A stretch of DNA of 64,000 nucleotides from Planctomycetota bacterium (GTDB lineage Bacteria; Planctomycetota; JAJSAM01; JAJVHW01): the NCBI GenBank assembly GCA_965248445.1, contig CBDFJG010000004.1, forward strand, positions 800,001-864,000. Direction: 5' to 3'. Position 1 is the stretch's first letter; every line of letters begins with the position of its first letter. Position numbers and translations under genes: made by a program. This document shows positions 1 through 64,000 of the stretch, piece by piece. The notes beneath the pieces are model-generated. The model was not told the DNA's origin. It saw only the letters and a program-made list of their open reading frames with translations, and did not search any database.

Positions 1-1412
1 TCCTGGAGATGGTCCAGTGCGTCGTCATCGTCACCCCAGTCCGAGAGGTCGCGCGCGTACGCGACGCGCAGCCGCACCGACCGAGGAAACCTACGTACCG
101 CCTCTTCGTACACCTTGCGGGCCTTGCTCGGGACGGGGCCGCCGGCGAGGAACCGGGCCAGCAGCAGCCACGAGTCCGGCATCGCGCTGCGCCGGGCGAG
201 TGCATACCGCAGGGTGCTCTCGCCGTCGGACTCGCGGCCCTGCCGACGACGGGTCACCGCGAGACCGTAAGCCGCCGGGAGAAGATCCCGCGACTCGACG
301 AGCGCACGCTCGAAGGCGCGGGCTGCGGTCTCCACCTCGTCGCCGTCCAGTGCCACGAGTCCGTCGGCCAGTGCCACGAGTGCACCGTCCTGCGCGAACT
401 CGGGCGCGCCGGCGCGCAGCGCGGTGACGACGGAGCCCGGACGCCACCCGAGCGCGAACGCGAGGACGGAGGCGACCCGTGGAGTGAGCTCGCGGTCTTC
501 CTCCGCCACGCGCGCCAGTTCCGCCAGACGACGCGGCCGCGCGGCGACGATCCGACGCAGCGTCTCCGAGCCGTCAGGTAGCGAGTCGAACAGCTGAGAA
601 CCCGGCAGCAGTTCGGGAGTGCGGGGGCCGGCGAGCAGGATCAGATCCTCGACCGTGCGCGTGCGACGGGGGCCGGACAGCGACACCAACTCGCCCCGCC
701 GGGCGTGCTCCAACATCCGGAGCAGACGCGCGAGCAGGGCGAGGCGGCGGGCGCGCGCCGTCGGCGCGGCGAGATCGGTCGCGGCGATCGCCGCGCGGGC
801 CATGCCGTGCCGCACGAGGCGCTGCGCGATCGTCACCTCGGCCTCGTCCGGGTTGACGAAGGCGCGGCGCCCGGCCCACGCCGGTCCGGCGGCCAGGTGG
901 CCGAACAAGGAGGGCGCGGGATGGCCGAGCAGGCGCAGCACCGCCCGCGCGGAGTCGCGCAGCGGACCGAACGCCGCGGCAAGGCCGTCCACGGCGTCCT
1001 GCTGCGCCCGGCGCAGGTCGTACACCAGGCGGCGGCGCTCCTCGGGCGTCGAGCGCAGGAGGGCGCGGACGACCTCATCCTCGTCCGGCGCGGCGTGTTC
1101 TGGCGCCAGGATCAGCACCGCTCGCGCCAACGGCTCCGCCATCGGGCGACCCAGCGCAACGACGTCCTCGGCCGCAGCGAGCACGCGCCGCGCGGACGCG
1201 AGCATGTCGGCTGTCGGCCCCTCGGGTCCCTCCACGCGCAGCTTGCGGGCGACCCATGCAGCGTTGATGAGGCGCACCGAGGCGAGCAGCGCCACCCACG
1301 TTGCCAGCGCAGCCGCGAGGCAAGCCGGCCCGGACAGACCGTGTTCGGCCGCAGCAGCGAGAACCACCAGTCCGGCCACGCCGACCAGGAACGTCAGGCC
1401 GATCCGGGTCAC
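1..1412 (-). CDS. Membrane-anchored protein with C-terminal TPR-like repeats (partial, runs off the left edge)
   Basis: Translated by hand because it is absent from the ORF track (no stop inside the window). GTG at 1412 overlaps the acs stop (GTGA). N-terminus [22 protein letters not shown] is hydrophobic. The distal part has TPR-like helices ([42 protein letters not shown]). The + strand ORFs here are its antisense shadow. Confidence 0.65.
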
Positions 1413-3415
1413 CCCTCGGTCCCCGCGTACTCGTCGCGCAGCGCGTCGACGACCTTCGGGTCGGCCAGAGTGGTCGTGTCGCCGAGCGCCTTACCGGACG
1501 CGATGTCGCGCAGCAGGCGGCGCATGATCTTGCCGGACCGGGTCTTCGGCAGGTCCGCGCAGAAGTGCACGTCGTCCGGCCGGGCGATCTTGCCGATCTG
1601 TTCGGAGACGAACCCACGCAATTCCGTGGACAGCGCGCTCGTGTCCGCGGGCATGTCGCCCTTCAGCAGCACAAACGCCGAGATCGCCTCGCCCTTGATC
1701 TCGTGCGGCCGGCCGACCACAGCGGCTTCTGCTACGCGCGGGTGCGCCACCAGCGCGCTCTCGACCTCGGCGGTACCGATGCGGTGACCGGCCGTATTGA
1801 GCACGTCGTCGATGCGGCCGACGACCCAGAAGTGCCCGTCCGAGTCGCGCTTCGCGCCGTCACCTGGGAAGTAGGTCTCCGGCCCGAAGCGCGACCAGTA
1901 CACGTCGCGATAGCGGTCCATGTCCCCCCAGATGCCACGCAGCATGGACGGCCACGGACGGGTGAGCACGAGCACACCTCCGCCCACAGGGATGTTCCCT
2001 CCCTGCTCGTCGACGATGGCCGCTTCGATTCCCGGCACCGCGGTCGTCGCAGACCCGGGCTTCGTCGTGGTGACGCCCGGCAACGGCGAGATCAGGATCA
2101 TCCCCGTCTCGGTCTGCCACCACGTGTCCACGATCGGGCAGCGGCCCTCACCGATGACGTTGTGGTACCAGATCCACGCTTCGGGGTTGATCGGCTCGCC
2201 CACGGTCCCCAGCAATCGCAGCGACGAGAGATCGTGCCGCGCCGGGTACTCGTCGCCCCAGCGCATGAACGCCCTGATCGCCGTCGGCGCGGTGTAGAAG
2301 ATCGTGACCTGGTGTTCGGCGACCAGCTCCCAGAAGCGGTCCTTGTCCGGGTAGTTCGGCGCACCCTCGAACATCAGCACCGTCCCGCCGGCAGACAGCG
2401 GCCCGTAGACGACGTAGCTGTGCCCGGTGATCCAGCCCACGTCGGCAGTGCACCAGAACACGTCGTCCTCGCGCAAGTCGAACACCTGCCGGACGCTGCT
2501 CGTGACGCCTGTCAGGTAACCGCCCGTGGTGTGCAGGATCCCCTTGGGCTTGCCCGTCGTGCCGGACGTGTACAGGATGAAGAGAGGATGCTCGGCCGGC
2601 AGCGAGGCCGGCTCGCAATCCGCGGACGCGGCGGGAATGACGTCATGCCACCAAACGTCGCGCCCGTCCTGCATGGCGATCTCGAGCCCGGTGCGATTCA
2701 GGACGACGACGTTGCGCACCTCGAAGCCGTCCGCGGCGCACATTGTGCACGCTTCGTCGCTCGCCGCCTTGAGCGGCACGCGGTCACCGCGGCGCCACGC
2801 GGCGTCGGCCGTGAGCACGACCCGCGCCTCGCAGTCGAGGATCCGGTCGGCAAGGCTGCGCGCCGAGAACCCGGCGAACACGACGGTGTGCACGGCTCCG
2901 ATCCGCGCGCACGCCAGCATGGCGATGGCCGCCTCCGGCGTCATCGGCATGTAGAGCGCGACCCGGTCACCCGCCTGCACGCCGAAACCGCGCAGGGCGC
3001 TCGCGGCGCGACAGACCTCGCGGTGCAACTGCGTGTACGTCAGCGTGACGCGATCGCCGGGCTCACCCTCCCAGATCAGGGCCGCCTTGTTGGCCCGCGG
3101 CGTGCCCAGGTGGCGGTCGAGGCAATTGCGGGATACGTTGAGCTTGCCGTCCTCGAACCACTTCGCGAACGGCGGGTCCCAGTTCAGCACCTTGGAGAAC
3201 GGCTCGTCCCAGACGAGTTCTCGCGCGAGATCGGCCCAGTAGGCCAGCCGCGCCTCCTCGCCCTGGGGCCACGCCGACGCGTCGCGGATCCGGGCGGCCG
3301 CTGTGAACTCGGCGGGAGGCGGGAATCGCCTCTCCTCGCGCAGGAGATCGTCCAGGAAGCCGCCCCCACCCGCAGACTCAGCCCCACCAACAGCAGACTG
3401 GCCGTCGCCGCTCAT
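1409..3415 (-). CDS. acs: Acetyl-CoA synthetase (acetate--CoA ligase)
   Basis: [14 protein letters not shown]-binding loop, DTWWQTETG, and [11 protein letters not shown] (acetylation Lys motif). Confidence 0.97.
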
Positions 3416-3560
3416 CGCCTCTCCTTCTGCATCCCCCGTCTCCCGGAGGGCGCGATCGTAGCCTCCCCGGGAGCCCGGGATCCTGCGAAACCTCGAGCGC
3501 TATCCTGGGGTAGACTCGCTCTGGGCGGTGGGGTCGTCCAGGGATTGGAAAGCACCGCTC

Positions 3561-6500
3561 ATGCGAACGTACGTCCTCGTTTTCGCCGCCCTCGCTCTGG
3601 GCCTCGCTGCCGCACCGCTCCGCGCGGAGCGTGTCGACCTGCACGTGCCTCTCGGCACCGCCGCAGACGGCTCCGTGGACCAGCCCGGGGCGGTGTTCAC
3701 CTCGGCCTTCCTGGTCAATGAGGGTCTCAAGAAGAACGTCTCGATCGCCGTCAAGCGCAGCAAGGGCTCGGCGATCCTCCTGGATGTCCGACTGATTGAC
3801 CCCGACGGCGACGTGTTCGACTTCGACGCCGATCCGCGAGCAAAGGAGAAGGCGAAGGAGAAGAGCTACAAGGCCAAGCTCAAGGACATCACCTCCCCCG
3901 GCATGTGGCGGCTCGAGGTGCGCGGCGTCGGCACATCGGTCGGCGGGTTCCGCATCACGATGAAGGGCAAGGACACCCAGACCCTCGGCGGCACGGAGGT
4001 CGTCGGCGTGGGCGCGCAGCTGGAGATCCCGTTCCAGGCGGCGGACGGCGGCGAGGTCACCGTGCAGGTCAAGCGCTCGCGCGGCTCGGCGCTGGTGCCG
4101 GACATCGTGATCGTGGACCCCAACGGGTTCGTGGTCCCGGAGTCCGACGGCGCGGCCGTGGTCAACACCAAGTCGGGCAGCGCGAAGCTCAAGAAGTTCG
4201 CGGTACCCCTGTACGGCGCGTTCACCGTCCGCATCAGCGGCAGCGACGGCAGCGGCGGCGGGATGAGCTACAAGGTCAAGTCGAAGCCCAAGAAGTACAA
4301 GGGCGAGCTGCCGGTCGCGGATGCCGGAGAGTCGTTCGATGTCGAGCCGGGGACCGAAGGACGGCTCGACGGCTCGAAGTCCACGGGGAGCGGGCTCACC
4401 TACTTGTGGGGCCAGGTGCACGGGAGCGCGATCTTCCTCGACGACCCCGCGTCCGACATGCCCGCGTTCATCGCGCCGGACGACGTGGAGACCATCGCAG
4501 TTCAGCTGAGTGTGTTCGACGACGTGCGTTCCCGCCCGCGGCTCGTCGCGGTCGAGGTCGCTCCGCGCCCGCTCGCGATCCCGGGGTTCTCGCAGGTGGT
4601 CGCGCCGAGCGCGAACGTCACGGTCACCGGCCTCCAGTCGGTGGATGTCCGCGGCTCGGGACTGCTCGCCACGTGGCGCGTGATCTCGGGCGGCGTCGCG
4701 TTGAACGATCCCTCGGCGCTCACGACCACGTTCGTCGCTCCGGCGTCTGGAGTCGTTCGGCTCGGACTCGTGGTGTCCGACGGGCGGGCGTCGAGCATCG
4801 AGACTGAGCATGTTGTCGTCGTCTCTCCTGGCGCCGCCTCCGTCGCCGATGCCGGACGCCCCCAGCGCGTGCCGCGGATGGCCACGGTTCACATGTCGGG
4901 CCTCGCGTCACAGCGTGCCGCGGGACCGCTGAACACCGGCGCGAGCTGGACGCAGATCTCCGGGCCGCCGGTCACGATCGACAATGCGGACTCGTACTTC
5001 CCCGCGTTCACAGCACCGCGGCAGCCGGCCGACCTCCTCTTCGAGCTGACGGTGGACGCGCTCCCGAACGCATCTCACAGGACATGGGTGTTCGTGCGGG
5101 ATGACGTCGGCAACTCACCCCCGGTGGGCGTGACGAATCCTGCAGCTTTCCCGTCCGGAGGCGCGATCTCGCTGAACGCCGTCTCGTCGTCGGACCCCAA
5201 CGGCGACTCGGTGTTCGTGCGCTGGGCGCAGCTCGACGGCACTGCTGTCACGATCGCGGATGCGGACGCACTGCAGACGACCGCCACCGGTGCCACGGCG
5301 ACCGACGTGCTGTGGTCGTTCGCCATCCTGCCGCGGGACGAACTGGCCTACGGGCCACCCGAGCACATCCGCGCCGCCGCAGTGGGCTACTCCGGAATCC
5401 CGTTCGCGAACGCGGGCGTCAACCGGACGATCTCCGGCTCGCAGCCCGTCAATCTCGACGGCAGTCTGTCCGTGCGCACGAGCGGAACCGGTCCCATCGG
5501 CTACACCTGGCGGCAGGTCAGCGCGGCGGACTGGTACGACGTCGCCGCAGAGGACCCCGGCTTCGACCCACTCGCCTCGCAACCCGGGTTCGCCCTCCCG
5601 CCCGATGTCAGTTCGCTCAACCCACGCCGCACGATGACGTTCGAGCTGGTGGTGACCGACGGACTGAATGACAGCGCGCCCGACTACGTGACACTCACGT
5701 TCCTCGGCCTGCCGCTGAACGGCGTCCCGCTGGTCACGGCAGGGGCGAGCGACCTGAACCCGCTCGGCGGGCAGCTCGTGGCGCTCGTCGGCACGGCCGA
5801 CGACCGCGACGGAGATCCCGTCACCGTCTCGTGGTCGCAGATCGCCGGGCCGGCGGTCGGACTGTCACCGAGCAGCGCTGTGCTGTCGCCCACGCTGACG
5901 GCGCCGAGCGCCGGAACCATGACGTTCCGCCTCACCGGCAACGACGGCTTCGACGACAGCCTGCCCGCGGATGTGACGGTCACAATCGACGAGGCACCGA
6001 TCGCGGCTCCGACGGTCTCACCGCAGCAGGGCGATCCCGGCACTCTGGTGACGATCTCCGGCAGCAACAGCAGCGATCCCGAGCTGCAGCCGCTCACGTA
6101 CTTCTGGGAGCAGACGTCCGGCACGAGCGTGAGCTTCGACAGCACGGCCGAGCAGTTCACGTTCAACTCGCCCGCCGGCGTCCTGACGTTCCGACTGACG
6201 GTGAACGACGGCCGGCAGAACTCGCAACCGGTCGGCGTCGGTTTCGGCACGGTGCCGCCGCCTGTCGTCACACCGTCCGCAAGCGTCTCGTCCGCGGCAT
6301 ACGGCGGGAGCGTCACACTCACTTCGAACCCGGCGAACAACGACACGAACGCCGTGACGTTCACCTGGCGCCAGATCAGCGGTCCTTCGACCGCGCTCTC
6401 CAGCCTGACGGCGCAGAACCCCACGTTCTCCGTGCCTCTCCCGACGTCGTCGCCCTTCGGCGGTACGCAGCAGTCGCTGCCGACCGCCCGCTTCGGCGTG

Positions 6501-6905
6501 AGGGCGACGCGGCAGGGCCAGGACTCAGCCGAAGCGACGGTCGACGTCACCTACTTCGCGTCCTACAACAACACGAGTCTGACGACCGCCTCCAACACGG
6601 TGTACGGCATCGTCTCGTCCTCGTGCATCAGCTGCCACAGCCCGACAGTCAACAACTGCGGGAACAGCGGCGCGCGCAAGCACGGGCTGAACGGTGCGAC
6701 CGTGTTCCGCACGAACACGATCAACGTCGCCGCGTGCTCCAGTTCCAAGAGCTACGTCGTGCCGGGCGATCCGGGGAACTCGTTCACGCTTGACCGGCTG
6801 AAGGGACTCGGCACGCAGGGCACGATGCCTCCGGGCAGCGGCCTCGGCACGACCCGCATCAACCTGATCGAGGACTGGATCCGGCAGGGCGGCCAGAACA
6901 ACTGA
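3561..6905 (+). CDS. Large secreted protein with tandem PKD/Ig-like domains and a C-terminal monoheme c-type cytochrome domain
   Basis: Signal peptide MRTYVLVFAALALGLAAAPLRA. Repeated ADAG..V.LDGS.S....LTY.W.Q..G PKD-like motifs. C-terminal CISCH..VVPGDPGNS..MPP..IEDWIRQG. Start set at ATG 3561. Confidence 0.8.
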   Translation: MRTYVLVFAALALGLAAAPLRAERVDLHVPLGTAADGSVDQPGAVFTSAFLVNEGLKKNVSIAVKRSKGSAILLDVRLIDPDGDVFDFDADPRAKEKAKEKSYKAKLKDITSPGMWRLEVRGVGTSVGGFRITMKGKDTQTLGGTEVVGVGAQLEIPFQAADGGEVTVQVKRSRGSALVPDIVIVDPNGFVVPESDGAAVVNTKSGSAKLKKFAVPLYGAFTVRISGSDGSGGGMSYKVKSKPKKYKGELPVADAGESFDVEPGTEGRLDGSKSTGSGLTYLWGQVHGSAIFLDDPASDMPAFIAPDDVETIAVQLSVFDDVRSRPRLVAVEVAPRPLAIPGFSQVVAPSANVTVTGLQSVDVRGSGLLATWRVISGGVALNDPSALTTTFVAPASGVVRLGLVVSDGRASSIETEHVVVVSPGAASVADAGRPQRVPRMATVHMSGLASQRAAGPLNTGASWTQISGPPVTIDNADSYFPAFTAPRQPADLLFELTVDALPNASHRTWVFVRDDVGNSPPVGVTNPAAFPSGGAISLNAVSSSDPNGDSVFVRWAQLDGTAVTIADADALQTTATGATATDVLWSFAILPRDELAYGPPEHIRAAAVGYSGIPFANAGVNRTISGSQPVNLDGSLSVRTSGTGPIGYTWRQVSAADWYDVAAEDPGFDPLASQPGFALPPDVSSLNPRRTMTFELVVTDGLNDSAPDYVTLTFLGLPLNGVPLVTAGASDLNPLGGQLVALVGTADDRDGDPVTVSWSQIAGPAVGLSPSSAVLSPTLTAPSAGTMTFRLTGNDGFDDSLPADVTVTIDEAPIAAPTVSPQQGDPGTLVTISGSNSSDPELQPLTYFWEQTSGTSVSFDSTAEQFTFNSPAGVLTFRLTVNDGRQNSQPVGVGFGTVPPPVVTPSASVSSAAYGGSVTLTSNPANNDTNAVTFTWRQISGPSTALSSLTAQNPTFSVPLPTSSPFGGTQQSLPTARFGVRATRQGQDSAEATVDVTYFASYNNTSLTTASNTVYGIVSSSCISCHSPTVNNCGNSGARKHGLNGATVFRTNTINVAACSSSKSYVVPGDPGNSFTLDRLKGLGTQGTMPPGSGLGTTRINLIEDWIRQGGQNN

Positions 6906-6931
6906 CGTCCGCGTCAGCGGACGTCAGTTGT
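6898..6931 (+). terminator. 15-bp perfect hairpin overlapping the stop of the cytochrome/PKD gene; probable terminator
   Basis: ACAACTGACGTCCGC-GTCA-GCGGACGTCAGTTGT; only a weak U-tract follows. Confidence 0.5.
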
Positions 6932-6969
6932 CGTTCGCGGGCGGGGCAGCGCCCCGCCCGTACAGCCAC
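6932..6969 (-). repeat. REP-like palindrome (family A), copy 1
   Basis: CGTTCGCGGGCGGGGCAGCGCCCCGCCCGTACAGCCAC is near-identical to 52120-52157 and 49038-49067. Here the minus-strand tetranucleotide is GTAC rather than GTAG. Confidence 0.8.
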
Positions 6970-7084
6970 CTTCCCAGGCACGCGGCGAGGTTCCCCCCGG
7001 CTTATGCGTGGCCCAACGGCCCCGGGGGTATGATGCCCGGCTTGGCGTCTCCGACTCGCGGAGGCGCGCAGAGCAGGAGTCAGT

Positions 7085-7303
7085 TTGTCTCGAGACGATC
7101 TCATTCAGATTCCCGGCGTCGTGGAAGAAGTCCGCGCCGGCGGGAACTTCGCCATCAAGTCGGACATGGGACCGATGATCATCGCCCGCCTCAGCGGGCG
7201 CATGCGCCGGTTCCGCATTCGCGTGGTCCCCGGTGACCGCGTGACGGTGGGTGTGTCGCCGTACGACCCCACCAAGGGGCTCATCGTCTACCGCGAGAAG
7301 TAG
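7085..7303 (+). CDS. infA: Translation initiation factor IF-1
   Basis: 72 aa, SGRMRRFRIRVVPGDRVTVGVSPYDPTKGLIVYR; AGGAG ribosome-binding site before the TTG start. Confidence 0.96.
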   Translation: MSRDDLIQIPGVVEEVRAGGNFAIKSDMGPMIIARLSGRMRRFRIRVVPGDRVTVGVSPYDPTKGLIVYREK

Positions 7304-7346
7304 GGGTCTACCGAGAGAAGTAGGGATCTACCGCGAGGAGTAGCCG
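7287..7346. repeat. 20-bp tandem repeat x3 duplicating the infA 3' end
   Basis: TCTACCGCGAGAAGTAGGGG / TCTACCGAGAGAAGTAGGGA / TCTACCGCGAGGAGTAGCCG. Confidence 0.9.
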
Positions 7347-10300
7347 CTAGCGCGGCATCACACTGCCGCGGATTTCCGGCTCCCCGCCCCGCACCCGACG
7401 CGTGTTCCAGCGCACCCGGTATGCCCGGTGTTCCGGCGTGTCCGGATAGGACTCGTCCGCACCGTACGGGTACGTGGACATCCCGAGGAACGGTAGCGGC
7501 TCGACCGTGTATCCGTGCGCGATGTACAGCTCCTGCCCCTTGCACCAGCCGGTGAACCGCAGGATGTAGTCCCGCCGCCAGCCATCTTCGAGAGCCGGCA
7601 GTGCCGACGCGGCGAACCGCACGTCGACTTCCTCTGCCTTGCCGTAGATCACGTACCGGTCGTCCGCGGCGGTCAGCAGCGGCAGCACGTCACCGAACTT
7701 CGTGTAGTCGCCGACAACGGTCTTCCACGGCATCGACTCATCACGCGTGTGGTAGTCGTAGATCCGCGGGAATCGTCCGTCCGGGGTGTACTCCCGCGGG
7801 TAACCGACGCGGGCGAGCGTGGCGCGCTCCGGCGTCAGCTCGGTGACGCGGCACGTAGTAGCCGTGTCGAGCGGACGGGCGAGCCACACCCGGTCCCAGT
7901 AGATCTCGAGATTGGTCCGGATGCGCAGCCGCGGGGTGTCGCGTGACACCAGCCCCGTCACGTCGTAGGTCATGACCCGCGGGAAGCCGGCCGGGTAGCC
8001 GATGTTCGGCGCAAGCGTCTTCCACGATCCGCCGTCATCGCCTCCGACGAACGCCTCGAGCGTCGGCAGCACGTACTCGAACTCCTCGCCGTGGGCCGCC
8101 ACGCTCGTGCGCGTGTAGCCGTACTCGATCCAGCCATGCAGGAAGAGGCCGAGCGCATCGCCCGGCGCGACGTCCGCGAGCCGATCTGCGAAGTCGAGTT
8201 CCAGCACGGACCCGTCGATGGCGCCGGTCAGCCGCGGATGCAGTCCCGGCTCCTCGGAGTAGATGCGATCGACGACCGCGATGTGTGCGAGGACGTCGCG
8301 GCCGCTCCCGTCGCGGGCTGCGGCCGGCAGGATCTCAGCGCCGTGTGCGATGACGTGCCCGTCAGCGAACGGGCGCTCGCCCGTGAATCGCTCGTCGGGG
8401 TGGACTGAGACTCCGGGAGGACTGTCCACCACCTGCAGATCCATGTGGTCGAGATAGACCATCTCCTCCATCGCCTCGACGAGCTTGAAGACGAGATCGC
8501 CGTCATCGTTCGGTGCCACCAGTTCGCCGTCCACCTTGACGCTCTCGCGCGGATCCGGCTCGGCGTAGACGCCCGGGGCGAGCAGGAATCCGACGCCTCC
8601 CGCGCCGATGAAGTCGGTGATCCAGCGGTAGGCGTGCCCGTCCCACGAGAACAGCAGTGGGCACGAGTCCGGCCGGCGCTGCTCCTCGACGATCAGGTAC
8701 GGCGCCCCCACCGGCACGTCGAGCGCGCCCTGCTGCACGGCATCCGTCCACAGGATGCGCACGAACTCCGCAGACGGCCGGGCGCCGAGGCCGAACACCG
8801 TGCGCGTCGGCGCCTGCGCGCCGTAGCCGGTCGTGCCGCCGACACGGGTGCCCTGCCAGAGCGATCCGGCCTTGGCCTCGACCCACGCGTGGCGACCCTC
8901 GAGGTTCGACCACCCGGCCTGGACGTCGTTGCGAATGACCCCGCGGAAGTCGAGAGACAGCCCGACGAAGCGGCCGGCGCAATCGAGCTGCACAAGCTGC
9001 GCGGTGGAGCCGGCCTCGTTCGTCACGACCTCTTCGACGCCGTCGCCGTCGAGGTCCGCGGCGACCAGGTTTCTCGCGCCCTTCGTCGGCACGAGGCTCC
9101 CTGCTCCCGTGAACTGCCAGGTGAGGCCGTGCAAGTACGTCCCGTTGGAGAAGAGCACGTCGGCGGACCCGCTCAGTTGAGCGTCGAGCGGCACCGCCGC
9201 ACCGCCCGGGGCGTCGAACAGGGCCTCGCGCACGAAGCCGCGCGTCGTGCCTCTGAGCTGGATCGCGCCCGACTCCCCGGCGAGGAACACGTCCTCGATG
9301 CCGTCGCGGTCGAAGTCGCCCGCGAAGCCCCCGTGCGTCCCGTCGGCGGCGAATTCCACCCAGTCCGAAGCGTCCCGGAACGAGAGCAGCCGCTCGTTCA
9401 GGTACAGCGCCGGTGAGCGGCCGGCCCGCGTGATCAGGAGGTCCAGGTCGTGGTCCTGGTCCGCGTCGAGCACGATCACCGGTCCGTACGACTCGCCGTC
9501 GCCGGCGAGGCCCGACGCCTCCGTGACGTCCACGAACGTCCCCGGGCCGCGGTTCGCGTACAGCCGGTTGCCGTGCGTCGCATCGCCGGCCAGGAACAGA
9601 TCCATGTCCCCCTCGTGATCCGCGTCGAACAGCAACACCGCGCGGGCGCCACCGGGATCATCCGCGAGTCCCGCGTTCTGCGTCACGTCCATGAACGTGC
9701 CGTTCCCGGCGTTCCGCATCACGAGCACGCGGTCCGGGAACACGATGACCAGGTCGATCATCGTGTCGCGTCCGCTGACGTTCGCGGCGACCTTCGGGTC
9801 GACGTCAAGCTCCCCCGCCGCGACGGCGTACGCGCCGGTGAAGCGCAGACCGGCGTCGTCGGTGACGTCGGTGAACCTCAACTCGCCGTCGTTGCGCAAG
9901 AGAGCGGTCTGTCCCGTCCCGCCGCACACGAAGACGTCGAGGTCCTCGTCGCCGTCGTAGTCGAACACCGTCAGACCGGGATACGGCGGCGCTCCGTCCG
10001 GCGGCGGGCCGCAGACGACGCCTCCCGCGACGAGAGGGGCGGACGTGGCGGTCACCGCGAGCCAGTCGGGTTCGTTCTCGGCTCCGCCGAACCTCGGATC
10101 CGCCCGCGAATAGCGTCCGAGGTTCCCGTAGGCGTCCGTCATCTCCTCGCCGGCCTTGATCCACTCGGCGTCGTCGTTGACCCCGCCGGTCAGCGAGCGC
10201 AGCAGGGCGAGCAACTCGTCGGCGCGCGCCGTCTCGCCCCGCCTGCGGTGCAGGAGCTGGAGCGAGTTGACAGGCGCGATCAGCGCCGGCCGGTCCTCGT

Positions 10301-10814
10301 GGACCTGGCTGAGCACCTCGAACGCCTCGTCGATCAGGTCCGACGAAAGCAGGATTCCGCCGAGCTTCGCGCCGATGACCGGATCCTCGGTGTTCCGGTA
10401 GGCCCGCCGGTAGTGCTCGATCGCCTCGTCCGTCTCGCCCGCGTTCTCCGCCAGGATGCCCGCGGCAAACACGGCGCGCGAGTGGTTCGGATCGGCCGCC
10501 GCGATCTGGCGCATCATCGCGAGCGCCTTGGGCCGGGTCTCGTCGTTCGCGTGCTGGTAGGCGAGCGCCAGGTGGAACTTGGCGGCCTGCCAGTCCGGAG
10601 TCAGCGCGTACGCCTGCTCGAGGGTCTCCAACGCCTTTGTGTAGTCGTACCGCGTGAGGTGGCCGAGCCCGCGGTTCTGCAGTTCGAGGGACTCCGCGAT
10701 GTCGGAGGGTGTGGCGGAGCCGACCCCACCCTGCCCTCCGCCGCCGCCACCGTCATCGCCGCAGCCGGGCGCCGCGAGCGTGAGAATCAACACGAACAGC
10801 GCGAGACGGCGCAT
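7347..10814 (-). CDS. Lipoprotein with TPR repeats, FG-GAP/VCBS repeats and an ASPIC-UnbV (CRTAC1-like) domain
   Basis: Lipobox-like signal (LAAPGC), N-terminal TPR helices, DYDGDEDLD/DADHEGDMD/DFDRDGIED repeats, VFGLG..VRILW ASPIC motif, and SCPLLFSWDG C-terminal extension. Start ATG 10814. Confidence 0.85.
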   Translation of the reverse strand: MRRLALFVLILTLAAPGCGDDGGGGGGQGGVGSATPSDIAESLELQNRGLGHLTRYDYTKALETLEQAYALTPDWQAAKFHLALAYQHANDETRPKALAMMRQIAAADPNHSRAVFAAGILAENAGETDEAIEHYRRAYRNTEDPVIGAKLGGILLSSDLIDEAFEVLSQVHEDRPALIAPVNSLQLLHRRRGETARADELLALLRSLTGGVNDDAEWIKAGEEMTDAYGNLGRYSRADPRFGGAENEPDWLAVTATSAPLVAGGVVCGPPPDGAPPYPGLTVFDYDGDEDLDVFVCGGTGQTALLRNDGELRFTDVTDDAGLRFTGAYAVAAGELDVDPKVAANVSGRDTMIDLVIVFPDRVLVMRNAGNGTFMDVTQNAGLADDPGGARAVLLFDADHEGDMDLFLAGDATHGNRLYANRGPGTFVDVTEASGLAGDGESYGPVIVLDADQDHDLDLLITRAGRSPALYLNERLLSFRDASDWVEFAADGTHGGFAGDFDRDGIEDVFLAGESGAIQLRGTTRGFVREALFDAPGGAAVPLDAQLSGSADVLFSNGTYLHGLTWQFTGAGSLVPTKGARNLVAADLDGDGVEEVVTNEAGSTAQLVQLDCAGRFVGLSLDFRGVIRNDVQAGWSNLEGRHAWVEAKAGSLWQGTRVGGTTGYGAQAPTRTVFGLGARPSAEFVRILWTDAVQQGALDVPVGAPYLIVEEQRRPDSCPLLFSWDGHAYRWITDFIGAGGVGFLLAPGVYAEPDPRESVKVDGELVAPNDDGDLVFKLVEAMEEMVYLDHMDLQVVDSPPGVSVHPDERFTGERPFADGHVIAHGAEILPAAARDGSGRDVLAHIAVVDRIYSEEPGLHPRLTGAIDGSVLELDFADRLADVAPGDALGLFLHGWIEYGYTRTSVAAHGEEFEYVLPTLEAFVGGDDGGSWKTLAPNIGYPAGFPRVMTYDVTGLVSRDTPRLRIRTNLEIYWDRVWLARPLDTATTCRVTELTPERATLARVGYPREYTPDGRFPRIYDYHTRDESMPWKTVVGDYTKFGDVLPLLTAADDRYVIYGKAEEVDVRFAASALPALEDGWRRDYILRFTGWCKGQELYIAHGYTVEPLPFLGMSTYPYGADESYPDTPEHRAYRVRWNTRRVRGGEPEIRGSVMPR

Positions 10815-10943
10815 GGGCGACCTCTCTTCGGAGTTCCGACGGGGGGAGGAGTCCTCTTCGCCCCCGTCGCGGACAATGAGAATGGGGCGGACAACGAGAA
10901 TGATGCCGGGCACCCCGGACGCACAACTGGAGAGGTGAGCAGC

Positions 10944-11951
10944 GTGGCGAAGAGGCGCGGAACCGTCGTCGTAGACCGGATCGACAGCCGCGTGCTGCGC
11001 GGGAACGCTCTCGGCGACCCGCACGAGCGCGATCTGCACGTCTATCTGCCTCCGGGATACTCGAAGGGCAGCCGCCGGTATCCGGTGATCGTCCTGATCG
11101 TCGGGTTCACCGGGATCTCCGAGAACCCGTATCAGCGCGGGTACTTCGGGGAGGCGCTGCAGGACCGGATGGACCGACTCATCGCGGCCAAGAAGGTGCC
11201 ACCGATGCTCATCGCGACGCCGGACTGCGTGACAGCGCTCGGCGGGAGCCAATACGTCGACTCAGCGGCGGTCGGCCGGTACGAGACGTTCGTCGTCAAG
11301 GAGGTGGTGCCGCACCTGGACAGCCGGTTCCGCACCAAGCCCGCCGCGCGCCACCGGGCCATCTGCGGCAAGTCGTCGGGCGGCTACGGCGCGCTCATGC
11401 TCGGGATGCGCCACCCGGGCGTGTTCGGGTCGCTGGCCTCGCACTCCGGCGACGCGTACTTCGACTACTGCTACCGCGGCGACTTCCCCACGGCGTGGAA
11501 CACTCTGCGCGCCGCGGGCGGGCCCGAGAAGTGGCTCCGCGGGTTCCAGAAGCGCCGGGTGAAGAAGCCCGGCGGTGGCGACATCCACACGGTGAACATC
11601 ATGGCGATGGCGGCCTGCTATTCACCGAACGCCGAGGCCCCGTTGGGATTCGACCTGCCGTTCGACCTCGAGACAGGTGAGGAGCGGGCGGACGTCATGC
11701 GGCGATGGCGCGCGAAGGACCCGGTCGTGGCTTGCCGCCGCTACGCCAAGAACCTGAAGAAGCTCCGCGGAATCTTCATCGACTGCGGGCTGCGCGACGA
11801 GTGGCACCTGCACATCGGCGCACGCGTCCTGTCGCAGCGCCTCACCGAGCTCGGCATCCGCCACGTACACGAGGAGTTCGACGACACGCACCGGAGCATC
11901 TCGTACCGCTACGACGACTCGTTCGCGTATCTCGGAAGATGGACGCAATGA
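10944..11951 (+). CDS. Putative esterase (alpha/beta hydrolase, Fes/enterochelin esterase-like)
   Basis: VYLPPGY, GKSSGG nucleophile elbow, DCGLRDE and EEFDDTH. GTG start after GAGGTG. Confidence 0.85.
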   Translation: MAKRRGTVVVDRIDSRVLRGNALGDPHERDLHVYLPPGYSKGSRRYPVIVLIVGFTGISENPYQRGYFGEALQDRMDRLIAAKKVPPMLIATPDCVTALGGSQYVDSAAVGRYETFVVKEVVPHLDSRFRTKPAARHRAICGKSSGGYGALMLGMRHPGVFGSLASHSGDAYFDYCYRGDFPTAWNTLRAAGGPEKWLRGFQKRRVKKPGGGDIHTVNIMAMAACYSPNAEAPLGFDLPFDLETGEERADVMRRWRAKDPVVACRRYAKNLKKLRGIFIDCGLRDEWHLHIGARVLSQRLTELGIRHVHEEFDDTHRSISYRYDDSFAYLGRWTQ

Positions 11952-12313
11952 GTGACCGGAGCCCACCCACTAATCTCGACGGAATCGGAATCAGGCGGCG
12001 GATGGTCGGCGCGGGCGTCATGCTGCTCGGCGCGTGCGGGATCGCGTGGTGGTCGGGGACCGCCGCCGCTCCGAGCTGGTCCCGCTGGGTCGCGCTCGTA
12101 CCGTTCACGATCGGGGCTCTGAGTGTGTTCCAGGCCACGGCCGGGACCTGAGTGGTCCGAGCCGCGCGCGGTGCGCGCGAACGAGGCGGAAGGGTCGAAC
12201 CCATCCTGGACGCCGCGCTGCGCGACGCGATCCGCACCCGCGCTCGCGGCGTCCTGCTGCGCACCGCCGCCGCGATCGCCGCCGGCGCGCTGGCACTCGT
12301 GCTTCTCCCGTGA
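11948..12313 (+). CDS. Small membrane protein with in-frame UGA at 12149-12151; candidate selenoprotein (121 aa)
   Basis: ATG overlaps the esterase stop (ATGA). The frame stays open after TGA and encodes a further amphipathic and TM helix ending at TGA 12311-12313. A SECIS-like hairpin lies 11 nt after the UGA. Confidence 0.65.
12152..12190 (+). promoter_or_regulatory. Putative bacterial SECIS element
   Basis: UGA + 11 nt + CGCGCGC-GGU-GCGCGCG (12163-12179); a possible lower stem pairs UCCG (12156-12159) with CGGA (12187-12190). Confidence 0.55.
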
Positions 12314-12348
12314 TCGCCTCCGTCCGCGGGATTGGGTAGGGTTCAGCG

Positions 12349-13068
12349 ATGTCCAGGGAGGCAAGGCTCACCAAACTGGCCGCGACGGTCGCCGGCTGTG
12401 AACGCTGCCCGCGCCTCGTCGAGTACTGCCGCGCCGTAGCCATCAAGAAGCGACGCGCATACCGCGACCAGACTTACTGGGGACGTCCGGTCCCCGGCTT
12501 CGGTGACGGGAACGCCCGCGTGATGCTGCTCGGCCTGGCGCCCGGCGCCCATGGCGCGAACCGCACCGGCCGCATGTTCACCGGCGACGGCCAGGACGGA
12601 CGGGGTGCCTCCGACTTCCTGGCCGCCGCCCTCCACGCGGTCGGCGCCGCATCGCAGACCACGTCCCGCGACCGGCACGATGGATTCGCTCTGATCGACG
12701 TCTACCTGACCGCGATCTGCCGGTGCGCGCCACCGGGGAACCTGCCGTCCCGCGACGAGATCTCATCGTGCGCTGAGTACGTGCACGAGGAACTCGATTT
12801 GCTCGCCCCGCGGGTCGTCGTCGCTCTCGGCAAGCTCGCGTTCGACCAAGGCGTGCGGGTGATCGGTGACCGCGGTGGGCCGATCCCTGCGCCACGCCCC
12901 CGCTTCGGACACGGTGCCGAGTTCCAGGCCGAGGGCGACTTCCCGCTCCTGCTGGGCTCCTACCATCCGAGCCGGCTGAACACTTCCACCGGCGTGCTCA
13001 GTCAAGCGATGCTGCGCCAGGTTCTGGAACGAGCTCTCGACGTCGCGCGGGCCGACGACCCCTCGTGA
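12349..13068 (+). CDS. Uracil-DNA glycosylase, family 5 (UdgB-like, Fe-S)
   Basis: CERCPRL, GLAPGAHGANRTGRMFTGD, CRCAPPGN, YHPS. Confidence 0.92.
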   Translation: MSREARLTKLAATVAGCERCPRLVEYCRAVAIKKRRAYRDQTYWGRPVPGFGDGNARVMLLGLAPGAHGANRTGRMFTGDGQDGRGASDFLAAALHAVGAASQTTSRDRHDGFALIDVYLTAICRCAPPGNLPSRDEISSCAEYVHEELDLLAPRVVVALGKLAFDQGVRVIGDRGGPIPAPRPRFGHGAEFQAEGDFPLLLGSYHPSRLNTSTGVLSQAMLRQVLERALDVARADDPS

Positions 13069-13127
13069 ACGACTGCATCCGGCCACCGGCGCTGCGTCGT
13101 GGTCGCTCGGGTTACTCGGACAGACTT

Positions 13128-14729
13128 CTAGTTCTCGACGAGTTCGTGCTCTTCGTCGGCGGCTAGGTCGCCGAACTCCTGGACTTCCCCCGTCGGCCAG
13201 CGCACGCGCACGTCCCGGATCTCACTCTCGCCGCCCAGCCCGAAGTGGACACGCAGGTCGCCTGCGGAGATGTACCCGACGCTGCCCTGCACGTCGCGCA
13301 CGACCGTGCGCTCCCCGACCCGGCCGGTGACGCGCGCGCCGAGGGCGAGCCGGTTGGAACGCGTGCCGCGCAAACGTAGGCGGACCCAGCGGCCTGCGTC
13401 CCTGGTCACGTTCGCGAAGATCGCGGCCTTGTCCGAGAGTGCCAGCACCACGACGTCGAGCCGTCCGTCGTCGTCGAGGTCCGTCGCCACCGCGCCTCTC
13501 GCGCACGCCTGCAGCGCGCCCCCGACCCCCGCGCGCACGAAGCCGCCGTCGTTCTCGGCCACCACGGCGAATGACTCCTGCGGATCCAGGCTCCGCAGAT
13601 CGCCGTGCGCTTTGTACAGGTCCAGGTCGCCGTCGTTGTCGATGTCGAACGGAACGTCCGCCCACCCCACCCACTGGCGGGACAGCGCCAGGAGCCCGAG
13701 GTCCGCCGCGCGGTCCGTGAACCACGTCTTGCGCGCCAGGTAGGCGCAGCCGCCCTCGGTGTCGGGGATCAAGAAGTCGAGCCGGCCGTCGCCGTCGATG
13801 TCCGCGGTGTCCACTCCCATCGACGCGCGCGCACTCCCGCTCAGGCCATAAGCGAGTCCCGTCACCGGCGCCACGTCCTCGAACGTGCCGTCTCCCTTGT
13901 TGCGCCAGACGAAGTTCGGCTCCGTGTCGTTCGCGACAAACACGTCGATCCAGCCGTCGTCATCGACGTCGGTCGCCACCACCGACATGGCCTTGCCGGC
14001 CTTGCCGACTCCCGCCTCGAGAGTCACGTCCTCGAAGACACCGTTGCCGTCGTTGCGGTAGAGCGACCCGGTCTGGGGGAGGAACGCCGCAGGCGGTGGA
14101 AATGCCGCGGCCGAAGCGTGGATGCGCATGTCCGTGTGCATCTGCCGCGGATCGACGTACTGCCCGACGTAGAGATCGAGGTCGCCGTCGCGGTCGTAGT
14201 CGACGAACGCGGCGCCTGCATGCAGGCCGGGCGCGATGCCGCTCCGCGCGCTCCAGTCCTCGAACGTGCCGTCGCCCGCGTTGCGATAGAGGACGCTGCC
14301 GCCGTAGTTCGAGACGAACAGGTCCGGGAGCCCGTCCCCGTCGGCGTCACCGACGCACGCTCCGAGTCCGAAGCCCGTGTCGCCGACACCGGCTGCGATC
14401 GTCACGTCCTCGAAACGAAAGCCGCCGAGGTTGCGGAACAGGCGGTTCGGCGCCGGCTTCTCCGGCCGCTCGGCCCGCGCGAAGTCCGGGTGCCACCCGC
14501 CGTTGACCATGTAGAGGTCCTGGCGTCCGTCGCCGTCGTAGTCGAGGACGGCGAAGCCACCCATCGCCGCCTTGGGGAGCGTGTCCATGCGGCCGCCGGG
14601 CAACTCGTGCCGGAAGCGGAAGCCGGAGTCGCCGTCGGCGCGCTGGAGCCGCGGGACGGGATCCGGCCGGGTGCACGCGGCCGCCGTCCCGACGAGGAGC
14701 AGGGCGGCCAGCGCCCCGACGCGATCCAC
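13128..14729 (-). CDS. CRTAC1-family lipoprotein (FG-GAP repeats + ASPIC/UnbV)
   Basis: Lipobox TAAAC, multiple DxDxDG repeats, and SNRLALGARV..VHFGLG..VRWP. GTG start at 14729, just after the upstream stop. Confidence 0.88.
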   Translation of the reverse strand: MDRVGALAALLLVGTAAACTRPDPVPRLQRADGDSGFRFRHELPGGRMDTLPKAAMGGFAVLDYDGDGRQDLYMVNGGWHPDFARAERPEKPAPNRLFRNLGGFRFEDVTIAAGVGDTGFGLGACVGDADGDGLPDLFVSNYGGSVLYRNAGDGTFEDWSARSGIAPGLHAGAAFVDYDRDGDLDLYVGQYVDPRQMHTDMRIHASAAAFPPPAAFLPQTGSLYRNDGNGVFEDVTLEAGVGKAGKAMSVVATDVDDDGWIDVFVANDTEPNFVWRNKGDGTFEDVAPVTGLAYGLSGSARASMGVDTADIDGDGRLDFLIPDTEGGCAYLARKTWFTDRAADLGLLALSRQWVGWADVPFDIDNDGDLDLYKAHGDLRSLDPQESFAVVAENDGGFVRAGVGGALQACARGAVATDLDDDGRLDVVVLALSDKAAIFANVTRDAGRWVRLRLRGTRSNRLALGARVTGRVGERTVVRDVQGSVGYISAGDLRVHFGLGGESEIRDVRVRWPTGEVQEFGDLAADEEHELVEN

Positions 14730-14730
14730 G

Positions 14731-17700
14731 CTACTCGCCGCTCCCCACCGGAAGCTGGATCTCGACGCGCGAAGAGCCTCCCTCGACGACCTCGAACGGG
14801 TCGCTGCGGCGGGATGCGGCGTCCTTCGACACGCCGATCGTGTACGTCCCCGGCGAGATTCCGTCCAGACGGCAATCCCCGCGTGCATCGGTCTTCGCCG
14901 CCTGGGTCGAGAAGATCGAGCTGATCGAGATCGCCCGCTCGATGCGGTTGCCGTCGGCGTCCAGCACGTCGACGAGCGCGCCCCCGAGTGGCGCGCCGCC
15001 TTCGTCGGTCACGACGACGTCGATGGTGCCACCCTTCAAGAGCGTGAAATCGAGTGTGACCTGCTCGCCGACGGCAACCTCCGACTCCTTCTCGGCCGGT
15101 GCGTAGCCGTCCTTCGAGAACGCGAACGTGAAGCGACCGGGGGGCAGCGTGGCCTGGATGTAGCTGCCGTCACTCGACGACGAGGTCAGCCCGACCAAGA
15201 ACAGCGCGCGACCCTGATCGTCGGTCACGACGAGCTGCGCGCCGGAGATCGGTGTGCCCGCTGCGTTGCGCACGAACCCGGTCACTGTGGCCGGTGAACC
15301 GAGTTCGAGCCGCACGGGAGCGGCATCGGCGCCACCGACGATCGTGATGCCGTCTTCCACAACGGCCCCGTAGCCCTCACGGAACGCGCGGATGCGGTAG
15401 CTGCCGTCTTCCAGTCCACCGATCTCGAACTCTCCGGTCTCGCCGGTGATGTCGTTGCCCTTCCAGCGCTGAGAGATCGTGCTCAGGTTGCTGGCACCGG
15501 CCTCGACGACGCGCTCGCACTCAACGTACACGCCCGACAGAGCATCGCCCGTCGAGACGTCCTTCACCGTCCCGACGATCGTCGCGGTGGCCATGACGAT
15601 CTCGACCGGCTCGGGCGGCTGGTCCGCCGGCACGGTCACGGCGATCGAACGGCTGCCTCCCGACTGCGCAGTCAGCTGGTACTTGCCCGGCTGCACCTGC
15701 TTGAACGTGAACGTGCCGTCGTCCCCCGTTCGCTCCTGTTCGAGAGCGCTCCCGCCGTCGTTGCTGACGAGCGAGATCGAGACGTTCGCGACCGGCTCGG
15801 CACCGCGCAACACGCGGCCCGTGAGCGGGAAGCCCCCTGTTTCGGTGCCGAAGTCGATGACGACAACGGCGCCCTCGGCGACCTTCACACTTCCCTTGCT
15901 CCGGCTGGTCTGCCCGGGCAGGAAGCGTCCCACCGAGACGGTGTACGTCTTGTCGATCGGGACGTTGGTGAACGAGTAGCGCCCGTCGTCGCCGGTCACT
16001 GCGGTGCGGCGTGCGAACAGGTCGAAGCCCGACGTCAGCTCCATGCTCGTACCGGACTGCGGCATACGCGCGTCATCCAGCACCACACCCTCGATGCGTC
16101 CCCCGCTCCCGAGTGCGAATTCGACCGGCGGCGGGAGCGAACCGTCCTCGCCGGCCGGAACGGGATCCACGCCCTCGAACAGCGTGGATGTGTGATCCAC
16201 GTGCGCGACACGCAGCGAGAGCGTGCGCGGGGCCAGTTTGTCGAGCACGAACACGCCGTTCTCGTCGGTCACCGTCGTCAGGTCCTTCACGCGGGACGGC
16301 GGGAAGCCGCCCTTCTCGACGAACACCTCCGCTCCGATGACTGCCTTGCCGGTGAAGCGCCCCACGACCTTGCCGCGCACGATGCCCGCCGCTTCGAGAG
16401 CAATTGCGATCGGCTCCGCGGCGGGGGCGTCGCCTTCGGCTCCCGGCGGCGAGATCTTGATGCTCGTGACGTCCTTCAGCATGTAGCCCGCTGCACTCAC
16501 CTCGAGGCCGTAGTCCGACGGCGGCAGGCGCATGGTGTGCTCGCCGTTCGGGGAGTCGATCTCAAAGAGAGGTGCGAACAGGTAGGCGAACGGCACCTTC
16601 AGGTACGGGCGCAGACCGAACTTTGTGATCGGTTGCCCGGTCGCCGCGTCCGTCACGCGCACCGAGAACTCTCCGCCGAGCTTGATCACGATCTCGAGGT
16701 CCTGCGTACCCGCGGCAACCTGCTGGGACTGCTCGCCGCCGTACTCGTCTTTGTTCGCGAACACCATGTGCTGGCCGCCGCGGAGGCCTCCGAGCGTGAA
16801 CTTGCCCTCGCCGTCGCTGACGACGGCGGGTACGGCCGAGAAGTCACTCCAGCGCAACCCACCGATGCGCGCTCCGGCGATCGGCTCCTGCGCCTCGTTG
16901 AGGATGCGGCCGGAGATCGTCATGCCGGCCTCTATCCGGAAGCTCACGAGCGTCTTCGTGTCGTGCTGCACGGTCATGCGCTCGCGCAGCCCCGTGGCGA
17001 ACCCCTCCGCTTCGGCGAACACGTCGTAGGCCGCCGGCGGCATCAGCTCGAACTCGGCATATCCCGCGGCGTCGGTCTGCGCGCGCAGGATCGTGCCGCC
17101 GGGCACCTTCTCCCACTGCCCGAGCGAGAGCAGCGCGCCGTAGTAGATCGTGGAGGCTGTGACCGACACGTCCGGGATCGGCGCGCCTTCGCTGTCCTTG
17201 CAGAGCACACGCAGCCGGTTGTCGACGTGATCGCCGACGGCCGCGCCGACGTAGATCGTCCCGATGTCCGTCACGTCACCTGCGTCCACCTGCAACCGGT
17301 CGAATCCGCCGCGGGCAAAACCGTCGGCGTGCGCCTCGACGTGGATCCCCGTGCCGGGCGGAACGTTCGCCATCCGGAACGAACCGTCCTTCCCCGCGTG
17401 TGCGCGGGCCAGCGGCTTACTACTCCTCATCGCGGTCACGACGGCACCCACGGCGGGCCGGGTCTGCACGATCATCACGCGCCCGGTGATCGAGCCGAGC
17501 TCCGGGTTCTGCTCGAACTCCTGCCCGATCTCGGGGTACTTCTGCTGGTACGGCGTGCCGGAGGGGCGCGTGACGCGCACCCGGCCGGGCTCCTCGGTGC
17601 CGGGCTTGACGCGATCACGACGGTTGCCGCCCTCTTCGGCGTCCTCTCCGTCGAGGGCGACGTACTCGAGGCTCTCGCCGCCGTCACCGAGACCGGAGGG

Positions 17701-17778
17701 CGAGCCGCTACTGAAGACGAGCCAGGCGAGGAGAGCCAGGGCGAGGATCACGAGAACGGCGATCAGGGCGCGTCGCAT
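14731..17778 (-). CDS. Membrane-anchored protein with many carboxypeptidase-regulatory-like (transthyretin-fold) domains
   Basis: N-terminal TM; about 8 repeats of I.G.V.D..G.P..GA.V...TD..G.F....L.PG.Y. Confidence 0.82.
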   Translation of the reverse strand: MRRALIAVLVILALALLAWLVFSSGSPSGLGDGGESLEYVALDGEDAEEGGNRRDRVKPGTEEPGRVRVTRPSGTPYQQKYPEIGQEFEQNPELGSITGRVMIVQTRPAVGAVVTAMRSSKPLARAHAGKDGSFRMANVPPGTGIHVEAHADGFARGGFDRLQVDAGDVTDIGTIYVGAAVGDHVDNRLRVLCKDSEGAPIPDVSVTASTIYYGALLSLGQWEKVPGGTILRAQTDAAGYAEFELMPPAAYDVFAEAEGFATGLRERMTVQHDTKTLVSFRIEAGMTISGRILNEAQEPIAGARIGGLRWSDFSAVPAVVSDGEGKFTLGGLRGGQHMVFANKDEYGGEQSQQVAAGTQDLEIVIKLGGEFSVRVTDAATGQPITKFGLRPYLKVPFAYLFAPLFEIDSPNGEHTMRLPPSDYGLEVSAAGYMLKDVTSIKISPPGAEGDAPAAEPIAIALEAAGIVRGKVVGRFTGKAVIGAEVFVEKGGFPPSRVKDLTTVTDENGVFVLDKLAPRTLSLRVAHVDHTSTLFEGVDPVPAGEDGSLPPPVEFALGSGGRIEGVVLDDARMPQSGTSMELTSGFDLFARRTAVTGDDGRYSFTNVPIDKTYTVSVGRFLPGQTSRSKGSVKVAEGAVVVIDFGTETGGFPLTGRVLRGAEPVANVSISLVSNDGGSALEQERTGDDGTFTFKQVQPGKYQLTAQSGGSRSIAVTVPADQPPEPVEIVMATATIVGTVKDVSTGDALSGVYVECERVVEAGASNLSTISQRWKGNDITGETGEFEIGGLEDGSYRIRAFREGYGAVVEDGITIVGGADAAPVRLELGSPATVTGFVRNAAGTPISGAQLVVTDDQGRALFLVGLTSSSSDGSYIQATLPPGRFTFAFSKDGYAPAEKESEVAVGEQVTLDFTLLKGGTIDVVVTDEGGAPLGGALVDVLDADGNRIERAISISSIFSTQAAKTDARGDCRLDGISPGTYTIGVSKDAASRRSDPFEVVEGGSSRVEIQLPVGSGE

Positions 17779-17832
17779 GTCTGAAGTCTCCCGAGGGGGC
17801 GTCCCCTCAACCTAACGCGCGTACCGCAGCGG

Positions 17833-18393
17833 CTACTTCACGCGTTCTACGAACTCTCCGGTACGGGTGTCCACTCGGACCATCTCGCCGGACTCGATGA
17901 ACAGGGGCACCTTGATGGTGATGCCCGTCTCGATCGTCGCGTCCTTGAACACGTTGGACACCGTGTCACCGCGCGTGCCCGGTCCGGTCTCGGTGACCTG
18001 CAACTCGACGTGATTGGGCAGCGTGACGCCGACCGGCGTCCCGTCGTACTCCTCCATGAGGACGTTGTCGCCGTCGCGCATGTACTTCGGAGCATCGCCG
18101 AGCAGCTCCGCCTCGAGTGGCGACTGCTCGTACGTCTCGACATCCATGAAGTGGAACAGGTCGCCGTCGCGATAGAGGAACTGGTACTCGCGCGTCTCGA
18201 TGAACGCGAAGTCGATCTTGTCGGTCGATCGGAAGCGGTGCGTGACCTTGGCTCCGGACTTCAGGTTGCGCAGCGTCGCCTGCACGAATCCGCGCAGGTT
18301 GCCCGGGGTCTTGTGGATGAAGTCCAGGCAACGCCAGAGCTCGCCCTCGTGAACGAGGATCTTGCCCTTCTTGATGTCGGTCGCAGTCGGCAC
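17833..18393 (-). CDS. efp: Elongation factor P (PGNLR loop variant)
   Basis: 186 aa; FLYRDGDLFHFMDVETYEQ, RGDT, and VPLFIESGEMVRVDTRTGEFVER. Confidence 0.96.
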   Translation of the reverse strand: MPTATDIKKGKILVHEGELWRCLDFIHKTPGNLRGFVQATLRNLKSGAKVTHRFRSTDKIDFAFIETREYQFLYRDGDLFHFMDVETYEQSPLEAELLGDAPKYMRDGDNVLMEEYDGTPVGVTLPNHVELQVTETGPGTRGDTVSNVFKDATIETGITIKVPLFIESGEMVRVDTRTGEFVERVK

Positions 18394-18488
18394 GTCGTGT
18401 CTCCGCTATCGGGATCGAGATCGCGTTCCAACCCTTCATTCTGATCGCCGTCGCCCCGGGACGCCGAGGAAAGGCCCCCGGCCCGCGC

Positions 18489-20105
18489 TCAGCGAGGCCG
18501 GAGCGGCACTTCGACCTCGGTGACGCGGTCGTCGTGGATCTCGAAATGGTGAACCGCAGCCGGGTGGTAGCCAACCGCCGTGACCATCAGCTCGTGCGGG
18601 CCGGTGAAGTCGGCGGCGACGAACGGCGGGTATCCGGTTCCCGGGTTGAACGGGTCCGGCCAGTGGTGCACACGGCCGCTGTAGCGCGGCCGCTTGACGC
18701 GCAGGCTCAGTACGCCGCGCGGCGGCTGGAGTGGTCGGCGAGTCACGGCGTCGACGAACCGAAGCGCGATGCTCCGGCCCGCCCGCATGACGATCTCGAT
18801 GCCCTCGTCGTCCGGCGTGACGTCGCGGGCGACGCCCAGCCGCAGCGGCTGTCCCCACGCCACCGAGGCACGGCTGCCCGGCTCGACCGTGAAGAACACG
18901 CCGAGCGCGGCGATGTCGAACGGCCCCGGCCCGAGACCATGCAGCACCGCGACGCCGTCCCCGGTCGTGACCGTCGCGCGCACGGTGAGGCCGGCCTGCA
19001 CCACGTGCACGACGGTGCCGGTGGGCGCCGGAAGGCTCTTGTCCGCGCGAGCGCGGATCGTGAGGGAACGGCCCCGCGCCACCACGATGTCGCCGGCGTC
19101 GCGCACACCGTCCTGCGGCTCCGGCAGGTCCGCCACGGCCACCCCGAGATCGACGGCCGGGAGAACGATCACGCGGGCGTGCGCCGGCGTCACGAACGCG
19201 AATTCGAATCGCCCATCTACGCCGGTCTTCGTCGCGTAAACGCCGCCGTCAAGCTGGACCGAGGCACCCACGGCCGGCTCCCCAGCCGCAGTCAGCACGC
19301 GCCCGACCGCGCGAACTCCCGGCGGCGCACGCAAGACGATCGCACCGGAACGCAGGGTGAGTGCATCGAAGCGCTCCGTCAGCGGCGCGGTCACCGGCGC
19401 GGGGAACGCCTGGATGGTCGCACCGTCCGCCACCACCGACGCCGCTATCGACGCAAACTGGAACTTCCCCCGCACATCGCAGCGGGCCCAATGCTTGAAC
19501 GTATCCGTCGTGACGTTCGAAGTGCGCAGGATGACCTGCACGTGCGGCATGCCGCGCCCGGCGACATCCACAACCTGGCCACGGACCGTGACGGCCGGCT
19601 CGAGACGCAGTTCGATCACGAGATCCCCTTCTTCGGGGGGAAAGAGGATCTGGCTCTGGACGCGCTCGTCACCGCGCAGGGCGAGCACGCGGAACATGCC
19701 CTCGCCGGTCCAGATCCGCACACGTGCGCCTCCCGCCGCGTCCGTCAGCGCCACCGGCTCGCCCGCGAGCGCGAGCCGTGTCTGCAGCGCGACCACCTGG
19801 ATGAGCGCACCCTCGACGACGGCGCCGTTGCCGTCGAGCACCGAGACGCGCGCGTACTTGTACTCGGTCGGTGGCGGGATGACGCCCGTGGGTGCAGGAG
19901 CGGCGGGCTGCTCGCCGTGGACCGACCCACCGGTCCCTCGCTCGATCCGATCCCGCGGCGCTCGCTCCTCCCCGGCAACGACGGTCCCCTCCGTACCGCG
20001 CAACTCCGGTGGAGCCGCCCCCGGACCCGTCATGAACCACGCGGCCGTGCCGAGCAGCACGAGAAGCAGCAGCAGGATGGCGAGGGCAACGAGAACGCGG
20101 CGCAC
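18489..20105 (-). CDS. Membrane-anchored carboxypeptidase-regulatory-like domain protein
   Basis: N-terminal TM; repeats such as VRGQVVDVAGRG and VGRVLTAAGEPAVGASV..TKTGVDGRFEF. Confidence 0.7.
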   Translation of the reverse strand: MRRVLVALAILLLLLVLLGTAAWFMTGPGAAPPELRGTEGTVVAGEERAPRDRIERGTGGSVHGEQPAAPAPTGVIPPPTEYKYARVSVLDGNGAVVEGALIQVVALQTRLALAGEPVALTDAAGGARVRIWTGEGMFRVLALRGDERVQSQILFPPEEGDLVIELRLEPAVTVRGQVVDVAGRGMPHVQVILRTSNVTTDTFKHWARCDVRGKFQFASIAASVVADGATIQAFPAPVTAPLTERFDALTLRSGAIVLRAPPGVRAVGRVLTAAGEPAVGASVQLDGGVYATKTGVDGRFEFAFVTPAHARVIVLPAVDLGVAVADLPEPQDGVRDAGDIVVARGRSLTIRARADKSLPAPTGTVVHVVQAGLTVRATVTTGDGVAVLHGLGPGPFDIAALGVFFTVEPGSRASVAWGQPLRLGVARDVTPDDEGIEIVMRAGRSIALRFVDAVTRRPLQPPRGVLSLRVKRPRYSGRVHHWPDPFNPGTGYPPFVAADFTGPHELMVTAVGYHPAAVHHFEIHDDRVTEVEVPLRPR

Positions 20106-20153
20106 GGCGTCAGGTTAGACGCGCGTGGGCCGCGTTCCTTCGGCCACCGCAGA

Positions 20154-21482
20154 TCAGGCGAAGATCGACTTCACGACGCGCCCCTCCTTGGGCGTCAGCG
20201 TGATCGGACGGTCGTTGGCCTCGTACTCCGTCCACGGGTCGACGCCGAACGCATGCCAGATGCTCGCGTGCAGGTCCGGCACCTTGACCGGGTCGCCCTT
20301 GGGGGCCTCGCCGTTCGCGTCGGTCTCGCCGATCACCTGGCCACCCATCACGCCGCCGCCCGCGAGCAGCGACGAGAACGCGCGCGAGTAGTGATCGCGG
20401 CCGCCCCGCGGGTTGATCCGCGGCGTGCGGCCGAACTCGCTGACGCACATGACGAGCGTCGAGTCGAGCATGCCCCGCGCCTTCAGGTCGTCGATCAGCG
20501 CCGACAACCCCGTGTCGAGATCCGCACAGAGCGCCTCGACCCGGTTGAAGTTGTCGTCGTGCGTGTCCCAGCCGTTCAGGGTCACCTCGACGCAGGAGAC
20601 GCCCGACTCGAGCAGGCGCCGCGCCAGGAGCGTGCCCTGGCCGAACCGCGAGGATCCGTACATCTCGCGGTCCTTCGGCTTCTCCTGCTCGATGTCGAAC
20701 GCCGCGCGGAGCGGCGAGTCCATCAGGCGCTTGGCCTTGACGAACATGTCGTCGTGGCCGGCGCGCACCGCGTCGCCGTGCGACTTGGCGAACCCGTCCT
20801 GCAGGGATTCCAGCAGGTCGAGACGTCGCTCGACGCGGTCCTGCCCGACCGCCGCGTGGTACTCCATGTTCTGGGGCTTGCGATCCGCGCGCTGCAGCAC
20901 CAGCGGTGCGTGCTTCACGCCGAGGAAAGCGGAGCTGTCCTGCGAGGGACCGATCGACACGAAGTTCGGCAGCTCGAAGTCGGACGGCCCGATCTCCCGC
21001 GACACACCGGAGCCGATGGTTGGGTGCTTGACCGTGGCCTCGGGCGAGTAGCCCGTGTGCACCAGCGTGCGGGCGCGGCTGTGATTGCCCTCGGACGACG
21101 TCATGCTGCGGATCAGCGTGAGGTCGAGCATCCGGGCGGCGAGCTTCGGCAGGTGCTGGCCGAGCACGACGCCGGGGATCTTGGTCTTGACCGGCACGAA
21201 CGATCCGCCGGTCTCGCGGCCGGGCTTCGGGTCGAACGTGTCGATGTGCGACGCGCCGCCAGCCAGGTAGACCAGCACCGCGCGCTTTGCCTTGCCGTGT
21301 CCGGCGAGGGCGTCACCCGGCGGAACCGGGCGATCGTCGGCGAACGCCGTCTTCAGGCCGGCGCCGGAGAGGGCCGCCGCCGCAGTGGCAAGCAGCGAGC
21401 CGCGTAGGACTCCGCGGCGCGTGCAGCACGCGTCGGCGACCAGCTTCGAGCCGGTGACGTTGTCGGGGACGTGGATGCGCAT
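20154..21482 (-). CDS. DUF1501 domain protein (Tat-exported)
   Basis: TRRGVL twin-arginine motif; YLAGGASHIDTFDPKP, LLARRLLESGV, WDTH, SEFGRTPRIN..GRDH. Confidence 0.93.
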   Translation of the reverse strand: MRIHVPDNVTGSKLVADACCTRRGVLRGSLLATAAAALSGAGLKTAFADDRPVPPGDALAGHGKAKRAVLVYLAGGASHIDTFDPKPGRETGGSFVPVKTKIPGVVLGQHLPKLAARMLDLTLIRSMTSSEGNHSRARTLVHTGYSPEATVKHPTIGSGVSREIGPSDFELPNFVSIGPSQDSSAFLGVKHAPLVLQRADRKPQNMEYHAAVGQDRVERRLDLLESLQDGFAKSHGDAVRAGHDDMFVKAKRLMDSPLRAAFDIEQEKPKDREMYGSSRFGQGTLLARRLLESGVSCVEVTLNGWDTHDDNFNRVEALCADLDTGLSALIDDLKARGMLDSTLVMCVSEFGRTPRINPRGGRDHYSRAFSSLLAGGGVMGGQVIGETDANGEAPKGDPVKVPDLHASIWHAFGVDPWTEYEANDRPITLTPKEGRVVKSIFA

Positions 21483-21506
21483 GGCTGGTTCTTCCTGTGT
21501 CGGCTG

Positions 21507-23453
21507 CTAGTTGTTGCTCGAGAACTCGCTCGAGGAAATCAGCGCCCAGAGGAGGTCGGCGTACGCCGCGTGCTCGCGGAGTTCACCGGTGCGCCGGCGC
21601 TTCTTCGCCTTGTTCTTCTTCGTCTTGCCGTCCGTCGGCACCGTCTCCTCGACGGTCTTCGCGGTCTTCGCGAAGTGCGTGAACTTGTTGAGTTCCTTCG
21701 CTGTCGGTTCGCGGGACAGCGTCCGCAGGAACAGGTGGCGCACGCACTCCCGCACCGTGTCGTAGTCACCGACGATCTGCGGGATCACGGAGACGTTCTT
21801 TTGCACCAGGGCGTTGTTGATGACGTCGCTGTTGAGTAGGAAGAGACCCTGCGGAACGGTGCCGGAGAACGACTCCGACTCGCCGCCCTCGTCGTCCTCG
21901 AACGTCTGGAAGTAACTCCGCGCCATGCTGGCGAGGATGCGCTCGACGCGCGTCATCTCCGTGCCGTCGGTGCCCATCATCATCCCGCCCCGTCCGCCCG
22001 TCATGTCGACCGACGACGGCGAGCCGCCATACAACCCGCTCATGCGCGCACCGTCCTTGCGGACGCCCAGCGCGACCTGAAGAGAGTCGAACGTCTGCTG
22101 GGGCGTGATCTCCTTGAGTGGACCGGCTGAGAAGAACTCGTCGGCGAGCGGCGTACGCTCGGGTACCGAGGTCGAGAGCTGGTACGCCTTGGTGGCGGCG
22201 ATGACGCGCACCAGCCGCTTCAGGTCGAACGCGTGGTCCGCCGTGTCCTCGGCCAGCACGTCGAGCGCCTGTGGAACGGACGGGATGTTGACGCTGCTGA
22301 AGTCGTCGATCGGGTGGACGATGCCGCGCCCGAACATCCAGCCCCAGTACCGGTTGGCCAGCGCCTTCGCCGTGTAGGGGTTCTCCGTGTCGGTGATCCA
22401 ACCGGCGAGACCCGAACGGCGGGTCGCACTCGCCTTGGGATCAAAGTCGCTGCCGAGCAGGTACTTCGGCGTCACCTTGGCGATCTCGCCCAGCTCACGC
22501 TCCGCCCGTCGGCGCAGGTTGCGTGCAACGCCCCCGCGGCCGGTCGTGGCCATCAACTCGACGTCCTGGATGTTGCGCGTACGCGGCCGGCGGCGGTTCG
22601 CCTGCTGGCGCGCCTTGTCCTCGGCCATGCCCTGCTTGATGAGTGCCTGCACCTGCTGTTCGTAGCGCCGCTCGGCCCGCTCTGCGGCCCGCGCTCCGAG
22701 GATCGAGTAGTCGATCCGCTCGGGGACGCCGACCGTGGTGCCCCAGAACGCTGCGAAGCCGTTGAAGTCGGCCTGCGTGATCTCCTCGTACGGGTGATCG
22801 TGACACTGCGCGCACTGGATCTGCACGCCGAGGAAGTGCTTGCTGACCGCGCCGGCCATATCCGTGGCGGAGTGGGCGCGGCGGCCGGCGTAGTTCACGG
22901 CGCCGTTCTCGTACCCGGTGCCTTTCGCAGTCAGGAGGTCGGTGACCAGCTCCGCGTAGGGGCGATCCGCTTCGAACTGCTGCTCGAGCCAGCGGCGAAA
23001 CAGCCCGGGCACGTAGTCGCGGTTGTTGTCGTTCGTACCCTCTCCGACCAGCGTGCTGCCCCACAGGTTCGTGAAGTGGCGGGCGTACCCCGGTGTGTCG
23101 AGGAGGTGATCCACGAGGCGTGCGCGCTTGTCCTCGGCGTCGTCCCGGACGAACAGGAGGACCTGGTCCGCAGTCGGAATCGTGCCGACGATGTCGAGGT
23201 ACACGCGGCGCACGTACTCCTCGTCGGTGCACGTGCCCGGAGGCACGAGGCCCTCGCGATCCCACGCCGCGGCAACGAGGAAATCGAGGTCCATCGCCAC
23301 GTCGGCGGGAGTGCGGGACGGATCGTCGCGCTTGACCGCGGGCCCGTCGGAGGTCGCGCCGTCGCGCCCGAACACCTCCGGAGCGAACGGGAACGCGGCG
23401 AGCACGGCGGCGACGCCCACTCCTGCGATCAATCTGATGGAAGGCCTGCGCAT
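21507..23453 (-). CDS. DUF1549/DUF1553 domain protein
   Basis: YVRRVYLDIVGTIP, FLGVQIQCAQCHDHP, NRYWGWMFGRGIVHPIDD, and LWALISSSEF. Confidence 0.93.
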   Translation of the reverse strand: MRRPSIRLIAGVGVAAVLAAFPFAPEVFGRDGATSDGPAVKRDDPSRTPADVAMDLDFLVAAAWDREGLVPPGTCTDEEYVRRVYLDIVGTIPTADQVLLFVRDDAEDKRARLVDHLLDTPGYARHFTNLWGSTLVGEGTNDNNRDYVPGLFRRWLEQQFEADRPYAELVTDLLTAKGTGYENGAVNYAGRRAHSATDMAGAVSKHFLGVQIQCAQCHDHPYEEITQADFNGFAAFWGTTVGVPERIDYSILGARAAERAERRYEQQVQALIKQGMAEDKARQQANRRRPRTRNIQDVELMATTGRGGVARNLRRRAERELGEIAKVTPKYLLGSDFDPKASATRRSGLAGWITDTENPYTAKALANRYWGWMFGRGIVHPIDDFSSVNIPSVPQALDVLAEDTADHAFDLKRLVRVIAATKAYQLSTSVPERTPLADEFFSAGPLKEITPQQTFDSLQVALGVRKDGARMSGLYGGSPSSVDMTGGRGGMMMGTDGTEMTRVERILASMARSYFQTFEDDEGGESESFSGTVPQGLFLLNSDVINNALVQKNVSVIPQIVGDYDTVRECVRHLFLRTLSREPTAKELNKFTHFAKTAKTVEETVPTDGKTKKNKAKKRRRTGELREHAAYADLLWALISSSEFSSNN

Positions 23454-23565
23454 GACTCTCGTGTCTCCGCTGCGTGTCTCAGCTGGGCTGCGTTACAGCC
23501 AAGGTACCAACCCCGCTCCCCCGATCCGGTTTCGTGACCGCGCTCGGGGAGGCGAACATCCGAGG

Positions 23566-24141
23566 GTGAGCCGGCCCCCCGAGTCCCCAGAACCAGCGGA
23601 ACCGAGAGAACCGCTTCCGGTCTGGCCGGACGCGCCCCGGCACCGGCCGGAGGCCCCCCTTCCCTCTTATCGGTTCCAGCCCGGCGTCCACCCACACCCC
23701 CGGCGCGATCCGGACGGCAGCCTCTACGGCTTCCCCGAGCACGCCCCCGGGCTCCCGGCCTCGGAGTGGCGGCAGGACGAGTCATGGCTGGTCGGGCTCG
23801 ACCTCTACCACCAGGGCTACCTCTGGGAGGCCCACGAGGCTCTCGAGGCGTGCTACTTCGCGAGCGAGGACCGACGCGACCGCGCCCTCGTCCAGGGAGT
23901 CATCCAGCTCGCGGCCGCTCTGCTGCAGCACCACCGCCGCATCGAGAACGGCGTGCGACGGCTGGCGCGTGCCTCGCACACGAAGCTCGTCGCGGCCGTC
24001 GACGACGACGCCCCGACGCTGCGCGGCATCGACGTCGCGGCGCTGGCGTCGGACGTCGCGCGGCACTTCGCCGCCGCTCTCGGCGACGGGGACCCGCTCG
24101 AGGTCGCCGGCCGGCCGCCGCGGCTGGCTGTCAGCGACTGA
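23566..24141 (+). CDS. DUF309 domain protein
   Basis: GLDLYHQGYLWEAHEALEACY..QGVIQLAAA and PGVHPHP N-terminal motif; start approximate. Confidence 0.85.
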   Translation: MSRPPESPEPAEPREPLPVWPDAPRHRPEAPLPSYRFQPGVHPHPRRDPDGSLYGFPEHAPGLPASEWRQDESWLVGLDLYHQGYLWEAHEALEACYFASEDRRDRALVQGVIQLAAALLQHHRRIENGVRRLARASHTKLVAAVDDDAPTLRGIDVAALASDVARHFAAALGDGDPLEVAGRPPRLAVSD

Positions 24142-24969
24142 TCACGCGGTCTGCAGGAACCGCGCCCACTCCGTTCCACCGAGCGCGTGCTCGACGTCCA
24201 CCCAGTTCAGCACGACCTCCTTCAGCGGACGGCGGGCCTGCTTGACGAGCGGACTCCCGGCCGGCCGCGGCGTGACGCCGAGGAACTGCTGGACCTCCGC
24301 GACGACGCGGTCGGGCTCGGCGGAGAGCTCCTCGTACACGATGCGGTGGATCCGCTCGGGCGCGAACAGTGCGGCGGCGGCCGCCGCCCGCCGGCCGTAC
24401 TGCGCGAAGAACGCGAGGAGGTCCTGCGGATCGACCACGATCGGCCCAGTGGCGACGAGTGCGCTCTCCGCCTCTCCCACATCCGTGCTCGACATCGCAC
24501 CGGTGCGCTGCGCGACGAGCGCGGACACCCGCAGCCGGAGCAGGTTCTCCCGCACCAGGTGCACGACGCGCACGCCGTCCGCAGCCAGCCGCTCCGCGAG
24601 GCCGGGGACCGGCTTGAGCAGGACTTGCGGATAGAACAGCTTGAACCCGACAGCGCGGATGCCGGGGGGCTGCTCGCGGAACGGCCCGTCGGACAGGAAG
24701 CCGAGCGGGTCCGCGTCGCGCAGCGCGGCGACGCGCTCGGCGTGCAGCGGCCGGGCGCGCGCCGTTCCCCAGAACACGCGGTGAGGCGAGAACAGCTCGG
24801 AGTACGCCACGACCTCGGGATGTGAATCGAGCAGCGTGCGCAGGTAGTTCGAACCGGTTCGGTACCAACCGAGCAACACGAACTGAACGTAGTCCCGACC
24901 GCCGGGCATGACGCCCAGGTCCACTGCACGATGGGAGAGCGCCTGCACGGCGCGCGAGAGGCTGCTCAC
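24142..24969 (-). CDS. Sulfotransferase (Stf0-like)
   Basis: 5'-PSB loop RTGSNYL, LDSHP, VGFKLFY, and LVRENLLRLRVS 3'-PB motif. Confidence 0.82.
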   Translation of the reverse strand: MSSLSRAVQALSHRAVDLGVMPGGRDYVQFVLLGWYRTGSNYLRTLLDSHPEVVAYSELFSPHRVFWGTARARPLHAERVAALRDADPLGFLSDGPFREQPPGIRAVGFKLFYPQVLLKPVPGLAERLAADGVRVVHLVRENLLRLRVSALVAQRTGAMSSTDVGEAESALVATGPIVVDPQDLLAFFAQYGRRAAAAAALFAPERIHRIVYEELSAEPDRVVAEVQQFLGVTPRPAGSPLVKQARRPLKEVVLNWVDVEHALGGTEWARFLQTA

Positions 24970-24993
24970 GGGCGCGGAGTCTACTCCGAACCC

Positions 24994-26046
24994 TCAGATC
25001 CACCGCTTGCGGCGGAAGAACAGGAGCATCGCCACGGCCACGATCGCCATGACTCCGAGCAGTGCGGGGTAGGCCCACGCCTGCTTGAGTTCGGGCATGT
25101 TCTCGAAGTTCATGCCGTAGACACCCGCCAGGAACGACAGCGGCATGAACACCGTCGCGATTACGGTCAGCACGCGCATGGTCTCGTTGAGTCTCGAGTC
25201 GAGCTTCGTCAGATACAGGTCTCGTACGCTGCTGACGAGGTCGCGCAGCGTCTCACTCGTCTCGATGACGTGCAGGACGTGGCCGTGCAGGTCACCGAAG
25301 CAGGCCCGGGCGCCGTCCCCGATCAGCGGACTCTCCGTGCGCAGCAGCGCCCCCACCCCATCGCGCAGCGGCCAGACCGCCCGCCGCAATCGAACCAACT
25401 GAGACCGCGCCCGGTGCAAGCCGCCGAGCGTCGGGGGCGCTTTGCCCGCCTCGACCGTGCTTTCGAGCTTCTCGATGCGCGTCTCGAGTCCTTCGAGGAG
25501 TGCGAAGTAACCGTCGACGCACTGCTCGAGCAGCGCGTGCGCCAGACGATCGGATCCCTCGCGACGCAATCGCCCCCGCTCGCCGGTCACGCGCGTGCAA
25601 ACCGGGCCGAACGGATCGCCGTGGTCGAACGAGAGCGAGAGCACGTAACCGCGGCCCACGATCACGGCGGCGTGGACGGACCGCACGCGCGTATCGACGA
25701 GAGAGAGCAGCTTGAACGTGATTCCCAGATGCTCGTCGGATTCGGTGCTGAGCGCCGGCCGCCGCACCGGATCCGCGACATCGCCGACCAGCCGCGGCGG
25801 AACCCCGAACACCTGTCCCCACCGCAGCGCGAGGCCCGCGCACCCCGGACCGGCCGCATCGATCCAGAGCACCTGACCCGAACGCAGTTCGCCGGCCAGA
25901 GTGTCGAGCTCGGAGGGCGCGACGTCGCGCTCCTCGAACTCGTCGCCGTCGTAGCGACGCAGCGTGACTCGCACGTCATCCCCGGCACCGGCGCGCTCGC
26001 CAGGTTGCTCGAACCACGACGATGCCGGGGGCTCGTTGACGCTCAC
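24994..26046 (-). CDS. corA: Magnesium/cobalt transporter CorA
   Basis: LNETMRVLT..FLAGVYGMNFENMPEL with two C-terminal TM helices. Confidence 0.93.
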   Translation of the reverse strand: MSVNEPPASSWFEQPGERAGAGDDVRVTLRRYDGDEFEERDVAPSELDTLAGELRSGQVLWIDAAGPGCAGLALRWGQVFGVPPRLVGDVADPVRRPALSTESDEHLGITFKLLSLVDTRVRSVHAAVIVGRGYVLSLSFDHGDPFGPVCTRVTGERGRLRREGSDRLAHALLEQCVDGYFALLEGLETRIEKLESTVEAGKAPPTLGGLHRARSQLVRLRRAVWPLRDGVGALLRTESPLIGDGARACFGDLHGHVLHVIETSETLRDLVSSVRDLYLTKLDSRLNETMRVLTVIATVFMPLSFLAGVYGMNFENMPELKQAWAYPALLGVMAIVAVAMLLFFRRKRWI

Positions 26047-27996
26047 TTGCCGCCCGTATATCCGATCTCCGCGAGCCGCTGCGCGGTCTCTGCGTCGATC
26101 TCGCGGGAACGTCCGGTGAGTGCTGTCGCCTCGAGCGCATCGAAGAGGGCGTCCAGTCGCGCCGAGATCTGCAGGAGCAAGAGAGTCTCCCCCTCGCTCT
26201 GATCGCGGCGTTCGTCCTTGTCACGGACGACGTCGTAGAGCGCCTCCCACTTCTCGAGGGGCTGCGTGACCCGCATGTACAGGTGCCGGCCTTCGCGCAA
26301 GCTGCGCAGCTCGACCGGACCCGAGGTCGACTCCGCCAGCAGCACGCGTTTGCCCGGCACGTCCGGTAGCGGTGGAGTTGTCGGGGTGCCTCGCGGGCCG
26401 ATGGGCGTCGAGTCGTCCCGCAGGCAGACCGCGAGAGACGTTCCGGCGCGCCCCTCCTTGCGCCCCCGCGGGTAGACCACGTCGCAGAGATCCAGCAGCG
26501 TGGGGAAGACGTCCAACAGGCTGGCACCCCCCCTGACCGTCAACCCACGTGCACCGGAGTGAAACTGCGCATCCGGGGCGCGCATGATGAGCGGCACCTG
26601 GAGCAGCTCGCGATGCAGGGAGTGGCCGTGGGTCCAGCCGCCGCGGCCCCGCAGCTCCTCGCCGTGATCGGCCACGAACACGACGATCGTGTTGTCGTAC
26701 AGGCCACGTGCCTTCAGCTCATCGATCGTTCGGCCGAACCAGCGCGAGGCGTCGCGCACCTCGCCGTCGTACTGCGCACGCAGGCGCTGCACGAACTCCG
26801 GTGCGGGCTCCGGCGCGACGCTGAACGGGAGCACACCGTTGTACGGGGGCGGAGCCTCGTACGGTGTGCCGCGCGGGAGTCCGAAACTCTCGGCGTCGGT
26901 GCGCGGCGGATCGTACGGCAGGTGCGGCTCCATGATGTGCACGTAGGCGAACCACGGATGCTCGTCCCGCGCATCGAGCCACGGCAGGAGACCCTGCTCG
27001 ACCAGGTGCTGCGCCCCCCGGCCGGCCTCGTGCCCCACACCCCCTGGCTCTCCGACCAGCGAGAGCAGGCGCAACATGAACAGCGCCTTGCCGATCAGCG
27101 TGCCGTTGGCGATCACCGACGGACGCACGTAGTCCACATGATCGAAGCCCTGGCCCAGGCCGAACTCGGGCGACACGAACGGGTTGTCGGTGAACGCGGC
27201 GGTCCGCCAGCCGGACGAACGCAGGACCTCGGCGAGCGTCTCGGCCTCGGGCACCAAGATCTCGCGCGTCTGCACGCACGCGTGCTGCGTCGGGTAGAGC
27301 GAGGTGAAGAGAGACGCCACCGACGGCTTGGTCCACGGCGACGGAGCGCGGCAGTCCTCGAACCGCACGGCGTCCGCGGCGAATGCGTCGATCTCGGGCG
27401 AAGTCTTCTTCTCGTAGCCGTAGCAGCCGAGCGCGTCGGCCCGCAGCGTGTCCACCATGAACACGAGCACATTCGGCCGTTCCGCATCCCGCGCTGTCCG
27501 CGCGCCGACCTTGGGGCCGTCCGGGTCGCTCTCCACGAAGTGCAGGAGACCGGCGACGAACACGCAGACGGACGCCGCGGCTATCCAGCGGCCCCACCGC
27601 ACCTCGTCGTCGCCGGGACCGTGGTAGGCGCGGCGCATCCAGAGGTAGGCAGCGATGAGCAGGAACAGATCGAACACGATCGAGATCCACGATCCGAAGC
27701 TCGGCAGGAATCGCACGTTCACGGACGCGCCGAGGAAGAACGTGGCTCCACCCACGGCGCAGAGCAACGCGGTGGCCCGCCGGGACCAGTCGAAGCGCGT
27801 CGCGATCAGCGCTGCGAGGAGTCCGCACGGGGCGAAAAGAAGCGCGTACACCACCGTGACGTGGACCACATCGCCGTTCCGCACGAGCTCGTTGTTCGAG
27901 AGAATGGAAGTCACCGCATCGGCGAGCCCGACGACGGCGCCGGCCACGACGCCACAGAAGAGCCCGCGCACGAGGAGCGCGAGCAGGCCCGTCCGA

Positions 27997-28019
<23 letters not shown>
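26043..28019 (-). CDS. Membrane-anchored sulfatase-like hydrolase/transferase (alkaline phosphatase superfamily)
   Basis: About 5 N-terminal TMs; VDTLRAD, PWTKPSVASLFT, PHLPY, ADHGE, HGHSL. Confidence 0.85.
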
Positions 28020-29121
<1,102 letters not shown>

Positions 29122-29237
29122 GGGCGTTCTCTCCTCCAGCGGTGCATCGGGCCTGGGATTGACGGCAGGAGGCTACCTGACGCCGACTCTCCGCGGCTAC
29201 TCGGCGTCAGCCTGCGCGGCGCGTAGAAAGACGGTCC

Positions 29238-31010
29238 GTGAGCGAACCTGCGAAGCAGATCGGGAACTACCGCCTCCTGCGCCTTCTGGGCCGCGGTGGC
29301 ATGGGTGCCGTCCACCTGGCCGAACACGAGACGACCGGACAACAGGTGGCGCTCAAGGTCCTGAACGACCTGATGGCCCAGGACGCCAGAACTCTGCGCC
29401 GCTTCGAACTGGAGCAGGAGGCGCTCTCACGCGTCGATCACCCGGGTGTCATCCGCGTGCTCTCGGGTGTGGAGCGGGCGGACGGGCGGACGTTCTTCAC
29501 GATGGAGTTCGTGGACGGTCGGACGCTCGAGATGCTGTTACGGGACGAGTCGCCGCTCACGGCCGCGCGCGCCGTGCGTCTGTCGCGAGGAGTGTTCGCC
29601 GCGCTCGGGGCCGCGCACGACGTCGGGATCGTCCACCGCGACGTGAAGCCGTCCAACGTGATCGTCTCGGGATCGACGGCGACCGAGACCGTGAAGATGC
29701 TCGACTTCGGGCTCGCGCGTCTGGCCGACGGGACCAAGCTCACCACGACCGGTCAAGTGATGGGCACGCTGCACTACATGTCTCCGGAGCAGTGCGAGGG
29801 CTCTTCGGCACTGGATGCGCGCTCCGATGTCTACTCCGCGGGCTGCGTGCTCTTCGAGATGCTCGCGGGACGCCCTCCGTTCGTAGCTGACACGCCCGTG
29901 GCACTGCTGCGCAGCCACGTCGTGAACCCCGCACCCGATCTGGCCGATCTGCGTGGCGACGTGCCTCCGGACCTCGCGCGGCTGGTCGCCGACTGTCTCG
30001 CGAAGCAGCCCGGCGCCCGTCCCGCCGGAGCCGCCGTCGTGCTGGAACGTCTCGAGGCGCTCCCGCCCGTCGGTGAGACGACGGTCTTCCGCGAGGCGGC
30101 GGAGGCAGCAACGGTTGCAGCGTTCGCGGCGCCCGCGGTCGCCGCGCCGACTGTGGTCGCAGCCCCGGCGAAGCGCGGCTTCCCCTGGGCGATCGTGGCG
30201 GTGATCGCACTGCTGCTGGCCGTGGGCCTGGCGTTCGCGCTCGGGCGCGAGAAGGGCCGTGACGACGGCAACGGTGGGAACACCGACGAAACGCACAGCG
30301 GCGCGGCTGCGGTGATGGCGACGCTCGGCACCGCGCTGCGCGGTGGGGACTACGACGCGTTCCAGTCGGTGCTCGGCCCGAAGTTGCGGCAGGACCTCCC
30401 CGCACGTGGGGCGTTCGAGAGCGCGCTCGCCGACGTCGATGCACGCGACTTCTCCCCGGGACTCGTCGGCGGCAACGTCGAGGACGGGCGCATGCGTGTC
30501 GTCATCAACGGCGCCGCGCTGCCCGCCGCGCTGGGCCTGGATTCTGCCGACACGCGGAACGGGGTCCGGCTCGACATCGACAGTCTGGACGGCCGCTGGT
30601 ACGTCATTTCCGCCAAACCCGCGAAGGCGCGCGTGGGTGACAGCGACCCGCTGCGTCGCGCGGCCGAGCGAGCCGTACGGCAGGCCTTCACGCCACCGGC
30701 GCTCTTCAAGACGCTCGACATGGCCGGTATCGACCGCATGGCCGCCGGGAAGACCGAACGCATGAGGGAGTTCCGCCGGGCCGTCCGCGACGGCGAGCGC
30801 ATGCCGCCGCAAGTGCGGTTCTCGCTGGACGCCGACGACTACGACCTGGAGACACAGACGTGGCGAGTCACGGTGCGGATCCCCGACGTCGCCGGGGCGT
30901 TAGGAGACGACTCAGCCCGCTTCGAGGTCGTGCTCGCCCCGGGTGGGAGACGCCCGAATCAGCGCGCCGGCTTCCGCGTCGTCGAAGCGAAGCTGATCCG
31001 CGACGATTAG
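29238..31010 (+). CDS. Membrane-bound Ser/Thr protein kinase (Hanks type)
   Basis: LGRGGMGAV, VALK, HRDVKPSN, DFGLA, YMSPEQ, DVYS; TM helix followed by an extracytoplasmic domain. Confidence 0.95.
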   Translation: MSEPAKQIGNYRLLRLLGRGGMGAVHLAEHETTGQQVALKVLNDLMAQDARTLRRFELEQEALSRVDHPGVIRVLSGVERADGRTFFTMEFVDGRTLEMLLRDESPLTAARAVRLSRGVFAALGAAHDVGIVHRDVKPSNVIVSGSTATETVKMLDFGLARLADGTKLTTTGQVMGTLHYMSPEQCEGSSALDARSDVYSAGCVLFEMLAGRPPFVADTPVALLRSHVVNPAPDLADLRGDVPPDLARLVADCLAKQPGARPAGAAVVLERLEALPPVGETTVFREAAEAATVAAFAAPAVAAPTVVAAPAKRGFPWAIVAVIALLLAVGLAFALGREKGRDDGNGGNTDETHSGAAAVMATLGTALRGGDYDAFQSVLGPKLRQDLPARGAFESALADVDARDFSPGLVGGNVEDGRMRVVINGAALPAALGLDSADTRNGVRLDIDSLDGRWYVISAKPAKARVGDSDPLRRAAERAVRQAFTPPALFKTLDMAGIDRMAAGKTERMREFRRAVRDGERMPPQVRFSLDADDYDLETQTWRVTVRIPDVAGALGDDSARFEVVLAPGGRRPNQRAGFRVVEAKLIRDD

Positions 31011-32869
31011 TCGGTATCGGATCCGGTCGGCACACCGTCCGAGGTCAACTCCGGCTCACCGTGGGTGATCACGTAGAACGCGCGTGTTGCGACGTCGGTG
31101 AACTCCTGCGTGGTGCCGTCCATCCACTTGACGGCCACCTTCGGAACGCTTGTCGCGGCGCCGGTGCCGAAGTGAAGGCGCGGGTCGTTGTCGCCGCAGA
31201 ACGAGGCGCCGTGGTGCAACTCCTCCATGAGCACGACGCCGCTCGGCAGCGTAACGTAGACACGCGCTCCCGACGGGTCGAGCTGCATACCCGGGCCGAC
31301 GAGACGGAAGCGCAGAAACGCGTTCTTGTTGCCGCCGTCGTTCCGGTAGAGCGTCGGCCGGTCGTTCAGCGCGGTGGCAAACACGTCCTGGTCGCCGTCG
31401 TCATCGAAGTCGCCGAAGCACGCGCCGCGATACACGCGGGCGACCTGGAACGCCGGTCCGGACTGCTCCGTCACGTCCTCGAAGCGAAACGACGGCGCGC
31501 CCATGTTGCGCAGTAGCAAGTTCTTCTGCTTGTACGACGTGCCGGTCTCCTGGGCGAAGTTGTCGATCTCGCCGTAGACGTGCCCGCACGCCACGAACAT
31601 GTCGAGGTCCGCATCGCAGTCCATGTCGAACATGCGCGTGCCCCAGCACAGCCGCAGGTACGAGAGCTTCGCGACGCGGTAGCGGTGTGAGTGGTCGCTG
31701 AAGGTCGGTGAGTCCGCGCGGCGCGTGCCGTTGATGTAGAGCGTGTTGTGATCGTGACTGAAGTTCGTCACGAGGAGATCAATGCGGCCATCCTGATTCA
31801 CGTCGGCGGCATCGACGCCCATCCCGGCCTGCATCATGACGTCGTCGTTCGTGCCGACCCCCGCCTCCAGGCCCTTCTCGACGAGCCGGCCCGTGCCGTC
31901 GTTCAACCAGAGCTCGTTCTCCTGGGTGTCGTACGCGACGTAGATGTCCAGATCACCGTCGTTGTCGACGTCGGTCATCACGGGCTGGAAGCCGAAGCGC
32001 ACCCGCTGGTCGACCAGATGCGTCTCCGAGACCTCCTTGAACGTGCCGTCCGCGCGGCCGAAGTACAAGCGGTCCAACTGCGGCGTACGCCCTGGCGGAC
32101 CGCAGTACACGTTGAAGCCGCGCCACTTGCAATAGCGCGCCGGCTGCCCGGCGTGCGAGCCCCCGGGCTCGTGCTCCCGGATCTGCTTCCACTGGTCGAT
32201 GTAGTTCGCAACGTAGAGATCGTGGATGCCGTCGCCGTTCAGGTCGCCCCAGGCGCAGGCGGTGCTCATGTCCTCGTCGCCGCCGACGAGCCCGGCGGCC
32301 TCGGCGATGTCCTCGAACGTGCCGTCGCCGTTGTTACGCAGGAAGTAGTTCTTGCCCCACGTCGCGACGAACACGTCCGCGTCACCGTCCGCGTCGTAGT
32401 CGCACGCAGCGCCGCCGAACCCGAACGCCTGGATGTCGATCCCCGCCTCTTTCGTGACGTCGGTGAAACGCATCCCTCCGTCGTTGCGATAGAGCTTCGT
32501 ACGCCAGTCGTCGTCGTACTCGAGCACGCCCTCGGACGTCAGCATGGTGCCGTCGACGATGAGCAGGTCCATGTCACCGTCGCGGTCGTAGTCCAGCGCG
32601 ATCGTGCCGCCTCCCATACCGGAGACGATCCAGTCCTTCTGAGCCGGCTTGCCGGAGTGGTTCTCGGCGGTGATGCCCGAGGCTTCGGTGACGTCGATCC
32701 AGGTCGGGAGATCCGGATCGGCGGGCGCCGGGGCGTCGCCGCCGTTCGATGCCGGGGGCGGTGCAACGCCGCCGTTGGGCGCGGCGCCCCCGTCGCCGCA
32801 GGCGGTGAGCGCACCCGCGGCGACCAGAACCAGGACCGCGGTCGGACCGAGCGAGCGGGAATGCCTCAT
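31007..32869 (-). CDS. CRTAC1-family lipoprotein (FG-GAP + ASPIC/UnbV)
   Basis: Lipobox LTAC, DYDRDGDMD repeats, YCGP, AGMGVDAADVNQDG, LHFGTG. Confidence 0.9.
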   Translation of the reverse strand: MRHSRSLGPTAVLVLVAAGALTACGDGGAAPNGGVAPPPASNGGDAPAPADPDLPTWIDVTEASGITAENHSGKPAQKDWIVSGMGGGTIALDYDRDGDMDLLIVDGTMLTSEGVLEYDDDWRTKLYRNDGGMRFTDVTKEAGIDIQAFGFGGAACDYDADGDADVFVATWGKNYFLRNNGDGTFEDIAEAAGLVGGDEDMSTACAWGDLNGDGIHDLYVANYIDQWKQIREHEPGGSHAGQPARYCKWRGFNVYCGPPGRTPQLDRLYFGRADGTFKEVSETHLVDQRVRFGFQPVMTDVDNDGDLDIYVAYDTQENELWLNDGTGRLVEKGLEAGVGTNDDVMMQAGMGVDAADVNQDGRIDLLVTNFSHDHNTLYINGTRRADSPTFSDHSHRYRVAKLSYLRLCWGTRMFDMDCDADLDMFVACGHVYGEIDNFAQETGTSYKQKNLLLRNMGAPSFRFEDVTEQSGPAFQVARVYRGACFGDFDDDGDQDVFATALNDRPTLYRNDGGNKNAFLRFRLVGPGMQLDPSGARVYVTLPSGVVLMEELHHGASFCGDNDPRLHFGTGAATSVPKVAVKWMDGTTQEFTDVATRAFYVITHGEPELTSDGVPTGSDTD

Positions 32870-33066
32870 GGGTGCTTCTTCCTGTCGTTCCAGAGCATGT
32901 GGATCCGGCTGCCCAGATAGACGGCGGACGACACCAGCACGATGCCCATCCCGGTCGAATACAACGGCGAGCCTGCCGGCGCGGCGAGGAGCAGGGCGCC
33001 GCCGACGACGAGAAGCACCACGGCAAGCGTCAGGCCGGTGTTCCAGCGGACCTCGACCGGGGCCAT
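32866..33066 (-). CDS. Small two-TM membrane protein
   Basis: Two hydrophobic helices; stop overlaps the downstream ATG (ATGA). Confidence 0.55.
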   Translation of the reverse strand: MAPVEVRWNTGLTLAVVLLVVGGALLLAAPAGSPLYSTGMGIVLVSSAVYLGSRIHMLWNDRKKHP

Positions 33067-33182
33067 TCGGAGGACTCTACCGTGCACCGGATTGGACTGG
33101 TGCGACTCCTCCGATCTCGATCTACACTCCCCGCGGGTGGATCACGACGGGAGACGTTTCCTCCGCCCCGCTGGAGGGGTTC

Positions 33183-33593
33183 GTGACGGACCGCACACTC
33201 ACGTGCTGCGAGTGCAACACGGAGTTCGTCTTCACCGCGGCTGAACAGGAGTTCTTCAGGGAGCATGGGCTCACCAACGACCCGAAACGCTGCCTGGAGT
33301 GCCGGAAGCAACGACGCCGGAAGAGCCGAGCACGACCGCGCACCGCGCGCGAGGACGGCGACGACAAGCCAGCGCCCAAGCGGCGCGCCGCCGCCCGCGG
33401 CGGAACAGGTGGACGGACTGCCCCGCAACGGGAGCACCATGGCGACTCGGCCACCGAGCACGCGGGCGCAGACGACCGGCCCATGCACGAGACGTCCTGC
33501 TCGGACTGCGGGATCGCAACGAAAGTGCCGTTCGTGCCCGACGGGAAGCGCCCGGTGTTCTGCCTGCCCTGCCTCAAGAAGCAGACGCGCTGA
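33183..33593 (+). CDS. Zinc-ribbon protein (zf-trcl plus CxxC-x17-CxxC domain)
   Basis: DRTLTCCECNTEFVFTAAEQEFF..NDPKRCLECR and CSDCG..VPFVP..PVFCLPC; GGAGG ribosome-binding site. Confidence 0.88.
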   Translation: MTDRTLTCCECNTEFVFTAAEQEFFREHGLTNDPKRCLECRKQRRRKSRARPRTAREDGDDKPAPKRRAAARGGTGGRTAPQREHHGDSATEHAGADDRPMHETSCSDCGIATKVPFVPDGKRPVFCLPCLKKQTR

Positions 33594-33612
33594 GCAGACT
33601 GGCGGCGCGCGC

Positions 33613-35685
33613 TCAGCGCAAGCGCCGGGCGACTCCCGTGCCCTCGACGATCTCGTAGGTGCCGCCGGCCTCCAGTCGGCCGAAGCTCTCGCGAACCGGC
33701 GCCGCTCCCGCGCGCAGCGGCCAACGCACGGTCACGTCGGCGCCACCGGCGGCGCCGAGACCGATCGAGAGCCGCGGGTCCTCGGAGCATCCGAACGACG
33801 AGCCCAGCACGAGCGCGCGGTGGATCGTGCGGTCAGTGCTGCCGTCGACGACCCGCGCCTCGACGTGCGCGCCGGCCGCCTCGGTGCGGCCGTCCGCCCG
33901 GCGGAGCACGAGGCGCACCGCCGCGCCGGTGCCCCTTCCGTCGTTGCGCAGAAGCGCGGATGGCGCGTTCAACGCCGTCACGAACAGATCGGCGTGGCCG
34001 TCGTCGTCGAAGTCCGCCACCACCAGCCCGCGATGGGCGCGCCGGGTCAGCAGACCGCTCCCCGCCGCCGACGTCACGTCGTCGAACGTGCCGTCTCCCG
34101 CGTTGCGGAACAGCGCAAGGTGCTGCTTGAACGCGGTCTCGGGCACGGTCTGCCCGACATCGGGGTAGAGGTGACCATTCGCCACCAGGAGGTCCAGGTC
34201 ACCGTCACGGTCCGCATCGCTGAACGCGACGCCCCAGCCGAGAGCGTGCAGGCTCGGTGCTGCCAGCCCCGCTCCGGAACTCGCATCCGCGTAGATAACC
34301 GATGCGCCGCCCGGACGTGCGCGGTACAGGACGTTCGGCTCATGGCTGAAGTTCGTCACGAAGAGGTCGAGGACGCCATCGCCGTCGGCGTCGCCCACCG
34401 CGACGCCCATGCAAGCTTGGTCCCGGCCGTCGCCACTCGTGGCGCACCCCGCGGACATCGCGTCGTTGCGGAAGTGCCCCGTGCCGTCGTTGATCAGGAG
34501 CAGGTTCGGGTGGCCGTCGGCCGCCACGAACACGTCCAGGTCGCCGTCGCCGTCGAGATCCGCCATGACGGGTTGGAACGAGTAACGACGATCGACCGGG
34601 AGCCGCTCTTCGGTCGCGTCCACGAACGTGCCGTCGCCACGGTTCAGGAACAGGCGGTCCGGTTGGGCAACCAGCGGCTGTGGACCGCAGGGAACGGCCA
34701 TGTCGCGCCACGTGCAGCCCCGACCCGCGGAGGTCTCCGACATGAAGCGCCGCATGTCGGCGTAGTTCGAGACGTAGATGTCGAGGTCGCCGTCGCCGTC
34801 CACGTCGCCGACCGACGCTCCTGTGCTCCACTCGTCCTCGTCCCCTCCGACTCCGGCTGCGGGGGTGGCGTCCGCGAAGCGCCCGCCGCCGAGGTTCCAG
34901 AACATGCGGTTGCCGCCCCAGCACGCCACGAACAGGTCGGGCCGCCCGTCCGCGTTGAAGTCCGCTGCCACGGCGCCGACGGCCCATCCGTCACGCTGAA
35001 TTCCCGACTGCGCGCTCACGTCCGTGAATCGCATGCCGCCTTCGTTCCTGAACAGCCGCGACGGGCTCAACACGCTCTCCGCCCTGTCGATGCGGTTGCC
35101 GTCGGGGACGAAGAGATCGAGATCGCCGTCCCCGTCCATGTCGAAAACGGCCGCGCCGTGGCCGACGACCTCGACCATCCAGTCGCTGGCCTGAGCCCCT
35201 TCCGGGATGCGCACCGTGGCGATGCCACTGTCGGCGGTGACGTCCGTGAAGCGCGGTCCCGTCCAGTCGTCGCACGGCGGCGGCGCCAGCGGATACGGGG
35301 TCTCTACGGTTCCACCGGCCGGCGGCCCGACCGGCGACGCGCCCGACGGGCGCAGCGTCCAGGCCAGCACGGCGGCGCCGACCAGCAGCACGGCGGCGGC
35401 GGCGATCCGCGGGAGGACGCGCACGCCCCCGCTGCGTGCCGGCAGCGAGGCGACGACGCGTGCAGCGATCTGGGCGTCGGTGGCCGCGTCCGGCGGCGGC
35501 ACGTACGCCCGCGACACGGCGCCGCTCGCCGCGCGCAGTTCGGCGCAGAGCCGCGCCACCTCGGCGTCGGTGTCGAGCAGGCGCGCGAACTCAGCCGCCT
35601 CGTCGGCGCCGATCCCGACGTCCGCGGCGGGAACGCTCCAGCCGACGGTCAGGTCGATGATCTCGGACATCCGCTCGCGCGTCAC
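33613..35685 (-). CDS. Putative anti-sigma factor fused to an extracytoplasmic FG-GAP/ASPIC-UnbV domain
   Basis: Translationally coupled to the ECF sigma (GTGA). Short cytoplasmic N-terminus, TM (IAAAAVLLVGAAVLAW), then a full CRTAC1-like domain. Confidence 0.8.
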   Translation of the reverse strand: MTRERMSEIIDLTVGWSVPAADVGIGADEAAEFARLLDTDAEVARLCAELRAASGAVSRAYVPPPDAATDAQIAARVVASLPARSGGVRVLPRIAAAAVLLVGAAVLAWTLRPSGASPVGPPAGGTVETPYPLAPPPCDDWTGPRFTDVTADSGIATVRIPEGAQASDWMVEVVGHGAAVFDMDGDGDLDLFVPDGNRIDRAESVLSPSRLFRNEGGMRFTDVSAQSGIQRDGWAVGAVAADFNADGRPDLFVACWGGNRMFWNLGGGRFADATPAAGVGGDEDEWSTGASVGDVDGDGDLDIYVSNYADMRRFMSETSAGRGCTWRDMAVPCGPQPLVAQPDRLFLNRGDGTFVDATEERLPVDRRYSFQPVMADLDGDGDLDVFVAADGHPNLLLINDGTGHFRNDAMSAGCATSGDGRDQACMGVAVGDADGDGVLDLFVTNFSHEPNVLYRARPGGASVIYADASSGAGLAAPSLHALGWGVAFSDADRDGDLDLLVANGHLYPDVGQTVPETAFKQHLALFRNAGDGTFDDVTSAAGSGLLTRRAHRGLVVADFDDDGHADLFVTALNAPSALLRNDGRGTGAAVRLVLRRADGRTEAAGAHVEARVVDGSTDRTIHRALVLGSSFGCSEDPRLSIGLGAAGGADVTVRWPLRAGAAPVRESFGRLEAGGTYEIVEGTGVARRLR

Positions 35686-36248
35686 CGCCGGTCTCCCGTC
35701 GCCGTGGTCAGATCCGCACGCAGCGTACGCAGCGCACGCGTGATCCGCATCGACACCGCGGGAGACTTCATCCCGAGCCTCCGCGCCACCTCCGTCACCG
35801 GGAGCTCCTCGGAGAAGCGCAGTGCGAGGATCGCCTGCGTCGTCTCGTCCAACTGAGCGATCACGCGCTGCACGCGCGCCGTCTCGTCGGCCAGTTCGGT
35901 GGGGTCGCCCGTCGATGCGGCCACGGGCTCCGGAGACAGCTCGATCGGCTGGGTCCGCCGCGGCTTGGCCCGGCGGACCATCTCGCGGCCGCGGTTGACG
36001 GCGATGCGGGACAGCCACCCGGCAAAGCGCTCCGGCTCCGACAGGCTGTCCAGGCGGCGGTACGCGGTCAGGAACACGTCCTGGACGGCGTCCTCCGCGT
36101 CGTGCCCCCACCCGACGCACGGCGCCACCAGGGCGCGCACGACCCGCGTGTACTTCGTCACCAGCACTCCGAACGCCTCCCGATCGCCGCCTCTCGCGAG
36201 GAGGACGAGGCGCCGGTCGTCAGCAATCTGTTCCCGTCTCGACTTCAA
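35682..36248 (-). CDS. ECF sigma-70 factor
   Basis: GDREAFGVLV, DAEDAVQDVFL, FAGWLSRIAVN, and region 4 LRFSEELPVTEVARRLG. Confidence 0.92.
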   Translation of the reverse strand: MKSRREQIADDRRLVLLARGGDREAFGVLVTKYTRVVRALVAPCVGWGHDAEDAVQDVFLTAYRRLDSLSEPERFAGWLSRIAVNRGREMVRRAKPRRTQPIELSPEPVAASTGDPTELADETARVQRVIAQLDETTQAILALRFSEELPVTEVARRLGMKSPAVSMRITRALRTLRADLTTATGDRR

Positions 36249-36377
36249 CGGCCGCTCCGGGCCCCGTCCGGTGAGGAAGATGCCTCAGCGGGCGGGACGC
36301 AACAACGAGGGTACGGGCGACCTTCCTTCGGGCTTCCTTGCCTCCGTCGGGCTCGCAGGCGGCATCCTGACACCCGC

Positions 36378-37565
36378 GTGAAGGTCCTCTACCTCTCTAC
36401 CCACCCCCACCTCCGGACGGATGCCCCTTCGGGGTACGCCACGCACATGCGCGAGACGATCCGCGCGCTCCGAGGGACCGGCTGCACGGTCGTGCCGTGC
36501 GTCGTGGGCGACCAGGGGCCGCCGCCGGAGGGGAGTGCGGCGACGGCCGGCGGACTGCGGGGACTCGCGCGCGAGGTGACCCCGCGATACGTGTGGCAGG
36601 GTCTGCGGGACCTCGCGCTGCTGCGCCGCGACCATCGCACCGAAGACGACGTCGCCAAGACGATCGAGCGAGAGCGGCCGGACGCCATCTATGAGCGGGC
36701 GGCCTACCTGTGCGCGTCCGGTGTCCGCGCGGCTGCCGCGGCCCACGTGCCCCTGGTGCTCGAGGTCAACGCGCCGTACGTGGAAGAGCGCCGCCGGCTG
36801 CATGGCCGCGGGCTGCTCGACGGCCGCGGCCCCGGGTGGGAGCGCGAGGTGCTGCACGGTGCGTCGCTCGTGGTGACGGTCTCGACCGCGCTGGCCGACC
36901 GCCTGCAAGACACGTCGGGGATCGGCTCGGACAAGATCCGCGTGCTGCCGAACGCGGTGGACGGATCGAAGTTCAACACCGACGTCCCGGCGAACCGTAC
37001 GGATCTCGGCTTCGCGGAGGACGACTTCGTGATCGGGTTCGTCGGCACGTTCTTTCGCTGGCACCGGCTCGAGACTCTCGTGCAAGCTGTTGCCGCACTC
37101 CGGGAGCGCGGAATACCGGCACGCGCACTCCTGATCGGCGACGGCGACGCGCGGACTGATCTGGAGAGGGCCGCCGTCGATGCGGGTGTCGAGTCCGCGG
37201 TCACGTTCACCGGATCGCTCGTGGCCGACGCCGTGCCCGGGCACTTGCAGGCCGCAGACGTGTGCGTCGTTCCGGGGCACGCTTGGTACTGCTCGCCGAT
37301 CAAGCTGTTCGAGTACGCGGGTCTCGGGAAGGCAGTGGTCGCACTCGACACTGCGCCGGTCCGCGAGGTCACCGGCGACGGCGCGGACGTCGTGCTACTG
37401 GACGGCGATTCCGACTCTCTGACGCGCGCGCTGGCCGACTTGCACGCGGATCCCGCGCGGCGAGCGCAGCTGGCGGCGTCCCTCCGCGAACGTGTGCTCT
37501 CGAATCACACGTGGGCACGGACCGGCGAGAAGATCGCCGGCTGGCTGCGCGAACTGCGTTCGTAG
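36378..37565 (+). CDS. Glycosyltransferase family 4
   Basis: VLEVNAP, VLPNAVD, IGFVG, IGDG, SPIKLFEYAGLGKAVV. Confidence 0.9.
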   Translation: MKVLYLSTHPHLRTDAPSGYATHMRETIRALRGTGCTVVPCVVGDQGPPPEGSAATAGGLRGLAREVTPRYVWQGLRDLALLRRDHRTEDDVAKTIERERPDAIYERAAYLCASGVRAAAAAHVPLVLEVNAPYVEERRRLHGRGLLDGRGPGWEREVLHGASLVVTVSTALADRLQDTSGIGSDKIRVLPNAVDGSKFNTDVPANRTDLGFAEDDFVIGFVGTFFRWHRLETLVQAVAALRERGIPARALLIGDGDARTDLERAAVDAGVESAVTFTGSLVADAVPGHLQAADVCVVPGHAWYCSPIKLFEYAGLGKAVVALDTAPVREVTGDGADVVLLDGDSDSLTRALADLHADPARRAQLAASLRERVLSNHTWARTGEKIAGWLRELRS

Positions 37566-37642
37566 GCGCGCCGGCGTCCCCCGTTGCGGGGAGACTCGTT
37601 GCAGGAAGAGTCTGGGCGCATCTTGCTCGAGGAGGCCGCACC

Positions 37643-38485
37643 ATGCCCGTCGCACGCGTCCCGGACGGACTGGACATCTACTACGAGGAGCACGGCAAGG
37701 GCGAACCCGTAATCCTGCTCATGGGAACGGGCGCAGACCACTCGATGTGGCACGCGCAGGTTGGTCCCTACTCCGAGCGCCACCGCACCATCGTGATCGA
37801 CTCCCGCGGCACGGGGCGCAGCACCCGCCCCGCCGATCCTTCCACGTGCACTGCCGCCGCGATGGGACGTGACGCCCTCGGGGTGCTCGACCATCTGGGT
37901 ATCGAGCGCGCCCACGTGTCGGGCCTCTCGCTCGGCTCGGCGGTCGCACAGGAGATGGCGCTCGCCGCGCCCGAACGGGTCCTCTCGCTCTCGCTTCACG
38001 GGGCGTGGGCGCGCCCGAGCGAGTGGTTCCGCCGGGTCATCGACACGCTGGCCTACCCGGCCCGGCACGACGACGTCGCCACCTACCTGGACTTCGGGCT
38101 GATGTGGGTGCTGTCCCCCCGCTTCCTCGACGAGGAGCCGGAAGCGGTCAAGGAGATCGTGCGGACCTATCTCGTGGAGAACCCGTTTCCGCCGTCGGCC
38201 GAGGGCATTCTCGGACACACCCACGCGGACACACTCCACGACACGGCGGCGCGGCTGCCCTCACTTGACGTGCGGACGCTCGTGACCGCGGGCGAGATGG
38301 ACTGGATCACTCCCCCGCGGATGGGCAAGGAAGTCGCACGGCTGATCCCGGGCGCTCGCTACCACCTATTCCGCGGCGACTACGCAAGCCACTGCGCGTG
38401 CATCGAGATGGCGGAGGAGTGGAACCGCGTGACGCTGGCGTTCCTCGCCGGCGAGGATGCCGGAGAGGTGTTGGGAGACGGCTAG
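37643..38485 (+). CDS. Alpha/beta fold hydrolase
   Basis: DSRGTGRS, GLSLG nucleophile, GEMD, SH; GAGGAGG ribosome-binding site. Confidence 0.9.
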   Translation: MPVARVPDGLDIYYEEHGKGEPVILLMGTGADHSMWHAQVGPYSERHRTIVIDSRGTGRSTRPADPSTCTAAAMGRDALGVLDHLGIERAHVSGLSLGSAVAQEMALAAPERVLSLSLHGAWARPSEWFRRVIDTLAYPARHDDVATYLDFGLMWVLSPRFLDEEPEAVKEIVRTYLVENPFPPSAEGILGHTHADTLHDTAARLPSLDVRTLVTAGEMDWITPPRMGKEVARLIPGARYHLFRGDYASHCACIEMAEEWNRVTLAFLAGEDAGEVLGDG

Positions 38486-38544
38486 CGGCCCGCGGGCCGC
38501 TTACCGCGGGCGGGCGCGACGGCCGCTCCTGCAGGATTCACGCC

Positions 38545-38695
38545 TCCCGCGAGCGAGGAGCGGCGCGAGATCGCGCAGCGATCGGAGTGCCGCCCCGCAG
38601 TGAGCCCACCTCCGTAGTGGTCGGAGACCGCGTAGGAGGGAACATCTGACGGCGAAGCGGCGCGTGTATCGCGGCGCGATCCGCGTGCGGCACAG
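38545..38695. repeat. Structured intergenic repeat family B, copy 1
   Basis: Core CCTCCGTAGTGGTC-GGA-GACCGCGTAGGAGGG and ATCGC-GGC-GCGAT hairpin; left boundary approximate. Confidence 0.75.
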
Positions 38696-38698
38696 CGG

Positions 38699-39658
38699 TC
38701 AGTAAGGACCGAGGACTGCCGGACCCTGTTCGTCGTCCGGAGCGTCGTCGGGGGCCTCGTCGCGGGCCTCGTCGCCGGCGCCGACCGGTGCGAGTTCGCC
38801 CTCGCCGATCGGGGGCGGGTCGACCTCCCACACCTCTTCCTCGAACGGAACGGTCTCGGTGGGCACGCGGGGCTCGATCTCGAGGGACGCCGGGTGCGTC
38901 GTGCTCTCCCGGAGGGCGTCGTCGCCGCGCTTCTCAGTCTCGTCGGCGCTGGCCATCGCGTGGAGCAGCAGGCTCTCGGTGTCGCGCGTGATCGTCCGCG
39001 GCCCGTCGGGCGGAAGCGGCTCGATCGTGAACGACCCCGACTCGAGTCCGAGCGCCTGGATCGCGGCGGGCTCGCCCACGCGCGTCTCGTCCTCGGTGCT
39101 GATCTCCCCATGCACGACCCGGCCGTGCTCCATGTCGAGGAACGCCTGAACTCCATCCGCGCGGATGCGCAGACGGCACGTGCGACGGCTGTGGTGCAAC
39201 GCCTGCGTGAGCGACGTTCCGCCGAGGTCCGACAGGTCGCCGGTCGTGCTCGGTGCCTCGTCATCCGTCTCGAAGCGGCGCACGACAGCGCGCACCCGTG
39301 CCAGGAACTCGTCCAGGTCGAAGGGACGCGCGAGGAACTCGTCCACGCCGGCGTCGAGTGCGCGGGCGCGCTCACGGGCCGTGACGAACCCGGACACCAG
39401 GATGATGGGGACGTCCGGCGCGATCGGAGGCCTGCCTCCCTCGCCCAGCCGGGCGGCCGCGAAGAACCCGAAACCGCCGAGGCGCGGCATGCGCACGTCG
39501 GTGATCGCGAGGTCCACGTGCTGGCCGCGCAGGATCGCGAGCCCGTCCTCGCCGTCGCTCGCCTCGATGATCCGGCACCCCTCCCGCTTGAGGGGCCGCG
39601 CCATCTGTAGGCGCGTCCTCGAGTCGTCGTCCAGCAGCAGGACTGTGAGGCCTTTCAT
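38699..39658 (-). CDS. Response regulator with REC and DUF4388 (PATAN-like) domains and an acidic tail
   Basis: LLLDDD, TDVRMP, LDAGVDEFLARPF (usual Lys is Arg); TGDLSDLGGTSLTQAL..GRVVHG. Confidence 0.82.
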   Translation of the reverse strand: MKGLTVLLLDDDSRTRLQMARPLKREGCRIIEASDGEDGLAILRGQHVDLAITDVRMPRLGGFGFFAAARLGEGGRPPIAPDVPIILVSGFVTARERARALDAGVDEFLARPFDLDEFLARVRAVVRRFETDDEAPSTTGDLSDLGGTSLTQALHHSRRTCRLRIRADGVQAFLDMEHGRVVHGEISTEDETRVGEPAAIQALGLESGSFTIEPLPPDGPRTITRDTESLLLHAMASADETEKRGDDALRESTTHPASLEIEPRVPTETVPFEEEVWEVDPPPIGEGELAPVGAGDEARDEAPDDAPDDEQGPAVLGPY

Positions 39659-39782
39659 TCCGAAACGCTCATCGGGAGACTCAGGCTCCGGCCTTAGCAA
39701 GAAGCGCCAGGCTCGGCCGCGCACGCTCGGAACGGGGTTTCCGTGGGCGCCTGCCGCGCACGGCCGAACATGCCCGCCGACC

Positions 39783-40496
39783 ATGGGCAGACGCACGATC
39801 GACTGGACAGCCGCGGCCGTGATGGCGGCGACCGTGGCGGCGGTCGTCCTGCTCTGGGACACCCCGGTCGTCTACCCGCTCAAACTGCTGGTCGTGTTCC
39901 TGCACGAGATCAGCCACGGCCTCGCGGCCGTGCTCACTGGCGGACGGATCATCGAGATCCAGTTGCAGACCGGGGAGGCGGGCCACACCGCAACCGCGGG
40001 GGGCAACGCATTCGCGATCTACTCGGCCGGGTACGTAGGCAGCCTGCTGTTCGGAGCGCTGTTACTGGTGTGGGCGGCCCGCACGAACGCCGAGCGATTC
40101 GGGTCTGCAGCGCTCGGCGCGTTGCTCTTCGTCGTCACCATCCGGTTCGTGCCCATGGCGGACAACTGGTTTGGCAAGGTGTTCGGGGCGGCCACCGGGC
40201 TGTTGCTCGTGAGCCTCGCCTTCGTGCCGCGCGGGTGGGCCGCACTGGGACTGCGAATAGTCGGTGTGACGTCGTGCCTCTACGCGGTGATCGACATCAA
40301 GAGCGACGTGCTCGACCGTCCGGGCGCCGACTCCGACGCGGCACGGCTGGCGGAGATCACGCATGTGCCGGCGCTCGTGTGGGGCACCGTTTGGATCGTC
40401 GTGTCGCTCGCCGTGGCGGGCGCCGCGCTCATGGTGTCGGTCACCGAGCGTAAGAGCAGCGGTGTAGCATCACAGTCCGGCACGTTGGATGGTTAG
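39783..40496 (+). CDS. M50B-like membrane metallopeptidase
   Basis: YPLKLLVVFLHEISHG, SAGYVGS, SDAARLA. Confidence 0.88.
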   Translation: MGRRTIDWTAAAVMAATVAAVVLLWDTPVVYPLKLLVVFLHEISHGLAAVLTGGRIIEIQLQTGEAGHTATAGGNAFAIYSAGYVGSLLFGALLLVWAARTNAERFGSAALGALLFVVTIRFVPMADNWFGKVFGAATGLLLVSLAFVPRGWAALGLRIVGVTSCLYAVIDIKSDVLDRPGADSDAARLAEITHVPALVWGTVWIVVSLAVAGAALMVSVTERKSSGVASQSGTLDG

Positions 40497-40875
40497 GAGC
40501 CTGTCTGCGTAACGCCGCGAGCCACGATTGGCAGAGGCCGGATGCCCGCAAGGAGGACCAAGGATGAGTGAGCACGGGTGCTGCGCAGCGGCGCGAGGAG
40601 CGTCCAGCGGACGGTCCGAGACGCGCGAACGCGGAGCGGAGGCTCAAGGCCGTAGTGGAGGGATCCATCGATCTGCTGACGCGGTCCGACGCAGCGGGGG
40701 CCGGCCTCTGCCAACCCCTCGCGGGGCCCACGGTAGACACTCGGGGCGCTGCGACGGTGGCCGTCTGCGGCGTTGGACCTCCTCGACAACCCACCAGGGG
40801 TGCCTTCATCGGTCCGCCTTGCATCCGGGCCACCGGCGCAGCGTCGTGGCCGCGCGGGTTACTCAGACCGGCTCC
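40496..40875. mobile_element. MITE-like non-autonomous element with ~32-bp imperfect terminal inverted repeats, flanked by TA
   Basis: TA|GGAGCCTGTCTGCGTAACGCCGCGAGCCACGA ... TCGTGGCCGCGCGGGTTACTCAGACCGGCTCC|TA; nested internal inverted repeats; no credible ORF. Confidence 0.75.
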
Positions 40876-40886
40876 TAGGAGAGCGA

Positions 40887-41870
40887 TTGCAGGTTCGCGT
40901 CGAACTATCACACAGCGGTGAGTTGATCATCGTCGAGGGCGCGGAGTTCACGCTCGGCCGGGTGCGCGAGTGCGCGATCAAAGTCACCCATCCGCTCGTC
41001 TCGCGACGGCATTGCAAGTTCGAGGTCGACGATCGGGGCATGACCGTGATCGATCTCGGTTCGAGCAACGGCACGTACGTCGGTGATGAGCGCGTGGAAC
41101 GGCATCGCCTGCGAGCAGGCGAGGGAGTGCGCATCGGGCTCGGCGGGCCCGAACTCATCGTCGTGCGCGTGACCGTGGACGGCACCGACGTGATCGCAAT
41201 GGACCCCGAGGAGAACCGCGCGACGTACATCACCGGAATGTCCTCTGTGATCGGGGGCCCGGCGACCATCGAGGTGGCGCTTCCCGGCTCGGTGAGCGCG
41301 GCGGCCACGGGCTCCGCCTCGCTCTCGGCGGGCGCCATGGCCTCCACCGTCGTGCTGAAGCTGCGCAACGAGACTCTGACGGTGCAGCGCAACTCGGTCG
41401 TCCTCGGCCGCGACGACGATTGCGACATCGTGCTGGCGCACGCCACCGTCTCCCGCCGTCACTGCGAGATCGTCGTGCGACGAAGTGGCGCGATCGTGCG
41501 CGACCTGGGCTCTCGCGGCGGAACATGGGTCGAGGGACGGAAGGTGAAAGGGGATGTCCCCCTCACGGTCGGCGACGTGATCCGGCTCGGTCGCGACGGC
41601 CCGGAGCTCACGCTGGTGAGCGCCGTGGCCGGCGGCGCGGCGCTGCCGTCCACGACACCACCGGTCCAGCCAGGAGGATCTCCGCTCGTGTCCACCGGGC
41701 GCCCCGGCGGCACGGTCATCGTCGAGCGAGGCCGAGCCGAACCGCTCCCACAGCGCCCGTTCTCGGCGCCGCGTCCCGCCGGATCCGAGCGTGGCTGCCG
41801 GAACCGCGCGGCGGCGCTGCTGGTACTGGCGCTGGCGGTGCTGGCCACCGCGTGCGCGACACTGCTCTGA
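40887..41870 (+). CDS. Protein with two FHA domains and a C-terminal membrane anchor
   Basis: LGR..VSRRHC..DLGSSNGT and LGR..VSRRHC..DLGSRGGT; TTG start after AGGAGAG. Confidence 0.88.
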   Translation: MQVRVELSHSGELIIVEGAEFTLGRVRECAIKVTHPLVSRRHCKFEVDDRGMTVIDLGSSNGTYVGDERVERHRLRAGEGVRIGLGGPELIVVRVTVDGTDVIAMDPEENRATYITGMSSVIGGPATIEVALPGSVSAAATGSASLSAGAMASTVVLKLRNETLTVQRNSVVLGRDDDCDIVLAHATVSRRHCEIVVRRSGAIVRDLGSRGGTWVEGRKVKGDVPLTVGDVIRLGRDGPELTLVSAVAGGAALPSTTPPVQPGGSPLVSTGRPGGTVIVERGRAEPLPQRPFSAPRPAGSERGCRNRAAALLVLALAVLATACATLL

Positions 41871-41873
41871 GCG

Positions 41874-42335
41874 TCACTCGACCCGCGTGGTGCCGGGCGC
41901 CACGCGTAGCACGAACGTCGCGGGGCCCGCGTTGACGAGCGAGACGTCCATCATGGCGCCGAAGACGCCGGTGCTTGCGGGTACGCCCGCTTCGCGCAAC
42001 AGACGCGCGAACTCGAGGTAGAGCCGCTCGCCCTCCTCGGGTGCTGCGGCGCGCACGAACGACGGCCGGTTGCCCTTCGTGCAGTCCGCCGCCAGGGTGA
42101 ACTGGCTGACCACGAGCGCCGCACCGCCCGCGTCGCGGACGTCGCGATTCATGGGCTTCGCGTCGTCCGGGAAGATGCGCAGCTTCGCGACCTTCTGCGC
42201 CAGCAACTCCGCCTCGTGTTCGCTGTCGTCCCGCTCGACGCCGACGAGGACGAGCAGGCCCGGCCCGATGCGCGCGACCTCGGCGCCGTCCACGCTGACG
42301 GCGGCCTCGGACACCCGCTGCACAACGACCTTCAC
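41874..42335 (-). CDS. dtd: D-aminoacyl-tRNA deacylase
   Basis: [39 protein letters not shown]. Confidence 0.95.
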
Positions 42336-42336
42336 G

Positions 42337-43191
42337 TCACGCCGCCTGGTCGTGCTCGAGTTGCGGCCGGAAGAGCAGCATGAGTGCGAGGACGGCCGCC
42401 GCCAGTCCCGCGCCGCCGAGGATCGCCACGATCCCCCGGCTCCCGTCTCCGACGTAGCTGGCGGCGACGCGCGTGCGGCCGGCGGGCAGATCGAGCACGC
42501 CGTAGCCGCCAGCCGTGGCACGCGTCCACGTGGCAGGGTCGCCGTTCACGGTGAGGCGAGCACCCGCCGCCGGCCACGCGAAGCGATACGTGCCGGGTTC
42601 AGCCGCATCTACACTGAGTGACCCGCCCCAGAGGCCGTCGCGGGGATCGAGGATGGACGCAGGCGTCTCCGCGTCGCCCTCTCTGCGCCAGACGATCTCG
42701 GATCCCGGCAGGCGCACCCCGCTACCCCCCACAATCGCCAACTTCGCGACGAACGCAACGTCCGGCAGCCGCGCACCGTCGGCGTCCACCCACTGCACCA
42801 GTGCGACCCCCTCGCGCGCGAGGCTCGCGATCGTGTCCGCGGTGAGTAGGCGGTCTTCCGAGAATTCCGCGGCGGCCCGGTCGCCGAGGGCCGCGAGACG
42901 CGCTGACAACACACGCTCCCCAGGCGGAGTGGCGGGGAACAGCTCCCAACCGGCTCCCGATCTAGCGCTCTCGTGCACGGACCCGTCGGTGCGATCGCCC
43001 CGATCCTCGAGAAGGAGCACGCGCTGGCCGAACGCAGCCTCGGCGGCCCGGGCATGGGCCGCCGCGAGCTTGGGCTTCGTGCTGCGTAGCGCCTCGTAGC
43101 CCTCGGGCGCAGCGAGCGCGGCCCAGGCGAGCGCAACGACCGAGACGACGGCCAGTGTCCCGGCGAACCACGCCTTCTGCGCACGCGTCAC
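42337..43191 (-). CDS. Hypothetical membrane protein (N- and C-terminal TM; C-terminus weakly YfhO-like)
   Basis: Fills the operon gap with a GTGA overlap; TM helices at both ends. Confidence 0.55.
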
Positions 43192-44246
43192 GCCGCGCCG
43201 CCCGGCAGGACCGGGACCTTCCCGCGGATCTCGCGGGCGCACATGCGTTCGAGAGCGTTCGCGACGCCGTCAACTCCCACCGGATCTTCGAGGAGCGGTT
43301 CGAGGTCCACCCGGCCGTTCGCGATCGCGTCGAGCGCACGCGCTACGTAGTGCGGCGTGTGATGGAACGAGGAGAGGAGGTCGATCTCGTCGTAGTGCAG
43401 CCGAGCCGGCGCGACGGGCACACGCACGTCCGCCGCGCAGCCGCCGAACAGCAGGACGCGACCGCCCTTTCTGCACAGCGACGGCGCGGCCTCGGTGGTC
43501 TCCGCCGCGCCCGCCGCCTCGATCACGAGGTCGAACCCGTCGCCGTCGGCCGACGACGCGAGCAGCGCGTCCCGCGCGGCGACCGGGCCGGTCCCGACCA
43601 CGACGAGTCCGGCGCCCATCGCACGCCCGGTGGTCGCCGCGTCATCGCTGCGCGCGAGCATCGCCGCAGGCGCGCCCTCCGCGGCGAGCAGCGAAGCGAA
43701 CACGCAGGCGATCGGGCCGGATCCGAGGATCAGCACCGACTCCCCCGACAGGACGGTCGCAACGTCCATGCCCTTCAAGACGCAGGCGACGGGCTCGGTC
43801 GCCGCCGCATGCAGCGGAGCGAGGTGCCCGGGACGCGCGTGCAGGTTCCGCTCCACCACTCGGGACGGCAGGAGCAACCACTCGGCAAACGCGCCGTTGA
43901 CGAAGAGGAGGTCGTCGCAGAGCGCCTCGCGGTCCTCCTTGCAGTACCTGCACTCGCCGCAGGGGGCGCTGTTGCCGCCGACGACCGCGTCACCCTCGCT
44001 CACGGTCGTCACACCTGCGCCCACCACCGCCACCGTGCCCGCGTACTCGTGTCCGATGGGACACGGTGGCGCGAGCATCCGTGCGTGATAGCCCCGGCGA
44101 TACACCTTGGCGTCGGTGCCGCCCGTGAGAGCCGCGTCGACTCGCAGGACGACTTCGCCCCGCCCCGGCTCCGGCACCGGCCGGTCCTCGACAACGACGT
44201 CGCGCGCCCCACGCAGGATCGCCACCCGCATCATGCGTGCACTCAC
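43188..44246 (-). CDS. Zinc-binding alcohol/sorbitol dehydrogenase-like (MDR) protein
   Basis: GHEYAG, CGECRYC..C structural Zn site, ILGSGPI; catalytic Cys replaced by Gly. Confidence 0.88.
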   Translation of the reverse strand: MSARMMRVAILRGARDVVVEDRPVPEPGRGEVVLRVDAALTGGTDAKVYRRGYHARMLAPPCPIGHEYAGTVAVVGAGVTTVSEGDAVVGGNSAPCGECRYCKEDREALCDDLLFVNGAFAEWLLLPSRVVERNLHARPGHLAPLHAAATEPVACVLKGMDVATVLSGESVLILGSGPIACVFASLLAAEGAPAAMLARSDDAATTGRAMGAGLVVVGTGPVAARDALLASSADGDGFDLVIEAAGAAETTEAAPSLCRKGGRVLLFGGCAADVRVPVAPARLHYDEIDLLSSFHHTPHYVARALDAIANGRVDLEPLLEDPVGVDGVANALERMCAREIRGKVPVLPGGAA

Positions 44247-45301
44247 GACTCGCCGAGTCCCGTCGTGACGACCACCTTGACGGATCCGCCGCGTGGCGCC
44301 CTCGCGAGCGCGAACGCCTGCGTCGCGTCATCCAAGTCGAACCGGTGCGTGACGAGATCGGCCACGCGCAGTCTCCCGGAGAACACGAGATCCGCGACTT
44401 CGTCGTTCAGCGTGACGTCGGCGGAGTACGCGCCGACAAGTGACTTCTCGAGACGGCAGACCGCCCCGGCATCCACAGCCACGGGGTCGCCCGTGCGCGT
44501 GTGCGCGAACAGGACGACCCGGCCGCCCGGCCGCAGCGCATCGAACGCCGCATCAAGAGGCGACTGACCCGGCACCGCCACGATGGCCACATCGCCACCG
44601 GCCGGCGCGAGCTCCTTCACCGTTGCCGCCACGTCGTCGGACGACGGATCGACGACGCGCAGGGCGCCGCTCTCGGTCGCGCGTTCCCGCCGGTCGGAGC
44701 GAGGTTCGCTGACGACCACACGAGCGCCTGCGAGGACCAGCAGGCGCGTGAGGATCAGCCCGATCGCGCCCGCGCCCACGACGAGCGCAACGTCGCCCTC
44801 CCGCACGTCCGCGACACGCACGCACTTCAAGCACGTGTTGACCGGCTCGAGGAACGAAGCCGCCTCGAGGGACACGCCGTCCGGCACCGGCGTGACCCCG
44901 CCGCCGTCGACGATCCACGGCAGGACGCGGACGTACTCCGCGAACCCCCCACCGGACGGCTCGAAGCCGGCCGTCGCGCCCGTCCGCTTGTAGCCCTCGC
45001 ACTGCGCGAACAGGCGCCGCTCGCACAGGGCGCAGGCGCGGCAGGGGACGTGGTGGTAGACCTGCACGCGATCACCGACTGCGAACGAGCCGGCGCCTTG
45101 GCCGACCGTCGACACGACGCCCGCCATCTCGTGTCCGAACACGCGGGGCGGCGGGACCAGTCCGTGGTCGATCTTCTTGAGATCGGTCCAGCACACGCCG
45201 CACGCACCGATGCGCACGAGGAGTTCTCCGGGTCCGCACGACGGCACCGGCACGTCTTCGACACGCACGTCGCCGACGCCGCGGTAGACCACGGCCCGCA
45301 T
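44243..45301 (-). CDS. Zinc-binding alcohol/sorbitol dehydrogenase (MDR)
   Basis: CGVCWTD, GHEMAG, CRACALC..C, VGAGAIG. Confidence 0.9.
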   Translation of the reverse strand: MRAVVYRGVGDVRVEDVPVPSCGPGELLVRIGACGVCWTDLKKIDHGLVPPPRVFGHEMAGVVSTVGQGAGSFAVGDRVQVYHHVPCRACALCERRLFAQCEGYKRTGATAGFEPSGGGFAEYVRVLPWIVDGGGVTPVPDGVSLEAASFLEPVNTCLKCVRVADVREGDVALVVGAGAIGLILTRLLVLAGARVVVSEPRSDRRERATESGALRVVDPSSDDVAATVKELAPAGGDVAIVAVPGQSPLDAAFDALRPGGRVVLFAHTRTGDPVAVDAGAVCRLEKSLVGAYSADVTLNDEVADLVFSGRLRVADLVTHRFDLDDATQAFALARAPRGGSVKVVVTTGLGES

Positions 45302-45921
45302 CAGTTCACTCCGCCGAACATCTCGATCGCCCGCCACGTGAGATTCTGCGAGATCTCGAAGAGGCCGAAGTTGGACGCCAGGATCAGCGCTGCGAGGAGG
45401 GGCCAGGGCTGGTTGCGGCGCATCATCTGTCCGAACTCCCCGAGCCCGATCAGGCGGTCGGCCACCGTGAAGCCATCGAGCGGCGGCGCCGGGATCATGT
45501 TGAACAGGAAGAGGACCACGTTGAGGAGGACGACCAGGTACCAGAACCGCACGAGGAGGTCGGGAACTCCCGAGTTCTGCGAGACCGCGTACAGGACGGC
45601 GCCGAGGAGCACCAGACCCACGTTCACCGCGGGTCCGGCGAACGAGACGAGCGCATCGCCGTACCGCCGGTCGCGGAAGTTCCGCGGCTGCACGCGCGTG
45701 GCGCCGTAGCCGATCCCGATGACCGCGATCAACCCGAGACCCCACCACGGCATGAACCGCAGCGGGTTGAAACTGAGCTGCCCGAACATCTTGGGAGTCG
45801 GATCGCCCTGCCACGTGGCGCACAGGGCATGACCGAGCTCGTGGAGGACGATGCTGCCTACGACCACCGCGACGATGGCGAAGTAGGCCACGGGGTCGGC
45901 GAAGGCGAGGTCGATCAGCAC
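45301..45921 (-). CDS. Site-2 protease (M50, YdcA/YwhC-like)
   Basis: HELGH, GDPTP, AGPAVN, FNMIPAPPLDG. Confidence 0.92.
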   Translation of the reverse strand: MLIDLAFADPVAYFAIVAVVVGSIVLHELGHALCATWQGDPTPKMFGQLSFNPLRFMPWWGLGLIAVIGIGYGATRVQPRNFRDRRYGDALVSFAGPAVNVGLVLLGAVLYAVSQNSGVPDLLVRFWYLVVLLNVVLFLFNMIPAPPLDGFTVADRLIGLGEFGQMMRRNQPWPLLAALILASNFGLFEISQNLTWRAIEMFGGVN

Positions 45922-46060
45922 GCCGCCATCGGACGCCCCCCGCTGACGGACGTCAAGAACGCCCCCGCGGCCGGGTTTCTGAGGCCCTCACCACGGCCGA
46001 CGTAGACTGCCCCGCTTGGCCCCGGCCGGCTGACCGGGCGCCCCCCCGGAGGACTCCCCC

Positions 46061-47557
46061 GTGATCGATATTCGCTTCGCCACGAAGACTGCGTCCGCCC
46101 TGCGCGGAGCCGAGATTGTCGCGGTCGTCGCGCCGAAGGCGGCGCTCGACAAGGGCTGGCACCGCTCGGCACTCGGCACGTCTTGGGCTCGCTCGCTGAA
46201 CCCGGTGATCGAGGACATCAAGCCCGGCGACAACGGCGCCTCCGGCGGCACCTACGGGGGCAAGAACGCTCCGCGCCGACTTGTCGCCTGCGTACTCCCG
46301 GACAAAGTCTCGCGGCACAACGCGCCCTCCCGCTCGGAGGCGATGGTGTCCACACTGCCCTCGGCCGGACTGGCCGGGAAGAAGGCCGTCGCGGTCGTGT
46401 ACGTCGAGTCCGCGGACCACGTGCTGGCCGCCACCATCGCCGTGTTCCGTGCGTTCCCCGTCTACACCCGCAAGAGCAGCGATTCGAAGAAGCGCAGCAA
46501 GAAGACGCCTGGGACGCTCACGCTGGTGTTCGCGTTGCCCAACGGCAAGTCCATCGCCGCCGGGAAGACAGCCAAGTCCGCCGGGCACGCCGTCCAGCTC
46601 GCCGCGCGCCTGGTCGACACCCCGCCGGACGACATGACGACCGCGCACTTCGAGAAGGAGGTGCGCAAGGCGTTCCGCGGAACGCGAGGCGTCAAGGTCT
46701 CGAGCATCGTGGGCAACGCGCTCAAGCAGAAGCGCATGGGCGGCATCTGGGGAGTCGGCCGCGCAGCCGTCGTCCCGCCGCGCCTCGTGATCATGGACTA
46801 CAACCCGCGCAAGCGCGGCGGCAAGACCGTCTGCCTCGTGGGCAAGGGGATCGTCTACGACACCGGCGGACTCAACATCAAGGTCGGCGCCGGAATGTCG
46901 GGCATGAAGATGGACATGGGCGGCGCCGCCGCCGTGTTCGGGGCATTCCAGACGCTTGTCGAGTGCGGCGTGAAGCACCGCGTCATCGCCCTCTGCTGCA
47001 TGGCCGAAAACGCCGTGGACCAGAAGGCGCACCGCCCCGACGACATCCTGAACATGCACTCCGGCAAGACGGTCGAGATCAACAACACGGATGCCGAAGG
47101 CCGCCTGGTCCTGGCCGACGGCGTGTCCTACGCCGCGCGCGATCTGAAGGCCGACCTGGTCATCGACACCGCCACTCTGACGGGTGCTCAGCTCATCGCG
47201 ACGGGCCGCATCATCTCGGCCTCGATCTCGAATCGCGAGGGTCTCGAGCAGCTGGCCGTCGAGTGCGGACGCGCAACCGGAGACCTCACGCACCCGCTGC
47301 CGTTCGCGCCGGAGTTCTTCCACAAGGAGTTCAAGAGCAAGGTCGCCGACATGAAGAACTCGGTGGCCGACCGTATGAACGGCCAGACCTCCGCCGCAGG
47401 CCAGTTCGTCTACAACCACATCGAGGAACTCGACGTCCCGTGGCTGCACATCGACATCGCCGGCCCCGCATTCCGCGGCGGGCGCGGCTCGGGTCACGGT
47501 GCGGCGCTGATCGCGGAGATCGTCAGGAACTTCACTACCGCCGATCTGAAGTCGTAG
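46061..47557 (+). CDS. M17 leucyl aminopeptidase, NPEPL1-like subfamily
   Basis: VGKGIVYDTGG, MKMDMGG, NTDAEGRL, ATLTGA; SRHNAPSR and ADMKNSVADR. Confidence 0.9.
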   Translation: MIDIRFATKTASALRGAEIVAVVAPKAALDKGWHRSALGTSWARSLNPVIEDIKPGDNGASGGTYGGKNAPRRLVACVLPDKVSRHNAPSRSEAMVSTLPSAGLAGKKAVAVVYVESADHVLAATIAVFRAFPVYTRKSSDSKKRSKKTPGTLTLVFALPNGKSIAAGKTAKSAGHAVQLAARLVDTPPDDMTTAHFEKEVRKAFRGTRGVKVSSIVGNALKQKRMGGIWGVGRAAVVPPRLVIMDYNPRKRGGKTVCLVGKGIVYDTGGLNIKVGAGMSGMKMDMGGAAAVFGAFQTLVECGVKHRVIALCCMAENAVDQKAHRPDDILNMHSGKTVEINNTDAEGRLVLADGVSYAARDLKADLVIDTATLTGAQLIATGRIISASISNREGLEQLAVECGRATGDLTHPLPFAPEFFHKEFKSKVADMKNSVADRMNGQTSAAGQFVYNHIEELDVPWLHIDIAGPAFRGGRGSGHGAALIAEIVRNFTTADLKS

Positions 47558-47579
47558 AGCTCCGTTAGCAACCGATGAG

Positions 47580-48950
47580 ATGAACCCGCTGCTCGTCCTG
47601 AACGTCGTCGGGCTCACGCCGGAGCTGCTTCCGCATGCCCCACGGCTCTCGAAGCTCGCCCGGGACGGCTTCTCGACCCCGCTCCAGCCGGTGCTGCCGG
47701 CCGTCACGTGCTCCGCCCAGTCGACGATTCTGACGGGTGCGGCTCCGAGCGAGCACGGCGTCGTAGCAAACGGCTGGTACGACCGCGAGCGGGCCGAGGT
47801 CGCGTTCTGGAAACAGGCGAACGGTCTCGTGTCGGGCGAGATGGTGTGGGACGCGGCGCGGGCGCGGGACCCGCGTGCGACGAGCGCGAACCTCTTCTGG
47901 TGGTTCAACATGTACGGCTCGGCGACCTACTCGGTGACGCCGCGCCCCGCGTATCCCGCCGACGGGCGGAAGATCCCGGACTGTTACGCGCATCCCGCCG
48001 AGCTGCGCGACCGGCTGCAGGCCGAGATCGGCACGTTTCCGCTGTTCCGCTTCTGGGGGCCGAAGGCGGACATCAAGTCGACGCGCTGGATCGTGGAGTC
48101 AGCACTGCGCGTGCTCGCGTGGCACCGCCCCACGATGACGTTCGTCTACCTGCCCCACCTCGACTACGCGCTGCAGAAACTGGGTCCGGGACACGCGAGC
48201 ATACCGAAGGAAGTGAAGCGAGTGGACGCCGAGGCCGGACGCCTCATCGATGCGTTCCGCGGCGAGGGCTACGGCGTCGTGGCGCTGTCGGAGTACGGGA
48301 TCACGCCGGTGGTCGGCGCGGTCTTCCCGAACCGCCTGCTCCGCGAGGCCGGACTCGTCTCCTTCCGGAGGGACGCCACCGGCGAGCTTCTCGATGCGGG
48401 CGCCTCACGCGCATTTGCGGTCTGCGATCACCAGGTCGCCCACGTCTACTGCGAGAGCACCGCGGACGCAGGCTCCGCGGCAGCTGCACTGAACGACCAG
48501 GCCGGCATCGCCCGCGTTCTGCGCGGAGAAGAGATCGCCGCCGCAGGTCTGGCGCACGCGCGCGCCGGTGAACTGGTGATCGTGTCCGACCACGACCGCT
48601 GGTTCGCCCACGACTGGTGGCAGAGCGAGCAGGACGCGCCGGACTACCAGCGGACGGTCGACATCCACCGCAAGCCGGGTTACGACCCGCGCGAGCTGTT
48701 CTTCGACAAGTCGAAGTTCCTCCTGCCGGTGCAGATCGCCTGGAAGATCTTCATGCGCAAGCTGGGCGCGCGGAACCTGCTCGACTTCATCCCTCTCGAC
48801 ACATCGCTCGTGAAGGGCTCCCACGGCGCACTCCCGCGCACGCCCAACCAGGGTCCGGTGCTGATCAGCGACACACCGCAAGGCGCCGTCGACACGATGG
48901 CACATGCCGACGTGAAAGCGTTCCTGCTCGGTCGCGTGTTCGGCGCGTAG
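47580..48950 (+). CDS. Alkaline phosphatase-family nucleotide pyrophosphatase (EboF-like)
   Basis: LNVVGLT, PAVTCSAQ, FWWFNM, YLPHLDY, DHQVAH, VDIHRKPGYDP, KGSHG. Confidence 0.88.
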   Translation: MNPLLVLNVVGLTPELLPHAPRLSKLARDGFSTPLQPVLPAVTCSAQSTILTGAAPSEHGVVANGWYDRERAEVAFWKQANGLVSGEMVWDAARARDPRATSANLFWWFNMYGSATYSVTPRPAYPADGRKIPDCYAHPAELRDRLQAEIGTFPLFRFWGPKADIKSTRWIVESALRVLAWHRPTMTFVYLPHLDYALQKLGPGHASIPKEVKRVDAEAGRLIDAFRGEGYGVVALSEYGITPVVGAVFPNRLLREAGLVSFRRDATGELLDAGASRAFAVCDHQVAHVYCESTADAGSAAAALNDQAGIARVLRGEEIAAAGLAHARAGELVIVSDHDRWFAHDWWQSEQDAPDYQRTVDIHRKPGYDPRELFFDKSKFLLPVQIAWKIFMRKLGARNLLDFIPLDTSLVKGSHGALPRTPNQGPVLISDTPQGAVDTMAHADVKAFLLGRVFGA

Positions 48951-49037
48951 TCGCCGGATCGCCCTTCGGGGTGGCGACCCATCTCGCCGTGTGGACGGGT
49001 CCGGGCGGACCGGGAGACCCGCCACGCGCGTGACGAT

Positions 49038-49067
49038 GCGGGCGGGGCAGCGCCCCGCCCCTACAGC
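49038..49067 (-). repeat. GTAG-type REP (family A), copy 2
   Basis: Minus strand reads CTGTAG-GGGCGGGGC-GCT-GCCCCGCCC. Confidence 0.82.
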
Positions 49068-49079
49068 GGGGTTGGTCTC

Positions 49080-49217
49080 GTTGCGTGAATCGCGAGGGCG
49101 GGCCGGTTGCAGAGCAAGCGGCGCGACCGCAGCCGTCCGTAGCGGTCGGAGACCGCGTAGGAGGGAGACAAAGAGACTGCGTGGCGGCGCGAGGATCGCT
49201 CCGCGATCCGAGTGACG
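49080..49217. repeat. Structured repeat family B, copy 2
   Basis: GTTGCGTGAATCGCGAGGGCGGGCCGGTTGC..GTAGCGGTCGGAGACCGCGTAGGAGGGAGACA..GGATCGCTCCGCGATCC. Confidence 0.85.
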
Positions 49218-49622
49218 CTACGCAGTCGTCGTCGCCGGTTCCGGCAGGGGCCGGCGCGACGCGGCGCTCTCGCTCATCGCGTGGAAGTGGTTCACGCTGT
49301 CCTCGCCGAGACGCCAGCAGAGGTACACGTGCTCTCCGTCCAGCTCCGCGGGGAAGTCGGCCACGCCCTCGCACGGATCGTCGAGCCGCACGAAGAGAGC
49401 GTCGAGCTCCCCTTCGCACTCTTCGCGCTCGCGGGCGACCTGCGCCACGGTGCGCCGCGCGTCGTCGATCTTCAGGCGATCCGGCGAATCGGATTCACGC
49501 AACCGGCGATACGCGGCGCCCAGCGTGGCGAGCCGCTCCTCCAGCTTCGCGATGTCGGCGACGATGGCGCGTACCAGAGGTAGCGCCGCGTTGGCGAGCT
49601 CGGGTGTGTAGAGGCGCTTCAT
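49218..49622 (-). CDS. DUF2203 domain protein
   Basis: YTPELANAALPLV, GVADFPA..VYLCWRLGE, RRPL. Confidence 0.9.
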   Translation of the reverse strand: MKRLYTPELANAALPLVRAIVADIAKLEERLATLGAAYRRLRESDSPDRLKIDDARRTVAQVAREREECEGELDALFVRLDDPCEGVADFPAELDGEHVYLCWRLGEDSVNHFHAMSESAASRRPLPEPATTTA

Positions 49623-49714
49623 TGCAAAGGGAGCGTAAGCCGTGAGCGGGCGCTGGCAACCCCATTTCGTCGCATCCTGCCGAATCGTTCGGCATGCCTG
49701 ACACTTCCGGGACC

Positions 49715-50350
49715 ATGACAGGCGTGACGCTGCGCGTGCTGCTGACGGGGTTCGAACCGTTCGGTCCGCACGCCGTGAATCCGTCCCGGGAACTGCTCGG
49801 ACCGTTGCGCGCGGATCCGCCCGACGGGACCGACATCGTGACTCGAGTCCTACCCGTGAGTTACCGCGATGCGTTCGAGCCCGTCCGGCGGGCGCTCGCC
49901 GTCGAGAGATTCGACGTCGTCGCACTCATGGGGCTCGCTGCGGACGCGGGCGGCATCCGGTTCGAGCGCGTCGCGCGAAACCGGCGAGCGGGAACGCTCC
50001 CGGACAACGACGGCGTCGTGATCGACGGTGCGCCCATCGATCCGGCCGGTCCCGAAGCGTGCATCGCCACGGCCGACGTGGACGGAATGGCCGCGGCGTG
50101 TGCCGACGTCGGCGTCCCTGCAATCGTGTCGACCGACGCAGGCCGGTTCCTCTGCAACCAGATCCTCTACCAGACCCTGCTCCACGGAGTCCGATTTGGC
50201 ATGCCGGCGCGGACGACGTTCATCCACCTGCCCCAGGCCGACGAGCACGCGGAGGCCGGCCAGCCATCGCTGCCGTTCGAGGCCCTCCTGCGCGGCGTGA
50301 GAGCAGCTCTCTCACGGCTGGCGGCCTCTCCCGGTAGGGGCGGCTTGTGA
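49715..50350 (+). CDS. pcp: Pyroglutamyl-peptidase I (C15)
   Basis: LLTGFEPFG..NPS, ERVARN, STDAGRFLCN, FIHLP. Confidence 0.92.
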   Translation: MTGVTLRVLLTGFEPFGPHAVNPSRELLGPLRADPPDGTDIVTRVLPVSYRDAFEPVRRALAVERFDVVALMGLAADAGGIRFERVARNRRAGTLPDNDGVVIDGAPIDPAGPEACIATADVDGMAAACADVGVPAIVSTDAGRFLCNQILYQTLLHGVRFGMPARTTFIHLPQADEHAEAGQPSLPFEALLRGVRAALSRLAASPGRGGL

Positions 50351-50433
50351 GTCCGGGGACGCTGTATGCTGCGCACGGCGTCAACGACCGGTGCACGATC
50401 GGCGGCTCTCATGCGTCTAGTAGACAGAGGACG

Positions 50434-50477
50434 AGTCCGTACCGGCGATCCAGTCCGCACGGGTGATCCAGTCCGCA
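50434..50477. repeat. 18-bp direct repeat x2.5 upstream of a two-gene operon
   Basis: AGTCCGTACCGGCGATCC / AGTCCGCACGGGTGATCC / AGTCCGCA. Confidence 0.6.
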
Positions 50478-50498
50478 TCGACGAATATGGGGAGAAGC

Positions 50499-51233
50499 AT
50501 GCCGAGGCCAATCATCACGATCGCAGCCACGCTGGCTCTGGGCGCCGCGCTCGCCGCACCCGGTAGCGAGCCCGCACACGGCGGCGAGAAGCTTATGGAC
50601 TACGAGCTCGTCCAGCGGGTGATCCCGGAGCTGCGCGAGCTGAACAAACACGGCAGCGAGAACATCGCGAAGCTCCACGCACTCTTCGATGAGCTCGACG
50701 GCGAGGCGGCGATCACGACACCGGAGCGCAAGAAGCTGGGCGAGGCCGCCAAGGTGACCCTCGAAGACCATCTGGCAACGAAGAAGGAAGTCGTGGCAAA
50801 GCTGCGCACCGCCGTCGACCTGCCGGCCACGGGGCGCGCCGACAAGGAGGTCATGGCGAAGCTCCACGGCACGACGCTCCACGGCATCCGCTGGAACGAC
50901 GCGACGTTCCGGAAGTGCGTCAACGACCTCGCCGGGGCGCTCGGCCTGCGGATCCGGATGGCCTACCACGTCGTTCAGATGAACCGCGTCTCGCTGGACT
51001 TCAACGAGGCGAACGCGGCGACGGTGCTCACGTCGCTCTGCAACTTCTTCCATCTGCGCTACACCGTCGTGGACGGCGAGATCATGCTGTTCAAGAAGCT
51101 CACGCCGAACGAGGAGCGTTATCTCGACTACCAGAAGAAACACCCGGAGGCGAAACTCCGCTACTGGGACCGGGAGACTGCTGGCGGCGAGTACGACAAG
51201 GAGAAGAAGAAGAAGAGAAGGAGGGACCGCTGA
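50499..51233 (+). CDS. Secreted hypothetical protein (helical region plus STN-like small domain)
   Basis: Signal peptide, GGAG ribosome-binding site, typical codon usage; IRWNDATF..VSLDF..VLTSLC..LRYTVVDGEI. Confidence 0.7.
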   Translation: MPRPIITIAATLALGAALAAPGSEPAHGGEKLMDYELVQRVIPELRELNKHGSENIAKLHALFDELDGEAAITTPERKKLGEAAKVTLEDHLATKKEVVAKLRTAVDLPATGRADKEVMAKLHGTTLHGIRWNDATFRKCVNDLAGALGLRIRMAYHVVQMNRVSLDFNEANAATVLTSLCNFFHLRYTVVDGEIMLFKKLTPNEERYLDYQKKHPEAKLRYWDRETAGGEYDKEKKKKRRRDR

Positions 51234-51901
51234 TGCGCGCGCGTGATCTCCTACTGGCCGTCGCCGCTCTCGGGATCGGCTTCGTCGTCGCGTCCACTGC
51301 GGACACTCCGCCGGCCCACGGGCAGGACGCGGCCGCGACGATCGACGACATGGACCTCGACTTCCTCCGCGAGAAGATGCTGAAGATCTGGATCATCGAA
51401 GAGGCCAGCGACCGCCACAACCGGCGACGCATCGCCGAGAAGTCTTTCAACGGCATGACCCCGTACGAGCCCACCGGCGACGCCGCGCTCGACGCGGAGA
51501 ACAAGGCGCAGTACCTCAAGAACGACAAGCACCTGCGTCACTACCTGATGCTCGAGCTGGACAATGCGATCGAGGTCATCGACATCTGCCAGCGCGTCCT
51601 CGGGCGGCACGTGAGACCCCCGCGCTCGTCGCAGGGCAACATGCGCAAGCTCCTCGAGAAGCAACTGCCCGCACTGAACTGGAGCGACATGCCGCTCGCC
51701 GAGGCGCTGCATGAGCTCGGCAACGCAGTCGACACGCCGGTCACGTTCAGCGGTCTCGCGCCGAACGAGGACGCGCGCATCGACATCGAGTTCCCCGAGG
51801 GCTTCATGCTCCAGCAGGCCATCGAGTTCATCCAGGGCATCCACCCGCTCGCCTACCGGCTCGAGGACGGAGTCCTGCACTTCGAATACGGCGGGGACTG
51901 A
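51233..51901 (+). CDS. Secreted hypothetical protein with C-terminal STN-like domain
   Basis: TGATG coupling; signal peptide; LNWSDMPLAEAL..LAYRLEDGVL. Confidence 0.7.
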   Translation: MRARDLLLAVAALGIGFVVASTADTPPAHGQDAAATIDDMDLDFLREKMLKIWIIEEASDRHNRRRIAEKSFNGMTPYEPTGDAALDAENKAQYLKNDKHLRHYLMLELDNAIEVIDICQRVLGRHVRPPRSSQGNMRKLLEKQLPALNWSDMPLAEALHELGNAVDTPVTFSGLAPNEDARIDIEFPEGFMLQQAIEFIQGIHPLAYRLEDGVLHFEYGGD

Positions 51902-51904
51902 CCT

Positions 51905-52307
51905 TGCGATTCACGCGGATCGCAGAAGCGATCCGCGCGCCTCGCGGCGGTCAGTGTGTCTCCCTCCTACGCGTCCTCCGGACGCGTAGGAGGTCTACGG
52001 GCACGCCGCTCGCTTCGCAACCGGCCCGCCCTCGCGATTCACGCAACAAGTGCGAGCTAGCTGTAGGGGCGGGGTTCCACCCCCGCCCGCGAGTGGGTGC
52101 ACGGCAAGGCGCTATCGAGCGTTCGCGGGCGGGGCAGTGCCCCGCCCCTACAGCCACGTTGCGCTCGTCGCGTGGATGCGGAGGGCGCGGGGGTTGCGGA
52201 GCAAGCCCTGTGAACGCAGCCCTCGGTAGCGGTCGGAGACCGCGTAGGAGGGAGACAATCGTCCGCCGCGTGGCCCGTGGATCGCCACGCGATCAGCGGG
52301 CCACGCG
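51905..52307. repeat. Compound palindromic repeat cluster: inverted family B, REP doublet (52061-52090 and 52120-52157), forward family B
   Basis: 51905-52047 is the reverse complement of the 49080 copy; two inverted GTAG REPs follow; 52167-52307 is a forward copy. Confidence 0.85.
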
Positions 52308-53912
52308 CTACGGACGACGACGCGGGAGGTCGTCGACCGTGAAGTAGGGCTTCTCGCGCACTTCGGCCTTCAGGTCGCGCAGCTCCTGCCACGTGTGGTA
52401 GAGGCGCGAGCCGGCCGGCTCGAAGCCGCGCGGATTGACCGGGCCCTCATCGCCGCCCTCCGCACCGCCTTCGCCGCCGCCCTCCCCCTCGCCGTCGCCG
52501 CCGCTCTCCTCGAGGGGACCGCCGTCCACCTCGGCGTCGGACAGCAGGTTCTTGATCTTGTCGAGGTCAAGCACGCTCTCGACGGCGAGGTTCACCGTGC
52601 GGAGCAGGCGATCGGGGTAGCGGAGGTCGAGCTGCCAGAACAGCGGCAGGGCGCCCACCTCGCGCCAACGGGGTTCGACCTGCCGAGCCGAGAGGACGTC
52701 GCGGGCGGTCTCGAAGTTCGCGCGGACGTCGCGGTCGGACTCGCCCCGCTTCAGCCGCGAACCGATCTTGCGCAGGGCTGCCTGCCGGATCTCGGCGTTG
52801 CCGAGACGGGCCGCTGCGACGGCCGCGGCGGCGCGGACGAGCGGTGCGCGATCGTCGATGCGTTCCAGCACCGCGCCGCGCGCCTCGTCGGCGTCGATCG
52901 AGCTGAGCGCGAGAACCGCGGCACCGCGCACGCGGGTGTCCGACCCGCGCCTTGCGAGGGACAGCAGTTCCCCGAGCACCGATGCGTCACCACGCCCGAT
53001 CAAGAGGTCCACCGCCGCGCGGCGCACCTCCTCGTCCTTGGCGCTCTTCGCCACGTCGGCCAGTTTCCCCGATGCGACGGCGTCCTCGTACCGCGAGAGT
53101 CCGATCAGCGCAGGGATGCGCGGCTCCGGAGCATCCTCGCGATTCACCAGGTCGATGAGGAACGCGCGCGTGTCGTCCCGCTCGAACGTTGCGACCAGGT
53201 ACGCCACCACCGCCGCGCGGCGCTGGCTGCGGCGACGAGCGCGCATCGCGCTCGAGAGTCGCGCGCTCGGCTCGGGTGAGTCCCCGTCCAGTGCGGATTT
53301 GGGGAAGAAGCCCAGCGCGAGGACGCGCGACTCACGCACCAGTGCGTTGCCCTGCGAAGACGGGAAGCGCTTCACCAAGAGCTGCTCTGCCTCGTCGGTA
53401 TGAATGCGCGCCAGCGCAAGCGGAACGGCGGCGCGGAGAATGTGCTGGCTCTTGGACGACCGCAGCGACTTCTCGAACACGGCGACGCACTCGGCGTCCC
53501 TGCGCCGGCCGAGCCCCAGCGCCGAGAAGGCTCCGATGTAAGGGTTCGACGTCTCACGGACAACCGCCGCGCGCAGCGGCTCGGTGGTGCGCGGATCGTG
53601 CATGTCCATCAACGTGAGCGCCGCGGCCGCACGCGCCGGCGTCTCGGCAGATTCGAGAGCGTCGATCAGCGGCGCCACCGACCAGTACCCGATGGACTGC
53701 AGTTCGCGCCTGTGCTGGACGCGCTGCCGCATCGCGCCCGTGAAGAAGCGAGAGATCAGCTCGTCGATCTGCCGGCGGGTCTCCCGGTCCGGCTCGCGGA
53801 AGAATACGTTGCCCTCGCGTTCGTCGAACGCCACCGCGGGGTCGTCGGCGCGCGCGAGCACGGCGGGAGCCGCAGCGATCAGGACGATCAGTGCGAAAGC
53901 CGTCTTGCGCAT
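52308..53912 (-). CDS. Secreted HEAT-repeat protein
   Basis: Signal peptide; repeats ARAAAALTL, VRRAAVDLL, VRGAAVLAL, VRAAAAVA. Confidence 0.8.
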   Translation of the reverse strand: MRKTAFALIVLIAAAPAVLARADDPAVAFDEREGNVFFREPDRETRRQIDELISRFFTGAMRQRVQHRRELQSIGYWSVAPLIDALESAETPARAAAALTLMDMHDPRTTEPLRAAVVRETSNPYIGAFSALGLGRRRDAECVAVFEKSLRSSKSQHILRAAVPLALARIHTDEAEQLLVKRFPSSQGNALVRESRVLALGFFPKSALDGDSPEPSARLSSAMRARRRSQRRAAVVAYLVATFERDDTRAFLIDLVNREDAPEPRIPALIGLSRYEDAVASGKLADVAKSAKDEEVRRAAVDLLIGRGDASVLGELLSLARRGSDTRVRGAAVLALSSIDADEARGAVLERIDDRAPLVRAAAAVAAARLGNAEIRQAALRKIGSRLKRGESDRDVRANFETARDVLSARQVEPRWREVGALPLFWQLDLRYPDRLLRTVNLAVESVLDLDKIKNLLSDAEVDGGPLEESGGDGEGEGGGEGGAEGGDEGPVNPRGFEPAGSRLYHTWQELRDLKAEVREKPYFTVDDLPRRRP

Positions 53913-54019
53913 GGCTCCATGGTCCCCCGCCACCGCCCGGTGTCAACTGCCGGTGTCGGATCGAGCCTGCGGTGGCCGGCGGTGGTGGACCCCGCACCTA
54001 CCGCCGCACCTCATGGCGA

Positions 54020-54160
54020 GTCCGAATCGCGAGGGCGCGTCGCGTGCGAAGCAAGCGGTGTGACCGAAGCCATCCGTAGCGTCCGGAGGATGCGGAGGAG
54101 GGAACACGCGGCCGAAGCGTGGCCGAGGATCGCCTCGCGATCCACAGGACACGCGCACGG
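54020..54160. repeat. Structured repeat family B, copy 5
   Basis: GAATCGCGAGGGCG..GTAGCGTCCGGAGGATGCGGAGGAGGGAACAC..GGATCGCCTCGCGATCC. Confidence 0.8.
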
Positions 54161-54167
54161 GCGGCTC

Positions 54168-55334
54168 TCAGTACGTCTTCAGCACGTACTTGCGCCACGC
54201 CTCGTGCGCAGCGTCGGGGGACATCTTCAGCGCGTCCTCCGTGGCGGCCGACAGCGTGCGGCCCTTCTTGTACGCCAACACGAACGCCTTGAGCTTGCCG
54301 GTCCGGTGGAGCCAGTCCACGACGCTCCAGGACTCCTGCACCTCGTGGTGCTCGAGCTGATTCAGCGAGAGATTGCCGAGCACACCGAGACCGCGTTCGT
54401 CGCGGGACTTCACGCGCCCCTTGACCGCCCGCCGCCACGCCTTCTCGAGCGCCGCCTTGGCCGCCTCGTCGGCTTCGGGAGTGCCCTCCCTCGCGTAGTC
54501 GCCCGGCCGCGCGACTTCGAGGCAGTACGTCATGTTGGTTCCCGTCAGTCGAATCTCCTGCCAAGTCGCGAATCCCTCCAGGAGCCACCACGGCATCCAG
54601 CCGCCCGCGTCCTCCCACAGCAGCAACATGGCGTGACTGGATTGGTGAGACGCGTTGCCGATCAGGATCTCGAGGGTGGCGGGTCCCTGGAACCGCACCG
54701 ACAGCGGTCGCGGTGTGAGCACCCAGTAGCTAGGCTGCCGCCGCATCAGCTTGAACCGCTCGTCCGAGACCGTCTCGTCGCGCATGCGGTCGAAGACGCG
54801 ATCGGTGAAGCGCAAGTACTTCGGCTCCTGGCGGAAAACCACGAGTACGAGCTCGGCGGCGTCCGACTCCTCCAACACCTCCGCTTCTTCGCACGACATC
54901 ACGGAGCAGAAGTCGTCGTACGTCTTGCGCACCGCTTCGGCGATGCGCGACAGCTCGGCCGGGGAGAGGTCGCCCGCGACCCACACACGCTTGCGCGCGG
55001 CCGCGTTCAGCTTCACGCCGAGGGGTCCCTCCCACGTCCCGAGGTGCTCGCGCACCTTCTTGCGTTGTTCGTCCGAGAAGCCGGGCATGAACGGCGCATC
55101 GCGGCCGGAGTCGGCGTCCGCAGTGTCGAGATCCTCGCCCTCGACGATGCGTTTCACGTCGCCGGTGCGCACGGTCACGATCTTGCCGCGGTCATCGCGG
55201 ATGCGAACCAGACGCGAGCCCTTCGAGAGGACCTCGCCGCTGATCTTCGTGCCGTCCTTCAGCTCGACGATGTCGCCCTGCGCCAGCGCGGGGAGCGCGA
55301 GCAGAGCCAGGAGGCAGGCGAGTCGTCGCAGCAT
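54168..55334 (-). CDS. Secreted gluzincin/peptidase-MA-like protein with degenerate HExxH
   Basis: Signal peptide; DIVELKDGTKISG N-terminal module; HQSSH..MPWWLLEGFA. Confidence 0.6.
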   Translation of the reverse strand: MLRRLACLLALLALPALAQGDIVELKDGTKISGEVLSKGSRLVRIRDDRGKIVTVRTGDVKRIVEGEDLDTADADSGRDAPFMPGFSDEQRKKVREHLGTWEGPLGVKLNAAARKRVWVAGDLSPAELSRIAEAVRKTYDDFCSVMSCEEAEVLEESDAAELVLVVFRQEPKYLRFTDRVFDRMRDETVSDERFKLMRRQPSYWVLTPRPLSVRFQGPATLEILIGNASHQSSHAMLLLWEDAGGWMPWWLLEGFATWQEIRLTGTNMTYCLEVARPGDYAREGTPEADEAAKAALEKAWRRAVKGRVKSRDERGLGVLGNLSLNQLEHHEVQESWSVVDWLHRTGKLKAFVLAYKKGRTLSAATEDALKMSPDAAHEAWRKYVLKTY

Positions 55335-55412
55335 GCGGAAGATCAGCCCCATCGGCCCTCTGCGGCCGTGTTCAGCCCTCGTGAGCCCGCTTCATCCCTC
55401 TTTCAGCCCGCT

Positions 55413-57353
55413 TCAGGCCTCTTCAGGGCGAATGCCATACTTCTCCAGCTTACGCTGAAGCGCGAAGCGAGAGATGTTCAGCGCGTCGGCGGCCTTCGTC
55501 TTGTTGCCCTCGTAGAGGCTCAGCGCATTGGTGATCTCGGCCACCTCGACCGTCTGCACCAGCTTGTTCAGATCCCGCACCTCTCCGGCCGGCGCTGACG
55601 TCACGACCGAGGGATGGTGCCCGCGGATCTGCTCGGAGAGGACGTCGGACTCGACCACCTCGCCCGACAGCGCGAGGATGCGCATGCACTCGTTCTCGAG
55701 TTCGCGCACATTGCCGGGCCAGTCGTAGGCCGTCAGCAGGTCCATCACCCCCGGCGCCATGCGCACCGGTTTGCTCCCCGCACGGCGGACTTCACGATCG
55801 AGGAAGTGCGACACGAGCAGCGGGACGTCCTCCCGGCGTTCACGCAGCGGCGGCAAGCGGATGTGAAGCACGCGCAGCCTGTAGTAAAGGTCTTCGCGGA
55901 ACTCCCGGCGCTCGACCATCTCGCGGAGGTCGCGATTGCTCGCGGACAGGATGCGGACGTCGACCTGCACCGGTTCGACACCGCCGACCCGCCGGACTTC
56001 GCCCTCTTGCAGGACGCGCAGCAGCTTGCGCTGCATGCCCTGGCTCATGTCCCCCACCTCGTCGAGGAACAGTGTTCCACCGTGCGCCTGTTCGAAGAGT
56101 CCCTTCCGGTCGCGCTCCGCGCCCGTGAATGCGCCCTTCACGTAGCCGAACAGCTCGCTCTCGAGCAGCGTCTCGGTCAACGCCGCGCAGTTCTCGGACA
56201 CGAAGGGGCCCTTGACCCGGCGCCCATGCGCGTGGATCGCGCGCGCCACGAGCTCCTTGCCGGTGCCGCTCTCGCCGTGGACGTGCACGGGGACATCGGA
56301 GTCAACGACGCGGTCCAGCAGCCGCAGCATCCGCAACACGGCGGGGCTACGGCCCACGATCTCCTTGTAGTCGTACTTCGTGTCGAGCGACTTGCGAGCG
56401 CGCAGCTCCCCGCGCAGCTCCTCCAACTCGAGGCTCTGGCCGCGGACGATCTTCTCGAGCCGCTTGTTGAGCGCCTCGACCCGCTCCCGCGCCTCGGCCA
56501 GCTCGTTGCGCCCGGCCTCGGCGCGGGCGAACAGGCGCGCGTTGCGCAACGCCACCGCAGCGTGGTCGGCCAGCGCCGCGAGCATGCGCAGGTCCTCGTT
56601 CGCGAACGCCCGGTTCGCGAGCCGGTTGTCGAGGTAGAGCGCCCCCACCGCCTCGTCGCGCTCGTTGACGGGCACGCACAGCACGGAGCGTAGTCCGAGG
56701 ATCGAGATCGACTGGACGTCGCGGAAGCGCTCGTCCTCGAGCGCGTTCACGGCGCAGATAGGGTCGCCCTCGTCGATGACCCGGTGTGCGAGAGACCGCG
56801 AGATGTCCAACTCGCTCCCCTGCACCGCGTCGCCGGCGAAGTTGCGCGATGCGGCGAAGCTGAGATCCCCGTCGACGCGCAGGAGCAGGAAGCCGCGCTC
56901 CGCACCGACGATGTCGATCGCGTGGTCGAGGATCAGCTCGAACAGCCGCTCCTGGTTCAGCTCGCTGTTGAGCGCGCGCGCGGTGCGCTGCAATCGCAGC
57001 AGGTCCCGTTGCTCGCGGGCCTGCAACGCGGTCTCCGGGACGAGCGTGTCGGTGCCGATCTCCGTGTCCACCCTGTCGAAGTGAATGCGGGTGTCACCGA
57101 TCGCGATGACGTCGCCCGGGGCCAGCCGCCGGCGCTGTGCGAGCTGACCGTTCAGGAGTGTGCCGTTGGCGCTGCCGTCGTCTACGAGCCAGTACTGGCC
57201 CTCCCGCTCCTCGACGCAGCAGTGCCGCCGGCTGGCGCGCGGATCGGCGATCGGGAGCGCGTTCTCACGGCTACGGCCGATCCACACCGGCTCTGCAGCA
57301 ATGGCGTGCTCCACACGCTTCTGGTCGGGGGTGATGAGGATCAGCTTGGGCAC
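55413..57353 (-). CDS. Sigma-54-dependent activator with FHA, GAF, AAA+ and Fis HTH domains
   Basis: IGR..SRRH..SANGT (FHA); GAF; GESGTGKE, ESELFG..GAFTGA, FLDEVG, WPGNVRELEN; HTH. Start GTG 57353. Confidence 0.93.
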   Translation of the reverse strand: MPKLILITPDQKRVEHAIAAEPVWIGRSRENALPIADPRASRRHCCVEEREGQYWLVDDGSANGTLLNGQLAQRRRLAPGDVIAIGDTRIHFDRVDTEIGTDTLVPETALQAREQRDLLRLQRTARALNSELNQERLFELILDHAIDIVGAERGFLLLRVDGDLSFAASRNFAGDAVQGSELDISRSLAHRVIDEGDPICAVNALEDERFRDVQSISILGLRSVLCVPVNERDEAVGALYLDNRLANRAFANEDLRMLAALADHAAVALRNARLFARAEAGRNELAEARERVEALNKRLEKIVRGQSLELEELRGELRARKSLDTKYDYKEIVGRSPAVLRMLRLLDRVVDSDVPVHVHGESGTGKELVARAIHAHGRRVKGPFVSENCAALTETLLESELFGYVKGAFTGAERDRKGLFEQAHGGTLFLDEVGDMSQGMQRKLLRVLQEGEVRRVGGVEPVQVDVRILSASNRDLREMVERREFREDLYYRLRVLHIRLPPLRERREDVPLLVSHFLDREVRRAGSKPVRMAPGVMDLLTAYDWPGNVRELENECMRILALSGEVVESDVLSEQIRGHHPSVVTSAPAGEVRDLNKLVQTVEVAEITNALSLYEGNKTKAADALNISRFALQRKLEKYGIRPEEA

Positions 57354-57776
57354 GGGACTCTCCGACAGAGGTCCACTCGCTAGAGGAACCTCCGATCCCC
57401 AACCAACCATGATACATCGTGCGGAATCGCACGCAGAAGCGCAAGGGTCCTCCAGGCGGATCCGCAGAGCGGCCGGTAGCGGTCCCGTACGGGCGTCTGC
57501 GGCAGCCTCGTGGCGAGCCTGGCCACAGACCCTCTGAACGCCCCGAATTCGCTTCGTCCGCGGGCATCTTTCGGGTAGACATAAACCCCTTAATACAAAA
57601 GGACTTACGCGCCCTCGCGAGGACACAGAAGCGGTCCCCGTGAAGACGCGGCGGCGGAGAGCTCGCGCGGGCCTTCTCCGCGCCCCTCGCGGCCTCCCTG
57701 AACCGTCCCCAGAGCGATCCGCTCCGTGGGACGGTCCACAGCCTTCGAGGGGGGTCCACCAGGAGTTCGATCGCCC

Positions 57777-60365
57777 ATGTCCGACACCGCTTCCACGCCT
57801 CTCCCGCCGGAGCCCGGCGTGCGCGATCTCCTCATCGAAGACGAGATGAAGGAGAGCTATCTCCGCTACGCGATGAGCGTGATCGTCTCGCGCGCGCTGC
57901 CCGACGCGCGGGACGGGCTGAAGCCCTCCCAGCGGCGAATCCTGGTGGCGATGAACGACCTGGGCCTGCGGCCCAACTCCCGCCACAGGAAGTGCGCCAA
58001 GATCTGCGGCGACACCTCGGGCAACTACCACCCGCACGGCGAGCAGGTCGTCTACCCGACGCTCGTCCGCATGGCGCAGGACTTCAACCTGCGGCTGCCG
58101 CTCGTGGACCCGCAGGGCAACTTCGGTACTCCGGACGATCCTCCGGCAGCCATGCGCTACACAGAGGCGCGCCTGGCCCGAGCCTGCATGGAGATGCTGA
58201 CGGACCTCGACGAGGACACCGTCAGCTTCGTCCCGAACTACGACGGCACCACGACGGAGCCGACCGTCCTGCCGGCGCGTCTGCCGAACCTGCTGATCAA
58301 CGGCTCCCAGGGCATCGCCGTCGGCATGGCGTCGTCGATCCCGCCGCACAACCCGGGCGAGATCTTCCGCGCGGTCATCGCGCTGCTGGACAACCCGGCC
58401 ATCACCGTCGACGAACTCATGGAGATCGTGCCCGGCCCGGACTTCCCCACCGGCGCGCAGATCTGCGGGCGCACTCCGGTGCGCGAGGCGTACGAGAACG
58501 GGCGCGCCCGCCTGCGACTGCGCGCGCCGTGCGAGGTGGAGGAGCTGAAGGGCGACCGCCTGTCGCTCGTGTTCACGGCGCTCCCGTACGGCGTGAGTTC
58601 GCGCGTGATCACCGAGCAGATCGTGGCGCTCGTGAACGCGAAGAAGCTGACCAGCATCTCCGACGTTCGCGACGAATCGAGCCTCGACGTCGGCACGCGT
58701 CTGGTGGTGGACCTCAAGCGCGGGGAGAACGACAAGGTCGTGCTGAACTTCCTGTTCAAGCACACCCGCCTGCAGGAGACGTTCAGCACGATCATGATCG
58801 CGCTGGTCAACGGGCGCCCGGAGACGCTCTCACTGAAGCGGCTGCTCGAGGAGTACCGCGACCACCGCGTCATCGTCATCCGTCGGCGCACGCGCTTCCG
58901 CCTGGCGAAAGCCGAGGCCCGCGCGCACATCGTCGAGGGGCTGCTGCAGGCGCTCGACATCATCGACGTGATCATCCAGACGATCCGCAGCTCGAAATCG
59001 CGCGACGAGGCACGCGAGCGGCTCATGCAGGCGGACTATGCGCTGCCCCCGAACTGGAAGGACGCGACGCCCCTCGTCACGTTCTCCCACAAGCAGGCGG
59101 ACGCGATCCTCGACATGCGCCTGGCGCGCCTGACGGGCCTCGAGCGACAGAAGCTGCAGGACGAGTTCACCGAACTGACCGAGCGGATCGGCGAGTACCG
59201 CGCGATCCTCGCCGACGTCGAGAAGGTGCTCGAGATCATCCGCGAGGACATGCGCACCCTGATCGAGACGTTCCCGACGCCGCGGCGCACGGAGATCACC
59301 GCCGACCTGACCGAGGTGCGCATGGAGGACCTGATCGCGGACGATCAGGTCGTCGTGACGATCTCGCACGAGGGCTACGTGAAGCGCCTCTCGCTCGACG
59401 AGTACCGCACGCAGACCCGCGGCGGCAAGGGCGTGCGCGGGGCGGAGACGAAGGAAGGCGACTTCGTCGAGCGCATCATCATCACCACGAACCACCAGTA
59501 CCTGCTGGTGCTGACGCCGACCGGACAGTTGTACTGGCTACGCGTGTTCGACACTCCGGAGGCCGGCCGCTACAGCCGCGGGCGCGCACTGATCAACCTG
59601 CTGCAGGTGGACAAAGACGACCGTGTGGAGACCTGCGTCCCCGTGCGCACGTTCGAATCCGGCTACCTGCTCACCATCACCAAGCGAGGCAAGATCCGGA
59701 AGACGCCGCTCGCGGGGTTCTCCCGCCCGCGTGTCAACGGGATCATCGGAGTGCGCATCGACGAAGGCGATCGGCTCGTCGGCGCGGCCGAATTCGCCGA
59801 GGGGCAGGAGATCCTGCTCACCACGCGCCTCGGCAAGACGATCCGTTTCAGCGAGTCCGACGTCCGCTCGATGGGGCGCGCGTCCGCCGGAGTGCGCGGC
59901 ATCAAGCTGCGCGCGGGCGACGAAGTCGTCTCTCTCGTGGTCATCGAGGAGGGCAAGCAGATCCTCACGATCTGCGAGAACGGCTACGGGAAGCGCACCT
60001 CCGTCGACGAGTACCCCAAGCAGCGCCGCGCGGGCCAGGGGGTCATCGACATCAAGGTCACCGAACGCAATGGACCGGTCGTGCGTTCGCGCCTCGTCGA
60101 CGACGACGACGAGTTCATGATGATCACCGAGAAGGGACAGGTCGTCCGCACGCGCGTGGCGGACGTCCGGCCGATCGGTCGCAACACGCAGGGCGTCACG
60201 GTCATGAGCGTCCCGAAGAAGGACCGCATCGTGTCGGTCGCACTGGTCCAGCCTGAAGACGAGCCGGAAGATGACGACAGTGGCGAGAACGCCGAAGAGG
60301 GCGCCGCGGAGACCGAAGGCGGCGACGGCGAGGCAGCGCCAGACGAGACAGCAAACGAGGAGTAG
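57777..60365 (+). CDS. gyrA: DNA gyrase subunit A
   Basis: RALPDARDGLKP, AAMRYTE catalytic Tyr, GyrA-box QTRGGKG, beta-pinwheel repeats, acidic tail; AGGAG ribosome-binding site. Confidence 0.97.
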   Translation: MSDTASTPLPPEPGVRDLLIEDEMKESYLRYAMSVIVSRALPDARDGLKPSQRRILVAMNDLGLRPNSRHRKCAKICGDTSGNYHPHGEQVVYPTLVRMAQDFNLRLPLVDPQGNFGTPDDPPAAMRYTEARLARACMEMLTDLDEDTVSFVPNYDGTTTEPTVLPARLPNLLINGSQGIAVGMASSIPPHNPGEIFRAVIALLDNPAITVDELMEIVPGPDFPTGAQICGRTPVREAYENGRARLRLRAPCEVEELKGDRLSLVFTALPYGVSSRVITEQIVALVNAKKLTSISDVRDESSLDVGTRLVVDLKRGENDKVVLNFLFKHTRLQETFSTIMIALVNGRPETLSLKRLLEEYRDHRVIVIRRRTRFRLAKAEARAHIVEGLLQALDIIDVIIQTIRSSKSRDEARERLMQADYALPPNWKDATPLVTFSHKQADAILDMRLARLTGLERQKLQDEFTELTERIGEYRAILADVEKVLEIIREDMRTLIETFPTPRRTEITADLTEVRMEDLIADDQVVVTISHEGYVKRLSLDEYRTQTRGGKGVRGAETKEGDFVERIIITTNHQYLLVLTPTGQLYWLRVFDTPEAGRYSRGRALINLLQVDKDDRVETCVPVRTFESGYLLTITKRGKIRKTPLAGFSRPRVNGIIGVRIDEGDRLVGAAEFAEGQEILLTTRLGKTIRFSESDVRSMGRASAGVRGIKLRAGDEVVSLVVIEEGKQILTICENGYGKRTSVDEYPKQRRAGQGVIDIKVTERNGPVVRSRLVDDDDEFMMITEKGQVVRTRVADVRPIGRNTQGVTVMSVPKKDRIVSVALVQPEDEPEDDDSGENAEEGAAETEGGDGEAAPDETANEE

Positions 60366-60371
60366 TCGCGC

Positions 60372-60656
60372 GTGGCACCCCGTGAGACGGACGTCTGCCC
60401 GCACTGCGGCGCCGAGTTCGCGGCCGGCCGGCCCGCGTGTCCCGAGTGCGGCAGCGACGCCGAGACGGGATGGAGCGAGGACGGAATCACCGGCTACGCG
60501 GCCGCGCTGCCCGACGAGTTCACGGACGACGACTACGGCCGCATCCTGGATGAGATCAACGCGGGACCGCGCAGACCCACAGCGACGACGGTGCTGAAGG
60601 CCCTCGGGATACTCGCGCTCATCCTGCTACTGGTCTGGTCACTCGTGTTGAGCTAG
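60372..60656 (+). CDS. Small zinc-ribbon membrane protein
   Basis: CPHCG..CPECGSD..GW; C-terminal TM. Confidence 0.75.
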   Translation: MAPRETDVCPHCGAEFAAGRPACPECGSDAETGWSEDGITGYAAALPDEFTDDDYGRILDEINAGPRRPTATTVLKALGILALILLLVWSLVLS

Positions 60657-61615
60657 CGCGCTACGAGCCGCAGCGTGATCTCCTGCTCGCCTCCGTCGAC
60701 GACGTCGAACTCCGCGTCCAGGCGCGCACGGTCCTTCGACGCCGTGATTCTGTAGGTCCCCGGCGCGAGATGGACTTCGAAGCGCCCGTCCTCTCCGACA
60801 CGCGGCCACGCCATGCGGCGGCGGTTTTCCGGATCGTGCACATCGCCGATCCACGCCCGCGCCCGCGACGCCGGCTGGTCGTCCGGATCGACGACGCGCC
60901 CGGTGACCCGGCCGCCGCGTGACATCACGACGGTGACGGGCAGAGATCCGGGTCCGAGCTCCACCGGCACGTACTGCGTCACGAAGCCGTCGGCATTCAC
61001 GTCCAGCACGAGTTCCATGTCCGGCAGGCCGCTGAACGAGAACGACCCGTCGTCGCTCGTGACGGTGAGCGGCACGCTGAACTCACCGGCCCGCGGCCAG
61101 ATCGCGGCCTTCACGGGCTCTCCATCCGGATCGACCACGACGCCGCTCAGTTTCCGCGCGGGCACAAGACCCAAGACTCCCGCGTGGGTCACCGCACCCT
61201 CGACGGCGTCCACACTCCGGATGGCGATGACACAGTCGCGCACGCGCATCTTGAGGCTTCCGGGTCCCGGCGGCACGGCGACGGTCACGCGGCCGTTCTC
61301 GAACACCGCATCGTCGCAACGTTCGGATTGGTCTTCGCCCTCCGCCGTGAACCACGCTCCGACGCTTCGCCGCCGCTCGTCAGCCGCGAGCCCGTCCGGC
61401 AACACGCAGTCGAACACCAGTGCGGTGGTTACGACGGCGCGGGCTTGCTCTTCCACCCCCGTCGCCGGGTCGGCATCCTGCTCCGTCGGAGCAATGACCG
61501 CTCCAGGAGCCTCCGCCACCGGCGAAGCCTCTTGCGGCGCCGGGGCCCCCTCGCCACACCCCGCCGGGAGCAGTGCCAGAAGCAACACGAGGACGACTCG
61601 GGAAAGCAACCTCAT
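60653..61615 (-). CDS. Lipoprotein with carboxypeptidase-regulatory-like domains
   Basis: Lipobox LPAGC; LSGVVVDPDGEP and VTGRVVDPDDQP..LAPGTY. Confidence 0.75.
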   Translation of the reverse strand: MRLLSRVVLVLLLALLPAGCGEGAPAPQEASPVAEAPGAVIAPTEQDADPATGVEEQARAVVTTALVFDCVLPDGLAADERRRSVGAWFTAEGEDQSERCDDAVFENGRVTVAVPPGPGSLKMRVRDCVIAIRSVDAVEGAVTHAGVLGLVPARKLSGVVVDPDGEPVKAAIWPRAGEFSVPLTVTSDDGSFSFSGLPDMELVLDVNADGFVTQYVPVELGPGSLPVTVVMSRGGRVTGRVVDPDDQPASRARAWIGDVHDPENRRRMAWPRVGEDGRFEVHLAPGTYRITASKDRARLDAEFDVVDGGEQEITLRLVAR

Positions 61616-61658
61616 CCGCCCGTAGGGTAAGCCAGTCAACCACGCGAGGAACCACACC

Positions 61659-62032
61659 ATGAGCAGCAAGGGCAAGACAATCGGCTACTGGGTTGCAACG
61701 GCACTCGTCGCGCTGGTGATGGCGGGGGGGGGGGCGTCGCGGACATCGTCCAGCCGGCGGACATGATGGAGGACGTCAAGCACCTCCTGTACCCGGCGTA
61801 CTTCTTCACGATCCTCGGCGTGTGGAAGCTGCTCGGTGTCATCGCAATCCTGAGCCCGAAGTTGCCTCTCCTGAAGGAGTGGGCATACGCCGGGTTCGTG
61901 TTCGACACGACGGGAGCGCTCGCCTCTCACGTCGCCGTCGGCGATGGCCTGGCAGACTGGTTCCCGGCCGTAGCGGTCACCGTCCTGGTCTACGTCAGCT
62001 GGCGCCTCCGCCCGCCCAGCCGGCGCGTCTGA
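61659..62032 (+). pseudogene. DoxX-like membrane protein frameshifted at a G11 run (61724-61734)
   Basis: MSSKGKTIGYWVATALVALVMAGG in one frame, then VADIV..YPAYFFTILGVWKLLG..KEWAYAGF in another; 9 or 12 G restores the frame. Confidence 0.8.
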
Positions 62033-62153
62033 CCATACCGAGACCGGTACCAATCGGCGCACGGCACAGGGCGAGCGTCGAGAACCGCCGTCATCGCACG
62101 ATCGGGCCCGAGCGTTGTCTGCCGTGCGCCGATTGGTACCGGTCTCGGTATGG
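62033..62153. repeat. 34-bp perfect inverted repeat with 53-nt spacer
   Basis: CCATACCGAGACCGGTACCAATCGGCGCACGGCA (62033-62066) and its exact reverse complement (62120-62153). Confidence 0.9.
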
Positions 62154-62170
62154 CGAGTTACTCTCACGAC

Positions 62171-63028
62171 GTGAAGGCCGCACTCGCCCAGATCGCCCCC
62201 CGCCTCGCCGACCTCGAGGCCAACTTCGCGCTGCACGCGGAGACCGTCGACGAGGCCGTCTCGCGCGGCGCGGAGCTCGTTGTGTTTCCCGAGCTCTCGC
62301 TCACCGGCTACTGCCTGATGGAGGCGACGCCCGAGGTCGCGTTCTCGACACGCTCGCCGTCGATGGACCGGCTGCGGGAGCTCAGCAAGCGGGCCGCGAT
62401 CGTCGTCGGCTTCGTGGAGGAGGCGCCGGGCGGCCGCTACATGAACTCGGCCGCGTTCCTCGACGGCGGCGAGCTGATCCACGTGCACCGCAAGGTGTTC
62501 TTGCCGGCCCACGGCCTGTTTGACGAGGCGCGCCACTTCGCCGCCGGCGAGCGCATCCGCGCGTTCGACACGCGCTTCGGGCGCGTCGGCATGCTGGTCT
62601 GCCGCGACTTCTGGCACCTTGGCCCGGCGTACGTCCTCGCGTGCCAGGACATCGAGATCCTGTGCGTGTCGAGCGCCAGTCCCGGCCGCGGCGCGAGCGG
62701 CGGTGACGGGTCCTTCACGAGCATCGCCAGCATGAGCATCTACGGCGACGTGTACGCGCGGTCGTTCGGCATCCACGTGCTCCACACGAATCGAGCCGGC
62801 GTCGAGGAGGGCGTGTCGTTCACCGGCGCGTCCGAGGCGCTCGGTCCGTCCGGGAAGGTGCTCGCGCGCGCGAGCGACCTCGACCCGGAACTCGTCGTCG
62901 TCGACATCGATCCCGACGCGCGCCGCACAGCACGGCTGCGCATGCCGTTCCTCAAGGAGGAGCGGCCACACTTGATCCTCCGGGAGTTGCAGCGTGTCCT
63001 CGCCGAGCGCACCGCCCCTGGATACTGA
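62171..63028 (+). CDS. Nitrilase/carbon-nitrogen hydrolase; probable glutaminase subunit of NAD synthetase
   Basis: FPELSLTGY, HRKVFLP..FDEARHF, VCRDFWH (E-K-C triad); overlaps nadE. Confidence 0.88.
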   Translation: MKAALAQIAPRLADLEANFALHAETVDEAVSRGAELVVFPELSLTGYCLMEATPEVAFSTRSPSMDRLRELSKRAAIVVGFVEEAPGGRYMNSAAFLDGGELIHVHRKVFLPAHGLFDEARHFAAGERIRAFDTRFGRVGMLVCRDFWHLGPAYVLACQDIEILCVSSASPGRGASGGDGSFTSIASMSIYGDVYARSFGIHVLHTNRAGVEEGVSFTGASEALGPSGKVLARASDLDPELVVVDIDPDARRTARLRMPFLKEERPHLILRELQRVLAERTAPGY

Positions 63029-63824
63029 GCTCGCCGAGCGGGTCCTCGTCACGTTCCTGCGCGACGAAGCCGCCCGCGCCGGGTTCTCGCGATTCGTGGT
63101 CGGACTGTCCGGCGGGATCGACTCCGCGCTGGCGGCGTTCGTGGCAACGCGCGCGGTCGGCCCGGAGAACCTCGTCGCGCTGGCGCTGCCCTGGCGCGGC
63201 TCCAACGAGGACAGTCTCGTCCATGCGCGCCTGGTGGCCGAAGCCGGCGGGTTCGACCTGGGAGTCGTCGATCTCACCGCGGCGGCGGACGGCCTGCTGG
63301 GCGAACTGAAGGAGCCGAACGATCACCGGACGGGCAACGTGCTGGCCCGGCTCCGGATGGTCACGCTGTTCGATCGCAGCGCCGCGGAGAACGCCCTCGT
63401 GCTGGGTACGAGCAACAAGACCGAGCTGCTGCTCGGATACGGCACGCTGCACGGCGACCTCGCGTCGGCCCTCAACCCGCTGGGCGACCTCTACAAGGGC
63501 CAGGTTCGCGCGCTCGCGCGCCATCTGGGCGTGCCCGACGTCGTGATCGAGAAGGCGCCGTCGGCGGATCTGTGGACCGGCCAGACCGACGAAGACGACC
63601 TGGGGTTCACCTACGACGTCGCCGACGAGGTCCTGTATCGCCTGGTTGACCGGATGCAGGGACCGGAGCGCGTCGTCGCCGAGGGCTTCGACCGGCAGGT
63701 CGTGGAGCGCATCCGGCGGCGGATCGTCCGCAATCAGTTCAAGCGACGCGGACCGGTGATCGCCAAGCTCTCCCAGCGCACGATCGACTGGGAGTTCCGG
63801 TACCCGCGCGATTGGGAGACCTGA
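62994..63824 (+). CDS. nadE: NAD+ synthetase (single domain)
   Basis: GLSGGIDSA, GNVLARLRM, GTSNKTE, GDLYK, KAPSADLW..TDE. Confidence 0.95.
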   Translation: MSSPSAPPLDTELAERVLVTFLRDEAARAGFSRFVVGLSGGIDSALAAFVATRAVGPENLVALALPWRGSNEDSLVHARLVAEAGGFDLGVVDLTAAADGLLGELKEPNDHRTGNVLARLRMVTLFDRSAAENALVLGTSNKTELLLGYGTLHGDLASALNPLGDLYKGQVRALARHLGVPDVVIEKAPSADLWTGQTDEDDLGFTYDVADEVLYRLVDRMQGPERVVAEGFDRQVVERIRRRIVRNQFKRRGPVIAKLSQRTIDWEFRYPRDWET

Positions 63825-63856
63825 ACCCGTACGATGCGGCCCGGGTTGAAATCGTG

Positions 63857-64000
63857 ATGAAGGGACTCACCTGGCGGCGACGTGTCGCAGGCGCCGTGCT
63901 ATGCGTGGCGTTCTGCGTGCCGGCGCTCGTCTCGACTCACGAGTCGGCCACGGCCGACGAGAGCGGTCCCCTCGCACTTCTCGTCGACTTCGGCGGCCCG
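63857..64000 (+). CDS. N-terminus of a secreted protein (partial, runs off the right edge)
   Basis: MKGLTWRRRVAGAVLCVAFCVPALVSTHESATA-DE signal-peptide-like; frame open to the window end. Confidence 0.5.
   Translation, partial: MKGLTWRRRVAGAVLCVAFCVPALVSTHESATADESGPLALLVDFGGP

Follow-up and report, generated by a model that had tools for sequence, protein, structure and literature searches.

A small three-helix membrane protein with a probable in-frame selenocysteine in a planctomycete, from an uncatalogued Sec/Cys family

In this work, we found that an in-frame TGA in a small membrane protein gene of a planctomycete almost certainly encodes selenocysteine (Sec), as judged from comparative genomics. 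The gene occupies positions 11948..12313 (+) of the 64,000-nt stretch of DNA analyzed (hereafter, the window), and the TGA is its codon 68 (12149..12151, +). Translation, full-length homologs, and an AlphaFold2 model together describe the product as a 121-aa protein with three membrane helices, very probably the Sec-containing member of an uncatalogued membrane protein family in which Sec and Cys alternate at a single position. A sequence-only reading of the same DNA had proposed a selenoprotein here, and the Cys alignment, the TGA-bearing orthologs, the Sec genes of the genome, and the published bSECIS criteria all favor that proposal.

The reading frame consists of 67 codons, the TGA at 12149-12151, 53 further sense codons, and a terminal TGA at 12311-12313; residue 68 lies in the context FQATAGT-U-VVRAARG. 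The ATG start at 11948 overlaps the stop codon of an upstream esterase gene (Pfam match to PF00756; 10944..11951, +; start codon inferred) as ATGA at 11948-11951. A gene of the uracil-DNA glycosylase superfamily (Pfam match to PF03167; 12349..13068, +), given here as context only, begins 35 nt beyond the end of the selenoprotein gene. Retranslation reproduced the reading frame, the ATGA coupling, the 53 post-UGA codons, and the 35-nt gap exactly as first described. No sigma-70-like promoter was found. GC3 downstream of the UGA is 0.83 in frame vs. 0.88 in the next frame, a difference that does not discriminate the frames. Gene callers truncate the gene, as had been anticipated: the database proteins P0003, P0004, P0153, and P0154 stop one residue before the UGA, and P0006 begins just after it. 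A word-indexed search queried with this protein alone returned the truncated form of the same protein as the sole match.

The identity of residue 68 was assessed in homologs from a phmmer search against 1.84 billion representative proteins, for which the query carried C at 68, a choice that favors Cys-containing hits. Among the 138 homologs recovered, column 68 is the best-conserved column of the alignment, followed by N9, R18, Q62, A72, and G75. It holds C in 135 sequences, G in one (P0137), and a gap in two, both of which are gene-caller fragments that end before or start after the UGA. Trp, one of the residues named beforehand as speaking against Sec, is found in none. Conservation flanks the UGA on both sides (N9, R18, and Q62 upstream; A72, G75, and D88 downstream), and the Cys that had been proposed for similar small proteins is thus real.

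The codon itself was examined in an unrestricted six-frame HMM search of 301 genomes of the same phylum, with codon 68 left free. The search matched 30 genomes: 25 with full-length copies, four with short Cys forms (74-92 aa), and one spurious. Among the 25 full-length copies, codon 68 is TGA in 20 (own genome, G000, included), TGC in four, and Ser in one, with no TGG. The ortholog with Ser at the Sec/Cys position (L051, G001:C18) shares its genome with selA, selB, and selC. Beyond the phylum, a motif scan of species genomes, in which the amino acids were fixed, synonymous sites were free, and codon 68 was confined to TGA, TGC, or TGT, yielded at least 119 loci, of which at least 118 score as family members. 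Three loci of the whole analysis, L029, L059, and L155, were set aside because they match by chance. Codon 68 is TGA in 89, TGC in 22, and TGT in seven of the motif-selected members among the matches listed (n = 118), so that TGA orthologs of the kind that the sequence-only reading had suggested searching for are plentiful in both sets. In 62 of 63 TGA loci compared, among the matches listed, the reading frame stays open beyond the TGA for 52 codons or more.

The TGA copies among the matches listed carry ten or more phylum labels, some of which may be wrong because they come from MAGs: Gemmatimonadota, Myxococcota, Acidobacteriota, Chloroflexota, Methylomirabilota/Rokuibacteriota, Binatota, Planctomycetota, Poribacteria, Tectimicrobiota, Zixiibacteriota, Ignavibacteriota, and Spirochaetota. 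On a quick, unrooted maximum-likelihood tree with 141 rows, from which one duplicate, the Ser form, and the short forms were omitted, the Sec/Cys label changed at least 15 times, with three changes forced by well-supported (starred) branches and their direction unpolarized.

These distributions make it very improbable that the TGA is a true stop, that is, that the coding sequence finishes at codon 67, or that the locus is a pseudogene or a split gene with a 3′ part that is separate or unmade. In databases, the 67 residues before the TGA and the 53 residues after it do appear as separate entries (P0003, P0004, and P0006), GTG directly follows the TGA in many orthologs, and short relatives of 74-92 aa exist (L055-L058, in G181, G017, G243, and G272, respectively). 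However, the interrupted orthologs of the phylum have TGA in 20 of 20 cases and never TAA or TAG, the TGA sits on the one near-invariant Cys, and the short relatives, which are two-helix proteins, keep this Cys and end 11 codons past it.

The frequency of Cys forms (29 of 118, among the matches listed) might be taken to favor read-through of the UGA as another residue (Trp, Cys, or Gly), an explanation that is scarcely credible, as is a sequencing error. TGA is the commonest stop of this genome, ending 1075 of 1704 long, high-GC3 ORFs, which rules out recoding across the genome, in agreement with what had been concluded from the window. Furthermore, the sole TCA-anticodon tRNA found by ARAGORN at its default threshold is tRNA-Sec, and column 68 holds no Trp. 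As for sequencing error, contigs from three of four sequencing runs span codon 68 with zero differing letters, showing TGA rather than TGC or TGG, although all four runs derive from one sample that may be the assembly's own source; more than 100 other genomes of the phylum and motif sets share the TGA.

Consistent with Sec decoding at codon 68, the four Sec genes sought in G000 are all present and over their cut-offs: selA (502 bits, cut-off 268), selB (336 bits, cut-off 242), selC for tRNA-Sec (68 bits, gathering score 47, with which ARAGORN agrees), and a Sec-type selD with one in-frame TGA. This selD (L018; G000:C3:1080793-1081719, −) has the Sec context GGG-U-ACK and folds without a GGU loop at +22; the hairpin was considered as a parallel to that at codon 68 and discarded, as the folds bear no resemblance. 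Within the phylum, selA was found in 19 of the 20 TGA genomes and the twentieth carries selB and selC, such that Sec machinery is present in 20 of 20. Outside the phylum set, selA was found in 48 of 50 TGA genomes (50 of 89 tested, among the matches listed). The background is high, with selA over cut-off in 219 of the 301 phylum genomes; this is a large proportion for Sec use, and the selenoproteome of the lineage looks under-explored. Because most Cys-form genomes also have selA (27 of 29, among the matches listed), the Sec trait is consistent with the Sec reading but does not separate Sec from Cys forms. In the Cys-form genome G182, which is 99% complete, none of selA, selB, and selC was seen.

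Downstream of the UGA, the MFE fold contains the bSECIS hairpin CGCGCGC-GGU-GCGCGCG at +15 to +31 (12163..12179, +; U of UGA = +1), with G22-G23-U24 (12170-12172, +) in the loop. It lies exactly 11 nt past the UGA, where the sequence-only reading had placed it. With a loop of 3-5 nt, a stem of 5-7 bp, a UGA-to-loop distance of 18 nt, and an energy of −13.5 kcal/mol, the hairpin falls within all four ranges of the bSECIS consensus as given in the available part of a 2026 catalogue (loop of 3-9 nt with G[G/U], stem of 4-16 bp, 16-37 nt from the UGA, and MFE <= −7.5; PMC13188914). For DNA with 69% GC, its energy does not exceed what chance would give (z of −0.44 over 62 nt, and −0.01 and −0.81 for two other folding windows). 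In this genome, 189 of the 1075 ordinary TGA stops that end long ORFs are followed by a loose bSECIS-like hairpin, and 0 of the 1075 by the exact geometry, in which GGT at +22 closes a 5-bp stem. Taken alone, the hairpin is weaker evidence than had been implied.

The pairing also required revision. Across the 20 TGA orthologs, G22 and G23 are invariant. The 3-nt-loop register initially proposed has 69% of cells paired, and it was rejected as the covarying structure after showing no covariation beyond shuffles (71/500). In a register shifted by 2 nt (GGUNN, 5-nt loop), 12165-12169 (+) pairs with 12175-12179 (+) around a GGUGC loop in the window gene; 79% of cells are paired, C19-G29 forms in 20 of 20 orthologs, covariation beats 500 of 500 shuffles, and RNAalifold chooses this register. 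The element itself therefore stands, but the shifted register with its 5-nt loop is the better supported one. As a control, 20 Cys-form genes show covariation at the shifted stem as well (3/500 shuffles), with 59% of cells paired vs. 79% in the Sec forms. Because the Cys-form genes covary there too, the stem pairing owes partly to the codons of A-R-G-x-R or to recent Sec ancestry, and covariation was downgraded as Sec-specific evidence.

A synonymous codon bias at Gly75, the loop-forming codon, is a cleaner SECIS signal than covariation. Among the matches listed, 52 of the 89 Sec genes use GGT for Gly75 vs. 3 of the 29 Cys genes (Fisher P of 4e-6, which is overstated since the orthologs are kin and not independent), and other Gly codons are GGT at 14% in Sec genes, 11% in Cys genes, and 13% genome-wide. 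The mean MFE of +13 to +36 is −10.6 kcal/mol in Sec genes vs. −7.1 kcal/mol in Cys genes, again among the matches listed. The recoding mechanism is standard SelB decoding: SelB-GTP-Sec-tRNA(Sec) would bind the GGU-loop hairpin 18 nt past the UGA, and Sec would be inserted at codon 68. Where Sec is not supplied, the ribosome would terminate after residue 67, and the product would lack the third membrane helix as well as the reactive residue.

The protein was modeled by AlphaFold2 with C at position 68 and 126 sequences (pLDDT 96.3, pTM 0.87), giving helices at 12-38, 45-65, 69-74, and 89-119 and a beta hairpin at 76-85. Hydropathy, the model, and conservation place TM1 at about residues 19-37 (12002..12058, +), preceded by the conserved N9 and R18, and TM2 at about residues 47-65 (12086..12142, +), which bears the conserved Q62 and ends three residues before Sec68. 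A basic, probably cytoplasmic segment follows (12152..12253, +), comprising helix 69-74, the beta hairpin, and the start of helix 89-119. The final membrane helix, TM3 (about residues 103-121; 12254..12310, +), is made only on read-through; its prediction from the sequence is borne out by hydropathy of up to 1.9 and by the model. The K+R counts are 4, 1, and 10, with 10 in residues 62-105 vs. 1 in the TM1-TM2 loop, which by the positive-inside rule suggests an N-in topology in which Sec68, just past TM2, faces the cytoplasm. The product would then be an inner-membrane protein that begins inside, forms a hairpin of TM1 and TM2 with Sec68 where TM2 reaches the cytoplasm, and continues through the basic helix and beta hairpin to TM3. 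CxxC is absent from the family. Members may carry a second, optional Cys, either ahead of N9 or at 77; among the matches listed, this applies to 40 of 87 Sec forms and 24 of 26 Cys forms. The window protein has a Cys at neither place and carries only a non-conserved C30. A homodimer prediction for one Cys homolog scored 0.00, which speaks neither for nor against a dimer.

The genomic neighbors are mostly unconserved. An esterase gene lies directly upstream in six of the seven loci examined from the genome's own taxonomic family (f1) and is not a recurring neighbor elsewhere among the motif loci; it was therefore rejected as a functional partner, the arrangement being lineage-specific synteny. 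The PF03167 gene is clustered beside the selenoprotein gene in only three loci. Of 167 flanking ORFs picked, which may include shadow ORFs, 140 were scanned, and about 68 had Pfam matches spread over many families. Directly upstream of three loci is a ResA/TlpA-like gene, with UxxC in the TGA loci L049 and L054 and CxxC in the TGC locus L052, such that its state switches together with that of codon 68. One locus precedes a metallo-beta-lactamase-rhodanese gene. In L045 and L048, a protein with a GBBH-like N-terminal domain (PF06155) and a CPCAxC motif is encoded directly upstream of the Sec form.

In five related loci, the domain is fused in frame to DedA and rhodanese domains; the five form one clade and hence represent one event. 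Three fusions, namely, L081:3070-4446(+), L089:3863-5233(−), and L122:1610-2980(+), keep a second TGA in the context YCS-U-PNE, and the closest model for their rhodanese part is NF041203 (about 80 bits vs. a cut-off of 115). The other two are interrupted earlier: L071 by an in-frame TAG, and L118 by divergence within the DedA part. A protein-level search for longer forms with fused domains came up empty, a result of little weight given that fusions exist at the DNA level, and no paper combining a selenoprotein with DedA and rhodanese was found in the open literature.

Because of the DedA-rhodanese fusion, the UxxC/CxxC neighbor, and a weak likeness to YgaP, we tentatively propose that the protein may act as a membrane-surface relay. 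Its single conserved selenol or thiol could be a cytoplasm-facing nucleophile that exchanges sulfane sulfur or selenium with rhodanese- or thioredoxin-type partners, taking it up and handing it on, or that is joined to them in a mixed disulfide or selenyl-sulfide, in a manner like that of the Cys-bearing TM domain of YgaP/DUF2892. Against this proposal stand the unconserved neighbors, the single-clade fusion, an hhalign probability of 2.4% to PF11127, and the absence of a CxxC-type motif. It is somewhat unlikely that the protein is instead a one-residue membrane scavenger of peroxides or electrophiles, or a redox sensor, with thioredoxin-like recycling and no sulfur transfer. AhpC/TSA or TlpA-like neighbors at L049, L052, L054, and L060 would suit such a role, as would the redox nature of most catalogued selenoproteins, according to the available part of the catalogue (PMC13188914). 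Such neighbors, however, occur at four of about 100 loci, and no peroxidase motif is present.

Binding of a soft metal (Cu, Hg, or As) by Sec at the membrane, as in three-helix MerT transporters, is unlikely. The size and number of helices are similar, one MerT is a catalogued selenoprotein, and many members have the second Cys described above; in addition, one clade (13 of 80 motif loci with long flanks, among the matches listed) follows genes ending in an HlyD/biotin-lipoyl-like protein. However, no PF02411 match was found among 126 members at E 0.01, hhalign to MerT gave 0.8%, no Cys pair is present in TM1, and the window protein lacks both optional Cys. The HlyD/biotin-lipoyl clade (L067, L074, L076, L077, L093, L097, L098, L108, L113, L114, L119, L130, and L132) is mostly Acidobacteriota and has a conserved three-gene run upstream. 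Sec and Cys forms are intermixed in it, with the second Cys at 77 in most of the Cys forms.

The family appears to be unnamed, uncatalogued, and widespread in bacteria, being absent from the selenoprotein lists compared (BSepDB left out). No NCBIfam or Pfam family reaches its cut-off. Among 126 members searched at E 0.01, 10 NCBIfam and 15 Pfam families were hit, none of them a catalogued selenoprotein model; the scan covered NCBIfam and Pfam, leaving out a few entries of PMC13188914 Table 1 that have only cd or PTHR identifiers, and three NF models from that table were verified to be in the scanned library. Table 1 itself, in the part of the 2026 catalogue available, lists 119 selenoprotein families with no such entry (PMC13188914). 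In the available portions of two other sources, new selenoprotein families are unrelated going by their descriptions (PMC12013277), or no new family is named (PMC13745706). No description of the family surfaced in the literature covered, which excluded subscription journals and BSepDB. An alignment-based word-indexed search gave 15 protein matches, mostly unnamed or "hypothetical," and the clusters of 10 homologs were either nameless or called "hypothetical protein," except for one labeled Stt3, a name that was set aside because it was backed by no Pfam scan. Searches of solved structures found no match by sequence (best E 0.19) or by Foldseek at E 0.001; the best VIA-align Z was 7.2, to generic helical bundles, by which a new fold is neither shown nor excluded.

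With this family, the bacterial selenoproteome would gain a small, polytopic type of membrane protein that has a single Sec and is neither thioredoxin-fold nor metalloenzyme. Most of the members sampled encode Sec, and these carry ten or more phylum labels. Its genes are split in public annotation, and one HMM could repair many records. The natural Sec/Cys pairs in close relatives and the double-Sec fusion offer material for testing the benefit of Sec at a membrane surface. A more far-reaching reading, that of a missed family that ranks among the more widespread bacterial selenoproteins, mostly Sec where sampled, with an undescribed membrane fold and a hand-off of selenium or sulfane sulfur with DedA-rhodanese selenoproteins, is quite doubtful. 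If true, it would make the family a candidate for little-known steps of selenium trafficking and would explain why Cys forms are mostly in genomes with selA.

The recoding element resembles the E. coli fdhF SECIS, in which, according to the available part of the source, the stem-loop spans 15-31 and G23 and U24 are the key loop bases (PMC8659212). Both are in-ORF stem-loops at +15 to +31, 11 nt past the UGA, with G23/U24 in the apical loop. Unlike fdhF, the bulged U17 is absent, position 17 being occupied by a C that is paired, both in the window gene and in 13 of 20 orthologs; the GC-repeat stem of the window gene can pair in two registers; and U24 is present in just 58% of Sec genes among the matches listed.

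Among membrane proteins, MerT (PF02411; C/SxxU, putative mercuric transport selenoprotein) is likewise a small three-helix membrane protein with Sec/Cys. In MerT-domain sequences, however, a CC pair is in TM1, whereas the residue of this family follows TM2, and hhalign against 14 MerT-domain sequences reached its 0.8% probability over only 11 columns. The rhodanese-related (seleno)protein NF041203, with CxU, is the "rhodanese-like form 3" of Table 1 in the available part of PMC13188914; it matches just the fused rhodanese domain and not the three-helix domain, and the window gene is unfused.

The family also bears a weak likeness to E. coli YgaP, which consists, according to the available part of the source, of a rhodanese domain and a two-helix TM domain bearing C159 (PMC4730233). 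PF11127 (YgaP-like TM, DUF2892) is the most frequent weak Pfam match, hitting 7 of 126 members (best E 4.4e-5) but remaining below the Pfam cut-off wherever bit scores were shown, and the window protein has no match; it is also absent from the available part of the selenoprotein catalogue (PMC13188914). Aligned by hhalign to PF11127 members, the family reached the 2.4% probability at E 0.02, with Cys aligned on Cys. The four short relatives end 11 codons past a GWC motif, and two of them have weak PF11127 scores; they are possible intermediates between DUF2892 and the three-helix family. Like YgaP/PF11127, the family has a two-helix hairpin with an Arg opening TM1 and one conserved Cys closing TM2, and it is found fused to rhodanese; unlike PF11127, it also has TM3, a basic helix, and a beta hairpin.
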